A stretch of 64,000 nt of DNA from Caecitellus pseudoparvulus (Eukaryota; Protista; Bigyra: Bicosoecida). The position numbers were made by a program, and so were the translations under genes. How positions within the stretch are numbered: the first letter of the stretch is position 1; every line of letters starts with the position of its first letter. Under the pieces are notes generated by a model that searched no databases, had not been told where the DNA came from, and saw nothing but the letters and a program-made list of their open reading frames with translations. Where the stretch lies: contig CBFFRQ010000031.1 of NCBI GenBank assembly GCA_965644315.1, positions 496,001 to 560,000 of the forward strand, read 5' to 3'. Shown piece after piece: positions 1-64,000 of this stretch.

Positions 1-3000
1 TAGTGTAGCTGCCCCTGGCCCACACGAGGAGCTTCGTCAGGGTCTGGGACTTTCCTCCAGGCGCCTCCGGCCGCAGCCGGTCAAAGAAGGTAGCCATGCC
101 AGTCGCAGAGCCGGGCGTCGCAGGAGCCTCGTCCCGCCTCACAACGTTCGCCATGCGCTTGAAGGCTGCGTCCTGGATGCCAGGGTGCAGCGCTGTCCGG
201 GCCACGAACGCCAGCTCTGACGTGCTGATGGCAAGCTCCGGCACTGCTGTTTGCAAGCTGGCAGCGCCATTCTGCACGAGTCTCTCGCCTTCAGCCGCCA
301 CTGCCTGCACCACTGCTCGCAGAACGCCTGATCTGCACAGCACAGGGTCAATGCTGCCGAACTCGGCGCCCCAAGGCATGAGGGCAGAGAGTGCGGCCCC
401 AACGGTCGGGGAGGCGCCCTCGGCCGGCTGGGGCGCACCCACCAAAGCCGATGCCAGGCGCTGGCCAGGCGTGCCCCCCCTCGCGGACCAAGGCCCCGCA
501 GACAGGATGCTGCGGTCTAGCCAGGGCCCGACAGCCTCTTCTGCCTCCTCCTCCGCGATGCCCGCCGCCAGGGACGCGGCGAGGCGACTGGCGGCGAAGG
601 CAACGATGTGCAGGAGCCGAGCAGCCGAGTGGGACGGCAAGATGCTGCGCCGCAGCGTCCGCATGCAGTGCCGCCGCATGTCGTCTGCTTGCATGGCCCC
701 CACGACCTGTGCGTCGGCGGGAGGGCGGGGCACGGGCACGCCCGCATCCACGCCAAACGCCGCAGAGAGAACGTACGCATCCATGGCGACCTCATCCGTG
801 GGCCCATGCTGCGCCAGCACGTCTTCCCACGCGTTGCGCACCGCCTCAGCCGCCCTGCCCTCCGCGTCCCCCACCTCCAACACGGCAGAGGTGAAGGACG
901 CGGAGGGCACGCGACCAGTTGCGTCTGGGATGCCCAGAGCTGCCGTTTGCGCGAGCAGGCGCTGCAGCTTGGGCAAAGCCGCCTCTGCAAAGTACATGGA
1001 CACGGCTGGCAGAGGTGGTGTCTCCCCTGCGGCGTTGGCGCCAGGAGCATCTGGCGCCAGGTCCACGAACGCTGAGAGCACCGCGGTGCACGTGGTGGCC
1101 AGGTCTAGGACAGGGCTCTCACTCATGGAAGAAGCGGGCAGAGCTGCCATGTCTGTGTCGGGGGAGCGCAGAGGGGCCACGGTTCGCTGCGGGGAGGCAG
1201 CGGCTGCCCCCTTGCCCTCGCTGCCGAGCGCTCGCGTCGCGTCTTGTACTGATGCCGGCTCCACACGCGCCTGCACCAGAGCCTGCGCAAAGTCCACAGC
1301 CTTGTTAACAAGCTGCAGAAGGCCCTGAATGGCGGCAGAGGCCTGCGGCGCAAAGATGGAGACATTTGAGACGAGTGGGGTGGGTCCGCCGGGCAGCGCG
1401 CCGGCGACGTCGGACAGCCGCCTGGGCAGCGTCTCCATGGTCTCCACGGGCCACTGGGCCAGGTCAAAGGAAAAGTCATGCCAGGCCTCAGCCTGGTGTC
1501 GAGAGGCTGCCCAGGCCAGCGCTGCGGCGTGTGTGATGTAGACTTGCTTGAAGGCCAGCGCGGCTGCCCCCAGCAGCTGCACGTCCCGCAGGGTCAGAGC
1601 GGCCAGGCCGGGCATGGCAGCAGGCGGCTTGCCTGAGATGGCGGCTTCCACTGTCGCCTGCACAATGGCGCTCAGCTGCCCCGCGACAGTCTTGCCGCCT
1701 TGAAAGAGGTCAAAGGCGGTGCCTGTCTCGGCGCTGGCCATGGACGCGGTGGCGAGATCCTGCAGCACCAGGCGGTGCACCGACCGCACACTGGGGCCTT
1801 GCTGGTTGGTGCTGATGCTGCGCAGCAGCTCTGACGCGAACATGATGGCAGAAGAGGTGCACGCCCTGGAGCTCGTGACAGCCTCCGCTGGCGGCGGGGA
1901 GGTCAGCATGTTGTGCAGGCCAGCGAGCACGCACGCCCACTGCTGCGGCGCCGCCAACAGCGTGCCCAACGCATGGCCCAGGTTGGTGGACAGAAACGGT
2001 GCTGCCTCCCACAGCGCATCCGCAGTGCCACTGCTGGCGGGGTCTCTGGATCCGGCGGCTGACGATGGCATGGCTGTGGCAGGTTCGCCAGCAGCAGCCT
2101 GGGGCGTCGGCAGTGGCTTGATGGGGGCAGCTGACGGGTCAGCAGCAGCCCCATAAGCACGAGCAAAGGACCTGTCAGCGGCTTCCAGCGCCGGCATGGC
2201 AGAGACGCCGGCGCTCAAGATGCCGTCCACGGCGGGGACGGACACGACCTGCCTCAGCAGCAGGGCAGTGCAGCCCTGCACCTCCCTGGCCAGCACCCAC
2301 TGGTCACGCGCGCCGACCTCCGGCCTCACGAGCAACTTCTCCGTCGCTGCCTCGATGCCTGACTCCGCAAAGCGCTCCAGCTGTGCCGCGACCAGGCGAG
2401 CGATTGCCGCTACCGCGGTGCGGGCCTGCAGTCCAGCCAGCTGGGTGGGCGAGGCACCGGCAGGGGAGGCGGGCGACCCAACCAGCTCAGAATTCGCCCG
2501 AGACAGGCCTCGTGGGGGGGACATTGGGGAACCGGGCGCTGAGTCGAAGGGCGCCTTGGCTGGTGGGCTGCAGGGCGCACATGTCTGCACGACTTGGATG
2601 GCGGCCTCCAGGAGTTGCCGCAGGGCATTGAAGGCGGCGGGAACCGCCTCCACCACAAGTGGGGAGGCAATGTCCAAGCGGCGCTCTGTGGCAGCCTGGG
2701 CTGTGCCAGAGAAGGCACCCGCTGAATCCCCCTGCATCATCAGCTCCGTGCGGCACCGTGCGGCCTCAAAGTGCGCCAAGCGCACCATGTGCCGGAGCAA
2801 CCGCGTCACGAGTTGCCCGAAGGTGGCCACCCCCCATGCGGAGGCAGCTCTGCTCAGCGCCGCATCCGCTTCAGATGACAGAGCAGGCAAGGTGGCCTCT
2901 GTGGGCATGGAAGACCCTGTGTCAGCGGGGCGGTCTGCGCCGCATGCCGAGCACTTGGCATCGGCTGAAGGGTTCACCAGGGTGCACACAGCACACGCCC

Positions 3001-5631
3001 AGGGCGCAGCGCCCCCCCTGTCCCTGCCGGTGACAGAGGAGTCTGGAGCAGGTGCGGGGCGCGCATTGTCGCACATGCCACACTTCTCCGCGGTGGGGGG
3101 GTTTTCAAAGGTGCACATGGGGCAGCTCCAGGGGCGATCGACAGGGGGAACGTCAGAGCCAGAGGGAACGTCGGGACGATGGGCGGCGCCGGCGGAGGCG
3201 CCACCCTCAGGCGTGCTCTCCACGCCAGGGGTTGTGCACGGCATGGAGGCGGCTGTGGCTGTGAACAGAGAATGGGACGTGCCACTCAGAGGCAGGGCGA
3301 CGCCGACTTCAAGCCCGGGCAGCGAGGAGCCGCCTGAGGTGGGCACTTCTGCAGCAGCTGATGCAGGGGGGCGTGGTGGTGCGGATAACCCCACCGCATC
3401 TGCAGCCAGTGGTGTGCCGGGGGGACACCTGCGTGCAAATGCATCATACGCGCCCCAGGAGGGGAAGGACAGCACGGGGGAAGCGATGTCCACCCGGCGC
3501 TGGGAGGAGTAGAACATGACCACTGGGTACAGCGGCGCACCTGGCCTGTCAGGCACGACATCGCGCAAGACGACGCCACAGTCCACAGCATGCCCCCCTG
3601 GCGGCACGATGGCGCACGAGAGCGTGCCTGAGTTTGCGTTGAAGGTCATGCGCACGCGCGAGCCGGGAGGGATTTTGGCGCTGCGCTTGCCCTCCAGCAG
3701 CCTGCCCCTGTTGTAGAGCTTGCCGTTGAACGCTCGCACGAGCCAGAGGCTCTCGTTCGAGGCATAGCTGACGAGCGGCACGGGTCGCTGAGCAAGGCCG
3801 AAACACGTGCACTCGGAACCCGCCTTGTCGGTGGTCAGGTTCAGCTCCCAGACGTGTACGCCTGCCGTCAAGCCAGCTCGTAACTGAGCAAAGGCGCCAG
3901 TGCGCTGGGAGATGATCCCCGTGCCGCCTTCAGCCAGTTCCACGCAGTGAGTTCCTGCTGGGTCCCAGGCTGCCTCCGTGACAAGGGGAGAGTGGTCGCC
4001 GGATGCCAGCGCCACCGCACCGGATCCAGGCCCCACGGAGCTCTGGTGCATGAGCTGTGGCGAGGCAGTTGATGCAGGGGCAGAGGCGGACGGCAGCGCC
4101 TCCAGCTCCCCGATGAAACCTGTGAGGTCTTGGTCCACTGCGGGGTCCAGGTTGCTCTGCACCTGCTTCAGGCCATCGGGTGCCGAGCGTAGCAGGGGCT
4201 CCACTGCTGCAGGGGGCACGGTCCACGACACCATGTCCCCTGCTAGCTGCATGGCAGCCTGGCGGAGCCGGGGGTGCACCTGCGCGGCCCAGCGCTCGCC
4301 AGCGGTGGCTGACCCGTCCCCCAGCAGGAAGGCTGTGAGGGCATTCACCAGCACGACGGCACTGCCCGTGCCTCTGGCCAGGGTGAACAGCGCCTCTTGC
4401 AGGCTGAGCAGGGCATCTGCGGCTCCGGGGTCGGAGGAAGCAGCGCCTGCGGCAGCCTGTGCCGCCCTCAGCAAGTGGATGGACATGGCGTGCAGGAGGG
4501 ACTGGGGCTGCCCGTACCGGTCCACCTCTGCGCGCTCTGGCGCCTTGAACAAGCGAAAGGCGGCAATGGTGTGATACTGCTCCTCCACGTGCTTGCTTTG
4601 GTGTCCGTCAAAGGAGACGCGCAAGCACTGAATGGGCCCCAAGTCCTCTGGCAGCGTGAAGGTGATGGCGCCAGGCGAAGGCGACGCGCGCAGGCGGCCG
4701 ACCTCGTGGACCTCCCTTGAGCCCACTGGTATGACATGGAAAGTGTACACGACGGAGCGCATGTTGCCGAAGGGCACCACCTCAACGCTGTGCACCTTGG
4801 CAGGCTCGGGTAAGCGGTATTGCCAGGCGGCTGCTTCGCCAGGAAGGCGGTTGCTCCAGTATGTCCGGGACGAAGGCTCCACTGCTTTGGCAGCATCATA
4901 GTAATCATTGTATGCACTGGATGCGGAACACTGCCCAGCGTGCAGGGGCATCTCAGTGCGGGCAGAGACAGGCTGCGAGGGACGGCAGGGGTTCAGGCGT
5001 GTTGAGCAGGCGTGCGTGTCCAGGCGTCGTCCGTGCCAGCAGGCAGCGCCCAGCATGGAGGTGCAGAGGCGGCCAGCAACAGGAGCTGTCCCATGCTTGC
5101 GCACTGGAAGGCACGTCGCGCCGGGAGCGCCGCTGCACTCACTTTGAAGAGGGGGTAGATGGTGGCGTATGCAGCCAGCGTTTCGTGCACAAGGCACGTG
5201 TGGTGCATGCGCCCCAGCAAAGCCTGCACCTGCGTCCAGTGACCGCCCCCCTGTGTCGCAGAGAAGACTTGGAAGGCTTGCTCCACGCCCTCGTGCAGCC
5301 ACTGCACGTGAGTATCTGACTCGCGGTACGCGCGAGTGGTGGCGGAGACAGCGCCGTCGCCGGCGCCAACTGTTGCCCCTCGGCTGAGCGCTGAGCAAAT
5401 GGCAGCCGTGTCGATGGAATTGGACACGTGCACTCCATCGTTCACAGCTGCTTGCAGCAGGAGCATGTTGCGCACTGCCTCGGTAACTGCTTCCTCCGAC
5501 AGCGTGTCCACCGCCACGCCAGCACTGACCAGGTCAACGCCATGCTGGAGCGGGTCTTTTCTGATGACATCCAAACCCAAGACAGGGACAGGGTGCCCTC
5601 CCTTTGGGGCTTCTTCCAAGAACTGCTCCAT
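1..5631 (-). CDS. Giant multidomain protein (discoidin/DOC-like domain, SPRY, two RanBP2-type zinc fingers), probably a HERC/HECT-type E3 ligase; 3' end runs off the window
   Basis: Exon 1 is MEQFLEE...YPLFK (ATG 5631), followed by a GTGAGT..CGCAG intron at 5142-4973. The next frame appears open to base 1, which explains its absence from the ORF track. It reads CSASSAYNDYYDAAKAVEPSSRTYWSN (discoidin/DOC-like), VHVWELNLTTDKAGSECTCFG...LWLVRAFNGKLYN...LYPVVMFYSS (HERC1-like SPRY, ~3500-3900), and WSCPMCTFENPPTAEKCGMCD and WACAVCTLVNPSADAKCSACG (RanBP2 fingers, ~2940-3130). No HECT domain is visible in the window. Confidence 0.75.
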
Positions 5632-7146
5632 GTCCTCGTGCACGACAGCAGCAGCGCAGTGCGTCGGAAAGCGCGGCCCACCACGCCAACTAAAGCTCTG
5701 CTTCTACAGCGCGAGAAAGGAGCCAACGCCGCGTGCGTCTCGCAAACCCACCTGGCACAAAGCAAGGGTGCAGGTGCATGCGAGCGCATTCTAGGGACGC
5801 GTCGCTTTTTGTTGTCTGCAGCAGGCATCTCTCAGGTGTCCGGCTGGAAGGCGGGCTCTTGGCCCCTCCTTCACAGACATCCGGACACGGGTGACTGGCT
5901 TTCGGTCAGATCTTGGGCCCCCTTCTCAAAGACCTCAATGAACGATACCCTGTGGTCCATAGCAGCGCTTTATGGGGACAATGCGTCATCTTGTGTCGTT
6001 CTCTGTGAATCTGTGTGTCTCCAAGTATGCGTCTTGAAAGGTGCTACAGCTGTGGATTAGAGCAGCAACTTCTATCTTGTCTTCTCGACCGCTTGAACGA
6101 ACATAGCGTAAGTTTTGCATCTAGGCAGGCAACCTTGTCCTACTCAACACAGTACCAAGCTTCGGAGGGGCAAACCATGCGCGAAGTTGCTTGTACGGCA
6201 CCGCTTGAGTCGGGGCAGTGATCTGTGGTCTGTGTGGTGTCGCTTGCCTGGATGCCCAGAGCTCCGCATACGCAGTCCTGTTCAAGGCGCGAAAGCTACG
6301 CGGGGTGAAAATAGAATGCAGACATCTTTTGCGCGGAAACCTCGCCAAAATTGCGCAAATGGGAAGTAAATTCACGCAGGAGAGGCGCCAGAATACCTCT
6401 CGCAGCCCCAGCGCCACACACTGGATGGCGCTGCAGCACAGCTCCGATGGGAAGCCAAGTCGCGCTGAGGTGGTGGTCAGGACTCGAGAAGAGCGTGCTA
6501 CCCTACAGCTCGTCATGCTTGAGCTTTATAGTGGCGCTGGTGGCCGTGCTGGGCGTGGCTGCGAGCTTCAGGAAGGAGGTCGCCCCTCTGGCCCTTTTGG
6601 CCGCACCGCTGGATGAGCCCATTGGTGCTGAGGAGTACCAGCGGATGCACCAGGCTCGTCTGCACGCCCCCAGCATGCGGCAAGGGGCGAGGGCCGGCGT
6701 TGCTTGCAGGGCTCACCAGGCGGTGAGCGCAGACGGGCACCGTGAGCCACTTCAACCAGAGTTCTCCGCCTTTCCAGACAGCACAGAGCAATTTCCGAAG
6801 CAAGTACAGCTTGTTGAGGCTTGTTTTGCATCATGATCGTCCCGCATTCAACCAGTTCGTGCTGTGACGGCCACACAGGTGGGCTCGGGCTGATGCAACG
6901 CAACTGAAACGCGTTCTCAGCCAGCATTGGCTCAAGGTGTGTGATACCTCACAATGCTGGCAACAAATTTCCTCCCCACGTTCATACTCACCGCTCCTAG
7001 CTCAAAACCAGCTTTGCCCTGGGCTCTTGTCATGCTCTTGGTAGAGAACAAGGGCTGTCAGCTCCAGCGCACGCTGCGTTGACTCCTCCTCCCATAGCCA
7101 AACCTGCACCTTGCACACCTTCTGACGCCAGCAGAGCGTGCCAGCC

Positions 7147-8670
7147 ATGGGAAACTTGTGCTGCTGTCAGGGAATCATTGGACGACTTTGCGGGCAGGAG
7201 TGTGACACCGCTCTCAACTGTGGAAAAGAGACAAGGGTAGACATGGTGCGGAAATTGCATTGCCAGTCACGCTGGAGTCAACGTGAAGAAATCTGCTGCT
7301 TGCGCTCCTTCATCTTCCAGATGATCCCTATAAAAGAGCGTGTGGCTTGCTGGAAGCGTCTGAACGGATGGTTTTGGCTTCTCGGAACAGCACTTATGGT
7401 GTCTGGTTGGAGTCTTCAGCTGCAGGAAATGACTTCCAACGACGACACGTCTGCCGAGCCCTATATTATGCAGCTCGCAGTGGCTGTTGTTGACTGGATT
7501 GGGTGGCTCGTTTGCATTGGTTCCGCGCGCCCGTGCAACACTACACGTGCTGCCTGGCTCGGGCGCCCTTCTGAGGATTCCAAATACGACAGGTTCCTTG
7601 ACGTAAACTACAAGACACCTGATCAGCCCCACCTGCACGTAGATGTAGGTGGAGTCTTGGTGCCTGTGGAGTCTTTGCTTCTGACGCACCTTCCTCCTGC
7701 AATCGACTTGACCTGCTGCCACCGATACCCTCGTGTTGGTCGTACGCCAACAACTCCAACCCAAGGCGACCTTTCCAGCTTCTGTGCCTGCCAAGCCCGT
7801 GATCTTGCTGAAGGTGACCAAGATGAGGATTCAGCTCAGCAAGGCCTGGCATGTGCACGGCACCGTGACATTGTTCTTGCGTCGGAGCTGCATGCAATTG
7901 CAAGCACTCAGCTTGAATCGCGTTGCTGGAACAATCCGCTGTGCTGCTCACTGCGACTATGTTGTTGCATGGGGCCTTCAACGCGCTTTACTGTGCCAGC
8001 CAATGCTAACCATGGGCCCGCAACCCCTGCGCAAAGAGAGGAGCGCCTGGCTCTACGAGCGAGAGTCGACGTTCACTACGCTCTCCTCCGCAAGCAGTGT
8101 GTATCTTCAACGATGGCACGTCTAACTCTCGCAAGCGCCTTAGTCGTTTTCATGGTGGGTTTGATTGCTTCCTTTCCCCAGCACTTTGCAGTGGAGGGAG
8201 TATCGACTGCGAGCATAGCTCGCAAGCTCCAGCTGGCTGTCGTTCTGACAAAGGCACTCGTTGGAAGTCTTCCGAATTTGGCCCGCCTTGGCATTCTTGG
8301 CTCCCAAAACTGTTTTCGTTTCTCCTGCTCGACGACACTCGGACACAAATGTTGCGCGGCTGTCTTTCAGCAACTTTGCACGCGCAGCGCTGGTGCTGGT
8401 GAGAATTTGCCGCTTGGAGCAGATGCTCAGAGGGAGCGGAATGGAGCAGCTGGCCACGTACAAGCTGCACAGTGCCAATACCAAAGTGAGGCGAATATAC
8501 GCAGACGCCGATCTGATCACGCCAGTCCCCTCTGCACGGCCGCTGCGCGTGTTGCCAGGGGTCGCGGCGTGAGCCAGCAAAGTCGTCGTCTCCTTCCGCA
8601 CCCACCTTCCGGCAGACGACGACCTTTGGCGACAGTGGCCCTGCCTTCCAAACGCGCGCGCTCGCACTAA
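7147..8670 (+). CDS. Hypothetical Cys-rich membrane protein with N-terminal MGNLCCC acylation motif
   Basis: Long ORF, ATG in GCCATGG context, several hydrophobic segments (WFWLLGTALMVSGW; LAVAVVDWIGWLVCIG; LTLASALVVFMVGLIASF); AATGCA overlaps the stop codon. No family recognised. Confidence 0.6.
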   Translation: MGNLCCCQGIIGRLCGQECDTALNCGKETRVDMVRKLHCQSRWSQREEICCLRSFIFQMIPIKERVACWKRLNGWFWLLGTALMVSGWSLQLQEMTSNDDTSAEPYIMQLAVAVVDWIGWLVCIGSARPCNTTRAAWLGRPSEDSKYDRFLDVNYKTPDQPHLHVDVGGVLVPVESLLLTHLPPAIDLTCCHRYPRVGRTPTTPTQGDLSSFCACQARDLAEGDQDEDSAQQGLACARHRDIVLASELHAIASTQLESRCWNNPLCCSLRLCCCMGPSTRFTVPANANHGPATPAQREERLALRARVDVHYALLRKQCVSSTMARLTLASALVVFMVGLIASFPQHFAVEGVSTASIARKLQLAVVLTKALVGSLPNLARLGILGSQNCFRFSCSTTLGHKCCAAVFQQLCTRSAGAGENLPLGADAQRERNGAAGHVQAAQCQYQSEANIRRRRSDHASPLCTAAARVARGRGVSQQSRRLLPHPPSGRRRPLATVALPSKRARSH

Positions 8671-8686
8671 TGCATCCATGCAAGCT

Positions 8687-10060
8687 TCACTGAATCTCGC
8701 AACCGCCATCGCACAGCGTGCTCTCAGCACTCGCTAGACGAGGGGGGTCCCTAGACTCCTCGCTGATTGGCACAGCTTCCCAGTGAACGTCCACCATGAC
8801 GAGGGCACAACGCGAGCGCATGACCATGAAGCGGGCATTGTCTTCTTGAAAGCTAGGGGCACTCGGGTCACGGTCGCCGTCTCCCTCCACATCCGCTTCC
8901 TTGCCCCAGCTCGCGCTCGTTTCCCTCTCAGGTAGATCGAGATACAGTAGCGGAGTGCCCAGCATGGCTGTTTTCATAGAAAATGGCGTCCGCTTCAGCC
9001 ACTCGCCCACCCCGTACCGGCTTATTACGTGCATGAACAAGGTTCCAGGATTCGCAGCAGTGCTCCGCGGAATGCCCCTCCCCAGGCAAACCTCGCGGGA
9101 TGCGACGCTCACGCGGAGATTGTCAGACCGTTCACACAGCACATGCAGCAGCGCTCTTGATGGCCGGATCTTGTACTCGCTCGGGTGCTGCACCACCCAG
9201 TTCAGTGGAAGGCGGGGCAGCCGAAGTTTTGCCCGGAGTCCGAGCAAGTCTGGGAGATGAGTACGCGTCAGCTCCCCGCATGCTGCGTCCATTAAGTGCC
9301 GGAAGCACAGCACCTCGTACTTGTCCGAGTGCTGCACCACATCATCGGCAACACACAACAGGTCGCCTTGCCTCCAAGTAGGCTGTGGTAGTGGCACTTC
9401 ACGGACGATGGGCAGACGTACAACCCAATCAAGGATGGCTTCCGCGTGGTCCTCCCCCAACAGAACACCCTCCCATACACTGCCAGGGCACTCGTTGGAC
9501 AGGCACTTGCTGGCCCGTGTCATGACTTCGTTCAGTAGGTCCAGCACGACCCTCTGCATGTTCTCGAGCGGTGCGCGCAGCAAAGGGCACCCAGGCCCGT
9601 AGGGATTGGCCAGGCTCTTGATTTCGTAGACCAGCTGCACGAGTACTCGGCAGCAGGCCAATGCCAGCTGCACATGCGTCACCGCTGGATGGCAGTGTGG
9701 GACGAGGAGATACCCTGTGGCGTCAGCGGCGACACCCAGAAGCTTGGCTTGCAGCGCAGACGTTGCGCCCTGCTCCGGGAGAATGACTGACTCGCCCCCC
9801 ATGCTTGAGGGATGCAGTGGTGCGTTCAGTATACATACTGTTTCAGGAAGCGCGCATAGAATGTCGTGGCGCACACGCCCCGGCAGCTTCTTGGCTCGAA
9901 CCTCGCCGAGAATGCTCTCCAACTGATCGCGCCAGCTACACGGGACGTGCGAAGGCGCCTGAACGCTTTCCAAAAGAATGTCCTCGGACGAAGTCGAAGT
10001 ATCCATGTACTCCTGGAGGAAGGGGTGTGACTCCCCCTTTTCTGCGCACTCGGCAGCCAT
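8687..10060 (-). CDS. Hypothetical protein (~457 aa; may have an upstream exon in 10189-10551)
   Basis: Long ORF of globular composition (MAAECAEKGESHPFLQEY...), convergent with the previous gene across a 16-nt gap. No family recognised. Confidence 0.6.
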   Translation of the reverse strand: MAAECAEKGESHPFLQEYMDTSTSSEDILLESVQAPSHVPCSWRDQLESILGEVRAKKLPGRVRHDILCALPETVCILNAPLHPSSMGGESVILPEQGATSALQAKLLGVAADATGYLLVPHCHPAVTHVQLALACCRVLVQLVYEIKSLANPYGPGCPLLRAPLENMQRVVLDLLNEVMTRASKCLSNECPGSVWEGVLLGEDHAEAILDWVVRLPIVREVPLPQPTWRQGDLLCVADDVVQHSDKYEVLCFRHLMDAACGELTRTHLPDLLGLRAKLRLPRLPLNWVVQHPSEYKIRPSRALLHVLCERSDNLRVSVASREVCLGRGIPRSTAANPGTLFMHVISRYGVGEWLKRTPFSMKTAMLGTPLLYLDLPERETSASWGKEADVEGDGDRDPSAPSFQEDNARFMVMRSRCALVMVDVHWEAVPISEESRDPPRLASAESTLCDGGCEIQ

Positions 10061-10540
10061 TGCAGAGGCTGCGTTGCGAGCCCAAATTCCGCAACAGCAC
10101 CCGAAACGCGAGTCTAGCACAGAGCCTGGGCTGGACAGGCGGTGCTGGTAAGTCTACAGGGCATTCTGTGACGAGTGTAGTATGAGACTTACACTTGGTA
10201 TGTGAGCGGAAGTGGCTTTTGCGCGCGGCAGTCAAGGCTGCCAACCATCCAGTGGCTTGCAGTGACCCAGTGGAAGCACCTGGCAGGCGCGTCGCCCCCT
10301 TCTGCCATCTGGTACGGCAGGCGAGTATCCAGCTTGTGTACCAGGGCGTCCCATGCCTCCTCAGTGCCCTTATAGTTCCCCGCCTCCAGGCGGCGGCCGT
10401 CTGGCGTGAATGCCACGGCCAGGGCATGGGTGCCGCCGAGCCGGTTGACTGGCTTTACACAAAGGAAGCTCAGCTGTGAAAGGCAAAGCGCAGACCCCAG
10501 CGGAATCCCCGGCCAGCCGAAAGTGCCTTGGGAAGCTACA

Positions 10541-11714
10541 TCATCTTGCATTCAGGGTGGTGTTCACGACGTCCACCATGACCCCCCCGGCGTGCTCGTG
10601 AAGCGCGTCGTGCACCGCGTCCTGCATGGCATCCCCGGCATCCCCGAAGAAAACGCTGCTGAGCGCCGTCAAGTCAATGCCCAAGCCAAACAAATTCCAC
10701 CACCCCCTCGGCACCGGCTCCCCCTCAGCCGCCAGGCGCTTCATTTCCTCGTATCGTTCCTTTAAATCGTCCACATGGGCTGCCGCCTGGGCTGCCTGCG
10801 CGTCCAACTGAGCGGTGGGGGACGCGGGCGCAGCACTGGCTGAGCTGCCCTCTGCCAGCTGCTCGTACAGGTGCTTCACGGGCTCCTTGCCCTGCACGGT
10901 ATCGGCTTCCTCCCCCGCCAGGACTGGCGCCACCTCCTTTGCGGCCTGCCGGATGCCTTCCGTTCGCTGCTTCGCCGCCTTGACGGCGTGTTCGGCAGCG
11001 GCGACTTGCTGCTGCTGGTCTGCAGACATGTTCAAAGAGCTCTCCAGCACTGACAAGTGCGCTCGCAGGGCGGCAGCCTCGCTTTCGAGAGCCAGGAAGC
11101 GGGCCTTGATGAGCTGCAAGGGGAGAGCGGTGCGGGTAGGGCATGGGAGCGGGCGGTTGCAGGCCGGCAGGAGCAAGGCTCGGAAAGGGGGGCTCTAACC
11201 ACTCACCTGCTGCTTCAATTCCGAGCGCATCTGCGCCTTGGAGTTGGACTCGGCCTTCTCACGCGCCGAGCGGCTGTACTCCAGGATGAGCAGCCCCGCA
11301 CCCACAGAGAAGATGAAGCTCTCGCTGAGGAATTCAGCTCCTCGTGACTCGGCAATTTTTTCTCCCAGGGGCTTCACCTGGTGTGCGTGCGCGGTGTTGC
11401 GGGGTGTGGGCGAGCACGGGGGGCAGCAGGGGGGAGCGCTGCATTGGCGCACCTGTGTGATCTCAGCACCCAACATGCGCACGTCCACCTGTGTCTGCAC
11501 ACGATGTGACAACTGACCCATGTAGATGCACACCCGCCTGAGGATGGGGTGCTCTGCGAAGCCCGAATGGGGAGGGTGGCTTCGAGGCCGCACCAGTGCT
11601 CACGTGATACGGCCGGCGCGCACCCGTAGCTTCAGACTTGATCCACTTGGCAACAGGCTTGGTCAACTGTTTGACGAGAAGCACCCCCAGCTTGAAGAGC
11701 GGCAATGCTGCCAT
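10541..11714 (-). CDS. OPA3: OPA3-like mitochondrial protein with a coiled-coil C-terminal extension (3 introns)
   Basis: Spliced reading MAALPLFKLGVLLVKQLTKPVAKWIK...HPILRRVCIYMGQ...VKPLGEKIAESRGAEFLSESFIFSVGAGLLILEYSRS matches the OPA3 family pattern. Confidence 0.9.
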
Positions 11715-11871
11715 GGCTGGCGCGTGGCGAAGCAGGGCCCTGCAGGCTCACACAACTTTGTCGTGGTGGGTTCGCAACGCTCGTGAAACGCTGGCCCAAC
11801 AGCTGTGGCCGTGCTCGCAGAAGGCAGAGGTGATGCGGCACACAGCTGACGGTGCATTGTAGAGGTACGCA

Positions 11872-13148
11872 TTAAATGCGTTTTGTGTTGCCGGATCCGC
11901 GTGTGTGATCGTCGCACCAGTCGTCCCACTCTCGAGCCTTCTTGGTCGCAGCGTCATGGGCGGCTTCGTCGTCCTCCTCCCCGGCGGCGTACAGCTCATC
12001 CAGCTTCTTCACGTGGTGCTTCGCTGCCCTGCAGAGAAAAAAGGGGGGCTTGACAGGGTGTGGGCCCTGCTTGGGTGCCAGGTGGCCGCAAAGCTGGTGG
12101 GGAAACGCACTCTTTTGAAGCTTCGCTCCGAGCACGGGCAGCGGCCACCTCCTGAGCAGCAAACTCTTCCATGGTCATGGGCGGGGCATCGTAGCCTGGC
12201 TTGATGAGGGTGGCCCGGATGGTCTCTCTTGTCTGCTGCAAGTCTGGCCCCAGCCGTGTCAGGGTCTGCGCAGGGGGGGAGGTGGGCGCAGTGGCAAGGT
12301 GGCCCTCGCAAGGCCTCACAGTCACGCACGATGCCAGGTCGGTCAGGGGCTGTCACGGCTGCGATGGCAGCTTCTTCTTTGGCAAGGCGCTCGGCCTCCG
12401 CAGGGCGCATGCGCCCATCCCCCGCAGCGGCTGCCGCGTGGGCTTCAGCAGCTGTCGGCGCAGACCGGGCCACCATCATGTGCAGCATGGGCAGCTCGGC
12501 GGCGATGTGGCCGAGGTCGTCCACAGCCTCCAACGCCGCCAGCTGCAGCGCATCTAACCTGCGCCCGCGCGTGTCCTCGTCGTCGCCTGCGCCGGCCCCC
12601 ACGCCGTCTGCCTCTGCCTCGCCGGACCAGGCTACACTGCCCACACGGCCCTGTAGCTCCGCTCGGAACTTGGCGCGCCCGACCAGGTACGCCCTGCGCT
12701 GCGCAGGGTCGAACGTCATGCCCTCCTCGTCATCGATGAGGTCCTCCCCGACAAGGGAGGCTTCCTCCTTCCGCAGCGCTCCTAGGCGTTGCAGGCTTTG
12801 CAGGAACGTCAGCAGGGCAGCCCGAGCCCCGCGCAGTGCAGGAAGTCGCTGCGCAGGGACGTGGCGCCGCTGCAAGATTTTGGCGCGCCAGAAATCAGGC
12901 AAGAGGTATCGAATGTGCCCCGTGGGGATGTCACTCAGCTCCTCGTTGGCTGACAGCACCCTCTCGCTGCGAATGCGCTTGACCAAACTTGCGAGCTGCG
13001 CCAGGGCTTCAGCGTCTGGTGCTGGACCGGACTCTGCGGCTCCGGGGGGGGCAGAGCCTTCAGCGTCTGAGTTTAACACAGACTGAACAGTGTCCCAGCA
13101 TCGATCAAATGCCGTGCCGATGTCCTCCCCTGCGATGGCGGCCGCCAT
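11872..13148 (-). CDS. IGBP1: TAP42/alpha4 PP2A regulatory subunit (2 introns)
   Basis: VLSANEELSDIPTGHIRYLL, PPMTMEEFA and the C-terminal AREWDDWCDDHTRGSGN are TAP42 hallmarks. Confidence 0.92.
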
Positions 13149-13233
13149 GGTGTTTGCTCTGCGGATTTTGACCACCACGCCAGCCAGCTCAGAAGCACAG
13201 TGAGCACATCCACGAGCCTCAATCATAAGACGG

Positions 13234-13259
13234 ATGCATTCAAATGCATTCAAATGCAA
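13234..13259. repeat. 10-bp tandem repeat (ATGCATTCAA, ~2.6 copies) between the IGHMBP2 3' end and the TAP42 start
   Basis: The sequence reads atgcattcaaatgcattcaaatgcaa and contains repeated copies of the AATGCA gene-end motif. Confidence 0.8.
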
Positions 13260-13350
13260 CTTGAAGCGACTTGGGCATGAAATGTGGGCGAAATGTGACC
13301 CCTGCAGGCTTCTGCAAACTGACCTGGGCTGGCGTGCCACCTGGGCTGGC

Positions 13351-16300
13351 TCAGCGCTTGCCCTTCTTCTTCTTGCCTTTCTTCTTCTTGTCCCCGGCCC
13401 CTGCGCCACTCCGCTCGGCAGTGGCGGCGTCCAGCTTCTTGTGCAGCTGACGCAGCACCGCGGAGCGCGCGTTGCCCGAAAGCTTCTTGCCTGCGCCAGG
13501 AATCGCTGTGCGGTCGGCGGACATGGCAGCCGCCTTGGCCAGCGTGCCTGCGCGGGCGGCCTTGCGAGCTGCCTCGCCACACCCGTGGCTTTCCGGCATC
13601 CCGTGCTTGAAGCAGTACCGCAGCTTGCACAGGCGGCAGACGGAGCCTGTGACGGTGTTGGCGTCACATCCGCTCCGCCCACACCGCCGCTGGGTGGCCT
13701 CCACCATGGCGTCCAGCAGAGCCATGTCCTCATCCTCCTCTGCACCTGCCGCCGCAGCTGCAACAGCGGCCACCTCTTCAACGCTGCGTGTCGTCTCGCG
13801 GCTGGTCCAGCCGTTGGCTGCCTGCCGCGCCACCGTGGCTGCACCAGGCGCCTTGGCGGCGCCCCGTGCCGCAGCCCTGGCTCGCCGCTCAGCTGCAAGG
13901 GCGCCCAGGGCACTGTTCCCAGGCGATGCACCTGCTGGAGCAGAGCCCGTGGAGCGCCCCCCGCCCCGGGACGTCCGTGCAGGGACGGTCTTGAGGGGGG
14001 CAGGCGTGGGAGCTGGTGCGGGGGCTGGCTGCACTTTGCTCTGGATGCTGGTGGGCACGGCCGTGATGAGGAGGCGCTTGCGGCTGCGGCCTCGCACAGG
14101 CTTGCCCAGCGTCAGGCTCATGTGGTGCACGGCCGCCTTCTCCGCTGCCTGGTGCCCCCGTGCGCGCAGGAAGGAGGAGGCCGTGACGGGGTAGGCCAGG
14201 ACCAGGCTGGGCGTGGCGGTGTCCGGGCACACCATGACTGCGGGCAGGAGGCCCTTCTCCACCTTGGCCCGGTCTGCCGGCGGGCAGTGTGGCAGGACGG
14301 CAGTCAGCACCTGCGCCGTCAGGCTCTGCACGACACGGGAGATGGAGGCGAGAGCTTCCGCGCTGCCCCCAGACGCATTGCACAGGGAGGAGGTGAGGGA
14401 GATGCAGCGGGCCCAGATGTCCGCCTCTGGCTGCTGCAGGGGCGTGCTGCCTGGCTGGGCTGGCAGGGGGTGGGCCTCCACCCAAGGCGCACACCACCCT
14501 CGCAGGGCCCCCGCAGGCAGCTTCATGGTGCAGCCCAGCAAGGCCCGCACGTGCCCCGTGAGCAGAGCGTCCATGCCCTGTTCGCCCAGCTGTGGCAGGG
14601 GCTGCCGAATCTTCTTGGTGGAAGGCGGTGTGGGCGGTGGCGTGGCCGTTGCTTCGGAGGACGGCGCTGCAGGGGGCAGCTCAGGCAGCGCCGCCTGCGC
14701 CACCGGTGGCGCCTCCGCGACGTCCATGCCCAGGAACACGGCAGCTGTCTGCACTTCCCCTGCCTGCTCTGCGTGGGCGAACAGGCTGGCGATGTGGGGG
14801 TCAGCGCACACCGTGTCGCTGTCCCCGATGATGACCACTTGCCGGCGAGCTCGCGTGACGGCGACGTTGAGTCGGCGGAAGTCTGACAGGAAGCCCACCG
14901 TGCGCGTGGGATTGGAGCGCACCAGGGACAGCACCACGGCTTCCTTCTCCTGCCCTTGGTAGCCATCCACTGAGCGCACCTCCAAGCCGGGCACCCCCGA
15001 AAAACGCTCCTTCAGCGCGGCCACCTGTGCGTTATACGGCGTGATAACGGCGATGTCCGCCGCGGCCAGGCCTGCCGCCAGCAGCATGGTGACGTAGCGG
15101 TGCACCACCTCCACCTCGCCCGGGTTGCGCTTACTCTCAGCGGCGGCCAGCAGGGCTCTGCCTGAGGCTCGGGAGGCACCTGCCTCGGCGCTGGCGTGGC
15201 CGCCGCCCGCCACCTCGGGGCAGTCACACCCCGCCGTGTCCAAGATGACGATGGGGGTGGACAGGGTGTCCACGTCCACGTCCACGTCGCCCACACGCAG
15301 AGAGGGGGGGAGGCCTCCGCCCCCACCCCCCACCACGGACGCCACAGATGGCAGCTGTGGCAGGGTGTGCCCCGCCACGCTGGCGTGTGGGTGGAGTCCC
15401 CCCCCGTACAGCGTGGTGCTGGACCAGGCACCGATGGCTGCATGCATGCGGTACTGGGTGTCCAGCATGGTCACCAGGCCCGCCGCCCGCTCCGGGAGCA
15501 AGACCTGTGCCGGGGAAGTCGACCTGGAGTCGTACATGGCCACGACGCGGTCCACGAGGGTGTAGCCCAGGCCACCTTGCGCCGCCGGCTGGGACATGAT
15601 GGTGGGCGGCAGCTGCATGTGGTCCCCGGCCAGAACGGCCCGGCGCCCCAGCATGAGAGGGATCCACGCCGCCGCCTCGGTGCTCTGGGCGGCTTCGTCA
15701 ATCACCACGACATCAAAGGGAGCCGCTTCCCCTCCGCCGTCCCCCGTGGCCGCTCCGGAGCCAGCCTGCGCCGCCACCGCCCGCTGCAGCACTCTGGAGG
15801 CGGCGCCGGGAATGGTGGCCAGCACGACATCGGCCCCACGCAGGACGGCGGAGGTGACGTCACTCTCCCGCTCACGCAGCTCACGCCGCAGGGCCTTGGC
15901 CAAGTGCCGTGCGTCCCGCATGCCCACCTTGTCCTGGCTGCGCTTGGCACGCCGGAGGTCTTTGAGGGCGCCATCCAGCGCGCCCCGGGCGTCAGCGACG
16001 ACCTGAGATCGCGAGTCTCCCGCCACCACCGCATCCAGCGTGTACCCGACGAGGTCCTCCGCCACCCGCGCGGGGTGCCCGATGCGCACGACATGGGGGT
16101 TGGCGCCGTCCCCCCCCGCATACGTGTCAGGCCGAGAGGCCACCCTGCCCCGTGCCACGTCAGCCACCCCCAACCGCACCTCCACCAAGCGCTCCAGCAA
16201 GTTGTCCACTGCGACGTTGGAGGGGGCACAGGCCAGGACGCGCTGGCCCCGCGCCACGCACTGCCGGATGATCTCCACGACAGTCGTGGTCTTGCCCGTG

Positions 16301-17085
16301 CCGGGGGGGCCGTGCACGACGGCGATGTCCTGGGCCGCCAGCGCCATGCTAACTGCGTGGGTTTGGCTGGCGTTCAGGCCGCCGTGGAAGGGCGTGAAGG
16401 GGGCCCGCTCCGCCACCCGCGGCAGGTCGTCGGGGTTCACGCTGAAGCTGGCAGCCATGGTCTGGGGTGCGTCGCCCTCACTCGCTGCCTTGCGGGGGGT
16501 GGAGCCAGCCCATGGGAAGAGGGCCCGTGCCATGCGCGCGGCGGGGCCGAAGGCGCCAGCCTTCACTGCCGCCAGCGCCGCGGAGATGCGCTTGTGGGTG
16601 ACGTCGTTGGGCAGGGCGTCCATGCGCACGCGCTCGCCGTGCAGCTGGACGCCCCCCCGCCCCTCCTCCTCCTCTTCCTGCTCTCTCAGGGACACCCGGA
16701 TGCTGCGGTCGGTGACTTTGAACACGACTCCGGTGGCAGCGTGGCTGATGCTGCCGTGCCCGCCCGCAGCCTTGGCCACTTTGTGGTCCACCAGCCCCAC
16801 GACGGAGCCGGGGGAGAACTTGTGGGGGGGCAGGGGGCCTTCCTCCTCTCGGTGCACCAGCATGACCTCCGTGCGCCCCAGCAGGCCGACTGTCGTGGAC
16901 ACGAGCTTCAAGCACGTCAGCGTCGTGCCTCGGGCTTCCAGTGCAGCTGTGTCCGACTCTGCCAGCGCATCCTGCACCGTGTTCACCTCCTCTTCGTGCT
17001 CCAGCGCCAGCAGGCGGGCTTGCTCGGTGGCCCACTCAGAGGTGCTGCGCGGAGCCACAATGGCCAGCGGAAACGAGGCCGCCAT
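13351..17085 (-). CDS. IGHMBP2: SF1 (Upf1-like) helicase IGHMBP2/SMUBP-2 with R3H and AN1 zinc finger
   Basis: HGPPGTGKTTT, APSNVAVDN, VIDEAAQ, LAGDHMQLPP, QYRMH, SVDGYQGQEKE, RRLNVAVTRAR; R3H-like FLRARGHQAAE; C-terminal CRLCKLRYCFKHGMPESHGCG. Start taken at MAASF. Confidence 0.95.
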   Translation of the reverse strand: MAASFPLAIVAPRSTSEWATEQARLLALEHEEEVNTVQDALAESDTAALEARGTTLTCLKLVSTTVGLLGRTEVMLVHREEEGPLPPHKFSPGSVVGLVDHKVAKAAGGHGSISHAATGVVFKVTDRSIRVSLREQEEEEEGRGGVQLHGERVRMDALPNDVTHKRISAALAAVKAGAFGPAARMARALFPWAGSTPRKAASEGDAPQTMAASFSVNPDDLPRVAERAPFTPFHGGLNASQTHAVSMALAAQDIAVVHGPPGTGKTTTVVEIIRQCVARGQRVLACAPSNVAVDNLLERLVEVRLGVADVARGRVASRPDTYAGGDGANPHVVRIGHPARVAEDLVGYTLDAVVAGDSRSQVVADARGALDGALKDLRRAKRSQDKVGMRDARHLAKALRRELRERESDVTSAVLRGADVVLATIPGAASRVLQRAVAAQAGSGAATGDGGGEAAPFDVVVIDEAAQSTEAAAWIPLMLGRRAVLAGDHMQLPPTIMSQPAAQGGLGYTLVDRVVAMYDSRSTSPAQVLLPERAAGLVTMLDTQYRMHAAIGAWSSTTLYGGGLHPHASVAGHTLPQLPSVASVVGGGGGGLPPSLRVGDVDVDVDTLSTPIVILDTAGCDCPEVAGGGHASAEAGASRASGRALLAAAESKRNPGEVEVVHRYVTMLLAAGLAAADIAVITPYNAQVAALKERFSGVPGLEVRSVDGYQGQEKEAVVLSLVRSNPTRTVGFLSDFRRLNVAVTRARRQVVIIGDSDTVCADPHIASLFAHAEQAGEVQTAAVFLGMDVAEAPPVAQAALPELPPAAPSSEATATPPPTPPSTKKIRQPLPQLGEQGMDALLTGHVRALLGCTMKLPAGALRGWCAPWVEAHPLPAQPGSTPLQQPEADIWARCISLTSSLCNASGGSAEALASISRVVQSLTAQVLTAVLPHCPPADRAKVEKGLLPAVMVCPDTATPSLVLAYPVTASSFLRARGHQAAEKAAVHHMSLTLGKPVRGRSRKRLLITAVPTSIQSKVQPAPAPAPTPAPLKTVPARTSRGGGRSTGSAPAGASPGNSALGALAAERRARAAARGAAKAPGAATVARQAANGWTSRETTRSVEEVAAVAAAAAGAEEDEDMALLDAMVEATQRRCGRSGCDANTVTGSVCRLCKLRYCFKHGMPESHGCGEAARKAARAGTLAKAAAMSADRTAIPGAGKKLSGNARSAVLRQLHKKLDAATAERSGAGAGDKKKKGKKKKGKR

Positions 17086-17407
17086 GTTGCAGATAAAGCC
17101 CTTGGCCTGCCACAGGTAGCTGACTGCTAGGGCACTCCGAAAAGCAGTCCACGCACGCTTGCTGGCTGGGCTTGGTATTGTGCGGGGGCCGGGCATGTGT
17201 GTGGACCTGGTTCGGGTCGCAACGCAGGCGAAACGCCGTGCCGACACCCTCCCTTGCGCATCCTTGAACGCGCAGGCACATTCCACCCCCCCCCATGATG
17301 GCTTGAATTGATTTTCCTCGCCAACGTTGCAGGGTTACCTATTGCAGCCGCTCTTGGCCTGGCCCTGCGCCCTGCCACCTTCACTTGTACCTGAAGCGGA
17401 AATCGCC

Positions 17408-18496
17408 ATGCAGCTTCGGCGCATGCGCCGTTGGCTGCTGCTTGCAGTGTGCGCTGCCTGGAGCAGCGCGGCGATGGCCAGCACAGGGGATCAGCTTGCT
17501 CCATTCAAATCCTGTGTGAACGTGTGCCGCTCCAACAACTGCAAAGCTTCAGGCCCTGATGCCCTTGTGAGCGAGACACCGCTGTGGCTGCTGGGCTGGA
17601 CATGGTGCGTGCAGCCGCCTGGGGGCGCCCAGGCTTCCCCACCCCGCCCGCACACCCTCCCCCCACCTCTGCTCAGTGCTGAGGACTGCAATTACCAGTG
17701 CATGCACTCCACCGAGCGCCTGCGGGCGATGCAGGGCCAGCCCCCCGTGCAGTACTTCGGCAAGTGGCCCTTCACACGCGTGGCCGGGTGCCAGGAGCTG
17801 CTGAGCACCGTGTTCAGCATGGGCAACGCCCTGCCACACCTGTTCTTCCTCTTGTTCCTGTGGCCCACCATGCCCTCCAGCGGCATGTCTGGCGCCCTGG
17901 CCATCTACGCACTGGGCTGCATCAACACCTGGTGGTGGAGCACCGCCTTCCACTGCCGGGACAATTTCTGGACGGAGCGCCTGGACTACCACTGCGCCAG
18001 CGTGCTGCTGGTCATGACGCTGCTGGTGACCATCGTGCGGGTGTTGCGGGTGCGCAGTCGGCTCGTCATGGCAGGCATCGCGGCACTGCTCCTGGGAGCC
18101 TTTGCACTGCACGTGGCGCACATGAACCTGGTGCTGTTCGACTACGGCTGGAACATGAAGCTATCTATCGGCGTGGTGGCGACGAACATCCTCCTGTGGC
18201 TGGGGTGGGTGGCAGTGCACGTGCGTAAGCGGCCGTATGTCCTGCACATGGCCCTGCTCAACTGTGCCTTGGTGGCAGCAGGCATGTTCGAGGTGTACGA
18301 CTTCTCGCCGGTGTGGGGGCACCTGGACGCGCATGCGACGTGGCACGGCCTCACCATCCCCATCGGCTTCTACTGGTACTACATTTTCTACACAGACTTC
18401 AAGGCTGAGACGCAGCACTGTGGAGCTGACTCCCTGTACGCCCCCGCACCCGGCAGCAAAGCCAAGGTGGACCCCCCCGCGGCGCCTGTGCCATAG
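17408..18496 (+). CDS. PGAP3: Per1/PGAP3 GPI-remodelling phospholipase (in-frame intron 17605-17676)
   Basis: ASTGD, spliced GWTCAEDCNYQCMH, QYFGKWPFTR, WSTAFHCRD, TERLDY, DAHATWHGLT. Confidence 0.95.
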   Translation: MQLRRMRRWLLLAVCAAWSSAAMASTGDQLAPFKSCVNVCRSNNCKASGPDALVSETPLWLLGWTWCVQPPGGAQASPPRPHTLPPPLLSAEDCNYQCMHSTERLRAMQGQPPVQYFGKWPFTRVAGCQELLSTVFSMGNALPHLFFLLFLWPTMPSSGMSGALAIYALGCINTWWWSTAFHCRDNFWTERLDYHCASVLLVMTLLVTIVRVLRVRSRLVMAGIAALLLGAFALHVAHMNLVLFDYGWNMKLSIGVVATNILLWLGWVAVHVRKRPYVLHMALLNCALVAAGMFEVYDFSPVWGHLDAHATWHGLTIPIGFYWYYIFYTDFKAETQHCGADSLYAPAPGSKAKVDPPAAPVP

Positions 18497-18518
18497 AAGC
18501 CCCTGGCCCGGGGCGTCT

Positions 18519-20085
18519 TCATGCTGGGAAGGCGTGCAATTGCAGGTGGGCGTCACTGCCGCCCGACCAGAGACCAGAGCCGTCTGGCGCCCAGGCCAAG
18601 GATAGCACCTTACTGGGCGCGGCGTCGGCAGGCGGCCGTGTGTCTGCGGCCGCCTCGGGGGTGACAGCGCTGGCCGTGGGCTGGTACTCGCCCTGCTGCA
18701 GCTCGGCGTGGGACTTGAGCGCGAAGACGGGCTTGTCTGCCCGCAGGTCCCACACGCGCACGCTGCCGTCATGTCCCGCCGACGCGAACAGGTGGTCGCT
18801 GCCTGGCTGCCACGCAATGCACGATACCCAGGCGGTGTGGGCTGTGGCCAGGGCGCGAGGGCGGCCGCCGTCACTCATGCGCCGCGCCCCCGAGGGAGCC
18901 CGTGAGTCCCACAGGCGCACCAGGTGGTCTGGGTGTCCCGTGGCGAGGAGGTAGCCCGCGCCGGGTGCTGAGGCCGGTGCGGAGGCCAGCGCTGAGACGA
19001 CCTTGTTGCAGGAGTGACTGTCCACCTCCACGCCCCCTGCGGCGAGGTCCCACACACGCAGGCTGTGGTCCCATGAGCCAGTCACCAGGGCAGCGGGTGC
19101 AGCGGGCAGCGTGGCCATGCACGTCACGGCACCTTTGTGCCCCAGCAGCTCCAGGGTGGGGGAGATGTCACTGACGGCGGGGAGGGCGGAGGGCGCAGGG
19201 GCCTTGGACCGCTTGCCTGCACGCCGCTTGGGCGCGGGGGCGGCGGCGGCGGCGCCGGCCTCTTCCACCAGCGCAGCTGTGTGCCAGGCGTGCACGATGC
19301 CAGACCAGGTGCCGGCGGCGAGGACTTGAGCGGCGCCGGCGCCGACGAAGGCGACGCTCTGCACCGCCTCCACGGCGCGCATACTCAGCACGTGTGCAGG
19401 AGCAGCCGTGCCGTCCATGTTCAGCATGTGCAGGGAGCCATCTGCGGCGCCTGCAGCGATGGCGCTGCCCTCGCCAGCTGCAACGCAGGTGAGGGAGTCG
19501 GGTGCTAGCAACACTTCCTGCTGCACTGCACCTGTGCTTGGGTCGTGCAGGCGGAGTGTGCCGTCGTAACAGGAAGAGATGGGGATGCTGTGGGCGGGGA
19601 GGAGGTGTGGCGTGAGCACCTGCTTGAGGACAACAGCTGCCGGCGGCACGCACGAGCCAGCGACGGCGACGCCGGAGACCCAGTCAGGCACCTCCTCGTC
19701 AGCTGCAAGCTCTGGGGCTTGCAGTGCAGGGAAGTACTTGATCTCCACGATGCTTTCCTGGGTTGCAGAGGCGGTGCAGGGCAGGGTGCGGGCATGGCAG
19801 GGGGGAGGGGAAGGCAGTGTGTGGGAACCAATTTCCGCGCCTGGCACGCACCGCGGAGACAGAGTGAGACTCCAAGTGCTTCGCGAGGCTGGAGCGCAGG
19901 AGCTGCCCTTGGATGGAAAAGTCGAAGGGCACGCGCTTCTCCAGGCTGAGCAGCTGGTTCACCACCTCGCTGAGGCCCAGACGGTTCAAGTTCGCCGGCA
20001 CAGCCAGTGGCGTCTCAGGAACAGCATACTTGTCCAGCGTCGCCACCAGGCGCACGCCCACCTGGGACAGCTGCTCCGCGGCCAT
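18519..20085 (-). CDS. WDR12: Ribosome biogenesis protein WDR12/Ytm1 (NLE domain + WD40; introns)
   Basis: YAVPETPLAVP...LSEVVNQLL...PFDFSIQGQLLRSSL, ESIVEIKY, PDWVS, then WD repeats (TGSWDHSLRVWD, SAGHDGSVRVWD). Confidence 0.9.
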
Positions 20086-20200
20086 GCTGAGAGGGAGGTT
20101 GGAGCTCCAAACAGGGGGGCTTCCACGGCATGAGTGGGGGGGGAATGAAAACGTACATTGCGCGGCGGCAGCGGGATTTGACCAGGGGCGGGCGCTGCGC

Positions 20201-21786
20201 TCACGCCGTCATGGCCAGCACTTCAGCTTCGGGGAGCACGGCAGCGGCCCAGAAGCGCGCCAGCACGTCCCTGCCCCGTTCCAGTGTGGAGGCCTTCCAC
20301 TCTGGCGTGTCCACGTAAAATGCCGCCAGGCTGCCTTGGCGCTGAGGGGCGTCCACTGGCAAGACGGGGTCAGCTGCCAACGCCGCGTTCAGGGTGCGAA
20401 TGGCAGAGAACACTTCGATGGGCTGCAGCGTGCCGAACTCCTGCGTGACGGCCAGCTTGAGCACTCGCCCTGGCTCGTACTTTCCCCGTGGCACCGCAGC
20501 ACCGCCCTGCACAGCCTTGCCCTTGGCTGAGCGGGCTGGGGAGCGGGCACGAGCTGATGGCACAGACAGGCCCTTCCCAGCTGGCTTCAGCAGTGCGCGC
20601 ACGTCAGCCTCCTCCTGCGCACTGCCGACGCCTGCAGCGGCACGCGCCTCTGCGTACAGCTCATACCCTGAGCACTGTGGCTGCACGGGCACGAGGTCGT
20701 GCACGAGGTCTGCGAGCTGGGGCCCAGCCAGCAACTGCACGCCGGCTGTGAAGGAGCCTGACGTCACGTACGCGACACCCTCGCCGCCGGATGAGTCCCC
20801 CTGCACGCGCAGCTGGTCCAGCGTCACGCCAGGCACTTTGTCCTCCCCTGCAAAGCCGGCAATGCCCCGTGCCAGTTGCTCGGGTTGCCCGCCGTCCAGC
20901 AGCAGCGTGTCCACACCGCTAGGCCCCAGGCCCGAGTGCACGTCCACATGCACCAGGCGGGTGAGGGCAGCGTTGGACCGGGACACGCCCAGGCCCTGCA
21001 GCACCCGCATGACCGCAGCGCCTTCTTCCTGCAGCGCCTGGCCGCCGAAGTACAGCCCGCGAGGGAAGGTGTACTGCCCGCCAACGGCAGCTTGCTTCAG
21101 GCGCCCCAACCCATACCACGCGATCATGCCGGCGGCACGCAGGTAGAAGCAGTCACAGGGCCCGATGCCGTCGGGGTTGATGAGGGGGCTGAAGGCCACG
21201 TAGTCCTCGTTGGGGTTCGCGATGAGGTCTGCGAAGCGGCCGCTGTCGCCGCTGGGCGTCCCCGGCACAACGATGGAGTTGCGGTTCAAGTCCACGTTGT
21301 TGGGGTTGAAGCGCACGCGCCAGGCCATGCCGTGCGGGTTCACGGCGTGGATGAACACCGCCAGCTGCCCGCTGCGCAGGGGCTGGTCCGCGACGCGAGC
21401 TGCATAGTTCGTCAAAAAATCCCGCTGGATGGCAGAGCCCACGTAGCCTTCGGGGCCGTGCACGCCTGACGAGTGCACAAAGACAGCTGTTGGGGCGGGG
21501 GGTTCTTCGTCATCTTCTTCGGAGTGAATGACGGCAAAGTCAATGCACAGCTCCTCGCCGTCAGGGCCCCTGCGTGAGCATCGGGATTCGGCGGCGGTTC
21601 GAATTCCGCAGAGGGCGTCGTCCCCCCGCGCAGGCTCTTCACTCACAGCAGGCCTTCCCGTGCGCCCACTCTGTGGGAAATGACTCTGGCAGTGGGAATG
21701 GCAGCAGCAGCCGCCAGGAACTGCGCCCGTGCAGCCTTGTAGTTGGTGTGGAACCAGGCGTCCACCTCGGAGGCTGACGCAGCCAT
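20201..21786 (-). CDS. DUF2817 / M14-like zinc metallopeptidase-fold protein (1 intron)
   Basis: YKAARAQFLAAA, GPDGEELCID, SSGVHGPEGYVGSAIQ, HAVNPHGMAW, NVDLNRN, GGQY..PRGLYFGG, VDVHSGLG, TQEFGT. A GTGAGT..CGCAG intron joins EGLL to GPDG. Confidence 0.85.
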
Positions 21787-21877
21787 GGCGAGGCGGGCCG
21801 TGAGCGGCGTGTGTGACAGGGCAAGGGCAGGCAGGACGCAGGAGGGGCAGGGCGCCGTGCAGAGTTGCATTTGCACC

Positions 21878-23103
21878 CTACTGATCAATGTCCTCCTCGT
21901 CGCTGTCGGAGCCGGAGGCACTGCCGCCGCCCTCCCCGTCAGACAGGTCGCCGTCCCCGCCCAGCGCCGCATCGGCACTGTACATGCGGTCCAGCGGGTC
22001 CGCTGTGCGCGCCAGCTCGGCCGCCCGCGCAGAGGAGGCGGCCTGGGCGGCCTGGCGGTCAGCGTAGGCTGCCCCCCGCATCTTGCGGGCTTCGTGGCGC
22101 AGGCGGTTGGGCGACACGAACAGGGGGTTCTGGTACAGTGTGGGGCCGCCGAAGGAGCCGGCGAAGATGCGGACGGGCGTGAGGACGCAGCGCGGGCCCA
22201 CCTCCACGAGGGAGGCGGGCTCCTCCCCCGCCGCCAGCAGCTTCTTGAGGGCCTTGGCGTCCTGCGTCGCGTCCACGATCTGGTAGTGCCGCAGCCACAC
22301 GCGGCCGTCGACGACGTAGAAGCCCAGGACGTGGTCGTGGAAGGGCTGGCTCTTGGGGTGCCCCCGCGGCACGTTGAAGACCTGGATGAACATCTCCTTC
22401 ATGAGGGCCAGGTGGGGCGCCGAGTCGAAGGCCTTGTCGAAGGAGAGCAGGGGGCGGGAGCCCTTCAAGCAGTTGCCGGCCAGGCGCAGCTCATCCATGG
22501 TGTGCACGTTCACGACGTGGAACTTGATGCTGGGGCCAGAGGGCGTCTTGGAGAACCACAGGTACAGGTCGCGCTTCTTGCGCACTTCGAAGAACACCGT
22601 GGAGCCGCAGGACTTGATCTCGGCGATTTCGTTGATGGTGGACAGGTTGTCTTTAGAATCCAGCTTGGAGTCCTTCTTGTGGTGCGGGATGAGCGCCCGC
22701 AGGTCCTCCATCAGGTGCCGGTACCGCGCCGTGATGCCGCGGGAGCAGAACACCAGCACGCGCTGCTTGTTTGTGTAGGATGGGTTGGGGTCGTACACGC
22801 CCGCGGCTGCTGAGGCGTCTGCGTGGCCGGCCGTGTCGCTGGCGCTGGTGCCACTGGCACCTGCTGCAGCTGGCGCGCGGGCGCCAGCCTCTGCAGCCTC
22901 ATCCTCGCTGACACTGTCCGCGGCGTCGGCCTGGAGAAAGGCGAGGGGGGCGGGGGGCAGGAACGTGAGAGGTGGCAGGCGGGCTGCGCTGCACCAATTT
23001 CCGCACGACACACCATGACAAGCGCCTGTTTCTTGTCCTCGTGGGCAGGTGCGTCTGCCTCCGTGGCAGCAGCCGCCTCCCTGGCCCTCTTCCGTTTGTA
23101 CAT
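21878..23103 (-). CDS. BRX1: Ribosome biogenesis protein Brx1 (Brix domain; 1 intron)
   Basis: NKQRVLVFCSRGITARYRHLMEDL, GPSIKFHVVNVHTMDELRLAGNCLKGSRPLLSFD, KSQPFHDH, EVGPR. Confidence 0.96.
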
Positions 23104-23337
23104 GTTCGCTGAGAGGCGGCTCAAGCCGCGTGTGAAGCCGACAGAGGGCTGCAGGCCCCTGCTGTGGAACAGGGGCTGGTGTTGCCGCTGGCAGGCTGAG
23201 CGGAAGGGGGTGGGTGGGAAGGAGCAGAGTTGAATCTGCAGCACTTTCAAATTACCCACGTCACCCCATCTGTGCCAGCGCCCTGCTCGCTTGCCTTTCC
23301 CCCGTGCCTCTTCGCCACCCCCCCTGCCTCGCTCATC

Positions 23338-24794
23338 ATGGCCGCTGCCGCCAGCCACACCCATGACTTTGCCACCGCCGGCTTCGGCACCAAGGTGATC
23401 CACGTCGGGCAGGAGCCCGACGCCGTCACCGGCGCTGTGTCTGTGCCCATCAGCATGAGCACCACCTTCGCCCAGGCTTCCCCCGGCGTCGTGTCTGTGC
23501 GTCCCGCGCTGCCTTCCCGTGCGCGGGTTCCGCGGAACTGCACTGCCGCTGCGCCTGCACGCTGCACAGGGCACTGACAGCGCCCTGAGCTACCACAAGG
23601 GCTACGAGTACTCCCGCACGAACAACCCCACCCGTGCCGCCTTCGAGATGGCCCTGGCTGGCGCGGAGGGTGGCAAGCACGGTGAGGCACCTGCAGAACA
23701 GCTGGGTGCCGGTGGTGCGCCGGGTGACACCTGCAAACACGCCCCCCTTGCACAGGCCTTGCGTTTGCCTCCGGCATGTCTGCCACCACCGCCATCATCC
23801 ACCTGCTGAAGCAGGGCGACCACGTCATCTCCATCGATGACGTGTACGGCGGCACCCAGCGCTTCTTCCGCAAGACAGTGGCGCCAGTGCGTCGTCAGCG
23901 TGTGTCAGCTGCTCCCCCACCACGCCAACGCACACGTCACGCCCTGGCCCGCCACAGACCTACGGCATCACCTTCGACTTTGTGGACACGACTGACTTGG
24001 CCGCTCTGGACGCCGCCTTCAAGGAGAACACCAAGCTGGTGTGGCTGGAGACGCCCACCAACCCCACCCTGAAGGTGTCTGACATCAAGGCCGTCGCCGA
24101 GGTGGTGCACAAGCACGGCGCCCTGCTGGTGGTGGACAACACCTTCATGTCCCCCTACTTCCAGCAGCCCCTGTCCCTGGGCGCCGACCTGGTCATGTCC
24201 TCCGTCACCAAGTACATCAACGGCCACTCCGACGTCGTCATGGGCGTCGTGACCGTCAACGACGACGAGCTGAACGACAAGCTGCGCTTCATCCAGAACG
24301 GCCTCGGCGCCGTGCCCTCCCCCTTCGACAGCTACCTGGCGCTGCGCGGCCTGAAGACCCTGCACGTGCGCATGGCCAAGCACGAGGAGAACGCCCTGGC
24401 CCTGGCCAAGTTCTTCGAGAGCCACGAGATGGTGGAGAAGGTCCTGTACCCGGGCCTGCCCTCGCACCCCCAGCACGACATCGCCGCCAAGCAGGTGGCG
24501 CGTGGCGCCGGCGGCAGCGGCATGCTCACCGTGTACATCAAGGGCGGCCTGGACGGCGCCCGCGTGTTCATGGAGAACGTCAAGGTGTTCACGCTGGCAG
24601 AGAGCCTGGGCGCCGTGGAGTCCCTGCTGGAGTCCCCCGCCATCATGACCCATGCCTCCGTCCCCGCCGAGGCCCGTGCCGCCCTGGGCATCTCCGACAA
24701 CCTCGTCCGCCTGTCCGTGGGCATTGAGGACTACGCCGACCTGGAGGCCGACGTCGCACAGGCCCTGGAGGCCGCCAAGGCTGCCACCGCCTGA
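23338..24794 (+). CDS. CTH: Cystathionine gamma-lyase (PLP-dependent; 3 introns)
   Basis: GFGTKVIHVGQEPD, YEYSRTNNPTR, DDVYGGTQR, WLETPTNP, VVDNTFMSPY, PLP-lysine motif SVTKYINGHSD, FTLAESLG, LVRLSVGIED. Confidence 0.95.
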
Positions 24795-24995
24795 GCGCCT
24801 AATGCATGACCCGTAGGGCTGCGCTGCCCGCCGCCACGGAGGCGAGACGCACAACGCATGGGGGCGGCTCTTCTTCGGCGTGCTGAGCCGGCGTGTGCAT
24901 GAGCAGCCACGCAGCGGCGGCATTCGACGGCCGGCACAAAACCCAACCCCCCTCCACCGCCCCGCTGCTCGCTGACAGAACCAGTGGCAGCCACC

Positions 24996-27900
24996 ATGGC
25001 ATTGAAGTTCGTGGCCCTTGTGGCCTCCCTGGCAGCTGCTGCGGCGCAGGCGCACCGTGGCAGCTGGCTGGCAGACCCTGCGCCTCGCTCCCGTGCCGAC
25101 GTGACGGGGCATGTGGAGTTTCGCGGCCCTTGCGACGCCCCATACACGTCAGCGCAAGCCCCTGCTCGCGTGGTGACCCCAGGCTCGTCCCTTGCCTTGA
25201 AGTGGCCCCGCAATGGCCGCGCTGGCGGCATGGTGCGCGTGGCGTGGGCGCCAGCTGACTTCAGCAGCTCGGACGCTGCCGCCGCCGTCTTCGACTTGAA
25301 CGTCGCCTCGTACAGCTGCTTCGAGGCGTCCTGCTCCGCCACGACAGGCTGCAATGCGGGTGACATTACCACTGGTTGTGATGCCTGCTCCCACACGGTG
25401 CAGGTGCCGCCCTTCCCCAGCGGAGCGTACACGCTGCAGTGGTGCGTGCAGCACCGGCACCGGCCACGCCGCTTCCCCGCGGCACACGCCGCCCGCTGCG
25501 CTCGTGCACAGGGTCTGGTACGGTGGCGGCCTCGGAGCTGCTCCCCAGTACAGCTGCGTCGATGTTGTCGTGCGCAACACGGCTTCCACAGGCAACCGTG
25601 CGTGCCCATGGCCGGCTGCAGGCCGCAGCATCGCAGCGACGGCACCCTCACTGCACCCACGCCGCCTTCCCCACCACAGTATCGCCCGCATTCACCCCTG
25701 GAGACGCCAGTGGCAGTGCCACATGTGGCGTGTGTGACTCCTGCGACAAGGCGTACCCTGCAGGGACAGGGCCGTTGCTCTCGGCGTTGGCAGAGGGCAA
25801 CTTCACCTCCCGAGCCCGGTCCCCCGGCGCTGGCCCTGCTCTGGGCCTGCCCCGGGAGGAGGCGGAGAGTGCCGCCTGCACTGGCTGCTGGTGGGGCACG
25901 TCTGGCCGCTGCCAGGCCTCCAACACCATGTGCTACGAGACCCTCGTGACAGGGGAGTGCCCCGTCGGCACCGTGCGCTGTGGCAACCAGGCCCGGGAAG
26001 GCGGCGCCCACCCGCCGCCGGCCCTGCCCTCCCCAGGCCCCGGCGCCAGCAACAACCTGCCCTCTCCCTCCCCTTCCCCCGTCACTCTCGCCATCACGCC
26101 CGGCACCTCCACGCCAGGCGTCGTGCAGTGCCAGCGGTGTGAGCTGAACAGCCGCGGTCCCTGCCAGGCGCCCAACGGCGTCTGCTTCGGTTACTCCGCC
26201 CCCGGCAGCTCCACGTGCCCAGAGGGCACTCTGGCGTGTGCCTTGGATGCGACAGCGGACTTCCTGGACAACGTCGGCGCCGCCGCCGGAGTCACAGCCT
26301 CCAAGCGCAGCGCCCCAGCTGGCGATGGTACTGGGGCGCCCGCCTGCAACGCCTGTGTGGACGACACGAGCGGCCCCTGCGTGGCGCCACTGGGCGCTGG
26401 CGCCAGCCAGCACATCTGCCTGCCCTTCCGTGGCTCATCTGGGCGGTGCCCGGCGGGGTCAGTGCCCTGTGCAGGGTCCAGCCTGGTGGCGGGCGGGGAG
26501 GGGTACTCCCTCACCACTGCCGCGACGCCGACGCCGTCCCCCCTGCCGTCCCCCGCCGCCTTGCCCCGTCGTCAGTCCGTGCTGGCACAGCGGGGTGGGC
26601 ACCCCTACGCGCAGATCGGGTATGTGGACGCCACTTCCGTGGGCCTGGCAGCTCGCAAGGCGTCCCGCTTCCACTTCGACGTCACTGCAACCAACGCCAG
26701 CCTGTTTACTCACTTGGTGTGGGCGTACGCCCGGCCCGTCCTCGTGCCCACCTCCAGCACCGCCTACCGGTACGGCTTCTCCGTGTACGGCGCCCGGGAA
26801 ATCCTGTCTGGGTCGGAGGGCAACCCCGCCGACGGGGACATTGCCCGCTGGCACGCTCACGTGCGGTCTGAAAACCCCGCCATCCGCACGCTGCTGGGCG
26901 TGGGCGGGTTCTCAGCGGGGGCTGGCTTCTTCTCGTCAGCCCTGAGCACTGAGGCTGGCCGGGGGGAGATGGCTGCTCGCCTGCTGGGGTTCGCCCGCGC
27001 GCAGGGCTTTGACGGCGTGCAGGTGGACATCACCTACCCAGGCGCAGAGGCGCTGGGCGGGGATGCGGGGGACGACAAGGCGAACTTCCAGGCCTTCGTG
27101 TCGGAGCTGCGCCGGCTCATCGACGGGGAGGCACGCGGGGCCGGAGTGGACCGCCTCATCCTGTCGGTGGGTGTGTCCACCACCCCCGCCATCATTGAGG
27201 ATGCGTACGAGCAGGCCGCCCTGAGCCAGGCGGTGGACCACCTGGTCCTGCATGCGTGGGATGTGCGGGGCCCGTGGGAGTCCACCACCGGCTCCGCCAC
27301 GCCCCTGACCGATGCCGGCAAACAAGGCCTGGGTGTCTCGGACTTCGTGCAAGGCTGGCTGGATGCCGGCGCGGAGCGGGGTAAGCTGGTGCTGGGCGTG
27401 TCTGCTTACGCGCGTGCCTGGCGCCTGACGCCTGACGGTGCGGCACAGGTGTCTGGCACCTACCCCCGAGTGCCAGCAGCTGGCCCTGCGCCAGGTGGCC
27501 CTGACTCCGGCGTGCCAGGGTACCTGACGTACTGGGAGGTGCAGGACATGGTGCGGGGCGGCGCACGCGTGCACTGGGACGGCACGGCTCGCACGTGGAT
27601 TGCAGAGGACGGCGCCGTGTACGCCAGTTTCGAGAACGAGGTGTCCCTGCGGGGTAAGGTGGACTTCATCCGGGAGACACGCATCGGCGGCTACGCGCTG
27701 TGGGCGGTGAACACGGACGACTTCCTGCACGGCTCCCCCCTGGCAGCAGCCCTGGCCACACGCATTACCGCCCCCGCCTCGGACCTGTTCCTGCTGGACG
27801 TCGCACTGGCCGGCAACTCGGGTGTGGGCACGGCGGGCCTGCCGCCCCTGCGCCGCCGCATGCGGGCCTGGGCGCACTCGTGGCTGAGCCTGGAGCCCCC

Positions 27901-29188
27901 TGCCGACACAGACCGCGTGGTGGAGGAGAGTCGGTGCTTCGAGCCTGTCCTGCTGGCGGGCGCGCTGGCGGCTGAGCTGGCCGTGCCGCCCACCGCCCTG
28001 GCAGTGTCTGACATCACCGGCTGGCGTGGTGCCGGCGACTTGAACGACGGCGTCGCCTGCCCCAAGGTGTACACCGTCGGCCTGCGCTTTGTGCAGGATG
28101 TGGGCCTGCCCCTCACCACCTACGCAGGCAGCGCCCAGCCCCCCGACACGGCTCGCATCTCCACCTCCATCGACGCTTCAGGGCTGTGGGTGCCTGCGAA
28201 CCCACCGGCGGACGGCGCCCCCGACGCGCCACCCTCTGGAGCCGCCCCCGTGAACGGCTCTGCGCCCGGTGCCGGCGGCAAGGCGGGTCTGCCCTCCATT
28301 TTCGACGGGGGCGTGGGATCGGGCGGCGCCCTGGGCCCCGCCGCCGCCGTGCCCATGGTGGACTCCTTCTCCCAGGCCAGCACCCTGCAGCGCCCCTCCA
28401 GCGGCTTCTTCGCCTCCCAGCCCTCCTGGCTGGCGCCCTTCTGGTACACGGACGTGGCCCGGGCAGGGAACGCGCGGGGCCTGGTGGGTGCGTGGGAGGA
28501 CCTCGTGGCCGCCGCTGCCGCCGCGCAGCCGGCAGGTTCCTTCACTGGGCCGACGCTGTTCGTGGGCGGCGGCACCTTCGCCATCAACAACGTGCGGCGG
28601 GTGTCCGACAATGTCCTGACGGACTCCACACCCCCCTCCGCGTCGGCCGCCAAGCCCCCCTCCCAGGACACCTCCCGACTCTCCGCTGGCGCTGTTGCTG
28701 GCATCGTCATCGCCGTCATCGTCGTGCTGGTGGTCATCGTGCTGGCCGTCGTGTACCGATCTCGCATCGCGGCTTCCTGTGGCGGCGCGTCTTCTGGCTC
28801 CCGCCCCTCCCGCCGCCGTACCCTCTCAGGCACCCAGCGCCCCCCTGCAGCCTTCATGTCCAAGTGGCCCCCCACTGCAGGCACTGCGCCTAGCCAGGGA
28901 TCGGGCGGGGGCGGCAACAGCGTCTTGACGCCCCCCGTCACCTCCCAGCGCGGCTCCACGCCCTCCAACGCGCCCACCCGCTCCCGCTCCATCAGCGGAG
29001 CAGATGGCACGCCCCGCCCCGCCTCTGTGCGCCCCGCAGCGCGGCTGGGCGCCATGGGGGCCACCGACGCCCCCCCTCGCCCAGCGTCTCGCCGCACGGC
29101 CCCGAGGCGGGTGGTGGCGCCACCCTCCGCCTCCACTGGGGGCGGGGCCCAGGCCCCTCCCCCTGTTCCCTCCCGCAGCTCAAAGTGA
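24996..29188 (+). CDS. Type I membrane protein: signal peptide, LPMO-like domain, 3 Cys-rich repeats, non-catalytic GH18 domain, TM helix, Pro/Ser/Arg-rich tail
   Basis: The signal MALKFVALVASLAAAAAQA is followed by His. Introns 25442-25511 and 25598-25679 join the ORFs in frame. GH18 motifs are FTHLVWAY, LLGVGG, GFDGVQVDITYP, KLVLGV..YAR and GGYALWAVNTDDF. The TM helix GAVAGIVIAVIVVLVVIVLAVVY lies at ~28688-28756. Confidence 0.85.
25873..26470 (+). repeat. Three degenerate Cys-rich protein repeats (CxxC...SGxC...C...CPxG[TS]xxC)
   Basis: CTGCWWGTSGRCQASNTMCY..CPVGTVRC; CQRCELNSRGPCQAPNGVCF..CPEGTLAC; CNACVDDTSGPCVAP..IC..CPAGSVPC. Confidence 0.8.
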
Positions 29189-29350
29189 CCGCCCGCCCCT
29201 GGCCGCGCGGCCCGTAATGTGTGTGCGTGTGTCACAGTGCACCCTGGCTCGCCCCTGTGTCAGCCCCACTCCCCAAGCTGGGCGTGGTGCTTCCTCGTGT
29301 ATTTGTTCCTGAGCCACAATGCAGACACACAGCTTGCGCCGTGGCGCCGC

Positions 29351-31206
29351 TCACCCCCGCCGTGCCCGCCTGGCCAGACGAGAGGACCGCCGGACTGGGG
29401 TGGGGGGCTGCTTCACGGAGTCCCCCCCGCCCTCGCCAGCCACATTCACAGGCGCGCTGGCGAGGGGGGTGGCGCTCCGGCGGGGGCGCTTGGCGGGGGA
29501 CGCGGGCGGGCACCGCGCCGCCTGCAGGCGCTGCGCCAACGAGGGCATGTCATCCCCCGAGTCCTCCGAGGCGGAGTCCAGGGTGATGGGGGGCGGCGAG
29601 CGCTTGCTACCCCCCAGGCGGGACGGCAGGGGACTGCACCCCTCCCCCGGCGCCGCGCTGGGTCCGGAGCTGGCACTGGTGGCGGTGAGGGGGGACGGTG
29701 CCTCGGGTGGACAGTCTGCCTGCATGTCACTGGCCAGCCCCGCCACCCGTGCCAGCAGCGCATCCACCTCGCCAGTCACGCAGGGTGGGCGAGCCGAGGG
29801 GGGTGTGCTGCCGCCTGCCGCGCTTGCAGCAGCGGCACTCTGCGTCGCACCACCTCCTCCACCACCCTGCTGCACGGAGTATTCCTGCACCACAGCCTGC
29901 ACGTCCACTGTGCGGCCAAGTGCCGCCAGGCGCGCAGCCCGGCCCCGGGGCGCGCGCCCAGCGGTGCGTGTGCGCGTGCGGCGGCGGCGGCGTGGTTCAC
30001 GTGCCGCCTCCTCGCTGGCCAGGGACGACTGCATGGCTCGCAGCGCGACCCGGTCTTCGTCGTCACTGTCGTCGACGTACAGGACACCGGGGTCATCTGG
30101 CGCCGCCTGGACCGCCGCACTGGTCCGTGCAGCAGCTGCGGAGAAGGCAGCTGCTGAGGCCGTCGTGCGGCGTGAGCGCCTGCTGCGACGCGGGCTGGTG
30201 TGGCCACTGGGTGCAGGCGGCGAGTCAGTGTAGTCTTCGTCCCGGCCACTTGAGTCACTGTCTGTGACCACCTCCGCCACTGGCACACGCCGTGCACGCT
30301 GACCCCGCCGGCGGGAAGATTGGGGCGCATTGGCGCCTGCTGTGCGCACAGGCACGCGTCGGGCGCGAGTGCTGGTGCGTCGGCGGGTGACAGACGCGGC
30401 AGCGGCACGTCGCACGGGACGACGGCGAGCCGAGCGCCGGGCAGGCGCCGGCTCAGGCTGGGCGGCGTCTTCCAACAGCGCGGCACGGATGGCAGCCCGG
30501 TCTGCCGCAGGCAGGGACTCGTCCTGCTCCAGTGCAGCCAGCTGCATCCCGCTCTCGTCACTGCGCCCGTGTGCCATTGGGGCCTCATTGGCGCGGCTGA
30601 TACCAGGCAGGGAGGCGGCCACGCCGCCCAGCATGGCGGACCAGCGGTGGATGACGTCATACACGCCCCACATGCCGCCCTGCCGCGTCCCGCCCGGTGA
30701 CGTGCAGGACTGAGGGTACCCCTGCGCCGCCGCTGCCTCTGCCGCCAGCTCCGCCACCTCGTGGTCCAGCCAGTCCTCCGCCTCGCCCGCATCCAGCCAC
30801 TCGTCCTCCTCCTCCTCGTCGTGAGAGTACTCGTCCGAGTCCGCCACCATGTCCAGGGACGTGTAGTGCACAGGCACGTGCTGGTCTCGGTCCGCCACGC
30901 GCTCCGTGCGTGGTGCCGCCGCACGGCGCTGGCGCCGCGAGGCCGAGCTGCTGCGGGCCTGTGTGATGCCGTGGAAGCGTTCCTTGCACACAGGGCAAGT
31001 GTTTGTCACTTTGGACCATTCTTTGATGCAGGCGTAGCTGGTGGAGGCGCAGGGGGCGTGGGGGGGTCAGCAACTGCTCAGCCGGTAGGTGAGGCGGGGC
31101 GCCACCGCGCCACACACCAAAACTCATGCGTGCAGCCGTCCAAAGAGCCCTTGTTGGTGATGGCGTCCTGGCAAATCACACAAATATTGTCATCTTCGCC
31201 TTGCAT
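29351..31206 (-). CDS. RING-HC E3 ubiquitin ligase with long disordered acidic/Arg-rich C-terminus (1 intron)
   Basis: Spliced CVICQDAITNKGSLDGCTHEFCYACIKEWSKVTNTCPVCKERF is a C3HC4 RING. Confidence 0.88.
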
Positions 31207-31562
31207 GGCTGTGCGTCGGTGTGGGGGCGAGGTGCCCGCCTGTGGGAGGTGGCGCGACACTTGCCAGGCTCAAAATCCGCACGTCACTCCGCCGTGCAAT
31301 TGCTTCGACGCTGCCGGAGCTCCCACGCACACCTGCAGGAGCTGTCGCCGTCAAGAATTGTCAAGTATAGTGGTTTGGCGTGGTGGCACTGGTGCGGGAG
31401 ACCCCTGCCCACGGAAGGGTGGCAAGGGGGGGGGGCATCTCGACTGTGCGGGCAATTGTGCTGCCCAGGCAATCCTCACCCAATCAGCCCATCCACCCAC
31501 GCACACACCCCCGAAAACCAGACCCAAGCACGCATCCACCTGAACTTTCCTGTGCCTGCAAC

Positions 31563-34133
31563 ATGGTGGATTTAGCAGCGGCGCTGGCCACGGCGGCGCC
31601 AAGCGCTGCCGTGGACAGCGACGTGCTGGAGTACGTTCAGGAGGCGCTGGCAGCCCTGCAAGAGGGCACTGCAGCGCTGGAAGAAGACGATGTGGAAGCA
31701 ATGTGCATGCCCCTGGAGGACTTCTTGGGTGACGCCTTGCCCGCCCTGGTGCAAGCGGTGCTGAAGCAGACGCAGCCTGCGTCACCCAGCTCAGCAGCGG
31801 ACTCGCCTGCCGCTGCCGCAGCTGAAGAGGGCGACGCGCCCAAGCCTCTGCAATCCGGTGCCCTGCGCATGTCTGCAGGGGATGCCGTGCACGATGTGGC
31901 ACTCAGCATTTCCAGTGCGGGGCTGCACGCGGGGCGTGCACAGGCTCCATCAGCAGCGGACTCAATTTCCGCACAGTCCCCTGCTGACGAGGCAGGCAGC
32001 CAAGACTCCGCGCCAGCCGTTCCCGCGGCTGGAGCTGGCTCGCCAGCCCTGTCGGATCACGGGTCAAGTTCGGATTCTGCTGGCGACGAAGAAGACGAAG
32101 TCGCGTGCGCCATGGGGCTGGTGGACTGGGACTCCGGCACACTGCGAGACGCAGCCCACGCCGCCGAGGCCTTTGCTCACGTCGACGACGCTAGTGGCGG
32201 CTTCACAGAGGGCGTCCTGGCGTCCTCGTGGCGACACACCGCCATGGGTGGGACAGGCGGCTCCTCGCGCAACGTCGCCGTGCGCCAACTCACCATCGCC
32301 ACTCCCGGTGGCGAGCTGCTCTCCAACGCCAGCCTGGTGCTGGAAGACGGCCACAAGTACGGGCTGGTGGGGCGCAATGGCAGCGGCAAGAGCACTTTGC
32401 TGCGCCGCATGGTGCAAGGCAGCATCCCCGGCTTCCCGCCGCACCTGCGCACCGCCATGATCCAGTTCAAGCCAGCGCCGCCTGGAGTCACCCCCCTGCA
32501 GCTGGTGCTGCGTTCAGACACACGCCGGCGGCGCCTGCTGTCCCTGGCCAGAGCCCTGGAGGCTCTCGAAGCAGGGGAGACCGGCACACCAGTGCCGCCG
32601 CCCGCCGAGGCATCCGCTGAAGCACCCGTACCGCCTGGTCTGATGGAGGCCCTGGCCGCTCAGCCCCCTGCCGCACGGTCCGAGGCACTGGAGGGCGTGT
32701 CTGCTGAGCTGCTGGCCATGGACGCGCAGGCAGCACCTGCACGTGCGGCTCAGGCCCTTGTCAGCGTCGGGCTCCCCGTGCGCCGGCATGGGGAGCCCCT
32801 GGCTGCACTGTCAGGTGGCTGGCAGATGCGCGTGGCCATTGCCTGTGCTGTATTCCAGGAGCCAGACATCCTGGTGGCTGACGAGCCCAGCAACCACCTG
32901 GACCTGGAGGGCGTGTGGTGGATGGGGCGGTATCTGGCGGACCTGGACTGCACCTGCGTCGTGGTGTCCCACGACACGGCCTTCCTGGACATGTTTGTGA
33001 CAGACATCATCCACCTGCACCAGCAGGGTCTGCACCCGTACAGCACCAACTACGCCGGGTTCGTGGCCGCCCGGGAGGAGAAGGCGGGCATGATGAACCG
33101 CCTGCAGGCCAACCTGGACCGCAAGCGGGCCCACTACGCTGCCAGCGCCAAGCGCATGGAGGAGGCGGCGGCGGGCAAGCTGGGCAAGGGCAAGGCGGGT
33201 GGTGGCCGCAAGCTGTCACGCCTGAAGGGGGATGAGAAGAAGAGCAAGCAGGTGGCCCAGCGCCGGCACCGCATGCAGTACATGGGCCTGGACAAGACCC
33301 TGGACGGCAAGAAGTTCAGCATGCAGCGGCACTCACGGCGGCTGGGGTCTGCCGTGGACAATGCGGGGGGCTGGGTGGACGGCAAGATGACGGCAGCCGC
33401 CGTGAACACGGACCGTGAGGAGAGCGTGCAGTTCGACTTCGCCACCCTGGCCGGCTGTGATGGCTCCGTCGCCCAGCCCATAGTGGCGCTGGACGACGTC
33501 GCGTTCCGGTACCCTGGCGCCTCCGGTGACACCCTGCGGGGTGTCAGCTTGGCTCTGGACACCACCTCCCGCATCGGCATTGTGGGGGCCAACGGTAGCG
33601 GCAAGACCACCCTGCTGCGCATGCTGGCGGGGGCGGCGGAGGCCACGAGCGGGGAGGTCGTGCGCGCGCCAGGCACGCGCGTGGCGTACTTCTCCCAGCA
33701 CCACGCCGACCAGTTGGACTTGAGCAAGACGCCCGTACAGCACCTGTGCGAGGTGGCGGGACCAGGCGTGCGGCCGCAGCACCTGCGCAACCTGCTGGGC
33801 AAGTTCGGCATCGCCGGCGCCACCGCCGTCATCCCCATGCGGGACCTGTCGGGGGGGCAGCTCAGCCGTGTCTCCCTCACCTGCCTCTTCCTGGCGCGCC
33901 CGCACATGCTGGTGGCTGACGAGATCACCAACTTCTTCGACACGCACAGCATCGACGCGCTGGTGCAGGGTCTGCAGGACTTCACAGGCGCCGTCGTGCT
34001 GGTGTCCCACAACCTCGCCTTGCTCAAATCCGTCTGCTCCGTGTTCTACGTCGTCGCTGATGGCGCCCTGCGACGCCTGGAGGGCGGCCTGGACGAATAC
34101 CTCGCCGCCCACGCCGCCGCCCTGCCGGCGTGA
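31563..34133 (+). CDS. ABC-F family ATPase (GCN20/ABCF3-like; two ABC domains, no TM)
   Basis: GRNGSGKST, LSGGWQMRVAIA, ADEPSNHLD, VVVSHD; second domain GANGSGKTT, LSGGQ, ADEITN, VLVSHN. Confidence 0.93.
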   Translation: MVDLAAALATAAPSAAVDSDVLEYVQEALAALQEGTAALEEDDVEAMCMPLEDFLGDALPALVQAVLKQTQPASPSSAADSPAAAAAEEGDAPKPLQSGALRMSAGDAVHDVALSISSAGLHAGRAQAPSAADSISAQSPADEAGSQDSAPAVPAAGAGSPALSDHGSSSDSAGDEEDEVACAMGLVDWDSGTLRDAAHAAEAFAHVDDASGGFTEGVLASSWRHTAMGGTGGSSRNVAVRQLTIATPGGELLSNASLVLEDGHKYGLVGRNGSGKSTLLRRMVQGSIPGFPPHLRTAMIQFKPAPPGVTPLQLVLRSDTRRRRLLSLARALEALEAGETGTPVPPPAEASAEAPVPPGLMEALAAQPPAARSEALEGVSAELLAMDAQAAPARAAQALVSVGLPVRRHGEPLAALSGGWQMRVAIACAVFQEPDILVADEPSNHLDLEGVWWMGRYLADLDCTCVVVSHDTAFLDMFVTDIIHLHQQGLHPYSTNYAGFVAAREEKAGMMNRLQANLDRKRAHYAASAKRMEEAAAGKLGKGKAGGGRKLSRLKGDEKKSKQVAQRRHRMQYMGLDKTLDGKKFSMQRHSRRLGSAVDNAGGWVDGKMTAAAVNTDREESVQFDFATLAGCDGSVAQPIVALDDVAFRYPGASGDTLRGVSLALDTTSRIGIVGANGSGKTTLLRMLAGAAEATSGEVVRAPGTRVAYFSQHHADQLDLSKTPVQHLCEVAGPGVRPQHLRNLLGKFGIAGATAVIPMRDLSGGQLSRVSLTCLFLARPHMLVADEITNFFDTHSIDALVQGLQDFTGAVVLVSHNLALLKSVCSVFYVVADGALRRLEGGLDEYLAAHAAALPA

Positions 34134-34212
34134 GCGGCACCACCACTCTGGCGGCACAGTGCATTGCAATACATGGCGTGTGACGACGACGCAGTCGGCC
34201 TCGGACTGGTGC

Positions 34213-35046
34213 CTAGTCCGTCCAGTGCTTCGCTTTGCCCTGCCGAATCAGCTGCTCGGCGTCAGTGCGCCGCAACAACACGGCATCGTCCTTGTTCAGC
34301 TTCACAGGCACGCCAGCGGCAGTCATGATCTCCCCCACGTCCTCCAGCATGCGCACGTTCACGTTGAGGTGCTTGGGCGGCGTCAAGTCGGACGTCAGGT
34401 CTAGGCCCACCCCCCGCATGTACTTGTTCAGGGCTTCATTGTACCCCTTGAAGTAGTCCACCTCGCTGCTGCTCAGCTTCTGCTTCCACGCATCCAGCAG
34501 GACACTGCCGTACTCCCACCGGATGCGCTCAATGCGCCGCATGCGCTCGTTGCTGTGAAGCAAGTGTGAGGGGGGGGAGTCTCGCATGCTCGTGCTGGGA
34601 GGTGCCGCACCCCAGGGCGGCAGCGGGGGCACTCACAGGTACGCGAGGAGCAGGCGCTTGTTGCGCTTGGCAGAGGTGTACTGCACCATGAGCCCCGTGG
34701 CCAGGGAGTGGTCCACTGTGCTCCGTTTCTCCTTCTGCAGCCTGCAGGTGGGCGGCGGCAGGGGCAGTGTGACGGGCGGGGCGCTGGGCACTCCCCAGTA
34801 CACGCACTGCACCAGCACGCGAATGTGCTCTTCCAGTTCGGTCACCTCTTCAATGACGCGGCGGACGCCTTCCTCCTGTGCAGAGCGGGGAGGGGGGGCG
34901 TGCAGGCTCCTCGCTCCATTCAAAGCGGCCGGCGGCGTCGAGCAGCGCTGAGGGCGCACGTTGTAGGGCGGCAGGTGCTTGGAACGGTGCAGGTCCAGGA
35001 TGAGGTCGCGGGCAACACCACAGAACTGTGCTGAGGAAGCGGCCAT
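34213..35046 (-). CDS. GINS1: GINS complex subunit Psf1 (3 introns)
   Basis: LPPYN, RNKRLLLAYL, RIRWEYG, LDLTSDLTPPK, VRMLEDVGEI, DAEQLIRQG. Confidence 0.95.
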
Positions 35047-35510
35047 GCTCGCTTTCTGCCGTGGTCGTCGAGGCCGTCAGGCCACGCGCGCTTGGCGTTT
35101 CAGCAGAGTTTCGGCACTCCAGGCTGGCCAAGGCCACTGGCGCTTGGGAGCGCACTACTTCAACAAAGCAGTGCAGAGGTTCCCGGAATCAATTCCAGTC
35201 TTCATAGAGGTCTAAGTGGGCACTGTTCAGGGAAGTGCAAAGTGTCCCTCACACCCAGGGGCGGGTGTGCCAAGTGCCCGGCGTGTTTGGGCCCGGCCAG
35301 CGCAACTCGTTCTCGGCTCCTGCACAAGCTTCCACCCCTCACACAATCCACACCCGCTCCACGACTACAGTATCACACACTGCAATACAGCCGCTGACTC
35401 TGTCCGGCACGTGACCGGGCCAGCACCGCAGGTGCCCGCCTCGCGACAGCGCCTGACGGCAGCAGGCCGGGCGCTCTCCCCCTGCTCCCCGAGCCAACGA
35501 GCGAGCAAGC

Positions 35511-37067
35511 ATGGCGTCGGATTCAGGAGGCATCAAGGCCAAGTTCCAGCGTGCTGGCTACATGTGGAAGCTCCCCATGAAGGAGTGCGTGGTGGCGCCG
35601 ATTTCCGCTCGCGGCACTGCACCTGCACCTGCAAGTCCCGAGCTCTTCTCAGCACGCGCTCTGAGAAGTGGCAGCGCCGGCTGTTCATGGCCAAGGATGG
35701 ATTCCTGTTGTACTATGACCCCAAGAAGTCCCCCGAGGACCCCCATTTCGACAACAAGCCAAAGGTGAGGCGCAGAGCGCGCTGTGTGCAGCCGTCGCCG
35801 CGGCGCCCGTCACAGCGCCTGCCGAAACAGTGCATTCACCGATGCTGGGCTGCCCCTGCAGGGTGTCATTCCCCTGGGTGGCTGTTCAGTGGAGCTCATC
35901 GAGCGTGGGCCCAAGGAGTCTGGCATGCACGGGTTGAAGGTGACGCACCCTGACTTCTACACGGGGCGCCACCTGGTGCTGTGTGCCGAGAGCGAGGATG
36001 AGCAACGCGCCTGGTTCGACGCCCTGAACGACTGCGGCCGCGTGACCATGGAGAACGCCCTGCTGGGCGAGAAGATGATCCGGGAGCTGAAGGAGCAGGG
36101 CGCCAGCACAGAGGCCCAGCGCGAGGCAGCCCTGGCCCAGCTCAAGTCGCAGAAGCAGCGGCTGGAGGAGGAAGCTGCCGAGCGCGCGCGCCTGGAGACG
36201 GAGGCGGAGGAGGCGGAGCGCCTGCGTGCGGCACAGGCCAAGGCGGAGGAGGAGCGTGCGCGCCTGGAGGCGGAGCTGGCAGCCCAGGTCGCCGCCGTGG
36301 ACGCGGCACGCACGGAGCGGGAGAAGGCCCAGGCGGAAGCGGAGGCGGCCGCGGCGGCTGCAGCTGAGGCGGGCGCCTCGGTGGAGGTCAGCGAGGCGGC
36401 CAAGGCGGAGATGGAGGCCAAGGCCAAGGCGCTGGAGGCGGAGAAGGCGCGCATGGAGGAGCTGGCGTCCAAGTTGGAGAGCCAGGTGGACGAGATGTCG
36501 GGTGCGCGGCAGGAGCTGACTCGGGAGCTGGATGCCATGCGCCTAGAGGCGGAGGAGATGACGGCCAAGGTGGAGGACAGCGCCAAGCTGGCGGACAAGC
36601 TGAAGAAGGAGCAGTCCAAGCGCAAGAAGCTGGAGAAGAAGCTGCGCATCGCAGAGGACAGCTTGAAGCGCCTGGATGAGGCCCTGCGCCGCTCCGGCGT
36701 GAAGCTGGACATCGACGTCTTCGCCGACGTGCGCACGCTGCGCTCCTTCTTCGAGGAGCGTGTGGAGGAGGTCAAGCGCGACGCGCAGAAGATCGACACG
36801 ATGAAGGCTGCGCTGGGCGCCAAGAAGAAGTACAAGGCGGCCAGCGGGTCCCTGGAGAAGGAGGGCGATGCGGCCAACCCCGCCTCTGTGCCTGCCGCCG
36901 CGGCTGCCGCAGCGGCCCCGAAAGGCGCCACCCCCCCCGCTGAGCCCACGCCGGCGGCGGGCGCCTCCGGCTCCAGCGCACCGCCCGCCTCCAAGCCACC
37001 CCCCAAGTCCACTGCGCCGCCCAAGTCTGTGCCGCCCCCCAAGGCGACGGCCCCCCCCAAGCCGTGA
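35511..37067 (+). CDS. PH-domain + coiled-coil protein, PLEKHD1-like (2 introns)
   Basis: KWQRRLFMAKDGFLLYY, PKGVIPLGGC, LCAESEDEQRAW, GRVTMENALLGEKMIRELKEQG, then a long E/A/K/R coiled coil and a Pro-rich tail. Confidence 0.85.
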
Positions 37068-37245
37068 AGCCGCCGCTACACTGCGGCAGCAGACGAGCCT
37101 GAGGCGACTCTTGCCTGCTGACAAATGTACACCCATCGCCAAGCACACACCACTGCTCCACTGGGCCCCTGCTGCGCCAACGTCAACTGCAGCACGCTCC
37201 CTGCCCAACCCCTGCCACGCCGACGACTGCTCCCCGCGCTGCGCA

Positions 37246-38361
37246 ATGGCAGCGCCAGCCCCCAGCTCCGTGGCGGCCCACGCCAAGGCAGCCTCCACAG
37301 ACACACACACGAAGAAATGGGCGACACAGGTGTGCACGCGCCCGCTCCCGAGCCCTCCCTGCGTCCCCTTGCAACGCTGCTCCCTGGTGCAAATACCGCA
37401 GGCGCTTGTGCAAGACCCGTCCATGGAAGACACCAAGCAGAAGGTGCGTGCAGGGCGCGACGCCTACGTGCACCTTCACCCCTCATGTGTGTGGAACTGG
37501 CCCCCCCTTGCCGTGCTGCAGCTTGCCAGCCGCCCAGGGCTCGCCTCGGGAGTGGCGCCGGTGGACAGCGTGCCTGCGGCACACGGCGCCAGCAGCTCAG
37601 GCGCTGCACAAGGCGCTGCACAAGGCGCCGGAAGCGCCCAGAGCCCAAGTAAACGTGCCCTCATGCCGACAACCGCCTTCAAGCAGAATGCCCGCCTGGG
37701 GCGCGGCGGGGCGGGGCACCGGGGCGCCGCCGCCGACGCTGCGAGCTCCGCAGCGCAGGCGCGTGCCTTTGACAAAAACATCCAGCAGCTGCGCGGCATC
37801 TTCGCGGGCTTCGACGAGAACCGCGACAACTCCCTGCAGCGGGGAGAGCTGGTGAACGCGCTGCTGTCCCTGGGCATCCGCCCCACGGACAGCCTGCTGA
37901 AGGAGTACTTCGACGCGTCGCCACACAGCGACAAGGTAGACCTGGCCACCTTCCTGGACGTCTCCATGCGCTGCCTGGGCGGCGCCGCCACCATCTTCAG
38001 CGAAGTCATGGAGGTGATGCGGGAGGCGGACGGCGACAAGACGGGGCGCCTGGCAGTGCCCTCCCTGCGGCACCTGCTGCAGCACGTGGAGACGGGCACC
38101 CAGCTGACCAGCGAGGAGACAGAGGACTTCCTGAAGATGATCGGCATCTCGGACCTGCTGGGACAGGCCCAGCGCAGCCACGCAGTGAAGGTGGCCAACG
38201 GCACTGCTCGCCCCGGCGCCCGTGCGCCCTCCGAGTCAGACTTCGAAGTGAACTACGCCGCCCTCATCGACGACATGCTGTTCGTGGACCGGGAGGCGGC
38301 GGGGGGCGGGCGCAAGGGCAGGGGGCGCAAGGCCAGCACGCTGGCGCCCCCGCGCCTGTGA
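37246..38361 (+). CDS. Calmodulin/centrin-like EF-hand protein with N-terminal extension (probably 2 in-frame introns)
   Basis: LRGIFAGFDENRDNSLQRGELVNALLSLG, KVDLATFL, ADGDKTGRL, LTSEETEDFL, VNYAALI. Confidence 0.8.
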   Translation: MAAPAPSSVAAHAKAASTDTHTKKWATQVCTRPLPSPPCVPLQRCSLVQIPQALVQDPSMEDTKQKVRAGRDAYVHLHPSCVWNWPPLAVLQLASRPGLASGVAPVDSVPAAHGASSSGAAQGAAQGAGSAQSPSKRALMPTTAFKQNARLGRGGAGHRGAAADAASSAAQARAFDKNIQQLRGIFAGFDENRDNSLQRGELVNALLSLGIRPTDSLLKEYFDASPHSDKVDLATFLDVSMRCLGGAATIFSEVMEVMREADGDKTGRLAVPSLRHLLQHVETGTQLTSEETEDFLKMIGISDLLGQAQRSHAVKVANGTARPGARAPSESDFEVNYAALIDDMLFVDREAAGGGRKGRGRKASTLAPPRL

Positions 38362-38367
38362 GCCAGC

Positions 38368-38375
38368 AATGCATT
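38368..38375. terminator. Palindromic AATGCATT, a candidate shared 3'-end processing signal for two convergent genes
   Basis: It occupies the 12-nt gap between the EF-hand stop (38361) and the PARP stop (38374), overlapping the latter. The same hexamer lies near many other stops. Confidence 0.55.
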
Positions 38376-40558
38376 ACGCGTCACTGAAGTGGAAGTCCAC
38401 CAGGCACAGGAAACGCAGCCGGCACTGGTCTTCCGAGTACACCACGTACTCGTTGTACAGCAAGTCGCCATCCTCCTCCACGTCCACACCCTTGGCATCC
38501 ACCACACGGTCTCCCGCCCCGGCCCCGCCGCCCTCTGCACCAGCCCCAGCACTCGCCGTGCCGGCAGCTGCGGCGGCGGCGGCGAGCTTGGCTGCCGCTG
38601 CCACATCCAGGTCCTCCTCGTCGCTGTCGTCGCTGCCACTGCCGTCAGCGGCGTGCCCGGGCGCCTGAGCAGCTGCCCCGCCCTGCCCTGCGTTCACGCC
38701 TGTCAGGGGGCCCACTGGCAGCAGAGACGTCTCCAGTGATGGGCCCAGGAAGGCGTCCAGGTCCTGGATGGTGTCAGCAGCCGCGCCATCCTCCGCCGCC
38801 GCCAGGGCCGTCTCCAAGCTGCCTCGCAGCTCCCCCAGGTGCCCCTGCTGGCCCGCCCCACACACTTGGCGGCCCATGCCCAGCGTGCTGTGGTGGGGCG
38901 CGGGCGGCCGCCCCTTGATGTACTCTGCCTTGGCCAGCTGGTACTCACGCCCTGTGAACACCTCGGACAGCAGCAGGACGCCCTGGCCCCCTGCATCCCC
39001 TGCGAAGCAGTAGTTCGCCGACTTGGACGCGCAGTCCGCGAAGTAGATGCCCTTGCCGAACATGTACCCCGTGCTGGGCGCCTCGGGGGGTGCCACCCGC
39101 AGCCCCTGCGACAGAATGCCCACCATGTTGCTCAGCCGGCTGCCGTGCCACAGCAGGCGGGTCGGCGGGACGCCCCGCTGCCCCGCCAACTCTGCGAAGG
39201 GCGTGAAGCGAGGACCCTGCCCCTTCAAGTCCACTGCGAACACCTCCCGCAGAGACAGCGTGTAGTCCGTGTGGGTGGGCGCGTGGGTGCCGTGGATGGC
39301 CCCTTCGATGGAGCGCCACAGCGGCGTGGTGGGCGGCACGTGCAGCATGCGCGCGCCCATGGCCTTGTACGCGAAGTCCACTGGGTTCACGTTCTTCCGT
39401 GTCACCTTCAGTGCCCGCATGGCGATGTCCACCTGCGTCAGCGTGTACAGCGTCTCCTCCAGCTCAGCCAGCTTCTCCAGCGAGAACACCGTGGGCGGAA
39501 CAGAGAAGCCGAAGGAGTGTGGGATGGTGGAGTAAAAGTCATTGGACAGCTCCCGCGCCCGCGGACGGTCCCCGCTCTTGATGGCGCCCTCCAGCTTGCT
39601 CAGAATGCGGTACCCCATGCCCAGCTGCTTGCGGCTCAGCTTGCCGAGGGGCGCCCGCTTCAGGTCGATGTTGAGGGAGGCAAGCGTGGCCGACAGCGCT
39701 GACACGTCTGTCAGGCGCTTCACGAGCTCCTGCACGGGCGGGGGCAGCGCGCTGGGGGGTGGTGGCGTGCTGTCGGCTCGGCGGCGCTTCTTGCTGGCGC
39801 TGCCCGGCGTGCCGCTGCCCCCCTCTGCCTCCTCTTCCTCCACATGGTCCACATCCACGACACGGTAGTGCCCCGGCACGGGCGCTGTGCCTGAGCCCCA
39901 TGCTCTCCCTGTCTTGCTCTCGAAAATGCTCGCATACTTCGCCAACGCGGGGGCCAGGCTGGAGAAGGGGTATCCCCGGTGCTGCCCCTTGTACCCGATG
40001 CGGCCGTTGTTGGAGAAGACGATGAAGGGCTGCTCTGCCCCTGGCCCGTCGTCCGCCACCAGCAGTGCCAGGGAGTAGAACTTGTTGTTGTTGGCGGCGG
40101 CGTCGGTCTTGTTCAGCATGACGGCGTGCAGGTCCCCCTCCTCCCCCACGTGCACCGAGTACTGGGCGCGCTGCTCGAAGATTTTGGGCACGGCCAGCTT
40201 GGCAAGAGAGGAAGCCTTGCCCTTGGCGCGCTTGGTGCCGCGCCTGGCCCTGCCGCGGCGTGGCGGGCTGCCCATCGCAGCTGCTCGCTGCTGCACTGCG
40301 CCAGTGATGAGCTCCTTCACCAGCTCCTTGTGCTGCGAAAGCTTGAAGTCCACCTTGGTCTGCAGCTGCTTCTTGAACTGTCCCAGCTTCAGTGCCTTCA
40401 AGTCAGGCACCTCCGCGAGTTGCTGTGGGAGGTGGACACGCTCGTCGTGGGGTTTCGGCGTCGTTTCAAACACTTTCCGCACGAGCACTTACCGCTTCGA
40501 TGAGCGGCGCCAGCGTCAGCGCCACCACGCTGGCATCCTCCTTGACAGCACCTGCCAT
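38374..40558 (-). CDS. Poly(ADP-ribose) polymerase, PARP2/3-like: DEK-C-like, WGR, regulatory and catalytic domains (intron 40492-40423)
   Basis: NNNKFY..GRIG (WGR), PLGKLS, LSNDFYSTIPHSFG, LLWHGSR, PPEAPSTGYMFGKGIYFAD..SKSANY, LLYNEYVVY (H-Y-E triad intact). A GTAAGT..CACAG intron links MAGAVKE...LIEA to QLAEV. Confidence 0.95.
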
Positions 40559-40705
40559 GTCACTTTGTAACAATCTCAGCCCGGACACACCCTGCCGTCA
40601 CGCTTCAAGGGTTGCCGCTGACGGGAAGTGAGTGGGAGGGGTTGGATTGTGCTGCGCCGCCGCTGCTGCCTGGAGTTGCGCAGGCACCAGCGCAGTGCAA
40701 GGAAA

Positions 40706-42599
40706 TCAAGCAGTTGACGTCATCTCCACTTCGCCGCCTTGCCCTGCGTCCTCCTCGCCGTCGTCCTTGGGAGTGGGCGCCACGGCAGACTGGGTCCAGG
40801 AGCCAGTGGAGACGGGGGCACCACCGTGGTCGGCGTCGTCCTCCCCTTCCTCTGGCGCGGTGGTGCGCACAAGGGGGTACGTGTGGTCCTCGCTCAACAG
40901 CCCCGTCTCCTCGTCAGGCTGTCCAAACTCGTTGGGGAAGCGGTCCGCGTCCTCCACCGCCCACACCTCGCGGTCGTCGTACAGCGACAGGGGCGCGTTG
41001 CAGAGGGGCAGCTTGAGCAGCAGGCCAGTGAGCAGGCCACCCACCAGGGCGTACCCCAGCACCAGCGCCACGGCAGCTGCCTGGAAACCAGCCACCTCCG
41101 TGGCGCTCCGCCCATTGCCTCGCTCAGGGAAGATGGTGGTGAGGGAGGGGCCGTACGCGTCGGTGTCCGCTCGGTATGCCACGACGGAGGAGATGAGGCC
41201 GGCCAGCAGGCCCGGGATGCCGTGCAGGTACAGCACCCCGCAAGTGTCCTCCACGCCCACGACGTCAGCCATGAACGGGCCGATGTACGCGAAGCCCAGG
41301 GTGGACACGGTGCCTGCCAGCAGCCCAACGAAGATGGCGCCGGAGGGGTGCACGATGAAGTTGGCAGATGTGCCGATGGCGACGCCGCCAGCCAAGGTGG
41401 CGTTCTGGATGTCCTCCGTGGACAGGCGCCCTCGGCGGGCCAGGTGGGACACCAGGAAGGCGCTGACAGCAGAGCCACACAGGGCCAGGACGGTGTTGAC
41501 GATGGCGCGCTGCTGGCCGGTGGGGTCGCCCAGGGCGCTGTTGAAGCTGGGCCAGAACGCCCACAGGAAGAGCGTGCCGATGAAGGACGTGACAGCGTTG
41601 GTGCGGGAGGTGTAGGGGCTGCCTCGCGCGCCCTCAGTCTTGCCCAGGACGAAGGAAACGGCGACGCCGAACAGGGCGCCGAAGGCGTGCACGACGATGG
41701 AGCCGCCGATGTCGGTGATCTTGAACTCCTTCACCAGGATCTCCTCGTGCAGGGTGAAGAGCAGGTTCTGGATGAAGGCCATGACGGCCAGCTGCAGGGG
41801 GCTGGTGCGCCCCAACACGGCGCCGAAGGCGATCAGCACAGCGGCGGCGGCGAAGTCCCCTGTGATGAGGTCCTTCACGGACACCGTCACGTCTTCGAAG
41901 CTCTTGCCGCCGATGACCAGGGACCAGAAGTGGTGGGTGAGGATGTTCCACTGGATCACCAGGACGCACAACAGGAAGTTCAGGCCTGGGGCGCGGCGCG
42001 GGGAGCGTGAGTGGGTGCTGGTTGGCCAACCTTCTGTGTTGTGGCGCCACGAAGGGCAGCCACTTGCACACAGAGGCGCCGCGCATCACGCACCGACAGC
42101 AGACCAGCTGTAACGGGACAGAAACGTCATCAAGAAGGCAAAGCCAACGAACATCATGATGTGGACATCTTGGAACATGCTGTGGGGCGCGAAACAGCCG
42201 GCAGTGTGTCAGCCTGCAAAGTGCACTGCACCTGGCGCGCCACGCACGGATACAGCTGCGCATTGGCGTCCACCTCAGCCTTGGCCTTGACCTGGTCGGC
42301 AGCGAACTGAGCCGCTTGCGCCACAGTCGCGTTGGTCCCAGGCGGGTTCACAGTCGTGTACGTGTTGAAGGGTCCGTACTCGGAGCCCGCCGCGAAGAGC
42401 TGAAGTGGGGGAAGTTGGGGCAAGTGTGTGCGAGCAATGGCCCCACGCCTCCGCAGGGATGGCTGCCATGACGCACGACAAACATGAACAGCTGCCAGAG
42501 GCCGATACAGGTGACAAAGCCCCAGTCCACACCCCGTGTGGCGCCGGTGGGCACCAGGTGTGAGTGGGCCACCTTCGAAGCATCGCGCGTTTCGCTCAT
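40706..42599 (-). CDS. Rh-family ammonium/gas channel (3 introns)
   Basis: [89 protein letters not shown]. Confidence 0.95.
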
Positions 42600-42833
42600 C
42601 GTGCATAAGGTCGCGCAACGATCCGGTGATGCCTGACGACTGCTGCCTGGACCACAATCGGTGAGCAGGGAGTGGACAGTGCAAGGGGACGTGCAGAGGA
42701 GCACGGTGTGGTGGGTGTGTGTGGGAGGAATGAGTTTGCTTTCGCTCTGCAAGTGAGGCAGACGACTGAGAATCTCGTGACAGGTCAGCTGCCAGCATCA
42801 GCCGGGCTTCAACACCCCACTGCCACCCCCCCC

Positions 42834-44693
<1,860 letters not shown>

Positions 44694-44798
44694 GGTGTCG
44701 TCGGAAGTTATGTTGAGATGAAGTACAAGGTGTGAAAGCAGCGCGTTGGATTCAGAGGCCGTGTGTGCTTGAGATTTGGACTGATGGCGCAATGGTCA

Positions 44799-46088
44799 TC
44801 AGCTGTCTGCGTAAGGTGCGGCGCCTTCATCCTCCGACGCGCCCTCCCCCCCCCACCCACCGTGAGCCGGCTCGCCAACCCCCAAAAACCGCTCCAAGGC
44901 AGCCCTCGTGTCCCCTCCCTCACCTCCCCAGCCGTCCTCCGCCTCGCGTGCGGGACGCTTTGCGGCTGGCTCAGCACTCGGTGAGCTGTGCTCGGCACCC
45001 CCCCCTTCACCCCCCCCCTCCACCTCCCGCCTGCGCTTGGCACCACGTGGGGCTGGTGGCGCGGGGAGCCTGGGCACTCTAGGCGTGTCGGCGCCCCCCC
45101 CCTCGCCGTACCCGCCCAGCGGCTTCTTCAGGATGTACACAGGGTGCTGCCCCCCCCACTCCGACGTGTCAGGGGGCAGCCGCAGCCGCGTGACAGAGTG
45201 AAACCCCATGCCCTGCACCAGCTGCGCGTTGAAGTCCTGAGGCATGAGGTGCAGGAACAAGTGCAGGGCTCCTCGAGGCGTGTACCGCTGCTGTCGCCGC
45301 CCTCGCCGACTGCCCGTGAACACCACGCCGTCGCCGCAAGGGTATGACCCAGCCCGCTGGGCCTGCAGGACAAAGATGCCGCCTGGCTTCAGAACACGCA
45401 GTGCCAGCGCGAACAGGTCCAGCACGCCGGTGTCACCCTGCTGCAGGTGCAGCCACTTGGTCAAGTTCCACGCCAACACCACATCGTATGCGGCACTGGG
45501 GTGGCTGCGGCGGTGCTCCACACGGCAGAGGTCCCCCAGGCGGAACACAGCCGGAACACGTTCGCTGGCGACAGGGGTCTTGGCCGGCATCATGGGCCCA
45601 TGGTCGATGGGCAGGCTGAGCGGGAAGGGGCCATGTGCTGCCAGAGAGGGGGGCAGGCTCGGCAACGCAGGTCCAGGTGCTGCGTTGCCGTCCCTGGCCG
45701 CCTCCTCCTCGGCACTGACGACTTGCGCGTGCAGGCGCCGGGCACGGGTGAGCAGCTTGGAGTCAATGTCCACGCCCACGACGAGGGAGGGCTCGTAGTC
45801 CCGCGCGATCTGCACGCTGCTGTAGCCGGCGCCACAGCCCAGGTCCAGCACTGTCGCACCCTGCAGGCGCACCAAGGGGTGCTGCGCCAGAGCATGCACA
45901 CGCGGATCCCCAAGCGCGTGCCGGTCCTCCTGTGGGCCCCTTCCAAAGTTGTACCCCCTCCATCGATCGTAGTTGCCGTACAGGTCCGGCGGGAGGGAGG
46001 TGCGGTGCCGTCGCCGCCGCCGCTGCGAGCCTGCGGATTTTGCCCCTGCACCGCCCGAGGCAGCAGCACTTCCCGTGGGCTCAGACAT
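44799..46088 (-). CDS. Bin3/MEPCE/BCDIN3-family SAM-dependent RNA methyltransferase
   Basis: YGNY, DPR, VLDLGCGAG, VGVDIDSKL, YDVVL..LTKWLHLQQGDTG, LKPGGIFVL. Confidence 0.85.
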   Translation of the reverse strand: MSEPTGSAAASGGAGAKSAGSQRRRRRHRTSLPPDLYGNYDRWRGYNFGRGPQEDRHALGDPRVHALAQHPLVRLQGATVLDLGCGAGYSSVQIARDYEPSLVVGVDIDSKLLTRARRLHAQVVSAEEEAARDGNAAPGPALPSLPPSLAAHGPFPLSLPIDHGPMMPAKTPVASERVPAVFRLGDLCRVEHRRSHPSAAYDVVLAWNLTKWLHLQQGDTGVLDLFALALRVLKPGGIFVLQAQRAGSYPCGDGVVFTGSRRGRRQQRYTPRGALHLFLHLMPQDFNAQLVQGMGFHSVTRLRLPPDTSEWGGQHPVYILKKPLGGYGEGGGADTPRVPRLPAPPAPRGAKRRREVEGGGEGGGAEHSSPSAEPAAKRPAREAEDGWGGEGGDTRAALERFLGVGEPAHGGWGGEGASEDEGAAPYADS

Positions 46089-46315
46089 GCCCCCTCACGG
46101 CTGCCAAAGGCGCACACTTCAAGAAGGAAATGTACACACGGTGAACCAGAGGCTGCATGCCCCTGCGAGCCTGCCAGTACCCGCACCGGTCCCGTTTTGC
46201 TTCCATGCCGTTGCGTGCAGACGAAGGGTTTTGTGGGTGCCTCGCAGGTGCACGGTGCACTCCCCGCACCACCGAACCAAGTTGCATTGCACCTAGCACG
46301 CCTCTCCCACACCCC

Positions 46316-49300
46316 TCACGCATGCAGTCCGTGAGGCAGGCCCTCTGCGCTGGCCCGCAGCCCACGCAGCGCCGCCTCAGCTGCCAGCAACTCTGCGCCG
46401 CCGTCCATGGTGGAGGGGGGCAGTGCGCGCAGGAGGGGGGCCGAAGGCACCCCGCCCAGCCCCGGCGTGTCCGGCCCCAGGATCATGGCCCGCTCATCCA
46501 GCGGCGCCAGCCCCCGCTTGCGCCGGCGGGTGGAGCTGCCCAGCCCCCCACTGCGTGAGGAGCCGACACTGTGCGCCTTGCCGGACGCGGGGCCGGGGCG
46601 GGATGCGGCGCCGGCGTGGAAGGCGGGGCGGGACATGGGCGACAGGGTGGGCTGACCCCCCCCCTCACCCCCCTCCTCAGAAGACGTGTCCGAGTCGTCA
46701 GACGCGTAGGCGTCATTGGCCCCCGCAAGCATCCCCCGCCGGATGTCAATGACGCTCATGTCCACGGATCGCCGCCGCGCCTTGACACTGAGTGTGCCGG
46801 GGGCGGACGCACCCTCCCGCTCCTCCTCCTCGCCACCACCGGGTCCAGCCCCCCCCACGACACCCCCCCACCGCGCGCCCAGCCTCCCCCGCCACACCCC
46901 CAGCCACCCGCAGTGCCTCCACCACCGTGGTTGAGGGGGTGGCGGGGAGACTGCCCAGGGTCCCCGACCGGCTCCTGCCCTGGGGCGGCGTGGGGGGCAC
47001 CCCGGACGCCGCCCCCTGCCGCAGGGCCAGGACGATGTCCCCCCCGCTCTGCTTGAAAATCACCAGCACTTGGCGCAGGCGCTGCTCCAGCAGCCGGTGC
47101 TGCCGCACCAGGCGCTGGCCAGTGGACAGGGATGCCGCCGCCGCTGCGGCAGAGGCCTGCCCAGTGGAGCTGCGCCCGCCGCCGCCAGTGGAGGCGGAGG
47201 GGACGGAGGAGGCGGGCCCACCACTGCCCCGGACACCGCCCCCCGACTTGCCAGCGGACATGCCCCCCAGGCGAGCGCGCCGGGCGCTGGCAGTGCTGGT
47301 GGGTGCCCGTCCGACGTTGGAGAAGTCCAGTGCGCCCAGCATGCGTTCCAGAGCGTCCTCCAACACGCTCTCGCAGGCGTGGCTGTTCTCCAGGGCCTCC
47401 CGCAGAGCTGCGCGGCGGTACAGGATGCCCCGCAACTGCGCCTCTACATCCGCCATGCCAAGGGTCTGCTCCGTCCCCGCCACGGCGTCTGCCAGTGTAG
47501 AGGCGTTCAGCTCGTGCTGGCACCGCATGACCGCCTGCCGTACCTCGTCTGCCTCCTTCGCCAGCGTGTCCACGCGCAAGTACAGGTCGTAGTTCAGGTC
47601 GTTGGCTTCCTGGTATCGGGCAGCGAAGGCGGCAGGAGCCTCAAAACCAGTCATGGCACTTAGCACCGCCCACACTTCGCTCCAGTTGCGCTGAACAGGC
47701 AGGTCCTGGGCAGGGGAGACGGCGACGGGGGGGGGCGCGGCGCCGCCGCCGCCTCGAGGGGGTTGCAGGGGGGTCACAGGGGGGTGTCGAGGGGGGGCTG
47801 CCGCCACCAGTGAAGCCGGCACAGGTGTCGGCGACAGCGCCCCCCCACTCTCCACCAGACTCTCCGTGAACACGCTGCCGTCCCGACCGCTGCCCAGCAT
47901 GCGGATGGGGCTGGCACGACCTGAGGTCGTGGCTGGGCTCCCACGCCCCGCCGGACTGCTGCCCCCCGGCGGGCCAGTCGCCTCCGCCGCCTCCACACTG
48001 CCGGCGCGGGCCTGGCTGGCAGCCCCCATGGCTTTGGACACGTTGTAGTCGCCCTTGTCCTTGCCGCCGAAGAACAGCGTGCCGTCTGCCGTGTGCAGAT
48101 TGCCCTTCTCAATGGCGCCCACGTCGAGCAGCCCGGCGCTCAGGCGCCCCACCGCCGCGCGCTTTCGCTCACGTTTGCCTGGCCCACTCTTGCCCGGTCC
48201 GGCTCCGAACCCTCCACGGGAGACGGAGGAGGCGCCACTGCGGCTGCTGCCGCTGCTTCGGTGCCCCTTGCCCTGCGCAGGCGTTTTGGACTGCCCCGCC
48301 AAACCAGGCAAGGCCAGCGTGCGGCTCTGCATCGTGGCGGCAGCTGCGGCCTTGCGGTCCCCATTTCGGCTCTTGAGGGCCTCCAGCGCGGCAGCTTCGC
48401 GCTCTGCCGCCGCCTCCGTCGCGCCCACGAGCCCCTGTAGCGCTGCCTCGCGCTGCGCAATGTCCGCAACGCCAGCCGCCTCTGCCGCACCCAGAGCTTC
48501 ATACTCGGCTTCCAAGGCTGCCAGTTCCAGACGGGACTCTTCTTGGGCTCCGTCGACTTGGCTTTCGACTTCGCGGCGGGCCGCCACTAGGCTCTGAATG
48601 TCGTCCTCCATCTGCGCGTTCTGCGCGGCCAGGGCGTTTCCCTCGGAAGTCAAGCGCTCCACGGCGCGTCGCAAGGACAGCTTCTCCCGCCGACGGGTGT
48701 CCACCTTGTCGCGAAGCGCCTTGTTCGCGGCCTTGGCCTTCATGAAGGCTTCCTTGCTCTGCAGGATGCGCTGCTCCAGCAAATCGGCTTGCTTGGACAA
48801 CTTGCGCTCAGCAGCGAGCACTGCATCCTTCCCGCCCACTTGCCCACGCCGCGCCTCCAACGCCTCAATGGCAGTGTCCAGCACGTCGCAGTATGCGTGC
48901 ACGTCAGCCACTTCCGATCGAATGCTCTGCACGCGCTGGATGTAGCGTGCAATCTGCTCCTGAGCGTGCAGCGTTTCGTCCAACGCCGCTTCGGCCTTGC
49001 TGCGTGATGAGCTCAGGCGACTACGTTGCGTCATGCTGGCTGGAGGGGAAGCCCACGGGCGCTCCCGCGTGGTGCCCCCGCCCCCGCCTGCGCCACCGCG
49101 TGAGCGGCTGCTGCGATCTGTGTGGGCCGAGAGAGGCAGCAAGCCTGACGCGGCAGCCTTGGCTTGCGGCGTGCACACCTCTTCAGCGGGGCGCTCTCCT
49201 GGCTCAAGCGGCGGTGTCGCAGAGTGCTGGCCCGTGGCCACCTCAGGCTGCGCTTCCTCCGAAGCACAGAGTTCACCTGCCGGCTGTCCGTGCGGCACTC

Positions 49301-49463
49301 GCGAGGGGCGGCGTGGCGGAGGGGGTCTCCGCGGCGGCTCAGGAATTGCCCTCTCGCGCCCTGAACCGCCACTAGAAGATGCCTCTACGCGCTGCTCTTC
49401 AGCTGCAGGTGCGACGCTTTCCCCAGCCGTGGCCGGTGCAGCCACAGGGCTGGGAGCGCTCAT
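46316..49463 (-). CDS. Coiled-coil protein related to outer dynein arm docking complex subunits (ODA1/CCDC63/CCDC114-like); apparent 1-nt frameshift at ~46863-46869
   Basis: LEQRI..F.KAKAANKALRDKVDTRRREK and TGFE....AARYQEANDLNYDLYLRVDTL resemble the two conserved ODA-DC blocks. The C-terminus continues in the 46316-46897 frame. Confidence 0.65.
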
Positions 49464-49785
49464 GGCCCTGGTCGCAGCGACGTGGAGTAACTGGAAACGG
49501 AACTCTGCCGCAACAAGCCCCTGAAGCCGGCAGTGAAATGGGGTGGTGGAGGACTAACCAACAAGACAATCTTCCTATTTCCTGTGCCCTGCAGCCTGCG
49601 CTTCTCGCAGCAGGAGCCCGGCACTTGGCGAAGCGGCCTGGTGCAGCCCAGCTCCAGCTGCCTGCACGTGAGCGGGCCAAAAAGGGAAGCAGACGCGTGG
49701 TCAAGAGCTGGCATCCAGATTCTGGTCTGCATTGTCAAGCGAGGCAGTAAATTATGTGCCCTCTCCCTCTCTGGCTGGCCCCCTG

Positions 49786-50472
49786 TCATGCCGGCTTGGG
49801 GCGCCGCCGCTGGCGCCGGGGCCGGCTGACAAACATGCTAGACACGCCCCTTCCCGAGCCAGAGGCCTGATTCCGAGGGCCCAGCAGTGTGCTGCGCTGG
49901 CCAGCCGCGACGGCGCGAGTGGCCTCTCCCTCGTGCGACGGCATGAGGGGGGCGGGGGCTGCTGCCGCCTGGGAGGGTGAGCCAGACGGCGCCACGGCAG
50001 GGGCCGTGCTCACAGCGGTCAGGCCAGACACACGCGCTTGCACAGGGTGCAGGCGCATGCTGCCTGCCTCTGGCTCCCACACCAGCGCGAACTCACGGGC
50101 CACAGAGGCGGAGTGACCTCGGAACTGGGAGGGGAGCGGCGAGGCGGGCATGACAGCGCGTTGGAGGCGGTGCCGGGACACTGCGAGGCTGCTTACAGTC
50201 CTTCCCCCCTGCTGCACATGCACTTTCCCTTGGTCTTCTTGTTTGACGGTGGCCTGCTCCGCGGCAGGCTGAAAGCCAGGCGGCAAGAACTTGTCTGTGC
50301 GCCACAGCCAGCGCCGGGTGATTGGGAACGAACAAGGGCTGCAGCGTCCTCACCCACAGTGCATAGATGTGTAAGCGTGATCTTCAGACAGATCCACGTG
50401 CAGGGGGATGTCCACGCCCACTGGGAAGGAGCTTCCAGGCTCAGGTGGGGTTTGCTGCGGATTTTGAGCCAT
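49786..50472 (-). CDS. EAF (ELL-associated factor)-domain protein (2 introns)
   Basis: Spliced YTSMHYKFLPPG and FRGH....EFALVWEPEAGSMRL resemble the EAF N-terminal domain pattern. Confidence 0.6.
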
Positions 50473-50587
50473 GCTGTACCTGCCACAGGCTGGAGAACTG
50501 AGCCACCAAAACAAAATTGAAATACCAGCCGTGTGCCGTTGGGTGCACAATCTGATTTGGTGCAGCCCTGTCCCTGCATGCATGAAC

Positions 50588-53358
50588 ATGGAGGGCGCCT
50601 CCAGCTCGGATGCCAGCTCGCTGGCCTCCTCCGCGGAGAGCGATGGCGGCATCGACCTTGCCTGGCATGGCGTGTGGAAGCACCCCGTGCAAAGCATGGC
50701 GCTGTGCCCAACCCTGGACCTCGTTGCAGTGTGCTCAGGCTCCTCGGTGCACCTCCTGGTACGTCCCTCCGCCAACAGCTTCGCCTGCACACTCTCAACG
50801 CCAGAGCCGCCTGTCCTGCGCAGCGACCGTTTGGGTGGCAGAGCGTCCTGTGCGAGGAAGCAGGGCCGAATGAGGCCCTGACATCTGTGTCCTGGAATGA
50901 AGATGGTACTGCCTTGCAGTGCAGCTCTGATGCGGGCACTATCTTTCACTGCATTCCAGACGCGGGCCAGGGCAGCCGTCGGCTCACACTGGCTCGACCA
51001 GCCCTCGCCTCGCACTCCCCAGGGAGCGCCCAGCGGTGTTCTCTGGACCCCCTGGCTTTGAAGCCATTTGTATCCCTGCCTCGTCTCCACGCATTGCCAC
51101 CCCAGCTCCCTGAAGCTGACGTAGTGGCAGTGCAAGAACTGCCCACTTCACAGCCAAGTTCCGCACTCGCCCAAGCTCTGGGCTGCACCGCCACCCTGGG
51201 CTCACCAGACACGCCACAACAGCTAGCCCTGCAGACATCCATCTCATCTTCAGCAGCAGAGCTTGTCCTAGACAGTGCTTTCCCTCTATTTCCTCTTGTG
51301 CCGCCTGTGCCGGGCGCTCGGCCCCTGGCTGCCGTTGCAACTGCGGCTGGCGTCGGCGCAGCTGCCTGGGAGGGCCCAAACGGCACTTCCCTCGTCGCCT
51401 ATGCCCCTCACACGGAGCCATCGGCGTCCAACGTGATAGATTTGCAGCCCTCTACAGCCTGGGCTGCCTGCGCTGTGGCGCATCGCAGCGTGCACTACGC
51501 AACGCAGCATGCAGCTTCGGCGCTGCAGCACGCAGCGGGCGTATGGGCTGGGGCCGAAGCATCATTTGCTGGGCACCTGGACAGTCTCTGTGCCGTGCTG
51601 CGCAAGCACTCCATTCCGCACAGTGCCCTCCACGACCGAGCACCCCTCTCACCCACCACCTGCCCTGAAGTCGCCCTGCCAGTGCTTGCCTGCCGCCTGC
51701 AGGACCTGCTCTCCAAATCCCGCACCCCCCACTGCGCCGCACTGCCTCACTCCGGGCTTCTACGTTACCTCTTGCAGTGTGCCTTCACTGGCCTGCCCAG
51801 CCTGCCAGGAGCCATGGGCTTCGTGCAGTGGCTGGAGGGCAGTGCCGCGGCAGGGGCTTTGGCCGTGGCTGGGAAGGTGCAGGCAGCGGGCATGCTGGAC
51901 GCAGCCCTGGCTCAGTACCTCCTCCCCGCCCTGGACATCTGCAAGCGCCAGCTGCAGACCTTGGCTGGCGTGGCCGGCGGCCTCGGCGCCTCACCCCCTG
52001 CACTGGCCCTCGCCCAGCAGGCGCTGGATGCGGTGGTCCACTCCGCCGCCACCCTGCGCCACGACATGGAGGCGTGCCTAGAAGTGCACACTTCCATCCT
52101 GCGCATGCTGGAGTGGGCGCGGGCAGCTGCTGCGAGTGGGCGCGGCGACGAGGCGGGGGCAGGCGCGAGTGCTCCGCCGGCCGTGCCCCCCCTCACGCCC
52201 CAGCATCTGTTGTGCCTCACTGGCCTCGCGGGCTCAGCAGCTCCCGCGCCCGCCTCAGCCGCCCAGACCACACCCGACACTGGCAACCCCTTCGGCCTCG
52301 TCTTTACAGCTGCTGGCACGGCGGCAGTGGCGGCCGGGCCAGCAGAAGCATCTGACGCGGATGCCGTCACTGCCCGCCCCCACGACACTGCTCTGCCCTT
52401 TGCCCTGGCTGACCAGGCCCACAGCCCCCTGCCCACTGCCCTCACCTCCCTTCTGGAGCGCCTGCGCTGTGCCTTCAGCACGCTGGCGTCTGAAGTCAGC
52501 TCCCTGTGCCCGCCACCTGCCCCAGCGCCAGTGGCCACAGTGCGGCCATGCGGCCCCGTCTCTGCTGTGTTGGCGCTGCCTTGTCCAGACGAAGACGGGG
52601 AGGAGGAAGAGGAGGAAGAGGAGGAGGGGGGGGGCGCTGCGTCGGCCCGGGAGCTCAGCGCCAACGAGGTGGTGCCGCAAGCACAGGCACACTTCGTGCT
52701 GCCGCTGCTGCACCACCCTTCCGACAGCACCAAAGCAACCACAACGGTGCTGACAGTGTGGAAGGCTGGCAAAGGTGAAGCAGACCCCCCTTCAGTGGCG
52801 GGAGTGGACATGCCCCCCGGCTGCAGCGTGCTTGCAGTGCAGGCCTTTACGCGTGGCATGACGGACCCGAGCCCACGAGTGGTGGTGGTGGTGGACGAGG
52901 GGGGTGAAGGGGGGGTGCAGGTCGGCCTGCTCCCTCTGCACGACCTTGTCTTCTGGAATTGTGCAGCACAAGAGCCAGGCAAAAGCGTGGCCTCCGTGAA
53001 CGACATTCTCGTGGAGGGGGATGAGGAGGGGGGTGTCGCCACCCCCCTCCACCTCGGCGCGGCTGGGGTGCATGACTGGCAAGACATCACGCAAGCCTGT
53101 GTGGCCCTGCCCGACTGGCCTCGAGACGCCTCAGGAGCCGCCCTCTCGGCTGGCTTGCAGGTGGCTGTGAACCCTCCGCGGGGCCTCGCCATTCTCTCCG
53201 TGCCTCACGGTGACAGCGAGGATGGTGCATCGTCCGTGTGGGTGCTGGACATGCCAGCAGCCCCTGCGCCGGGTGACGAAAGCGATGAAGAAGGGGAAGA
53301 GGAGGAACAGGAGGAAGAGGAAAGTGGGGGAGATGAGAGTGAGGACGTGGAGCTGTGA
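50588..53358 (+). CDS. Divergent anaphase-promoting complex subunit 4-like protein (intron 50759-50823)
   Basis: Spliced MALCPTLDLVAV..VHLLRPFGWQSV..LTSVSWNEDG resembles the ANAPC4 N-terminal WD40 segment; helical middle region; acidic tail. Confidence 0.65.
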
Positions 53359-53402
53359 GGCACTGCGTAGCCGGTCAGTGTGTGGTGGGGTCGAGCGCCC
53401 CA

Positions 53403-54197
53403 TCACAGCCCGTTCCGAGCCTTGAAGTCTTCCAAGAAGGCCTGCTCCTTGGCCAGGGCCTGTGCAGCGCGCTCTGCTCGTCTGGCTTCCCTCTTCTCCT
53501 GCCACTTGGCCTGTCGCCGTGCTGAAGCCTTCAGCTGCGCCAGATCGTCGCCGTGCCCGAGCAGCTGGGCCTGGGGCACGCCCGACGTGCCGTCCCGCAA
53601 GTCTTCAGCCTCTGCGGCGCCCGCGTGAAACGCAGCAGACGCTGCCTTGCGCCGCTCCAACCGCCCTGCGAAGCCATCTTTCGGCGGCACGAGCTCGAAC
53701 TCAACTGCCCGTTGGGCCTCCCGCTGTCGCCGCCGGGCAGCCTTTCGTGCCGCACTGCGTCCCTCCCTGTGCTGCGGGGCGCTTGTTTCATACCGAATGC
53801 CCGATTTGGAGACGGCCCGTGGGGGTGGAGCATGAGCCGGGGCTGCCGCCAGGACTGAGCGTGCGGGAGGCGGACTGCGCCCTCTGCGCTGCCTGGATCC
53901 CTCAGCCGGCGTGTTGGAGGACAGGTCGTAGTACCTCCGGGACAACTTCCCACTGTTCCAGCGCCTGACAAACTTCGCGAAGAGGTTCCTGGCCTCCACG
54001 CTGGACAGGTCGGTGAACTCGATCCCTCTGTGAAGAAGGTGCTTGAGCAAGTGTAGGCGAGGGGAAGGCAAATTCCGCAGACCACTGCCGAACCTCGAGT
54101 GTCGCAGCCAGGCACTGAACTCGGGGTTGCGACGGAAGTAGTCCTCTCTATCTAGGGTCCCAATTCCAGGAGGCGGTCCTGGCCTGCACGCGTCCAT
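53403..54197 (-). CDS. Style cell-cycle inhibitor 1 (SCI1)-like conserved protein (1 in-frame intron)
   Basis: EDYFRRNPEFSAWL...FTDLSSVEARNLFAKFVRRWNSGKLSRRYY. Confidence 0.75.
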   Translation of the reverse strand: MDACRPGPPPGIGTLDREDYFRRNPEFSAWLRHSRFGSGLRNLPSPRLHLLKHLLHRGIEFTDLSSVEARNLFAKFVRRWNSGKLSRRYYDLSSNTPAEGSRQRRGRSPPPARSVLAAAPAHAPPPRAVSKSGIRYETSAPQHREGRSAARKAARRRQREAQRAVEFELVPPKDGFAGRLERRKAASAAFHAGAAEAEDLRDGTSGVPQAQLLGHGDDLAQLKASARRQAKWQEKREARRAERAAQALAKEQAFLEDFKARNGL

Positions 54198-54378
54198 CGT
54201 CCACCTGCCTGCAGGGCCCTTGCACGTGCTGGACTTGAAAGTGGCCCGATACAGCAGTGTTGCTTGCGGCCATGGCCACACAAAGCACCACCCAGACTTG
54301 CACGCCGGAATGACGAGTTCGAGACAATTCAAAAAATTGACCGCACACCCGTGCTTCGATGCATTGCCGCTAACCCTG

Positions 54379-55992
54379 TCAACGCTCCAGGCCAGGGTGC
54401 CAGCCAAGTGATAGCCCTGGCCCAGCCTCTAGCAGGGTCTTGGGCAGGAGGTACTGCTGCAGCGCAGCAGGTCCCAGGTCTCTGCCCGTGCCAGATGCAC
54501 CAAAGCCCCCCCAAGGCAGCTGCACGAAGGCTGGCTGGCTGCAGTTCCGCCACACCGTGCCAGCACGCAACCCATCCCGGCACCGTTCCCACACGTCCTG
54601 CCGCTCTGTGAACACGGCTGCTGCCAGGCCATACGGTGTGTTGTTCGCTGCTTCCATGGCTTGGCTTTCGGAGGTAAACCGCTGTGCGCACAGCACCGGC
54701 CCAAACACCTCCGACTGCCACACCTCTGCGTCTGAAGGAACGGGCCCAAACACCGCCGGACGAACGAAGAAACCGCCCTCTGGCAGGGCCTGCTTGGCGC
54801 TGCAGGTGATTTCGGGGAGTCCTGCTTCCCGTGCACGCCGAATGAAACCGCTTACGCCCGCGTGCTGGACTGCGTTGGCCAACGGACCAAGCCGGGTTGA
54901 GGGGTCGAGCGGGTCTCCCATGGGCAGTGATGCCAGCGCCTCTGCAAGCCTCGGCACCAGCACGTCCCAGACACTGTCCTGCACCAGCAAGCGTGACGTG
55001 GCAGAGCAGATCTGCCCATTGTTCCCCGCCACGCCGTACGCTAGCCACTCCACCACCCGAGTCAACGCCGCTTCCCCACGCACCGCATCCTCAAACACCA
55101 CCGCCGAGCTCTTGCCTCCCAGCTCCAAAGACACTGCCTTAGCCGTCGCTGCAGCAGTGGCAGCCACAGCAGCTCCCGCCCTCGTGGAGCCCGTGAAGGT
55201 CACCTTTGCAACGCCGCCGCTGGCTGCCAGGGCCGCGCCGACAGTTTCCCCCCGCCCGGGGACGACGTTCAGGACGCCACGAGGCAAACCAGCTTCTGCA
55301 GCCACCTTGGCCAGGAGCAGCGCTGACAGTGGCGTGTACTCTGACGGCTTGAGCACGACAGGGCAGCCGGCAGCCAGCGCTGGCGCCACCTTCCACACAG
55401 CCATCAGGAGTGGGTAGTTCCACGGGGTGATGGCTGCCACGACCCCCACTGGCTCTTGCGCGATGGCGGCAGTGTAATCCTGCGTCGGCAAGCTCACAGG
55501 GCGGGGCAGGGTCGGCAGCTCCTCGGCCAAGCTGGCCATATACTCGAAGCAGCCTGCCGCATCCTCCGCATCCCACTCCGCCTCCACGATGGGCTTGCCG
55601 CCTGACAGCGCGTCCAGGAGCTGGAACCACTTGGCGTGCTTCCGAATGCCCTGTGCAATGCTACGCAGTGTTGCTGCTCGGTCGGCTGGCGGCAGCGCCC
55701 GCCAAGATGGGAATGCTGCGCCGGCGGATGACACGGCGAATTGCACAGCTGCTTGAGAGTCGTGCAAAGCACAAATCTCCCCGCCAGTCGTGGGGTCTGT
55801 CACAGGCAATGCCGGGCCTTCAAAGTGCTTCACATCGTTGTCGATCCATGGCCCTGCTGGCGTTGCTGCCAGCGCAGCCTGCAGGTCGGCAGCGTCTTGT
55901 CCTCGTCGGGAAGCGATTTCCGCACTGCACACACCCCTGCTGCAGAGCAGCCAGGTGCGTGCAGGCCGCGAAATCGCGCGAGTCAGCCACAT
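54379..55992 (-). CDS. Aldehyde dehydrogenase, ALDH10 (betaine/amino-aldehyde)-like, with putative mitochondrial presequence
   Basis: ITPWNYPLLM, LKPSE, FTGST, LELGGK, GQICSATSR, EVFGPV, NCSQP..LPWGG; Arg-rich, acid-free N-terminus. Confidence 0.92.
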   Translation of the reverse strand: MWLTRAISRPARTWLLCSRGVCSAEIASRRGQDAADLQAALAATPAGPWIDNDVKHFEGPALPVTDPTTGGEICALHDSQAAVQFAVSSAGAAFPSWRALPPADRAATLRSIAQGIRKHAKWFQLLDALSGGKPIVEAEWDAEDAAGCFEYMASLAEELPTLPRPVSLPTQDYTAAIAQEPVGVVAAITPWNYPLLMAVWKVAPALAAGCPVVLKPSEYTPLSALLLAKVAAEAGLPRGVLNVVPGRGETVGAALAASGGVAKVTFTGSTRAGAAVAATAAATAKAVSLELGGKSSAVVFEDAVRGEAALTRVVEWLAYGVAGNNGQICSATSRLLVQDSVWDVLVPRLAEALASLPMGDPLDPSTRLGPLANAVQHAGVSGFIRRAREAGLPEITCSAKQALPEGGFFVRPAVFGPVPSDAEVWQSEVFGPVLCAQRFTSESQAMEAANNTPYGLAAAVFTERQDVWERCRDGLRAGTVWRNCSQPAFVQLPWGGFGASGTGRDLGPAALQQYLLPKTLLEAGPGLSLGWHPGLER

Positions 55993-56096
55993 GGCCTTTA
56001 AGTTGTGTATGCATTATAGGCGGGTCAAAATGCGCGAGGAGGTGGGAATGTGTGTGGCCGGGCTGGCTGTGCCTGGACCAGCAACACCCCCTGCGC

Positions 56097-59000
56097 TCAC
56101 TTCCAGCCCCGCCGCAGCGGCGTGCGCCGCGTCACTGCCGCGTGCACCTCGTCCCAGGGAGTCACCACCCCGTGGTGCGCCGCAGCCTCAATGCCCTTCT
56201 CACGACGCGGCTTCCCCCCGCTGCTCTTCTTGCTTGCGAAGGAGACCCGCATGGCCGCTCGAGCGCGGCCCCACCCATCCGTGGCCCGTGTGCGCCCCAC
56301 GGCACCAGGCGCAGGGCGTGCCCCGCCCACAGCCTGTGACCCTTGCCTGACAACGCCTCTCCCTGGCCTTCCCTCCGTTCCATCTCCCCCTGTGCACAGG
56401 GCAAGCGACTGGCCCCCGCGCTGCAACTCAGGGGACGCCCTGCCCCCCTCATGCGGCAGCTGCTGCAGGTCCAAAGCGTATGTCACAGGGCTGCTCTGCG
56501 CCCGCGCCCTGGACAGCAGTGCCTCCTGGCGCAACTCTGCCGTGCTGCGCTGCAGGGCGTCACCAACACTGCCGCCGCCGCTGCCCCCCAGCTTCAGGAA
56601 CAGGGACGCAGGCGCCGCAGCTGCCACTTGCATAGCGGCATGTGGGTGCAGCTGCGCTACATCCTGCGCGTGGCCTTGCGCCACCACCCCAGCAGCAGCC
56701 TGCAGCTGCGGCACAGGTGTCGAGGGTGCCGGCTGCACGCCGCTGTCCGTTCGCACCAAGTCTGCTGGGCGAGCGAACGGGCTCAGTGCCGCTGCCAGGG
56801 CAGTGTGGGAGACGCCCGCTGCGCCAGGGCCCGAGCTCTCCGGCGCAGGCACACCCACAGCAGTGGCCACAGCCTGCCAGTTGCGCCCCAGGCCACCCTG
56901 GGCCTGCACTGCGCCTGCTCGCAGCAGTAGGTCGGGCACTGGGCAGGCTGGGAGCAGGTCGGCGGCCTCGGACACAGCCAGCCACTCCTGCAGGCCCAGC
57001 ACGGGCGTGCCGTTGGTGGTGGTGACGCATCCAGGTGCGCCGCGCATGGCAGCACGGTGCTCGCTGGGTGCGGTGGTGGAGTACGAGGGGGGCGGCGGCG
57101 CCACCGTGAACCAGTTGAGAGCGAGGAGGGCAGGCGGGCACAGAGCGTGCACGTTCACGCCCAGGGGGGCCGCATGCACAAGCTCTGCAGCCGTGGAAGG
57201 CGGCGGGCAGTGCATACGGGCCAGGAGCAGGGCCATGCGGTGCAGGCGGGACAGGGAGTTCACTCGGTGGGGATGCCGCCCCTTCATGTGTGTGGCCACA
57301 GCTGCCAGCGCAGCCACAAAGTACGCATACCGCAGTCCGATGCAGGGCGGCGTGCCAGGCTGGGTGCAGCCAGCATCCTCTGCACACTGTGTGCGGAAGG
57401 CCCAGTCGTACAGACGCAGCGCATCCACACGCGACAGCTCGCGCTGCGACACGCGCAGGCGGCGGAGGGACTGGATGAAGGCATCTGGTAACAAGACTAT
57501 AGCACTGCCGTCCATTTCGACCAAGGCCTCGTGGACTTCGCGTCTGGGGCGGGCTGCAGAGCGTGGGGTGTGCTGCCGTCTGCGGCTCGGCGAATGCGGG
57601 CCCAGAGGGGACACGGCCGCGACGTGAGGGTGCTGCACCAAGCTGGCGCGGGGCGGGGCCGAGCCGGCGGAAAGGTGGAGCGACGCTGCGACCTCCGATG
57701 ATGGGAGGGGCGCCTGCGGACCATGTCGTGCTCGCCCAGCCACGTACTGGGCCCACACATGCCGCCGAGCAGCGTCAGCATCTCGACCCTCCAGAACCGC
57801 CTCCACCTCGGCGTCAAGCAAGGCACTGGCGATTCCCGGGGACAGCGCGGCACCTGCCGGGCTCAAGCTAGCAGACACCACACTGGTGATTGGTGCAGGG
57901 GTCGGTGCTTGCCTTGACGGTGTCGCGGCATCCATCAGTGTCAAGCGTGACACCGGCCCTGCATCTGGTTCCAAGACCCCCAGGCAGGCACCGCACACGT
58001 CAATGAGGAACAACTCCTCACGCCACAAGGCTGCACGGCGGTCGGCACGGGAGTGGGCGCCCATTGTACTGCGCAGTGAGCCAGGAGTGGACGGCGTGGA
58101 CGCAGCAGGGGTGCTGGCGCGAGACGGCACCAGCAGCACCCCCATCTGCCTGTTCACCAGCAACACGATGGCATCCACAAACTGGGAGAAAGTCAAGGCG
58201 CGCCCCGAAAGGTGCATGCCAGGGCGCGAACGCTGTCGCCAGGTGTGGTCACCCTCCGCCATGCCCAGCACAAGAGCAGCCCATGTACGGTCTGAGACGG
58301 CGCCTACGCCGTCGAGGTTGCTGCCCTCCCCGTCGGGGCGCCCCACCATGGAGCGGATGAAGCTCACGACTTCCTCCCCGCGCAGCATGCCATCATCATT
58401 GCGGTCAAGCACCCGAAAGGCCCTGCGCATGGCACCCAGGTCCATGTGTCCACGTTTCCAGCCGACCCACCTTGCAAGGGCTGTGGGCGTTGCAGACCAC
58501 GGGAGAGCAGGTGCCCCCACAGCGCTTTGTTGCGAACGATCAGGCGCACAGCGGCCAGTGTGCGGCTGCGAGGTGTTTTGGCCTCCTTCCACACCACCCC
58601 TGCTCAATGGAGCTGGCGCGCTGCCTGCGGCTGCCCTGCTAGCCAGCGTGTCCAGGACAAGGTGCCCAGCACTCGCAAAGTGCTCAAAGACTAACCGAAG
58701 GCCCGGAGCACACAAGTGACATAGCTGAAGCATGTCTTCCAGGTCCTGTGTCAGGCAGAAAGGCTGCATGGTGGAACTCCCTCGCGTGCCCTCCGCACTT
58801 CTGCGGGCTGTCCCAGAGGGCGCCCGCTTCGACTCGTTGAGGCCAGCACGGCTTCCTTCGCTCACAGGCGTTCCTGGCGCGGAGCCGGGTAGGGGCGCGG
58901 CATTGTTGAAGGGCTTGGCACGAGAAAGGACGTGCCCTTGAATGTAGTTCCGAACATGCCGTTCGAGAGACTGCAAGAGCTGTGGCGTTGGAGGCCCGTG

Positions 59001-62000
59001 TTCACCCGCACCCACGGACTGGCCACGTGAACTCGCGCTGGGCTGTGCCTGCACTGAGTGCCGCATGGCTGTTGCAAGGGCAATGGCGCCAAGGAGGGCC
59101 TTGAATGTTGAAAAATCAACTGGGACCGCGAGAGTTGCCGCGGTTTCGTCGCTGATGTCCACTGGCGCGGCAGCGGCCGCGCCGCTCTGCTTGTTCTTTG
59201 CACAATGCAGTGCGGCTGCAATGAACAGCGCCTGAAGCAGATCTGATGGCAAAGATGCTGGGCTATGTGAGTATGGGCCCCTTCCAGGCCCGCCACCACG
59301 GTGGCTTGATTGGGGTGGGGACAAGTCTCGGACGAGGCACTCAACTTGCTGCAGCTTGATTCCTTCGCTCTTTCTTGCTTGCACAGCAACTGCTGCACTG
59401 TCAGCTTGGACGCCGCTGTACCAAGAAAACACTTCGTAGACCTGGCTGGCACATGAATCTGACAACTCGATGCAGAGAGGAAGTAGGGCACCACTGGTGG
59501 GCTGAAACCCTGGAGACCGCAACCCCGCGTCGGCCCGCCTCCATCCATCCCTGGCAAGCAGCCTCGCAACAGACCCATCCATGTTCCGCTGAAGCAAGGC
59601 CCCCATCAGCGACCCAGGAATGCAAACCGACCTCCACGCGAAATCTTGTGCCCGCTCCACCGAGGTTTTCCATGAAAGGAACGCCCGAGCAAGCGCTCTG
59701 CCTCTCCAGTGCTGCAAGACTGACGCTGCCGTTGCCCGTCGATGCCTTCGGAGTTGTGTTCGCTGTCTCCAAGTTCGCAAGGCTTTCAATTCTTTGTTGC
59801 TTGCCCATCGGCGGAGGCACTCTGCAATCTGCCGCCTGCTTGACACCCGCGCAGCAACAAACGCCCTCCACTTCCGGAGCGCTGCTAGCTCTCTGTGGCG
59901 CTGAAAGGCCACCGTGACATTCCGCGCGATGCTTTTGTTAAATACGCGAGCCGAGGCATTGAACTGCCATCTTCGAAGGCAGCGTAGAACTCGAGCATGG
60001 CGTAGGGTGGACACCACAACCCCTGCAACTGCGCGCAGTCGCCTTCGCTCCCCAGCCACCTCACGCCACCTGCCAATCGCAAACGCCTGGTGCTTGCCTT
60101 GCCAGCGCTTCACAGCATGAGCCATGACGCCACGGGTTCGGGCCCTGCCCCTTGCCCAAGAACGCCACCTGCGTAGCGCAGCAAGCCCCGCTGAGAATCG
60201 AAAGGCTGCAGCACCCCGCTGCAGCAAAGCTCGGTTGCCTTTCCTTGTTGCACTCCACATCCTCCAAGCGCGAAGTGCCCTTGCAACCCCAGCGTTCTGC
60301 CAAGTGAAGACAAAAGAAAGGAGCCGGTTGCGGGCTGCAACTCGCGAACGACTGTGTACAGCCCACGTGCGAAGCGCTTTAGCGACCTTGGCGTGCTGCA
60401 GGACATTGACACAATGGGCCACGCGTTCGCGTGCACATCTCCGCAGGGCGGTGACATCGCGCCACCTGGATAGAAAATGCAGTGTGGCACGGGCCTGCCA
60501 TCGAACAATCACCTCGTGACCCAGGTGGCGAAGTGCCACACGCGACCTTGCCCAATCCTTCCAGCGCCGCAGCGCCTGATGCTCACGGGCGCTTGCCCAA
60601 GTCTTCAGACACGCCCTCAGCATAGCCTTGTGTTCCCTGGACTGGTGGGCATGGTGCCTCCACGTTCGCACGGTCTTGCCCATCTTTACGTGCTGCCAGC
60701 GCGCGAGGACTGCCTGCATCACACGCTTCTCACGGCTGGACTTCTGGGCTGCTTCTCTCCAAGCACGCACAGCAAACGCAACCTTATGGGCCCTCCACCT
60801 TGCTATGATCGCTTGCCTGCGTCGTCTCTCGAGAGCCTGAGCCTCAGCATTCAGCTTCCAGCCCCTAACGAAACGGCCGATTCTTTGGTTGAGCCATTGT
60901 CGAACACACCTTTCGAGCACGGCATGGTGCGCCTTTCGCTGGGCAACAAAGGCCTTGAGCTTGCCGAAACATCCCTGAAGCACTGTCTTCTCTACCATGC
61001 TGCCCTTGCTAGACAGCAACTGCAGGGCTCCTTTGACCAAGTCCCGCCGACGCCGCCGCTCGCACGCCCACTCCGACCACCGCCGCAGCCCACGACTCAC
61101 TGCCGCGCCCTGCCACACCTTCGCAGCTCGCAAGACAAGCTCCCGGTTCCGGCGCCGCTCGCGTGTCCACTCCGACCACCGCCGCAGCCCACGACTCACT
61201 GTCGCGCCCTGCCACACCTTCGCAGCTCGCAAGACAAGCTCCCGGTTCCGGCGCCGCTCGCGTGTCCACTCCGACCACCGCCGCAGCCCACGACTCACTG
61301 CCGCGCCCTGCCACACCTTCGCAGCTCGCAAGACAAGCTCCCGGTTCCGGCGCCGCTCGCGTGTCCACTCCGACCACCGCCGCAGCCCACGACTCACTGC
61401 CGCGCCCTGCCACACCTTCGCAGCTCGCAAGACAAGCTCCCGGTTCCGGCGCCGCTCGCGCGCCCACTCCGACCACCGCCGCAGCCCACGACTCACTGCC
61501 GCGCCCTGCCACACCTTCGCAGCTCGCAAGACAAGCTCCCGGTTCCGGCGCCGCTCGCGCGCCCACTCCGACCACCGCCGCAGCCCACGACACACTGTCG
61601 CACCCTGCCACCGGCGAAGGCACTGCTGCAAGGTGCGCTTGGTGCGCAATGACTGATACCACGTGTGTAATGCCGCCTTTGCCCTTTGGTGTGCCAAAGT
61701 TTGGCTTGCCATAGCAACCTTTGCGCGCCAAGACTCTCTCCGAATAGCATGATCTCTGAGAGCAGCGAATGCCACTTTGGCTTTGCATACCATCGCAGTG
61801 CGGGATACCTTGCCAAGCAACTCGAACACTTTCGCAATCCTTTCCTTTCTCTGATTGCTTGCGTGAGTTGATTCTCTCCATCGCCACACACACAAGCGAG
61901 CCCGTGAAGTACGCAACAGCTTGGCCGCTCGCTCACGAGCTGCAATCATGGCAGGATCAAGCCCTGCCGCACTGCGGAGCTGATTAAATGCCAATGCAAC

Positions 62001-64000
62001 ACACCGACTTTGCCATGTACGGATGGCTTTGTTCAGTGCAGTTTTGTGCACCACCCGTCGGGAACTGAACAGCACCCACTTGTGCAGGAAAACCCTGCAA
62101 CGATGCGCCTGTACCTGTGCTTGAACTTCCTCTGCACGTGCCTCCACGTGTCGCGAAATCTGTACTTCGCCCTTCCAAGCGTTCCAAGACCTTCGGAGCA
62201 GCTCACAGCTCCACATGCCGATCGCGCGCTGCAGCTGCCATCGCCTTCCCCGGCGCTGCCCTGACCATGCGTGCCACCTCCGCACAAGCCGAGCAGCAGC
62301 TGCGAATTCCCAGTGAAAATCTGCCTTTGCCACAGCACGTGCCTGGCGCTTCCTGCTTTGAGCCCAAACCCGCCACGTTTGAACGGCAAGCCTGGCCTTT
62401 TGCTCAGCATGCCACAGTTGCACCCGAGCAGTGATGATCCGGAGCTTGCGCTCAGCTGAGGTGCGCTTGCGCCATCGACGAAGTGCAGTCTTGCTCCTTG
62501 ACTGGTTCAAAGACAAGGACAGGCGCTGAGCACAGTGCGATCGCGTGGCAGTTGAAACTTTGGTGAGGTTCTTCAGAGCAAGAAAGGTTGCCGCCTGCAG
62601 CCGCCGCGCATTCCACTTCCGCAGGGCGTCGCATGCCAGCCGCTTGGAAAGACGACGCTGCGTGTGTTGCTGCCATGAGCGCAGAAGGGGGAGCATAAGG
62701 ACAGCTCTTACGTAGTGGTGATCAGCACGCCGGTCCATCAGGCGTGCCATCGCACAGGTTTGCCACGCATGCAAGGCGTCGCAGGCCAGGCGACGCCGAA
62801 CTCTGTCCTCCACGTCGCTTGCAGTCCCCTCAATTTGGGCCTTTCGCGCGATCCACCGAGACTTCCACTCGGACCAAGCTTTGTACATGGTCCTTGTGTT
62901 GGTTTGGCGAAGCGTGTAGCGATATGCCCCACGAAGCTTGGTCGTGTAGCGCCAAGCCTTGAACACTTCCCCCATGTGGACCTGCCGCCGCCTCTCCCTT
63001 GTCGCCGACTCCGCCTGCCGAATGGCAGTTGCGTTGGTTGCTGCGGCAACCCACACTCGAAAACAACGACGGAGTTGGTTCCGTTTCCCCATCTGCCGAA
63101 CCTGCCTTCCGTGTGCTGCCACGCGAGCCCACGTCGCGAAAATGGCGGACAGCAGCCGTGCGTCCCACAATGCTGTGGCGCGAAGGAGGCAAAACAAGCT
63201 GTGCACAGGGGCAAGCTTGGGCTGAATGCGATCCAACACAGCCACTCTCAGTCTGTTCACGCGCTGGGCCAAAGGAAGCGCACGGTGAGCCCTCCTCAGC
63301 GCCTCGGCCTGCGCCTCCTCAGCGAGCTGCGTCGCTCGCTGTATAGAAGCTGCCGCTGCGGAGCTGAGCGGGGCTGGGGGTGGGGATGCCTGCACAGTCC
63401 GGGCAATGGTAGATGCAGAAAGAGAAAACGAAGACCCCAAAGACGCAGCTGCAAAGCCTTCCTCTGCAACGCCACTGTCGCTATCAGAACTGTCACCATG
63501 CGGCGGCGTGCCAAGCCCAGCGCCCGTCGGCTCTCGCCCACGCCACGAATCTATCTGCCATGCGCGCACACTTGCACGGGTCGTGGATCCCCCCTGTACT
63601 ACCAAGGCGGGCGCCATCCACTTGGAGGGCCCAGTAGAAGCCACCTGTGGAGCGGCCTGCAGCTGGCCTGATCGCAGCGCGGCGGGCTCCAGGGCAACCC
63701 TCGGCCAAAATCCTAGCACTGGCGGCTGTGCAGTCGCACGCCGCAGGGATGCCACGGAGTCGCTGAGCCCGTGGTGGGACAGGTGCCGGTTAGGCAGGGC
63801 ATGGATGATCCACCTGCCCAAGGCGCGCACCTGCGCGGGGTGCACCAGGGGCGCAGGCTGAGCTGCGGCCAGAGCCTGCCGAAAGCCGCGCAGCGTCCTT
63901 GCCAAGAGAAGGCGGCGGTGAGATGACACCGCCAGCGACATTGCCAGGCGCTGCGCTTTGCGCGTGCGCGTGAAAGACGCCCAGGCTGTCCACACGATGT
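56097..64000 (-). CDS. Very large Sfi1-like (centrin-binding Trp-repeat) protein with a C-terminal EF-hand; 5' end outside the window
   Basis: >2600 open codons; dozens of A...L...(F/L)..W repeats; exact 33-aa repeats; AFRVLDRNDDGMLRGEEV EF-hand loop. Confidence 0.8.
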   Translation of the reverse strand, partial: IVWTAWASFTRTRKAQRLAMSLAVSSHRRLLLARTLRGFRQALAAAQPAPLVHPAQVRALGRWIIHALPNRHLSHHGLSDSVASLRRATAQPPVLGFWPRVALEPAALRSGQLQAAPQVASTGPSKWMAPALVVQGGSTTRASVRAWQIDSWRGREPTGAGLGTPPHGDSSDSDSGVAEEGFAAASLGSSFSLSASTIARTVQASPPPAPLSSAAAASIQRATQLAEEAQAEALRRAHRALPLAQRVNRLRVAVLDRIQPKLAPVHSLFCLLRATALWDARLLSAIFATWARVAAHGRQVRQMGKRNQLRRCFRVWVAAATNATAIRQAESATRERRRQVHMGEVFKAWRYTTKLRGAYRYTLRQTNTRTMYKAWSEWKSRWIARKAQIEGTASDVEDRVRRRLACDALHAWQTCAMARLMDRRADHHYVRAVLMLPLLRSWQQHTQRRLSKRLACDALRKWNARRLQAATFLALKNLTKVSTATRSHCAQRLSLSLNQSRSKTALRRWRKRTSAERKLRIITARVQLWHAEQKARLAVQTWRVWAQSRKRQARAVAKADFHWEFAAAARLVRRWHAWSGQRRGRRWQLQRAIGMWSCELLRRSWNAWKGEVQISRHVEARAEEVQAQVQAHRCRVFLHKWVLFSSRRVVHKTALNKAIRTWQSRCVALAFNQLRSAAGLDPAMIAARERAAKLLRTSRARLCVWRWRESTHASNQRKERIAKVFELLGKVSRTAMVCKAKVAFAALRDHAIRRESWRAKVAMASQTLAHQRAKAALHTWYQSLRTKRTLQQCLRRWQGATVCRGLRRWSEWARERRRNRELVLRAAKVWQGAAVSRGLRRWSEWARERRRNRELVLRAAKVWQGAAVSRGLRRWSEWTRERRRNRELVLRAAKVWQGAAVSRGLRRWSEWTRERRRNRELVLRAAKVWQGATVSRGLRRWSEWTRERRRNRELVLRAAKVWQGAAVSRGLRRWSEWACERRRRRDLVKGALQLLSSKGSMVEKTVLQGCFGKLKAFVAQRKAHHAVLERCVRQWLNQRIGRFVRGWKLNAEAQALERRRRQAIIARWRAHKVAFAVRAWREAAQKSSREKRVMQAVLARWQHVKMGKTVRTWRHHAHQSREHKAMLRACLKTWASAREHQALRRWKDWARSRVALRHLGHEVIVRWQARATLHFLSRWRDVTALRRCARERVAHCVNVLQHAKVAKALRTWAVHSRSRVAARNRLLSFVFTWQNAGVARALRAWRMWSATRKGNRALLQRGAAAFRFSAGLAALRRWRSWARGRARTRGVMAHAVKRWQGKHQAFAIGRWREVAGERRRLRAVAGVVVSTLRHARVLRCLRRWQFNASARVFNKSIARNVTVAFQRHRELAALRKWRAFVAARVSSRRQIAECLRRWASNKELKALRTWRQRTQLRRHRRATAASVLQHWRGRALARAFLSWKTSVERAQDFAWRSVCIPGSLMGALLQRNMDGSVARLLARDGWRRADAGLRSPGFQPTSGALLPLCIELSDSCASQVYEVFSWYSGVQADSAAVAVQARKSEGIKLQQVECLVRDLSPPQSSHRGGGPGRGPYSHSPASLPSDLLQALFIAAALHCAKNKQSGAAAAAPVDISDETAATLAVPVDFSTFKALLGAIALATAMRHSVQAQPSASSRGQSVGAGEHGPPTPQLLQSLERHVRNYIQGHVLSRAKPFNNAAPLPGSAPGTPVSEGSRAGLNESKRAPSGTARRSAEGTRGSSTMQPFCLTQDLEDMLQLCHLCAPGLRLVFEHFASAGHLVLDTLASRAAAGSAPAPLSRGGVEGGQNTSQPHTGRCAPDRSQQSAVGAPALPWSATPTALARWVGWKRGHMDLGAMRRAFRVLDRNDDGMLRGEEVVSFIRSMVGRPDGEGSNLDGVGAVSDRTWAALVLGMAEGDHTWRQRSRPGMHLSGRALTFSQFVDAIVLLVNRQMGVLLVPSRASTPAASTPSTPGSLRSTMGAHSRADRRAALWREELFLIDVCGACLGVLEPDAGPVSRLTLMDAATPSRQAPTPAPITSVVSASLSPAGAALSPGIASALLDAEVEAVLEGRDADAARRHVWAQYVAGRARHGPQAPLPSSEVAASLHLSAGSAPPRASLVQHPHVAAVSPLGPHSPSRRRQHTPRSAARPRREVHEALVEMDGSAIVLLPDAFIQSLRRLRVSQRELSRVDALRLYDWAFRTQCAEDAGCTQPGTPPCIGLRYAYFVAALAAVATHMKGRHPHRVNSLSRLHRMALLLARMHCPPPSTAAELVHAAPLGVNVHALCPPALLALNWFTVAPPPPSYSTTAPSEHRAAMRGAPGCVTTTNGTPVLGLQEWLAVSEAADLLPACPVPDLLLRAGAVQAQGGLGRNWQAVATAVGVPAPESSGPGAAGVSHTALAAALSPFARPADLVRTDSGVQPAPSTPVPQLQAAAGVVAQGHAQDVAQLHPHAAMQVAAAAPASLFLKLGGSGGGSVGDALQRSTAELRQEALLSRARAQSSPVTYALDLQQLPHEGGRASPELQRGGQSLALCTGGDGTEGRPGRGVVRQGSQAVGGARPAPGAVGRTRATDGWGRARAAMRVSFASKKSSGGKPRREKGIEAAAHHGVVTPWDEVHAAVTRRTPLRRGWK
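61052..61612 (-). repeat. Coding tandem repeat, 99-bp unit, ~5.6 near-identical copies
   Basis: The anchor ccgaccac recurs at 61073, 61172, 61271, 61370, 61469 and 61568. The unit encodes WQGAAVSRGLRRWSEW[AT]RERRRNRELVLRAAKV. Confidence 0.97.

Follow-up and report, generated by a model that had tools for sequence, protein, structure and literature searches.

Gene structure and domain organization

The gene described here lies on the forward strand of the window, that is, the whole 64,000-nucleotide stretch of Caecitellus pseudoparvulus DNA that was analyzed, and comprises three exons between positions 24996 and 29188, with a coding total of 4041 nt, equal to 1346 codons in an intact frame. 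The features of the gene and of its product, hereafter the window protein, are as follows:

24996–25441, + strand: exon 1, with the start codon, the signal peptide and most of the LPMO-fold domain
24996–25052, + strand: start codon and putative signal peptide MALKFVALVASLAAAAAQA (Kyte-Doolittle 1.71; A-Q-A, then His20)
25053–25441, + strand: exon 1 part of the LPMO-fold domain (homologs, family profile, AF2, Foldseek, VIA-align)
25442–25511, + strand: intron 1, 70 nt, GT-AG (GTGCGT...CAG), phase 2, within a Trp codon
25512–25597, + strand: exon 2, VWYGGG...PQYSC, final LPMO-fold strands, with Gln161 in the axial-Tyr column
25598–25679, + strand: intron 2, 82 nt, GT-AG (GTGCGT...CAG), phase 1, within a Leu codon
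25680–29188, + strand: exon 3, terminating with TGA
25691–25789, + strand: post-LPMO module FTPGD...CxxCxxCD..YPAGxGPLLSAL, common to the relatives P0007, P0008, P0011 and P0048 (alignments)
25877–25981, 26129–26239 and 26345–26470, + strand: three 6-Cys repeats with Pro/Ser linkers between them (pattern match)
26606–27760, + strand: GH18 domain without the catalytic acid (PF00704; solved chitinases)
27008–27040, + strand: degenerate catalytic motif FDGVQVDITYP, aligned to LDGIDLDWEYP of solved chitinases
27761–28123, + strand: conserved post-GH18 domain, with 62% identity to the ortholog
28124–28684, + strand: distal stalk, rich in Gly/Ala/Pro/Ser (alignment)
28685–28756, + strand: putative single transmembrane helix AGAVAGIVIAVIVVLVVIVLAVVY (Kyte-Doolittle maximum 3.60)
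28757–29188, + strand: putative cytoplasmic tail and stop codon (143 aa; S24, P23, R19; net +19)
29072–29125, + strand: conserved tail motif PPRPASRRTAPRRVVAPP, of the form PPRPAxRRxAPRRVVAPP (alignment with the ortholog)

Both introns fall at the identical codon and phase in L006, a syntenic ortholog that is 53% identical to the window protein and has its start codon at the homologous place, and in L022, a locus of a third species. The splicing model is built on this comparative evidence of intron positions across three species, which bears out the single gene with two GT-AG introns proposed in the first-pass annotation; a further in-frame ATG upstream, at 24858, is cut off by a TGA in this strain. 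Public gene callers divide the locus into products of 363 aa and 1086 aa, as would be seen if the N-terminal exons were a separate gene, but such a split is the expected output of prokaryotic gene callers at introns, and in the metagenomic relatives P0007 and P0011 a single continuous ORF spans both the LPMO-like and the GH18 domain. Between the window protein and its ortholog, pN is 0.20–0.43 versus a pS of 0.53–0.78 in every segment, as estimated from a single ortholog pair with saturated synonymous sites; since pN is about half of saturated pS in every domain, the comparison speaks against a decaying pseudogene and indicates that the gene is under purifying selection. Together with the shared introns and the intact frame, this makes it highly improbable that the locus is an artefactual fusion or a pseudogene.

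Searches, folds and alignments were run exon by exon. Word-indexed homolog searches with the whole of exon 3 and with the GH18 region returned nothing but the protein of the same species and a single ortholog; a metagenome scan gave nothing beyond the contig of the same ortholog, and public data hold one full-length ortholog and one fragment only. The order of signal peptide, LPMO fold, Cys repeats, GH18, stalk, transmembrane helix and tail, which had been read from the sequence at the outset, was confirmed by Pfam, AF2, pattern matching and hydropathy.

The three 6-Cys repeats begin at residues 244, 328 and 400 and are 74%, 62% and 55% identical to those of the ortholog, respectively; neither a Pfam nor an Atlas assignment was found for them, and their kinship with the Cys modules of the relatives is suggested by a MAFFT alignment and is not claimed here. 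The AF2 model of the post-GH18 domain is unusable (pLDDT 49), and the sequence pattern allows a guess that this may be a SEA-like alpha/beta stalk domain. Hydropathy points to a type I single-pass membrane protein with a positive-inside tail, in keeping with the single helix and the Ser/Pro/Arg tail of about 140 aa anticipated earlier. C-terminal to the helix, no Pfam domain and no kinase or signaling domain was found in the low-complexity Ser/Pro/Arg sequence, which carries the basophilic sites RRRTLS and RSRSIS.

LPMO-fold domain and copper site

As a direct query, exon 1 gave no Pfam and no PDB match; 80 homologs of its domain were found, a few of which show faint Pfam AA9/DUF7492 matches, and the family profile matches AA11 structures with an E value of 3.7e-6 in the C-terminal half only. 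The AF2 model has a pLDDT of 92.7, and its best Foldseek match is AA11 with a probability of 0.97, the top matches being AA11, AA9 and AA10. In VIA-align, the first 47 rows are all LPMO or LPMO-like, with Z from 8.1 to 5.2, and the closest Atlas clusters are eukaryotic LPMOs with TM of 0.68–0.76. The N-terminal domain thus has the LPMO fold, an immunoglobulin-like beta-sandwich. As to the family, there are indications for the label AA11-like, since the family profile favors AA11, while structurally AA15, AA13 and AA10 score equally (Z of 8.1 for AA15, 7.4 for AA13, 7.2 for AA10 and 6.9 for AA11, over 100–124 residues).

By the alignments, the copper site of this domain is gone, with all three ligand positions replaced. 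The column of the first histidine (His1) holds His in 31 of the 43 covered family rows and Gly22 in the window protein; that of the second (His2) holds His in 63 of 70 rows, Arg75 in the window protein, and Arg or Lys in L006, P0004 and P0005. The axial-Tyr column, which lies three residues ahead of a conserved Cys and matches the Tyr of EMYMNC in AA11, is Tyr in 13/13 intact members, whereas Gln occupies it in the window protein (Gln161), L006, L022 and P0005. The LPMO-like module had been annotated as disarmed, and it is so more thoroughly than was then thought, because none of the three ligands is left.

The N-terminal His that had been taken as an LPMO feature does not hold up. His20 is real, as the predicted mature N-terminal residue, but it is off the His1 column, two residues upstream, residue 3 of the LPMO-fold model being the one aligned with chain residue 1 of mature LPMOs, and it occurs only in the window sequence, its counterpart in the ortholog being Pro or Tyr. 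A re-evolved brace built on His20 was rejected on the grounds of this register, the missing second His and its absence from the ortholog. The Tyr of QYSC was likewise rejected as a kept axial Tyr, since both the alignment with AA11 and the counts per column place the conserved Tyr one position earlier, where Gln is found here.

GH18 domain and catalytic residues

The GH18 domain matches PF00704 at E 5.3e-45 (154.9 bits; profile positions 19–317 of 317), and 131 solved GH18 chains match it at E ≤ 1e-3, with solved chitinases aligning at E 1e-55 to 1e-23. From the alignment of FDGVQVDITYP to LDGIDLDWEYP, it follows that Gln625 stands in place of the second Asp (D2) and Thr629 in place of the catalytic Glu, exactly the two replacements reported by the first-pass annotation at 27008–27040. 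The ortholog reads FDGVALDLMYP, with Ala at D2 and Met at the catalytic Glu, and the relatives have FDGVDLDWEYP, FDGFSLDWEYP and FDGVELDFEYP. In active chitinases, the Tyr of the MxYD motif assists the oxazolinium intermediate. This motif is LMTYDLHG in relatives, LHAWDVRG in the window protein and LHSWDVRG in the ortholog, so that Tyr is replaced by Trp. Judged by its residues, the domain is not expected to be an active chitinase, as it has neither the Glu of DxxDxDxE nor the Tyr of MxYD.

Between the window protein and the ortholog, ten putative groove residues do not vary, while the two catalytic positions differ. The ten are the F of GGF, the W and D of AWD, the W of GPWE, the Y, R and W of AYARAW, the W of ALW and both Asp of the DD pair. 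The domain has lost the N-terminal sugar-subsite Trp, that of the YYTNW motif, and its GGWNFN loop has shrunk to GGF; therefore, chitin binding by the groove may have been abolished.

Relatives and origin of the architecture

The metagenomic relatives P0007, P0011 and P0048 have the LPMO-like plus GH18 layout with intact catalytic motifs, which means that the architecture of the window protein is inherited; a membrane anchor is present in P0007 and P0011, and Cys modules are also part of the layout in metagenomic relatives. The layout, which the first-pass annotation did not know from characterized proteins, is therefore not unique, although the relatives that share it are themselves uncharacterized. 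The consensus of the LPMO-like family retains His1, His2 and Tyr, and in the family tree (quick search, midpoint root) the clade with lost catalysis nests in the starred clade together with the intact LPMO plus GH18 proteins P0007 and P0011, a placement indicating that the window protein descends from catalytically intact relatives. One member of this membrane-tethered AA11-like LPMO plus GH18 family carries an intercalated cupredoxin domain.

The cytoplasmic region bears on the function that was first suggested, namely a signaling pattern receptor or adhesin with chitinous prey or particles as its target, whose phosphorylatable tail would trigger phagocytosis or behavior. The type I topology, the basic, Ser/Thr-rich 143-aa tail with its basophilic sites and its conserved motif, and the lack of light-harvesting genes in the genome, from which a heterotrophic organism is deduced, are all consistent with this. 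However, the tail has no kinase or other signaling domain, and the catalytically intact P0007 already has a transmembrane helix and a similar Pro/Arg-rich tail, so the tail is older than the inactivation and need not signify signaling, which weakens the receptor interpretation. Bacterial prey contain no chitin, and the genome encodes chitin synthases of its own. A receptor or prey-binding function, which is pure conjecture, is unlikely in view of these points. A related idea, in which inactivation of both catalytic centers has converted a membrane-tethered LPMO-chitinase into a surface sensor of chitin or GlcNAc glycans whose tail relays capture to the cortex for adhesion, phagocytosis or encystment, is speculative and rather improbable; if true, no double-pseudoenzyme receptor for carbohydrates would precede it, and protists would have in it a counterpart of the chitin receptors of plants.

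Proposed function and ligand

With both active sites lost, binding of a sugar polymer rather than its degradation is the most likely activity, and since two chitin-attacking domains are dead while purifying selection has been kept, a binding or organizing function can be argued. It is fairly probable that the window protein acts at the surface without catalysis, as a binder of chitin or of some other GlcNAc glycan. The selectively maintained gene would encode a type I membrane glycoprotein. Its ancestry lies in a family of protist proteins that are tethered to the membrane and join an AA11-like LPMO to a GH18 chitinase, and its lineage has lost both catalytic centers, namely the copper site and the GH18 acid/base machinery (Gln625, Thr629 and the MxYD Tyr now Trp). 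What remains are two carbohydrate-facing scaffolds and three Cys-rich modules on a stalk above the membrane, which may bind chitin or a related glycan of GlcNAc on the cell's surface in a lectin-like, non-hydrolytic manner, the ligand being the cell's own chitin or external particles. The conserved Pro/Arg-rich tail motif may couple the protein to cytoplasmic partners.

The gene content of the genome bears on the source of this ligand. Four chitin synthase loci are present, each with Chitin_synth_1 and Chitin_synth_2 domains, so that prey is no likelier a source of the ligand than chitin made by the cell itself. The genome also has one CE4 deacetylase and two GH20 hexosaminidases, yet no intact GH18 was detected in it, the only other GH18 locus being weak and diverged and taken as CHID1-like. 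A GH19 search gave no match for the target and none for the control either, and is uninformative. By a profile search, the window gene is the sole member of this LPMO-like family in the genome; candidate paralogs of the LPMO-like domain, seen as weak single-sequence matches, were lost in that search and were discarded. Apart from the GH19 search, these findings would suit a structural role in which the protein tethers or patterns nascent self-made chitin fibrils, be it at the plasma membrane, in the cyst wall or in the extracellular matrix, and non-catalytic proteins that organize chitin in an analogous way exist in arthropods. It has been reported that a protoplast-feeding protist expresses a chitin synthase along with membrane-anchored AA11-type LPMOs, and the authors suspect secreted chitinous material (10.1101/2021.12.30.474559). 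The chitin synthase genes are not co-located with the window gene, and this role overlaps the surface-binding function preferred here, from which it differs in the source of the ligand only; as a separate explanation it is possible but tentative.

Comparison with known systems

Chi-lectins such as the mammalian YKL-40/CHI3L1 and Ym1 and the insect IDGFs likewise have a GH18 barrel with the catalytic Glu replaced, and solved chi-lectins align to the window GH18 at E 1e-28 to 1e-34; as in the window protein, Ym1 retains the third Asp but has other residues in place of D2 and Glu. However, chi-lectins are soluble, single-domain, secreted proteins, whereas the window protein is predicted to be membrane-anchored and multi-modular, is fused to an LPMO-fold domain and has lost the subsite Trp. 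Bacterial modular AA10-CBM-GH18 enzymes exist, for example, in Jonesia denitrificans, and like the window protein they combine an LPMO with a GH18 in a single chain, the binding modules lying in between, but they are of AA10 type, secreted rather than membrane-anchored, and active in both domains. The GH18 domain of tobacco CHRK1 also has no catalytic Glu. Plant receptor kinases with GH18 ectodomains, of which CHRK1 is an example (PMC5485988), lend some weight to the receptor interpretation, since CHRK1 has a GH18 ectodomain, a single transmembrane helix and a cytoplasmic region, as the window protein does; it differs in having a cytoplasmic kinase and no LPMO module, where the window protein has only a disordered Ser/Pro/Arg tail.

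Among LPMO-like proteins, the AA11-like proteins of Orciraptor (10.1101/2021.12.30.474559) carry a signal peptide and, at the C-terminus, a transmembrane helix and are thus tethered to the membrane in the same way as the window protein. AA11-type LPMOs share the LPMO fold, and the window protein differs from them by Gly22, Arg75 and Gln161 in the copper-site positions. Neurospora CWR-1 (PMC9550227) and the LPMO-like copper proteins of X325/Bim1 type (6ibh) use the LPMO scaffold at the cell surface for a purpose other than cleavage, but they retain the copper-binding His brace, which the window domain does not have. The AA11 domain of CWR-1 mediates allorecognition without His-brace activity (PMC9550227), and by analogy the dead scaffolds of the window protein could serve in protein–protein recognition, either cell–cell or self/non-self, with no carbohydrate involved. 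The loss of the N-terminal sugar-subsite Trp, suggestive of a changed ligand, and a Cys-rich repeat pattern that differs from the Cys modules of the relatives would agree with such moonlighting, while the central groove aromatics and the DD pair of GH18 do not differ between the orthologs, which would be expected if sugar binding has been retained, and no partner gene is evident in the neighborhood conserved with L006; this explanation is very doubtful.

Significance

Pseudoenzymes derived from CAZymes are known singly, as chi-lectins and LPMO-like proteins, and here two of them occur on one polypeptide that is predicted to be membrane-anchored. The analysis also brings to light a family of eukaryotic membrane-tethered AA11-like LPMO plus GH18 proteins that is as yet uncharacterized, and whose intact members, as active ancestors, may be of interest to LPMO and chitin biochemists. 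The role of chitin has been left open for heterotrophic flagellates (PMC10268365) and for protoplast feeders (10.1101/2021.12.30.474559), and the window protein would offer a concrete handle on this role in heterotrophs that have chitin synthases and no detectable intact GH18.

Gene Structure and Gene-Model Support

The membrane protein is encoded on the forward strand by one gene with two GT-AG introns, a reading of the first-pass annotation that is borne out by comparison with related loci. Searches, folds and alignments of the window gene were made exon by exon, using the following parts:

24996–29188, forward strand: gene, from ATG 24996 to TGA 29186–29188, 4041 nt coding, 1346 codons
24996–25441, forward strand: exon 1
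25442–25511, forward strand: intron 1, 70 nt, GTGCGT...CAG
25512–25597, forward strand: exon 2
25598–25679, forward strand: intron 2, 82 nt, GTGCGT...CAG
25680–29188, forward strand: exon 3

The genome comprises 30.6 Mb in 215 contigs and contains spliceosomal introns, and the GC content of the window is high, at about 0.56–0.74. The comparative evidence for the predicted gene model is strong. An ortholog with 53% identity, P0002, lies on metagenomic contigs (locus L006), where the gene order of the window (about 20200–31000, against 1–15429 in L006) is kept as DUF2817, Brix, a Cys/Met-PLP enzyme, the gene under study and an antisense ORF, despite a much lower GC content. In L006, both introns occur at the same codons and in the same phases, Trp (phase 2) and Leu (phase 1), with lengths of 57 and 62 nt and sequences unrelated to those of the window; in L022, from a high-GC third species, both lie at equivalent sites with GTGAG donors. 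In addition, a single unbroken ORF spans both the LPMO-like and the GH18 domain in the metagenomic relatives P0007 and P0011, which indicates that the two halves of the window gene belong together. The ortholog starts at the Met homologous to that of ATG 24996, and in this strain an in-frame upstream ATG at 24858 opens a frame of 14 codons before a TGA closes it (24858–24902).

Several further differences were observed around the gene. The upstream frame is open in P0003, a predicted protein of another strain, giving a 46-residue N-terminal extension, and this contrast with the closed frame here indicates an indel polymorphism in the 5' leader. L006 also has an extra phase-0 intron (6045–6111, 67 nt, GTACGT...GCAG) within Cys repeat 1, where the window gene has none, which indicates recent intron gain or loss. 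Directly downstream of the gene, on the reverse strand at 29351–31009, lies an Arg/Ser/Ala-rich ORF of 552 aa whose N-terminal motif, CPVCKERFHGI, may be of the RING/zinc-finger type; the ORF's positional counterpart in L006 is a 517-aa ORF, followed there by ABC-F and then a kinase.

N-Terminal Domain and Copper Site

Exon 1 alone gave no match in Pfam and no sequence match in the PDB. HMMER, run exhaustively against 1.84 billion representatives, recovered 80 homologs of the N-terminal domain (140–1515 aa), the consensus of which has the classic LPMO layout of a signal peptide, HSYLxxPxSRSNQ, WPRNNH[PA]GGFIR, CHE and YTLQWxWxGG..DYYSC. Against solved structures, the family profile matched AA11 4mah (E 3.7e-6) and 9exj (E 4.4e-6), and the nearest solved family, judged by sequence, is AA11. 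The AlphaFold2 model of mature exon 1, built from a 70-row alignment, reached a pLDDT of 92.7. Foldseek placed AA11 at the top for this model (probability 0.97), with AA9, AA10 and AA13 next; the best 47 rows of VIA-align were all LPMO or LPMO-like, with Z scores of 8.1 for AA15, 7.4 for AA13, 7.2 for AA10, 6.9 for AA11 and 6.6 for X325; and the ESM Atlas clusters closest to it consisted of eukaryotic proteins, either LPMOs or of chitin-binding type 4 (TM 0.68–0.76). The domain as modelled thus has the LPMO fold. The family profile found no further match in the rest of the genome, where the window gene is the only one.

Copper-site columns of the N-terminal domain
His1: His in 31 of the 43 rows covering the column; Gly22 in the window protein
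His2: His in 63 of 70 rows; Arg75 in the window protein
Axial Tyr: Tyr in all 13 intact members (13/13); Gln161 in the window protein

By these columns, the copper site of the window protein is completely gone. The axial-Tyr column lies three residues before a conserved Cys and was aligned with the Tyr of AA11 EMYMNC; Gln also stands there in L006, L022 and the family member P0005. The Tyr of QYSC was considered as the axial Tyr and ruled out by the column counts, Gln161 occupying that column. The N-terminal His noted in the first-pass annotation, His20, is real as a residue, but the His1 column is two residues downstream of it. His20 is found in the window sequence alone (the ortholog has Pro or Tyr there, AAAP-YGSWL vs AQA-HRGSWL) and does not fit the structural register, in which residue 1 of mature LPMOs aligns with model residue 3, not residue 1; it is therefore read as incidental.

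GH18 Domain and Selection

The GH18 domain matches Pfam PF00704 (E 5.3e-45) and 131 solved GH18 chains. Its catalytic motif at 27008–27040 had been read as having lost Glu to Thr and Asp to Gln, and this holds: Gln625 occupies the D2 position and Thr629 that of the catalytic Glu, with Ala and Met in the ortholog.

GH18 motifs compared
Catalytic motif: LDGIDLDWEYP, FDGVDLDWEYP, FDGFSLDWEYP and FDGVELDFEYP in intact relatives or solved chitinases; FDGVQVDITYP in the window protein; FDGVALDLMYP in the ortholog
MxYD: intact LMTYDLHG; window LHAWDVRG; ortholog LHSWDVRG
GGW loop: intact GGWNFN; window GGF; ortholog GGF
N-terminal subsite: intact YYTNW; Trp lost in the window protein and the ortholog

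Substrate-assisted hydrolysis by GH18 enzymes depends on these catalytic residues, and since they are replaced, no hydrolysis is expected by the normal mechanism. Both catalytic positions vary between the orthologs (Gln/Ala and Thr/Met), whereas the following are invariant in both: F in GGF, W and D in AWD, W in GPWE, Y, R and W in AYARAW, W in ALW, and a DD pair. We take these to correspond to residues that line the central subsites of GH18s already characterised. Constraint on the groove combined with relaxation at the catalytic centre is the pattern predicted of a lectin-like derivative, which is suggestive rather than proof.

Nei–Gojobori counts were made per exon for the single pair of window and L006, with pS essentially saturated.

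Substitution counts, window vs L006
All segments: pN 0.20–0.43, pS 0.53–0.78
LPMO-like: pN 0.35, pS 0.78
GH18: pN 0.30, pS 0.67
Post-GH18 domain: pN 0.26, pS 0.68
Tail: pN 0.43, pS 0.68

A drifting pseudogene is excluded by these counts, taken with a 1346-codon frame that is intact in both species; with pN below pS and the frame kept in both, the two dead domains are still constrained.

Other Modules and Membrane Topology

After the LPMO domain comes a Cys-containing module, FTPGD...CxxCxxCD..YPAGxGPLLSAL, common to P0007, P0008, P0011 and P0048. Three Cys repeats, C-x2-C-x6-8-C-x6-11-C-x8-9-C-x6-C, begin at residues 244, 328 and 400, with no match in Pfam or the Atlas. The post-GH18 domain (27761–28123) is 62% identical to that of the ortholog, the best conserved part after Cys repeat 1, and is present in outline in the relatives; its AlphaFold2 model was unusable (pLDDT 49).

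By hydropathy only, the N-terminus MALKFVALVASLAAAAAQA is signal-peptide-like, and a single strong hydrophobic helix lies at 28685–28756 (Kyte–Doolittle 3.60). The C-terminal tail of 143 residues contains 24 Ser, 23 Pro and 19 Arg, with a net charge of +19, and this composition fits a cytoplasmic location. Its conservation relative to the ortholog is low except for SVL[ST]P, a basic Ser cluster and a Pro-rich block, PPRPA(S/P)RR(T)APRRVVAPP (29072–29125), which is near-identical between the orthologs and looks like a proline-rich docking motif. The double pseudoenzyme on a membrane proposed earlier is well supported, the copper site and the GH18 catalytic residues both being replaced: this is a conserved type I membrane protein whose stalk bears an LPMO scaffold without copper, then Cys-rich modules, then a GH18 barrel that lacks the Glu.

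Relatives and Origin

The architecture had been regarded as unfamiliar, but it is not unique, since the entire order of parts occurs with intact catalytic motifs in the uncharacterised P0007 and P0011. P0007 (1515 aa) has intact HSYL and NNHPGG, Cys modules, GH18 FDGFSLDWEYP, a TM helix and a Pro/Arg/Ser tail of roughly 150 aa; P0011 (985 aa), annotated as chitinase in its source, has a hydrophobic anchor at its C-terminus; P0048 (1168 aa) has the same two domains with an intact GH18 motif, its predicted sequence showing no membrane anchor. Between its LPMO-like and GH18 domains, at residues 384–479, P0007 has a copper-binding domain of the plastocyanin/azurin type (PF00127, E 2.7e-11). In a chitinolytic protein tethered to the membrane, this domain could supply the LPMO with electrons from within the same chain.

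A quick ML tree was built for the LPMO-like domain (midpoint root; SH-aLRT supports, * at least 95). In it, the window protein, L006 and P0004, the fragment from L022, form a clade (99*), joined by P0005 (86) and then P0006 (97*), and this group is nested in a clade with P0007, P0011 and P0008 (96*). P0006 has lost His1 and kept His2. Its cluster (L016–L018; 16 metagenomic proteins of 231–232 aa), with PPPGSYL at His1 and NSHAGG at His2, is the next branch outside the clade in which the site is fully dead, and it resembles a step partway towards losing the copper site. The tree suggests that the site was lost stepwise within a subfamily already having the LPMO, GH18 and anchor architecture. 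The window protein descends from a eukaryotic family of LPMO-GH18 proteins that is still uncharacterised.

Chitin Context and Proposed Function

No light-harvesting genes were detected in the genome, which, together with the spliceosomal introns, indicates a heterotrophic eukaryote. Four large ORFs (L010–L013, on C68, C89, C96 and C50) combine Chitin_synth_1 and Chitin_synth_2 domains, so the organism is probably able to make chitin; two GH20 hexosaminidase loci and one CE4 deacetylase are also present. The only other GH18 is a weak locus (L009, ORF 919–2223; G000:C49:59122-59814, E 2.9e-10) whose product has LDGLTVELPDV in place of the catalytic motif and is taken, from its sequence, for CHID1/SI-CLP-like, a type not known to be catalytic. 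The searches, which give lower bounds, recognised no canonical active GH18 chitinase and no intact-site member of the LPMO-like family in the genome.

The chi-lectins are a precedent for a GH18 without Glu, as in the window protein. For its LPMO-like part, Neurospora CWR-1 offers a precedent, with an AA11 domain serving a non-catalytic role (PMC9550227), and plant receptor kinases with GH18 ectodomains are one for a GH18 ectodomain on a membrane (PMC5485988). It has also been reported that a protist has membrane-anchored AA11-type LPMOs co-expressed with chitin synthase (10.1101/2021.12.30.474559) and that GH18 and an LPMO family are highly expressed in marine heterotrophic flagellates (PMC10268365).

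We infer that the ectodomain, at the cell surface, would bind but not cleave its ligand, chitin or a glycan related to it that contains GlcNAc, and the conserved proline-rich tail motif may link the bound ligand to cytoplasmic partners. The receptor for chitinous prey proposed in the first-pass annotation is possible but unsupported; the tail is not taken as evidence for it, mainly because the intact P0007 already has a TM helix and a Pro/Arg-rich tail. Self-made and external ligands are inseparable here, and an organiser of the cell's own chitin is rated slightly above the prey receptor. The protein combines two known kinds, a chi-lectin-like barrel and an LPMO-like non-enzyme, in one chain.
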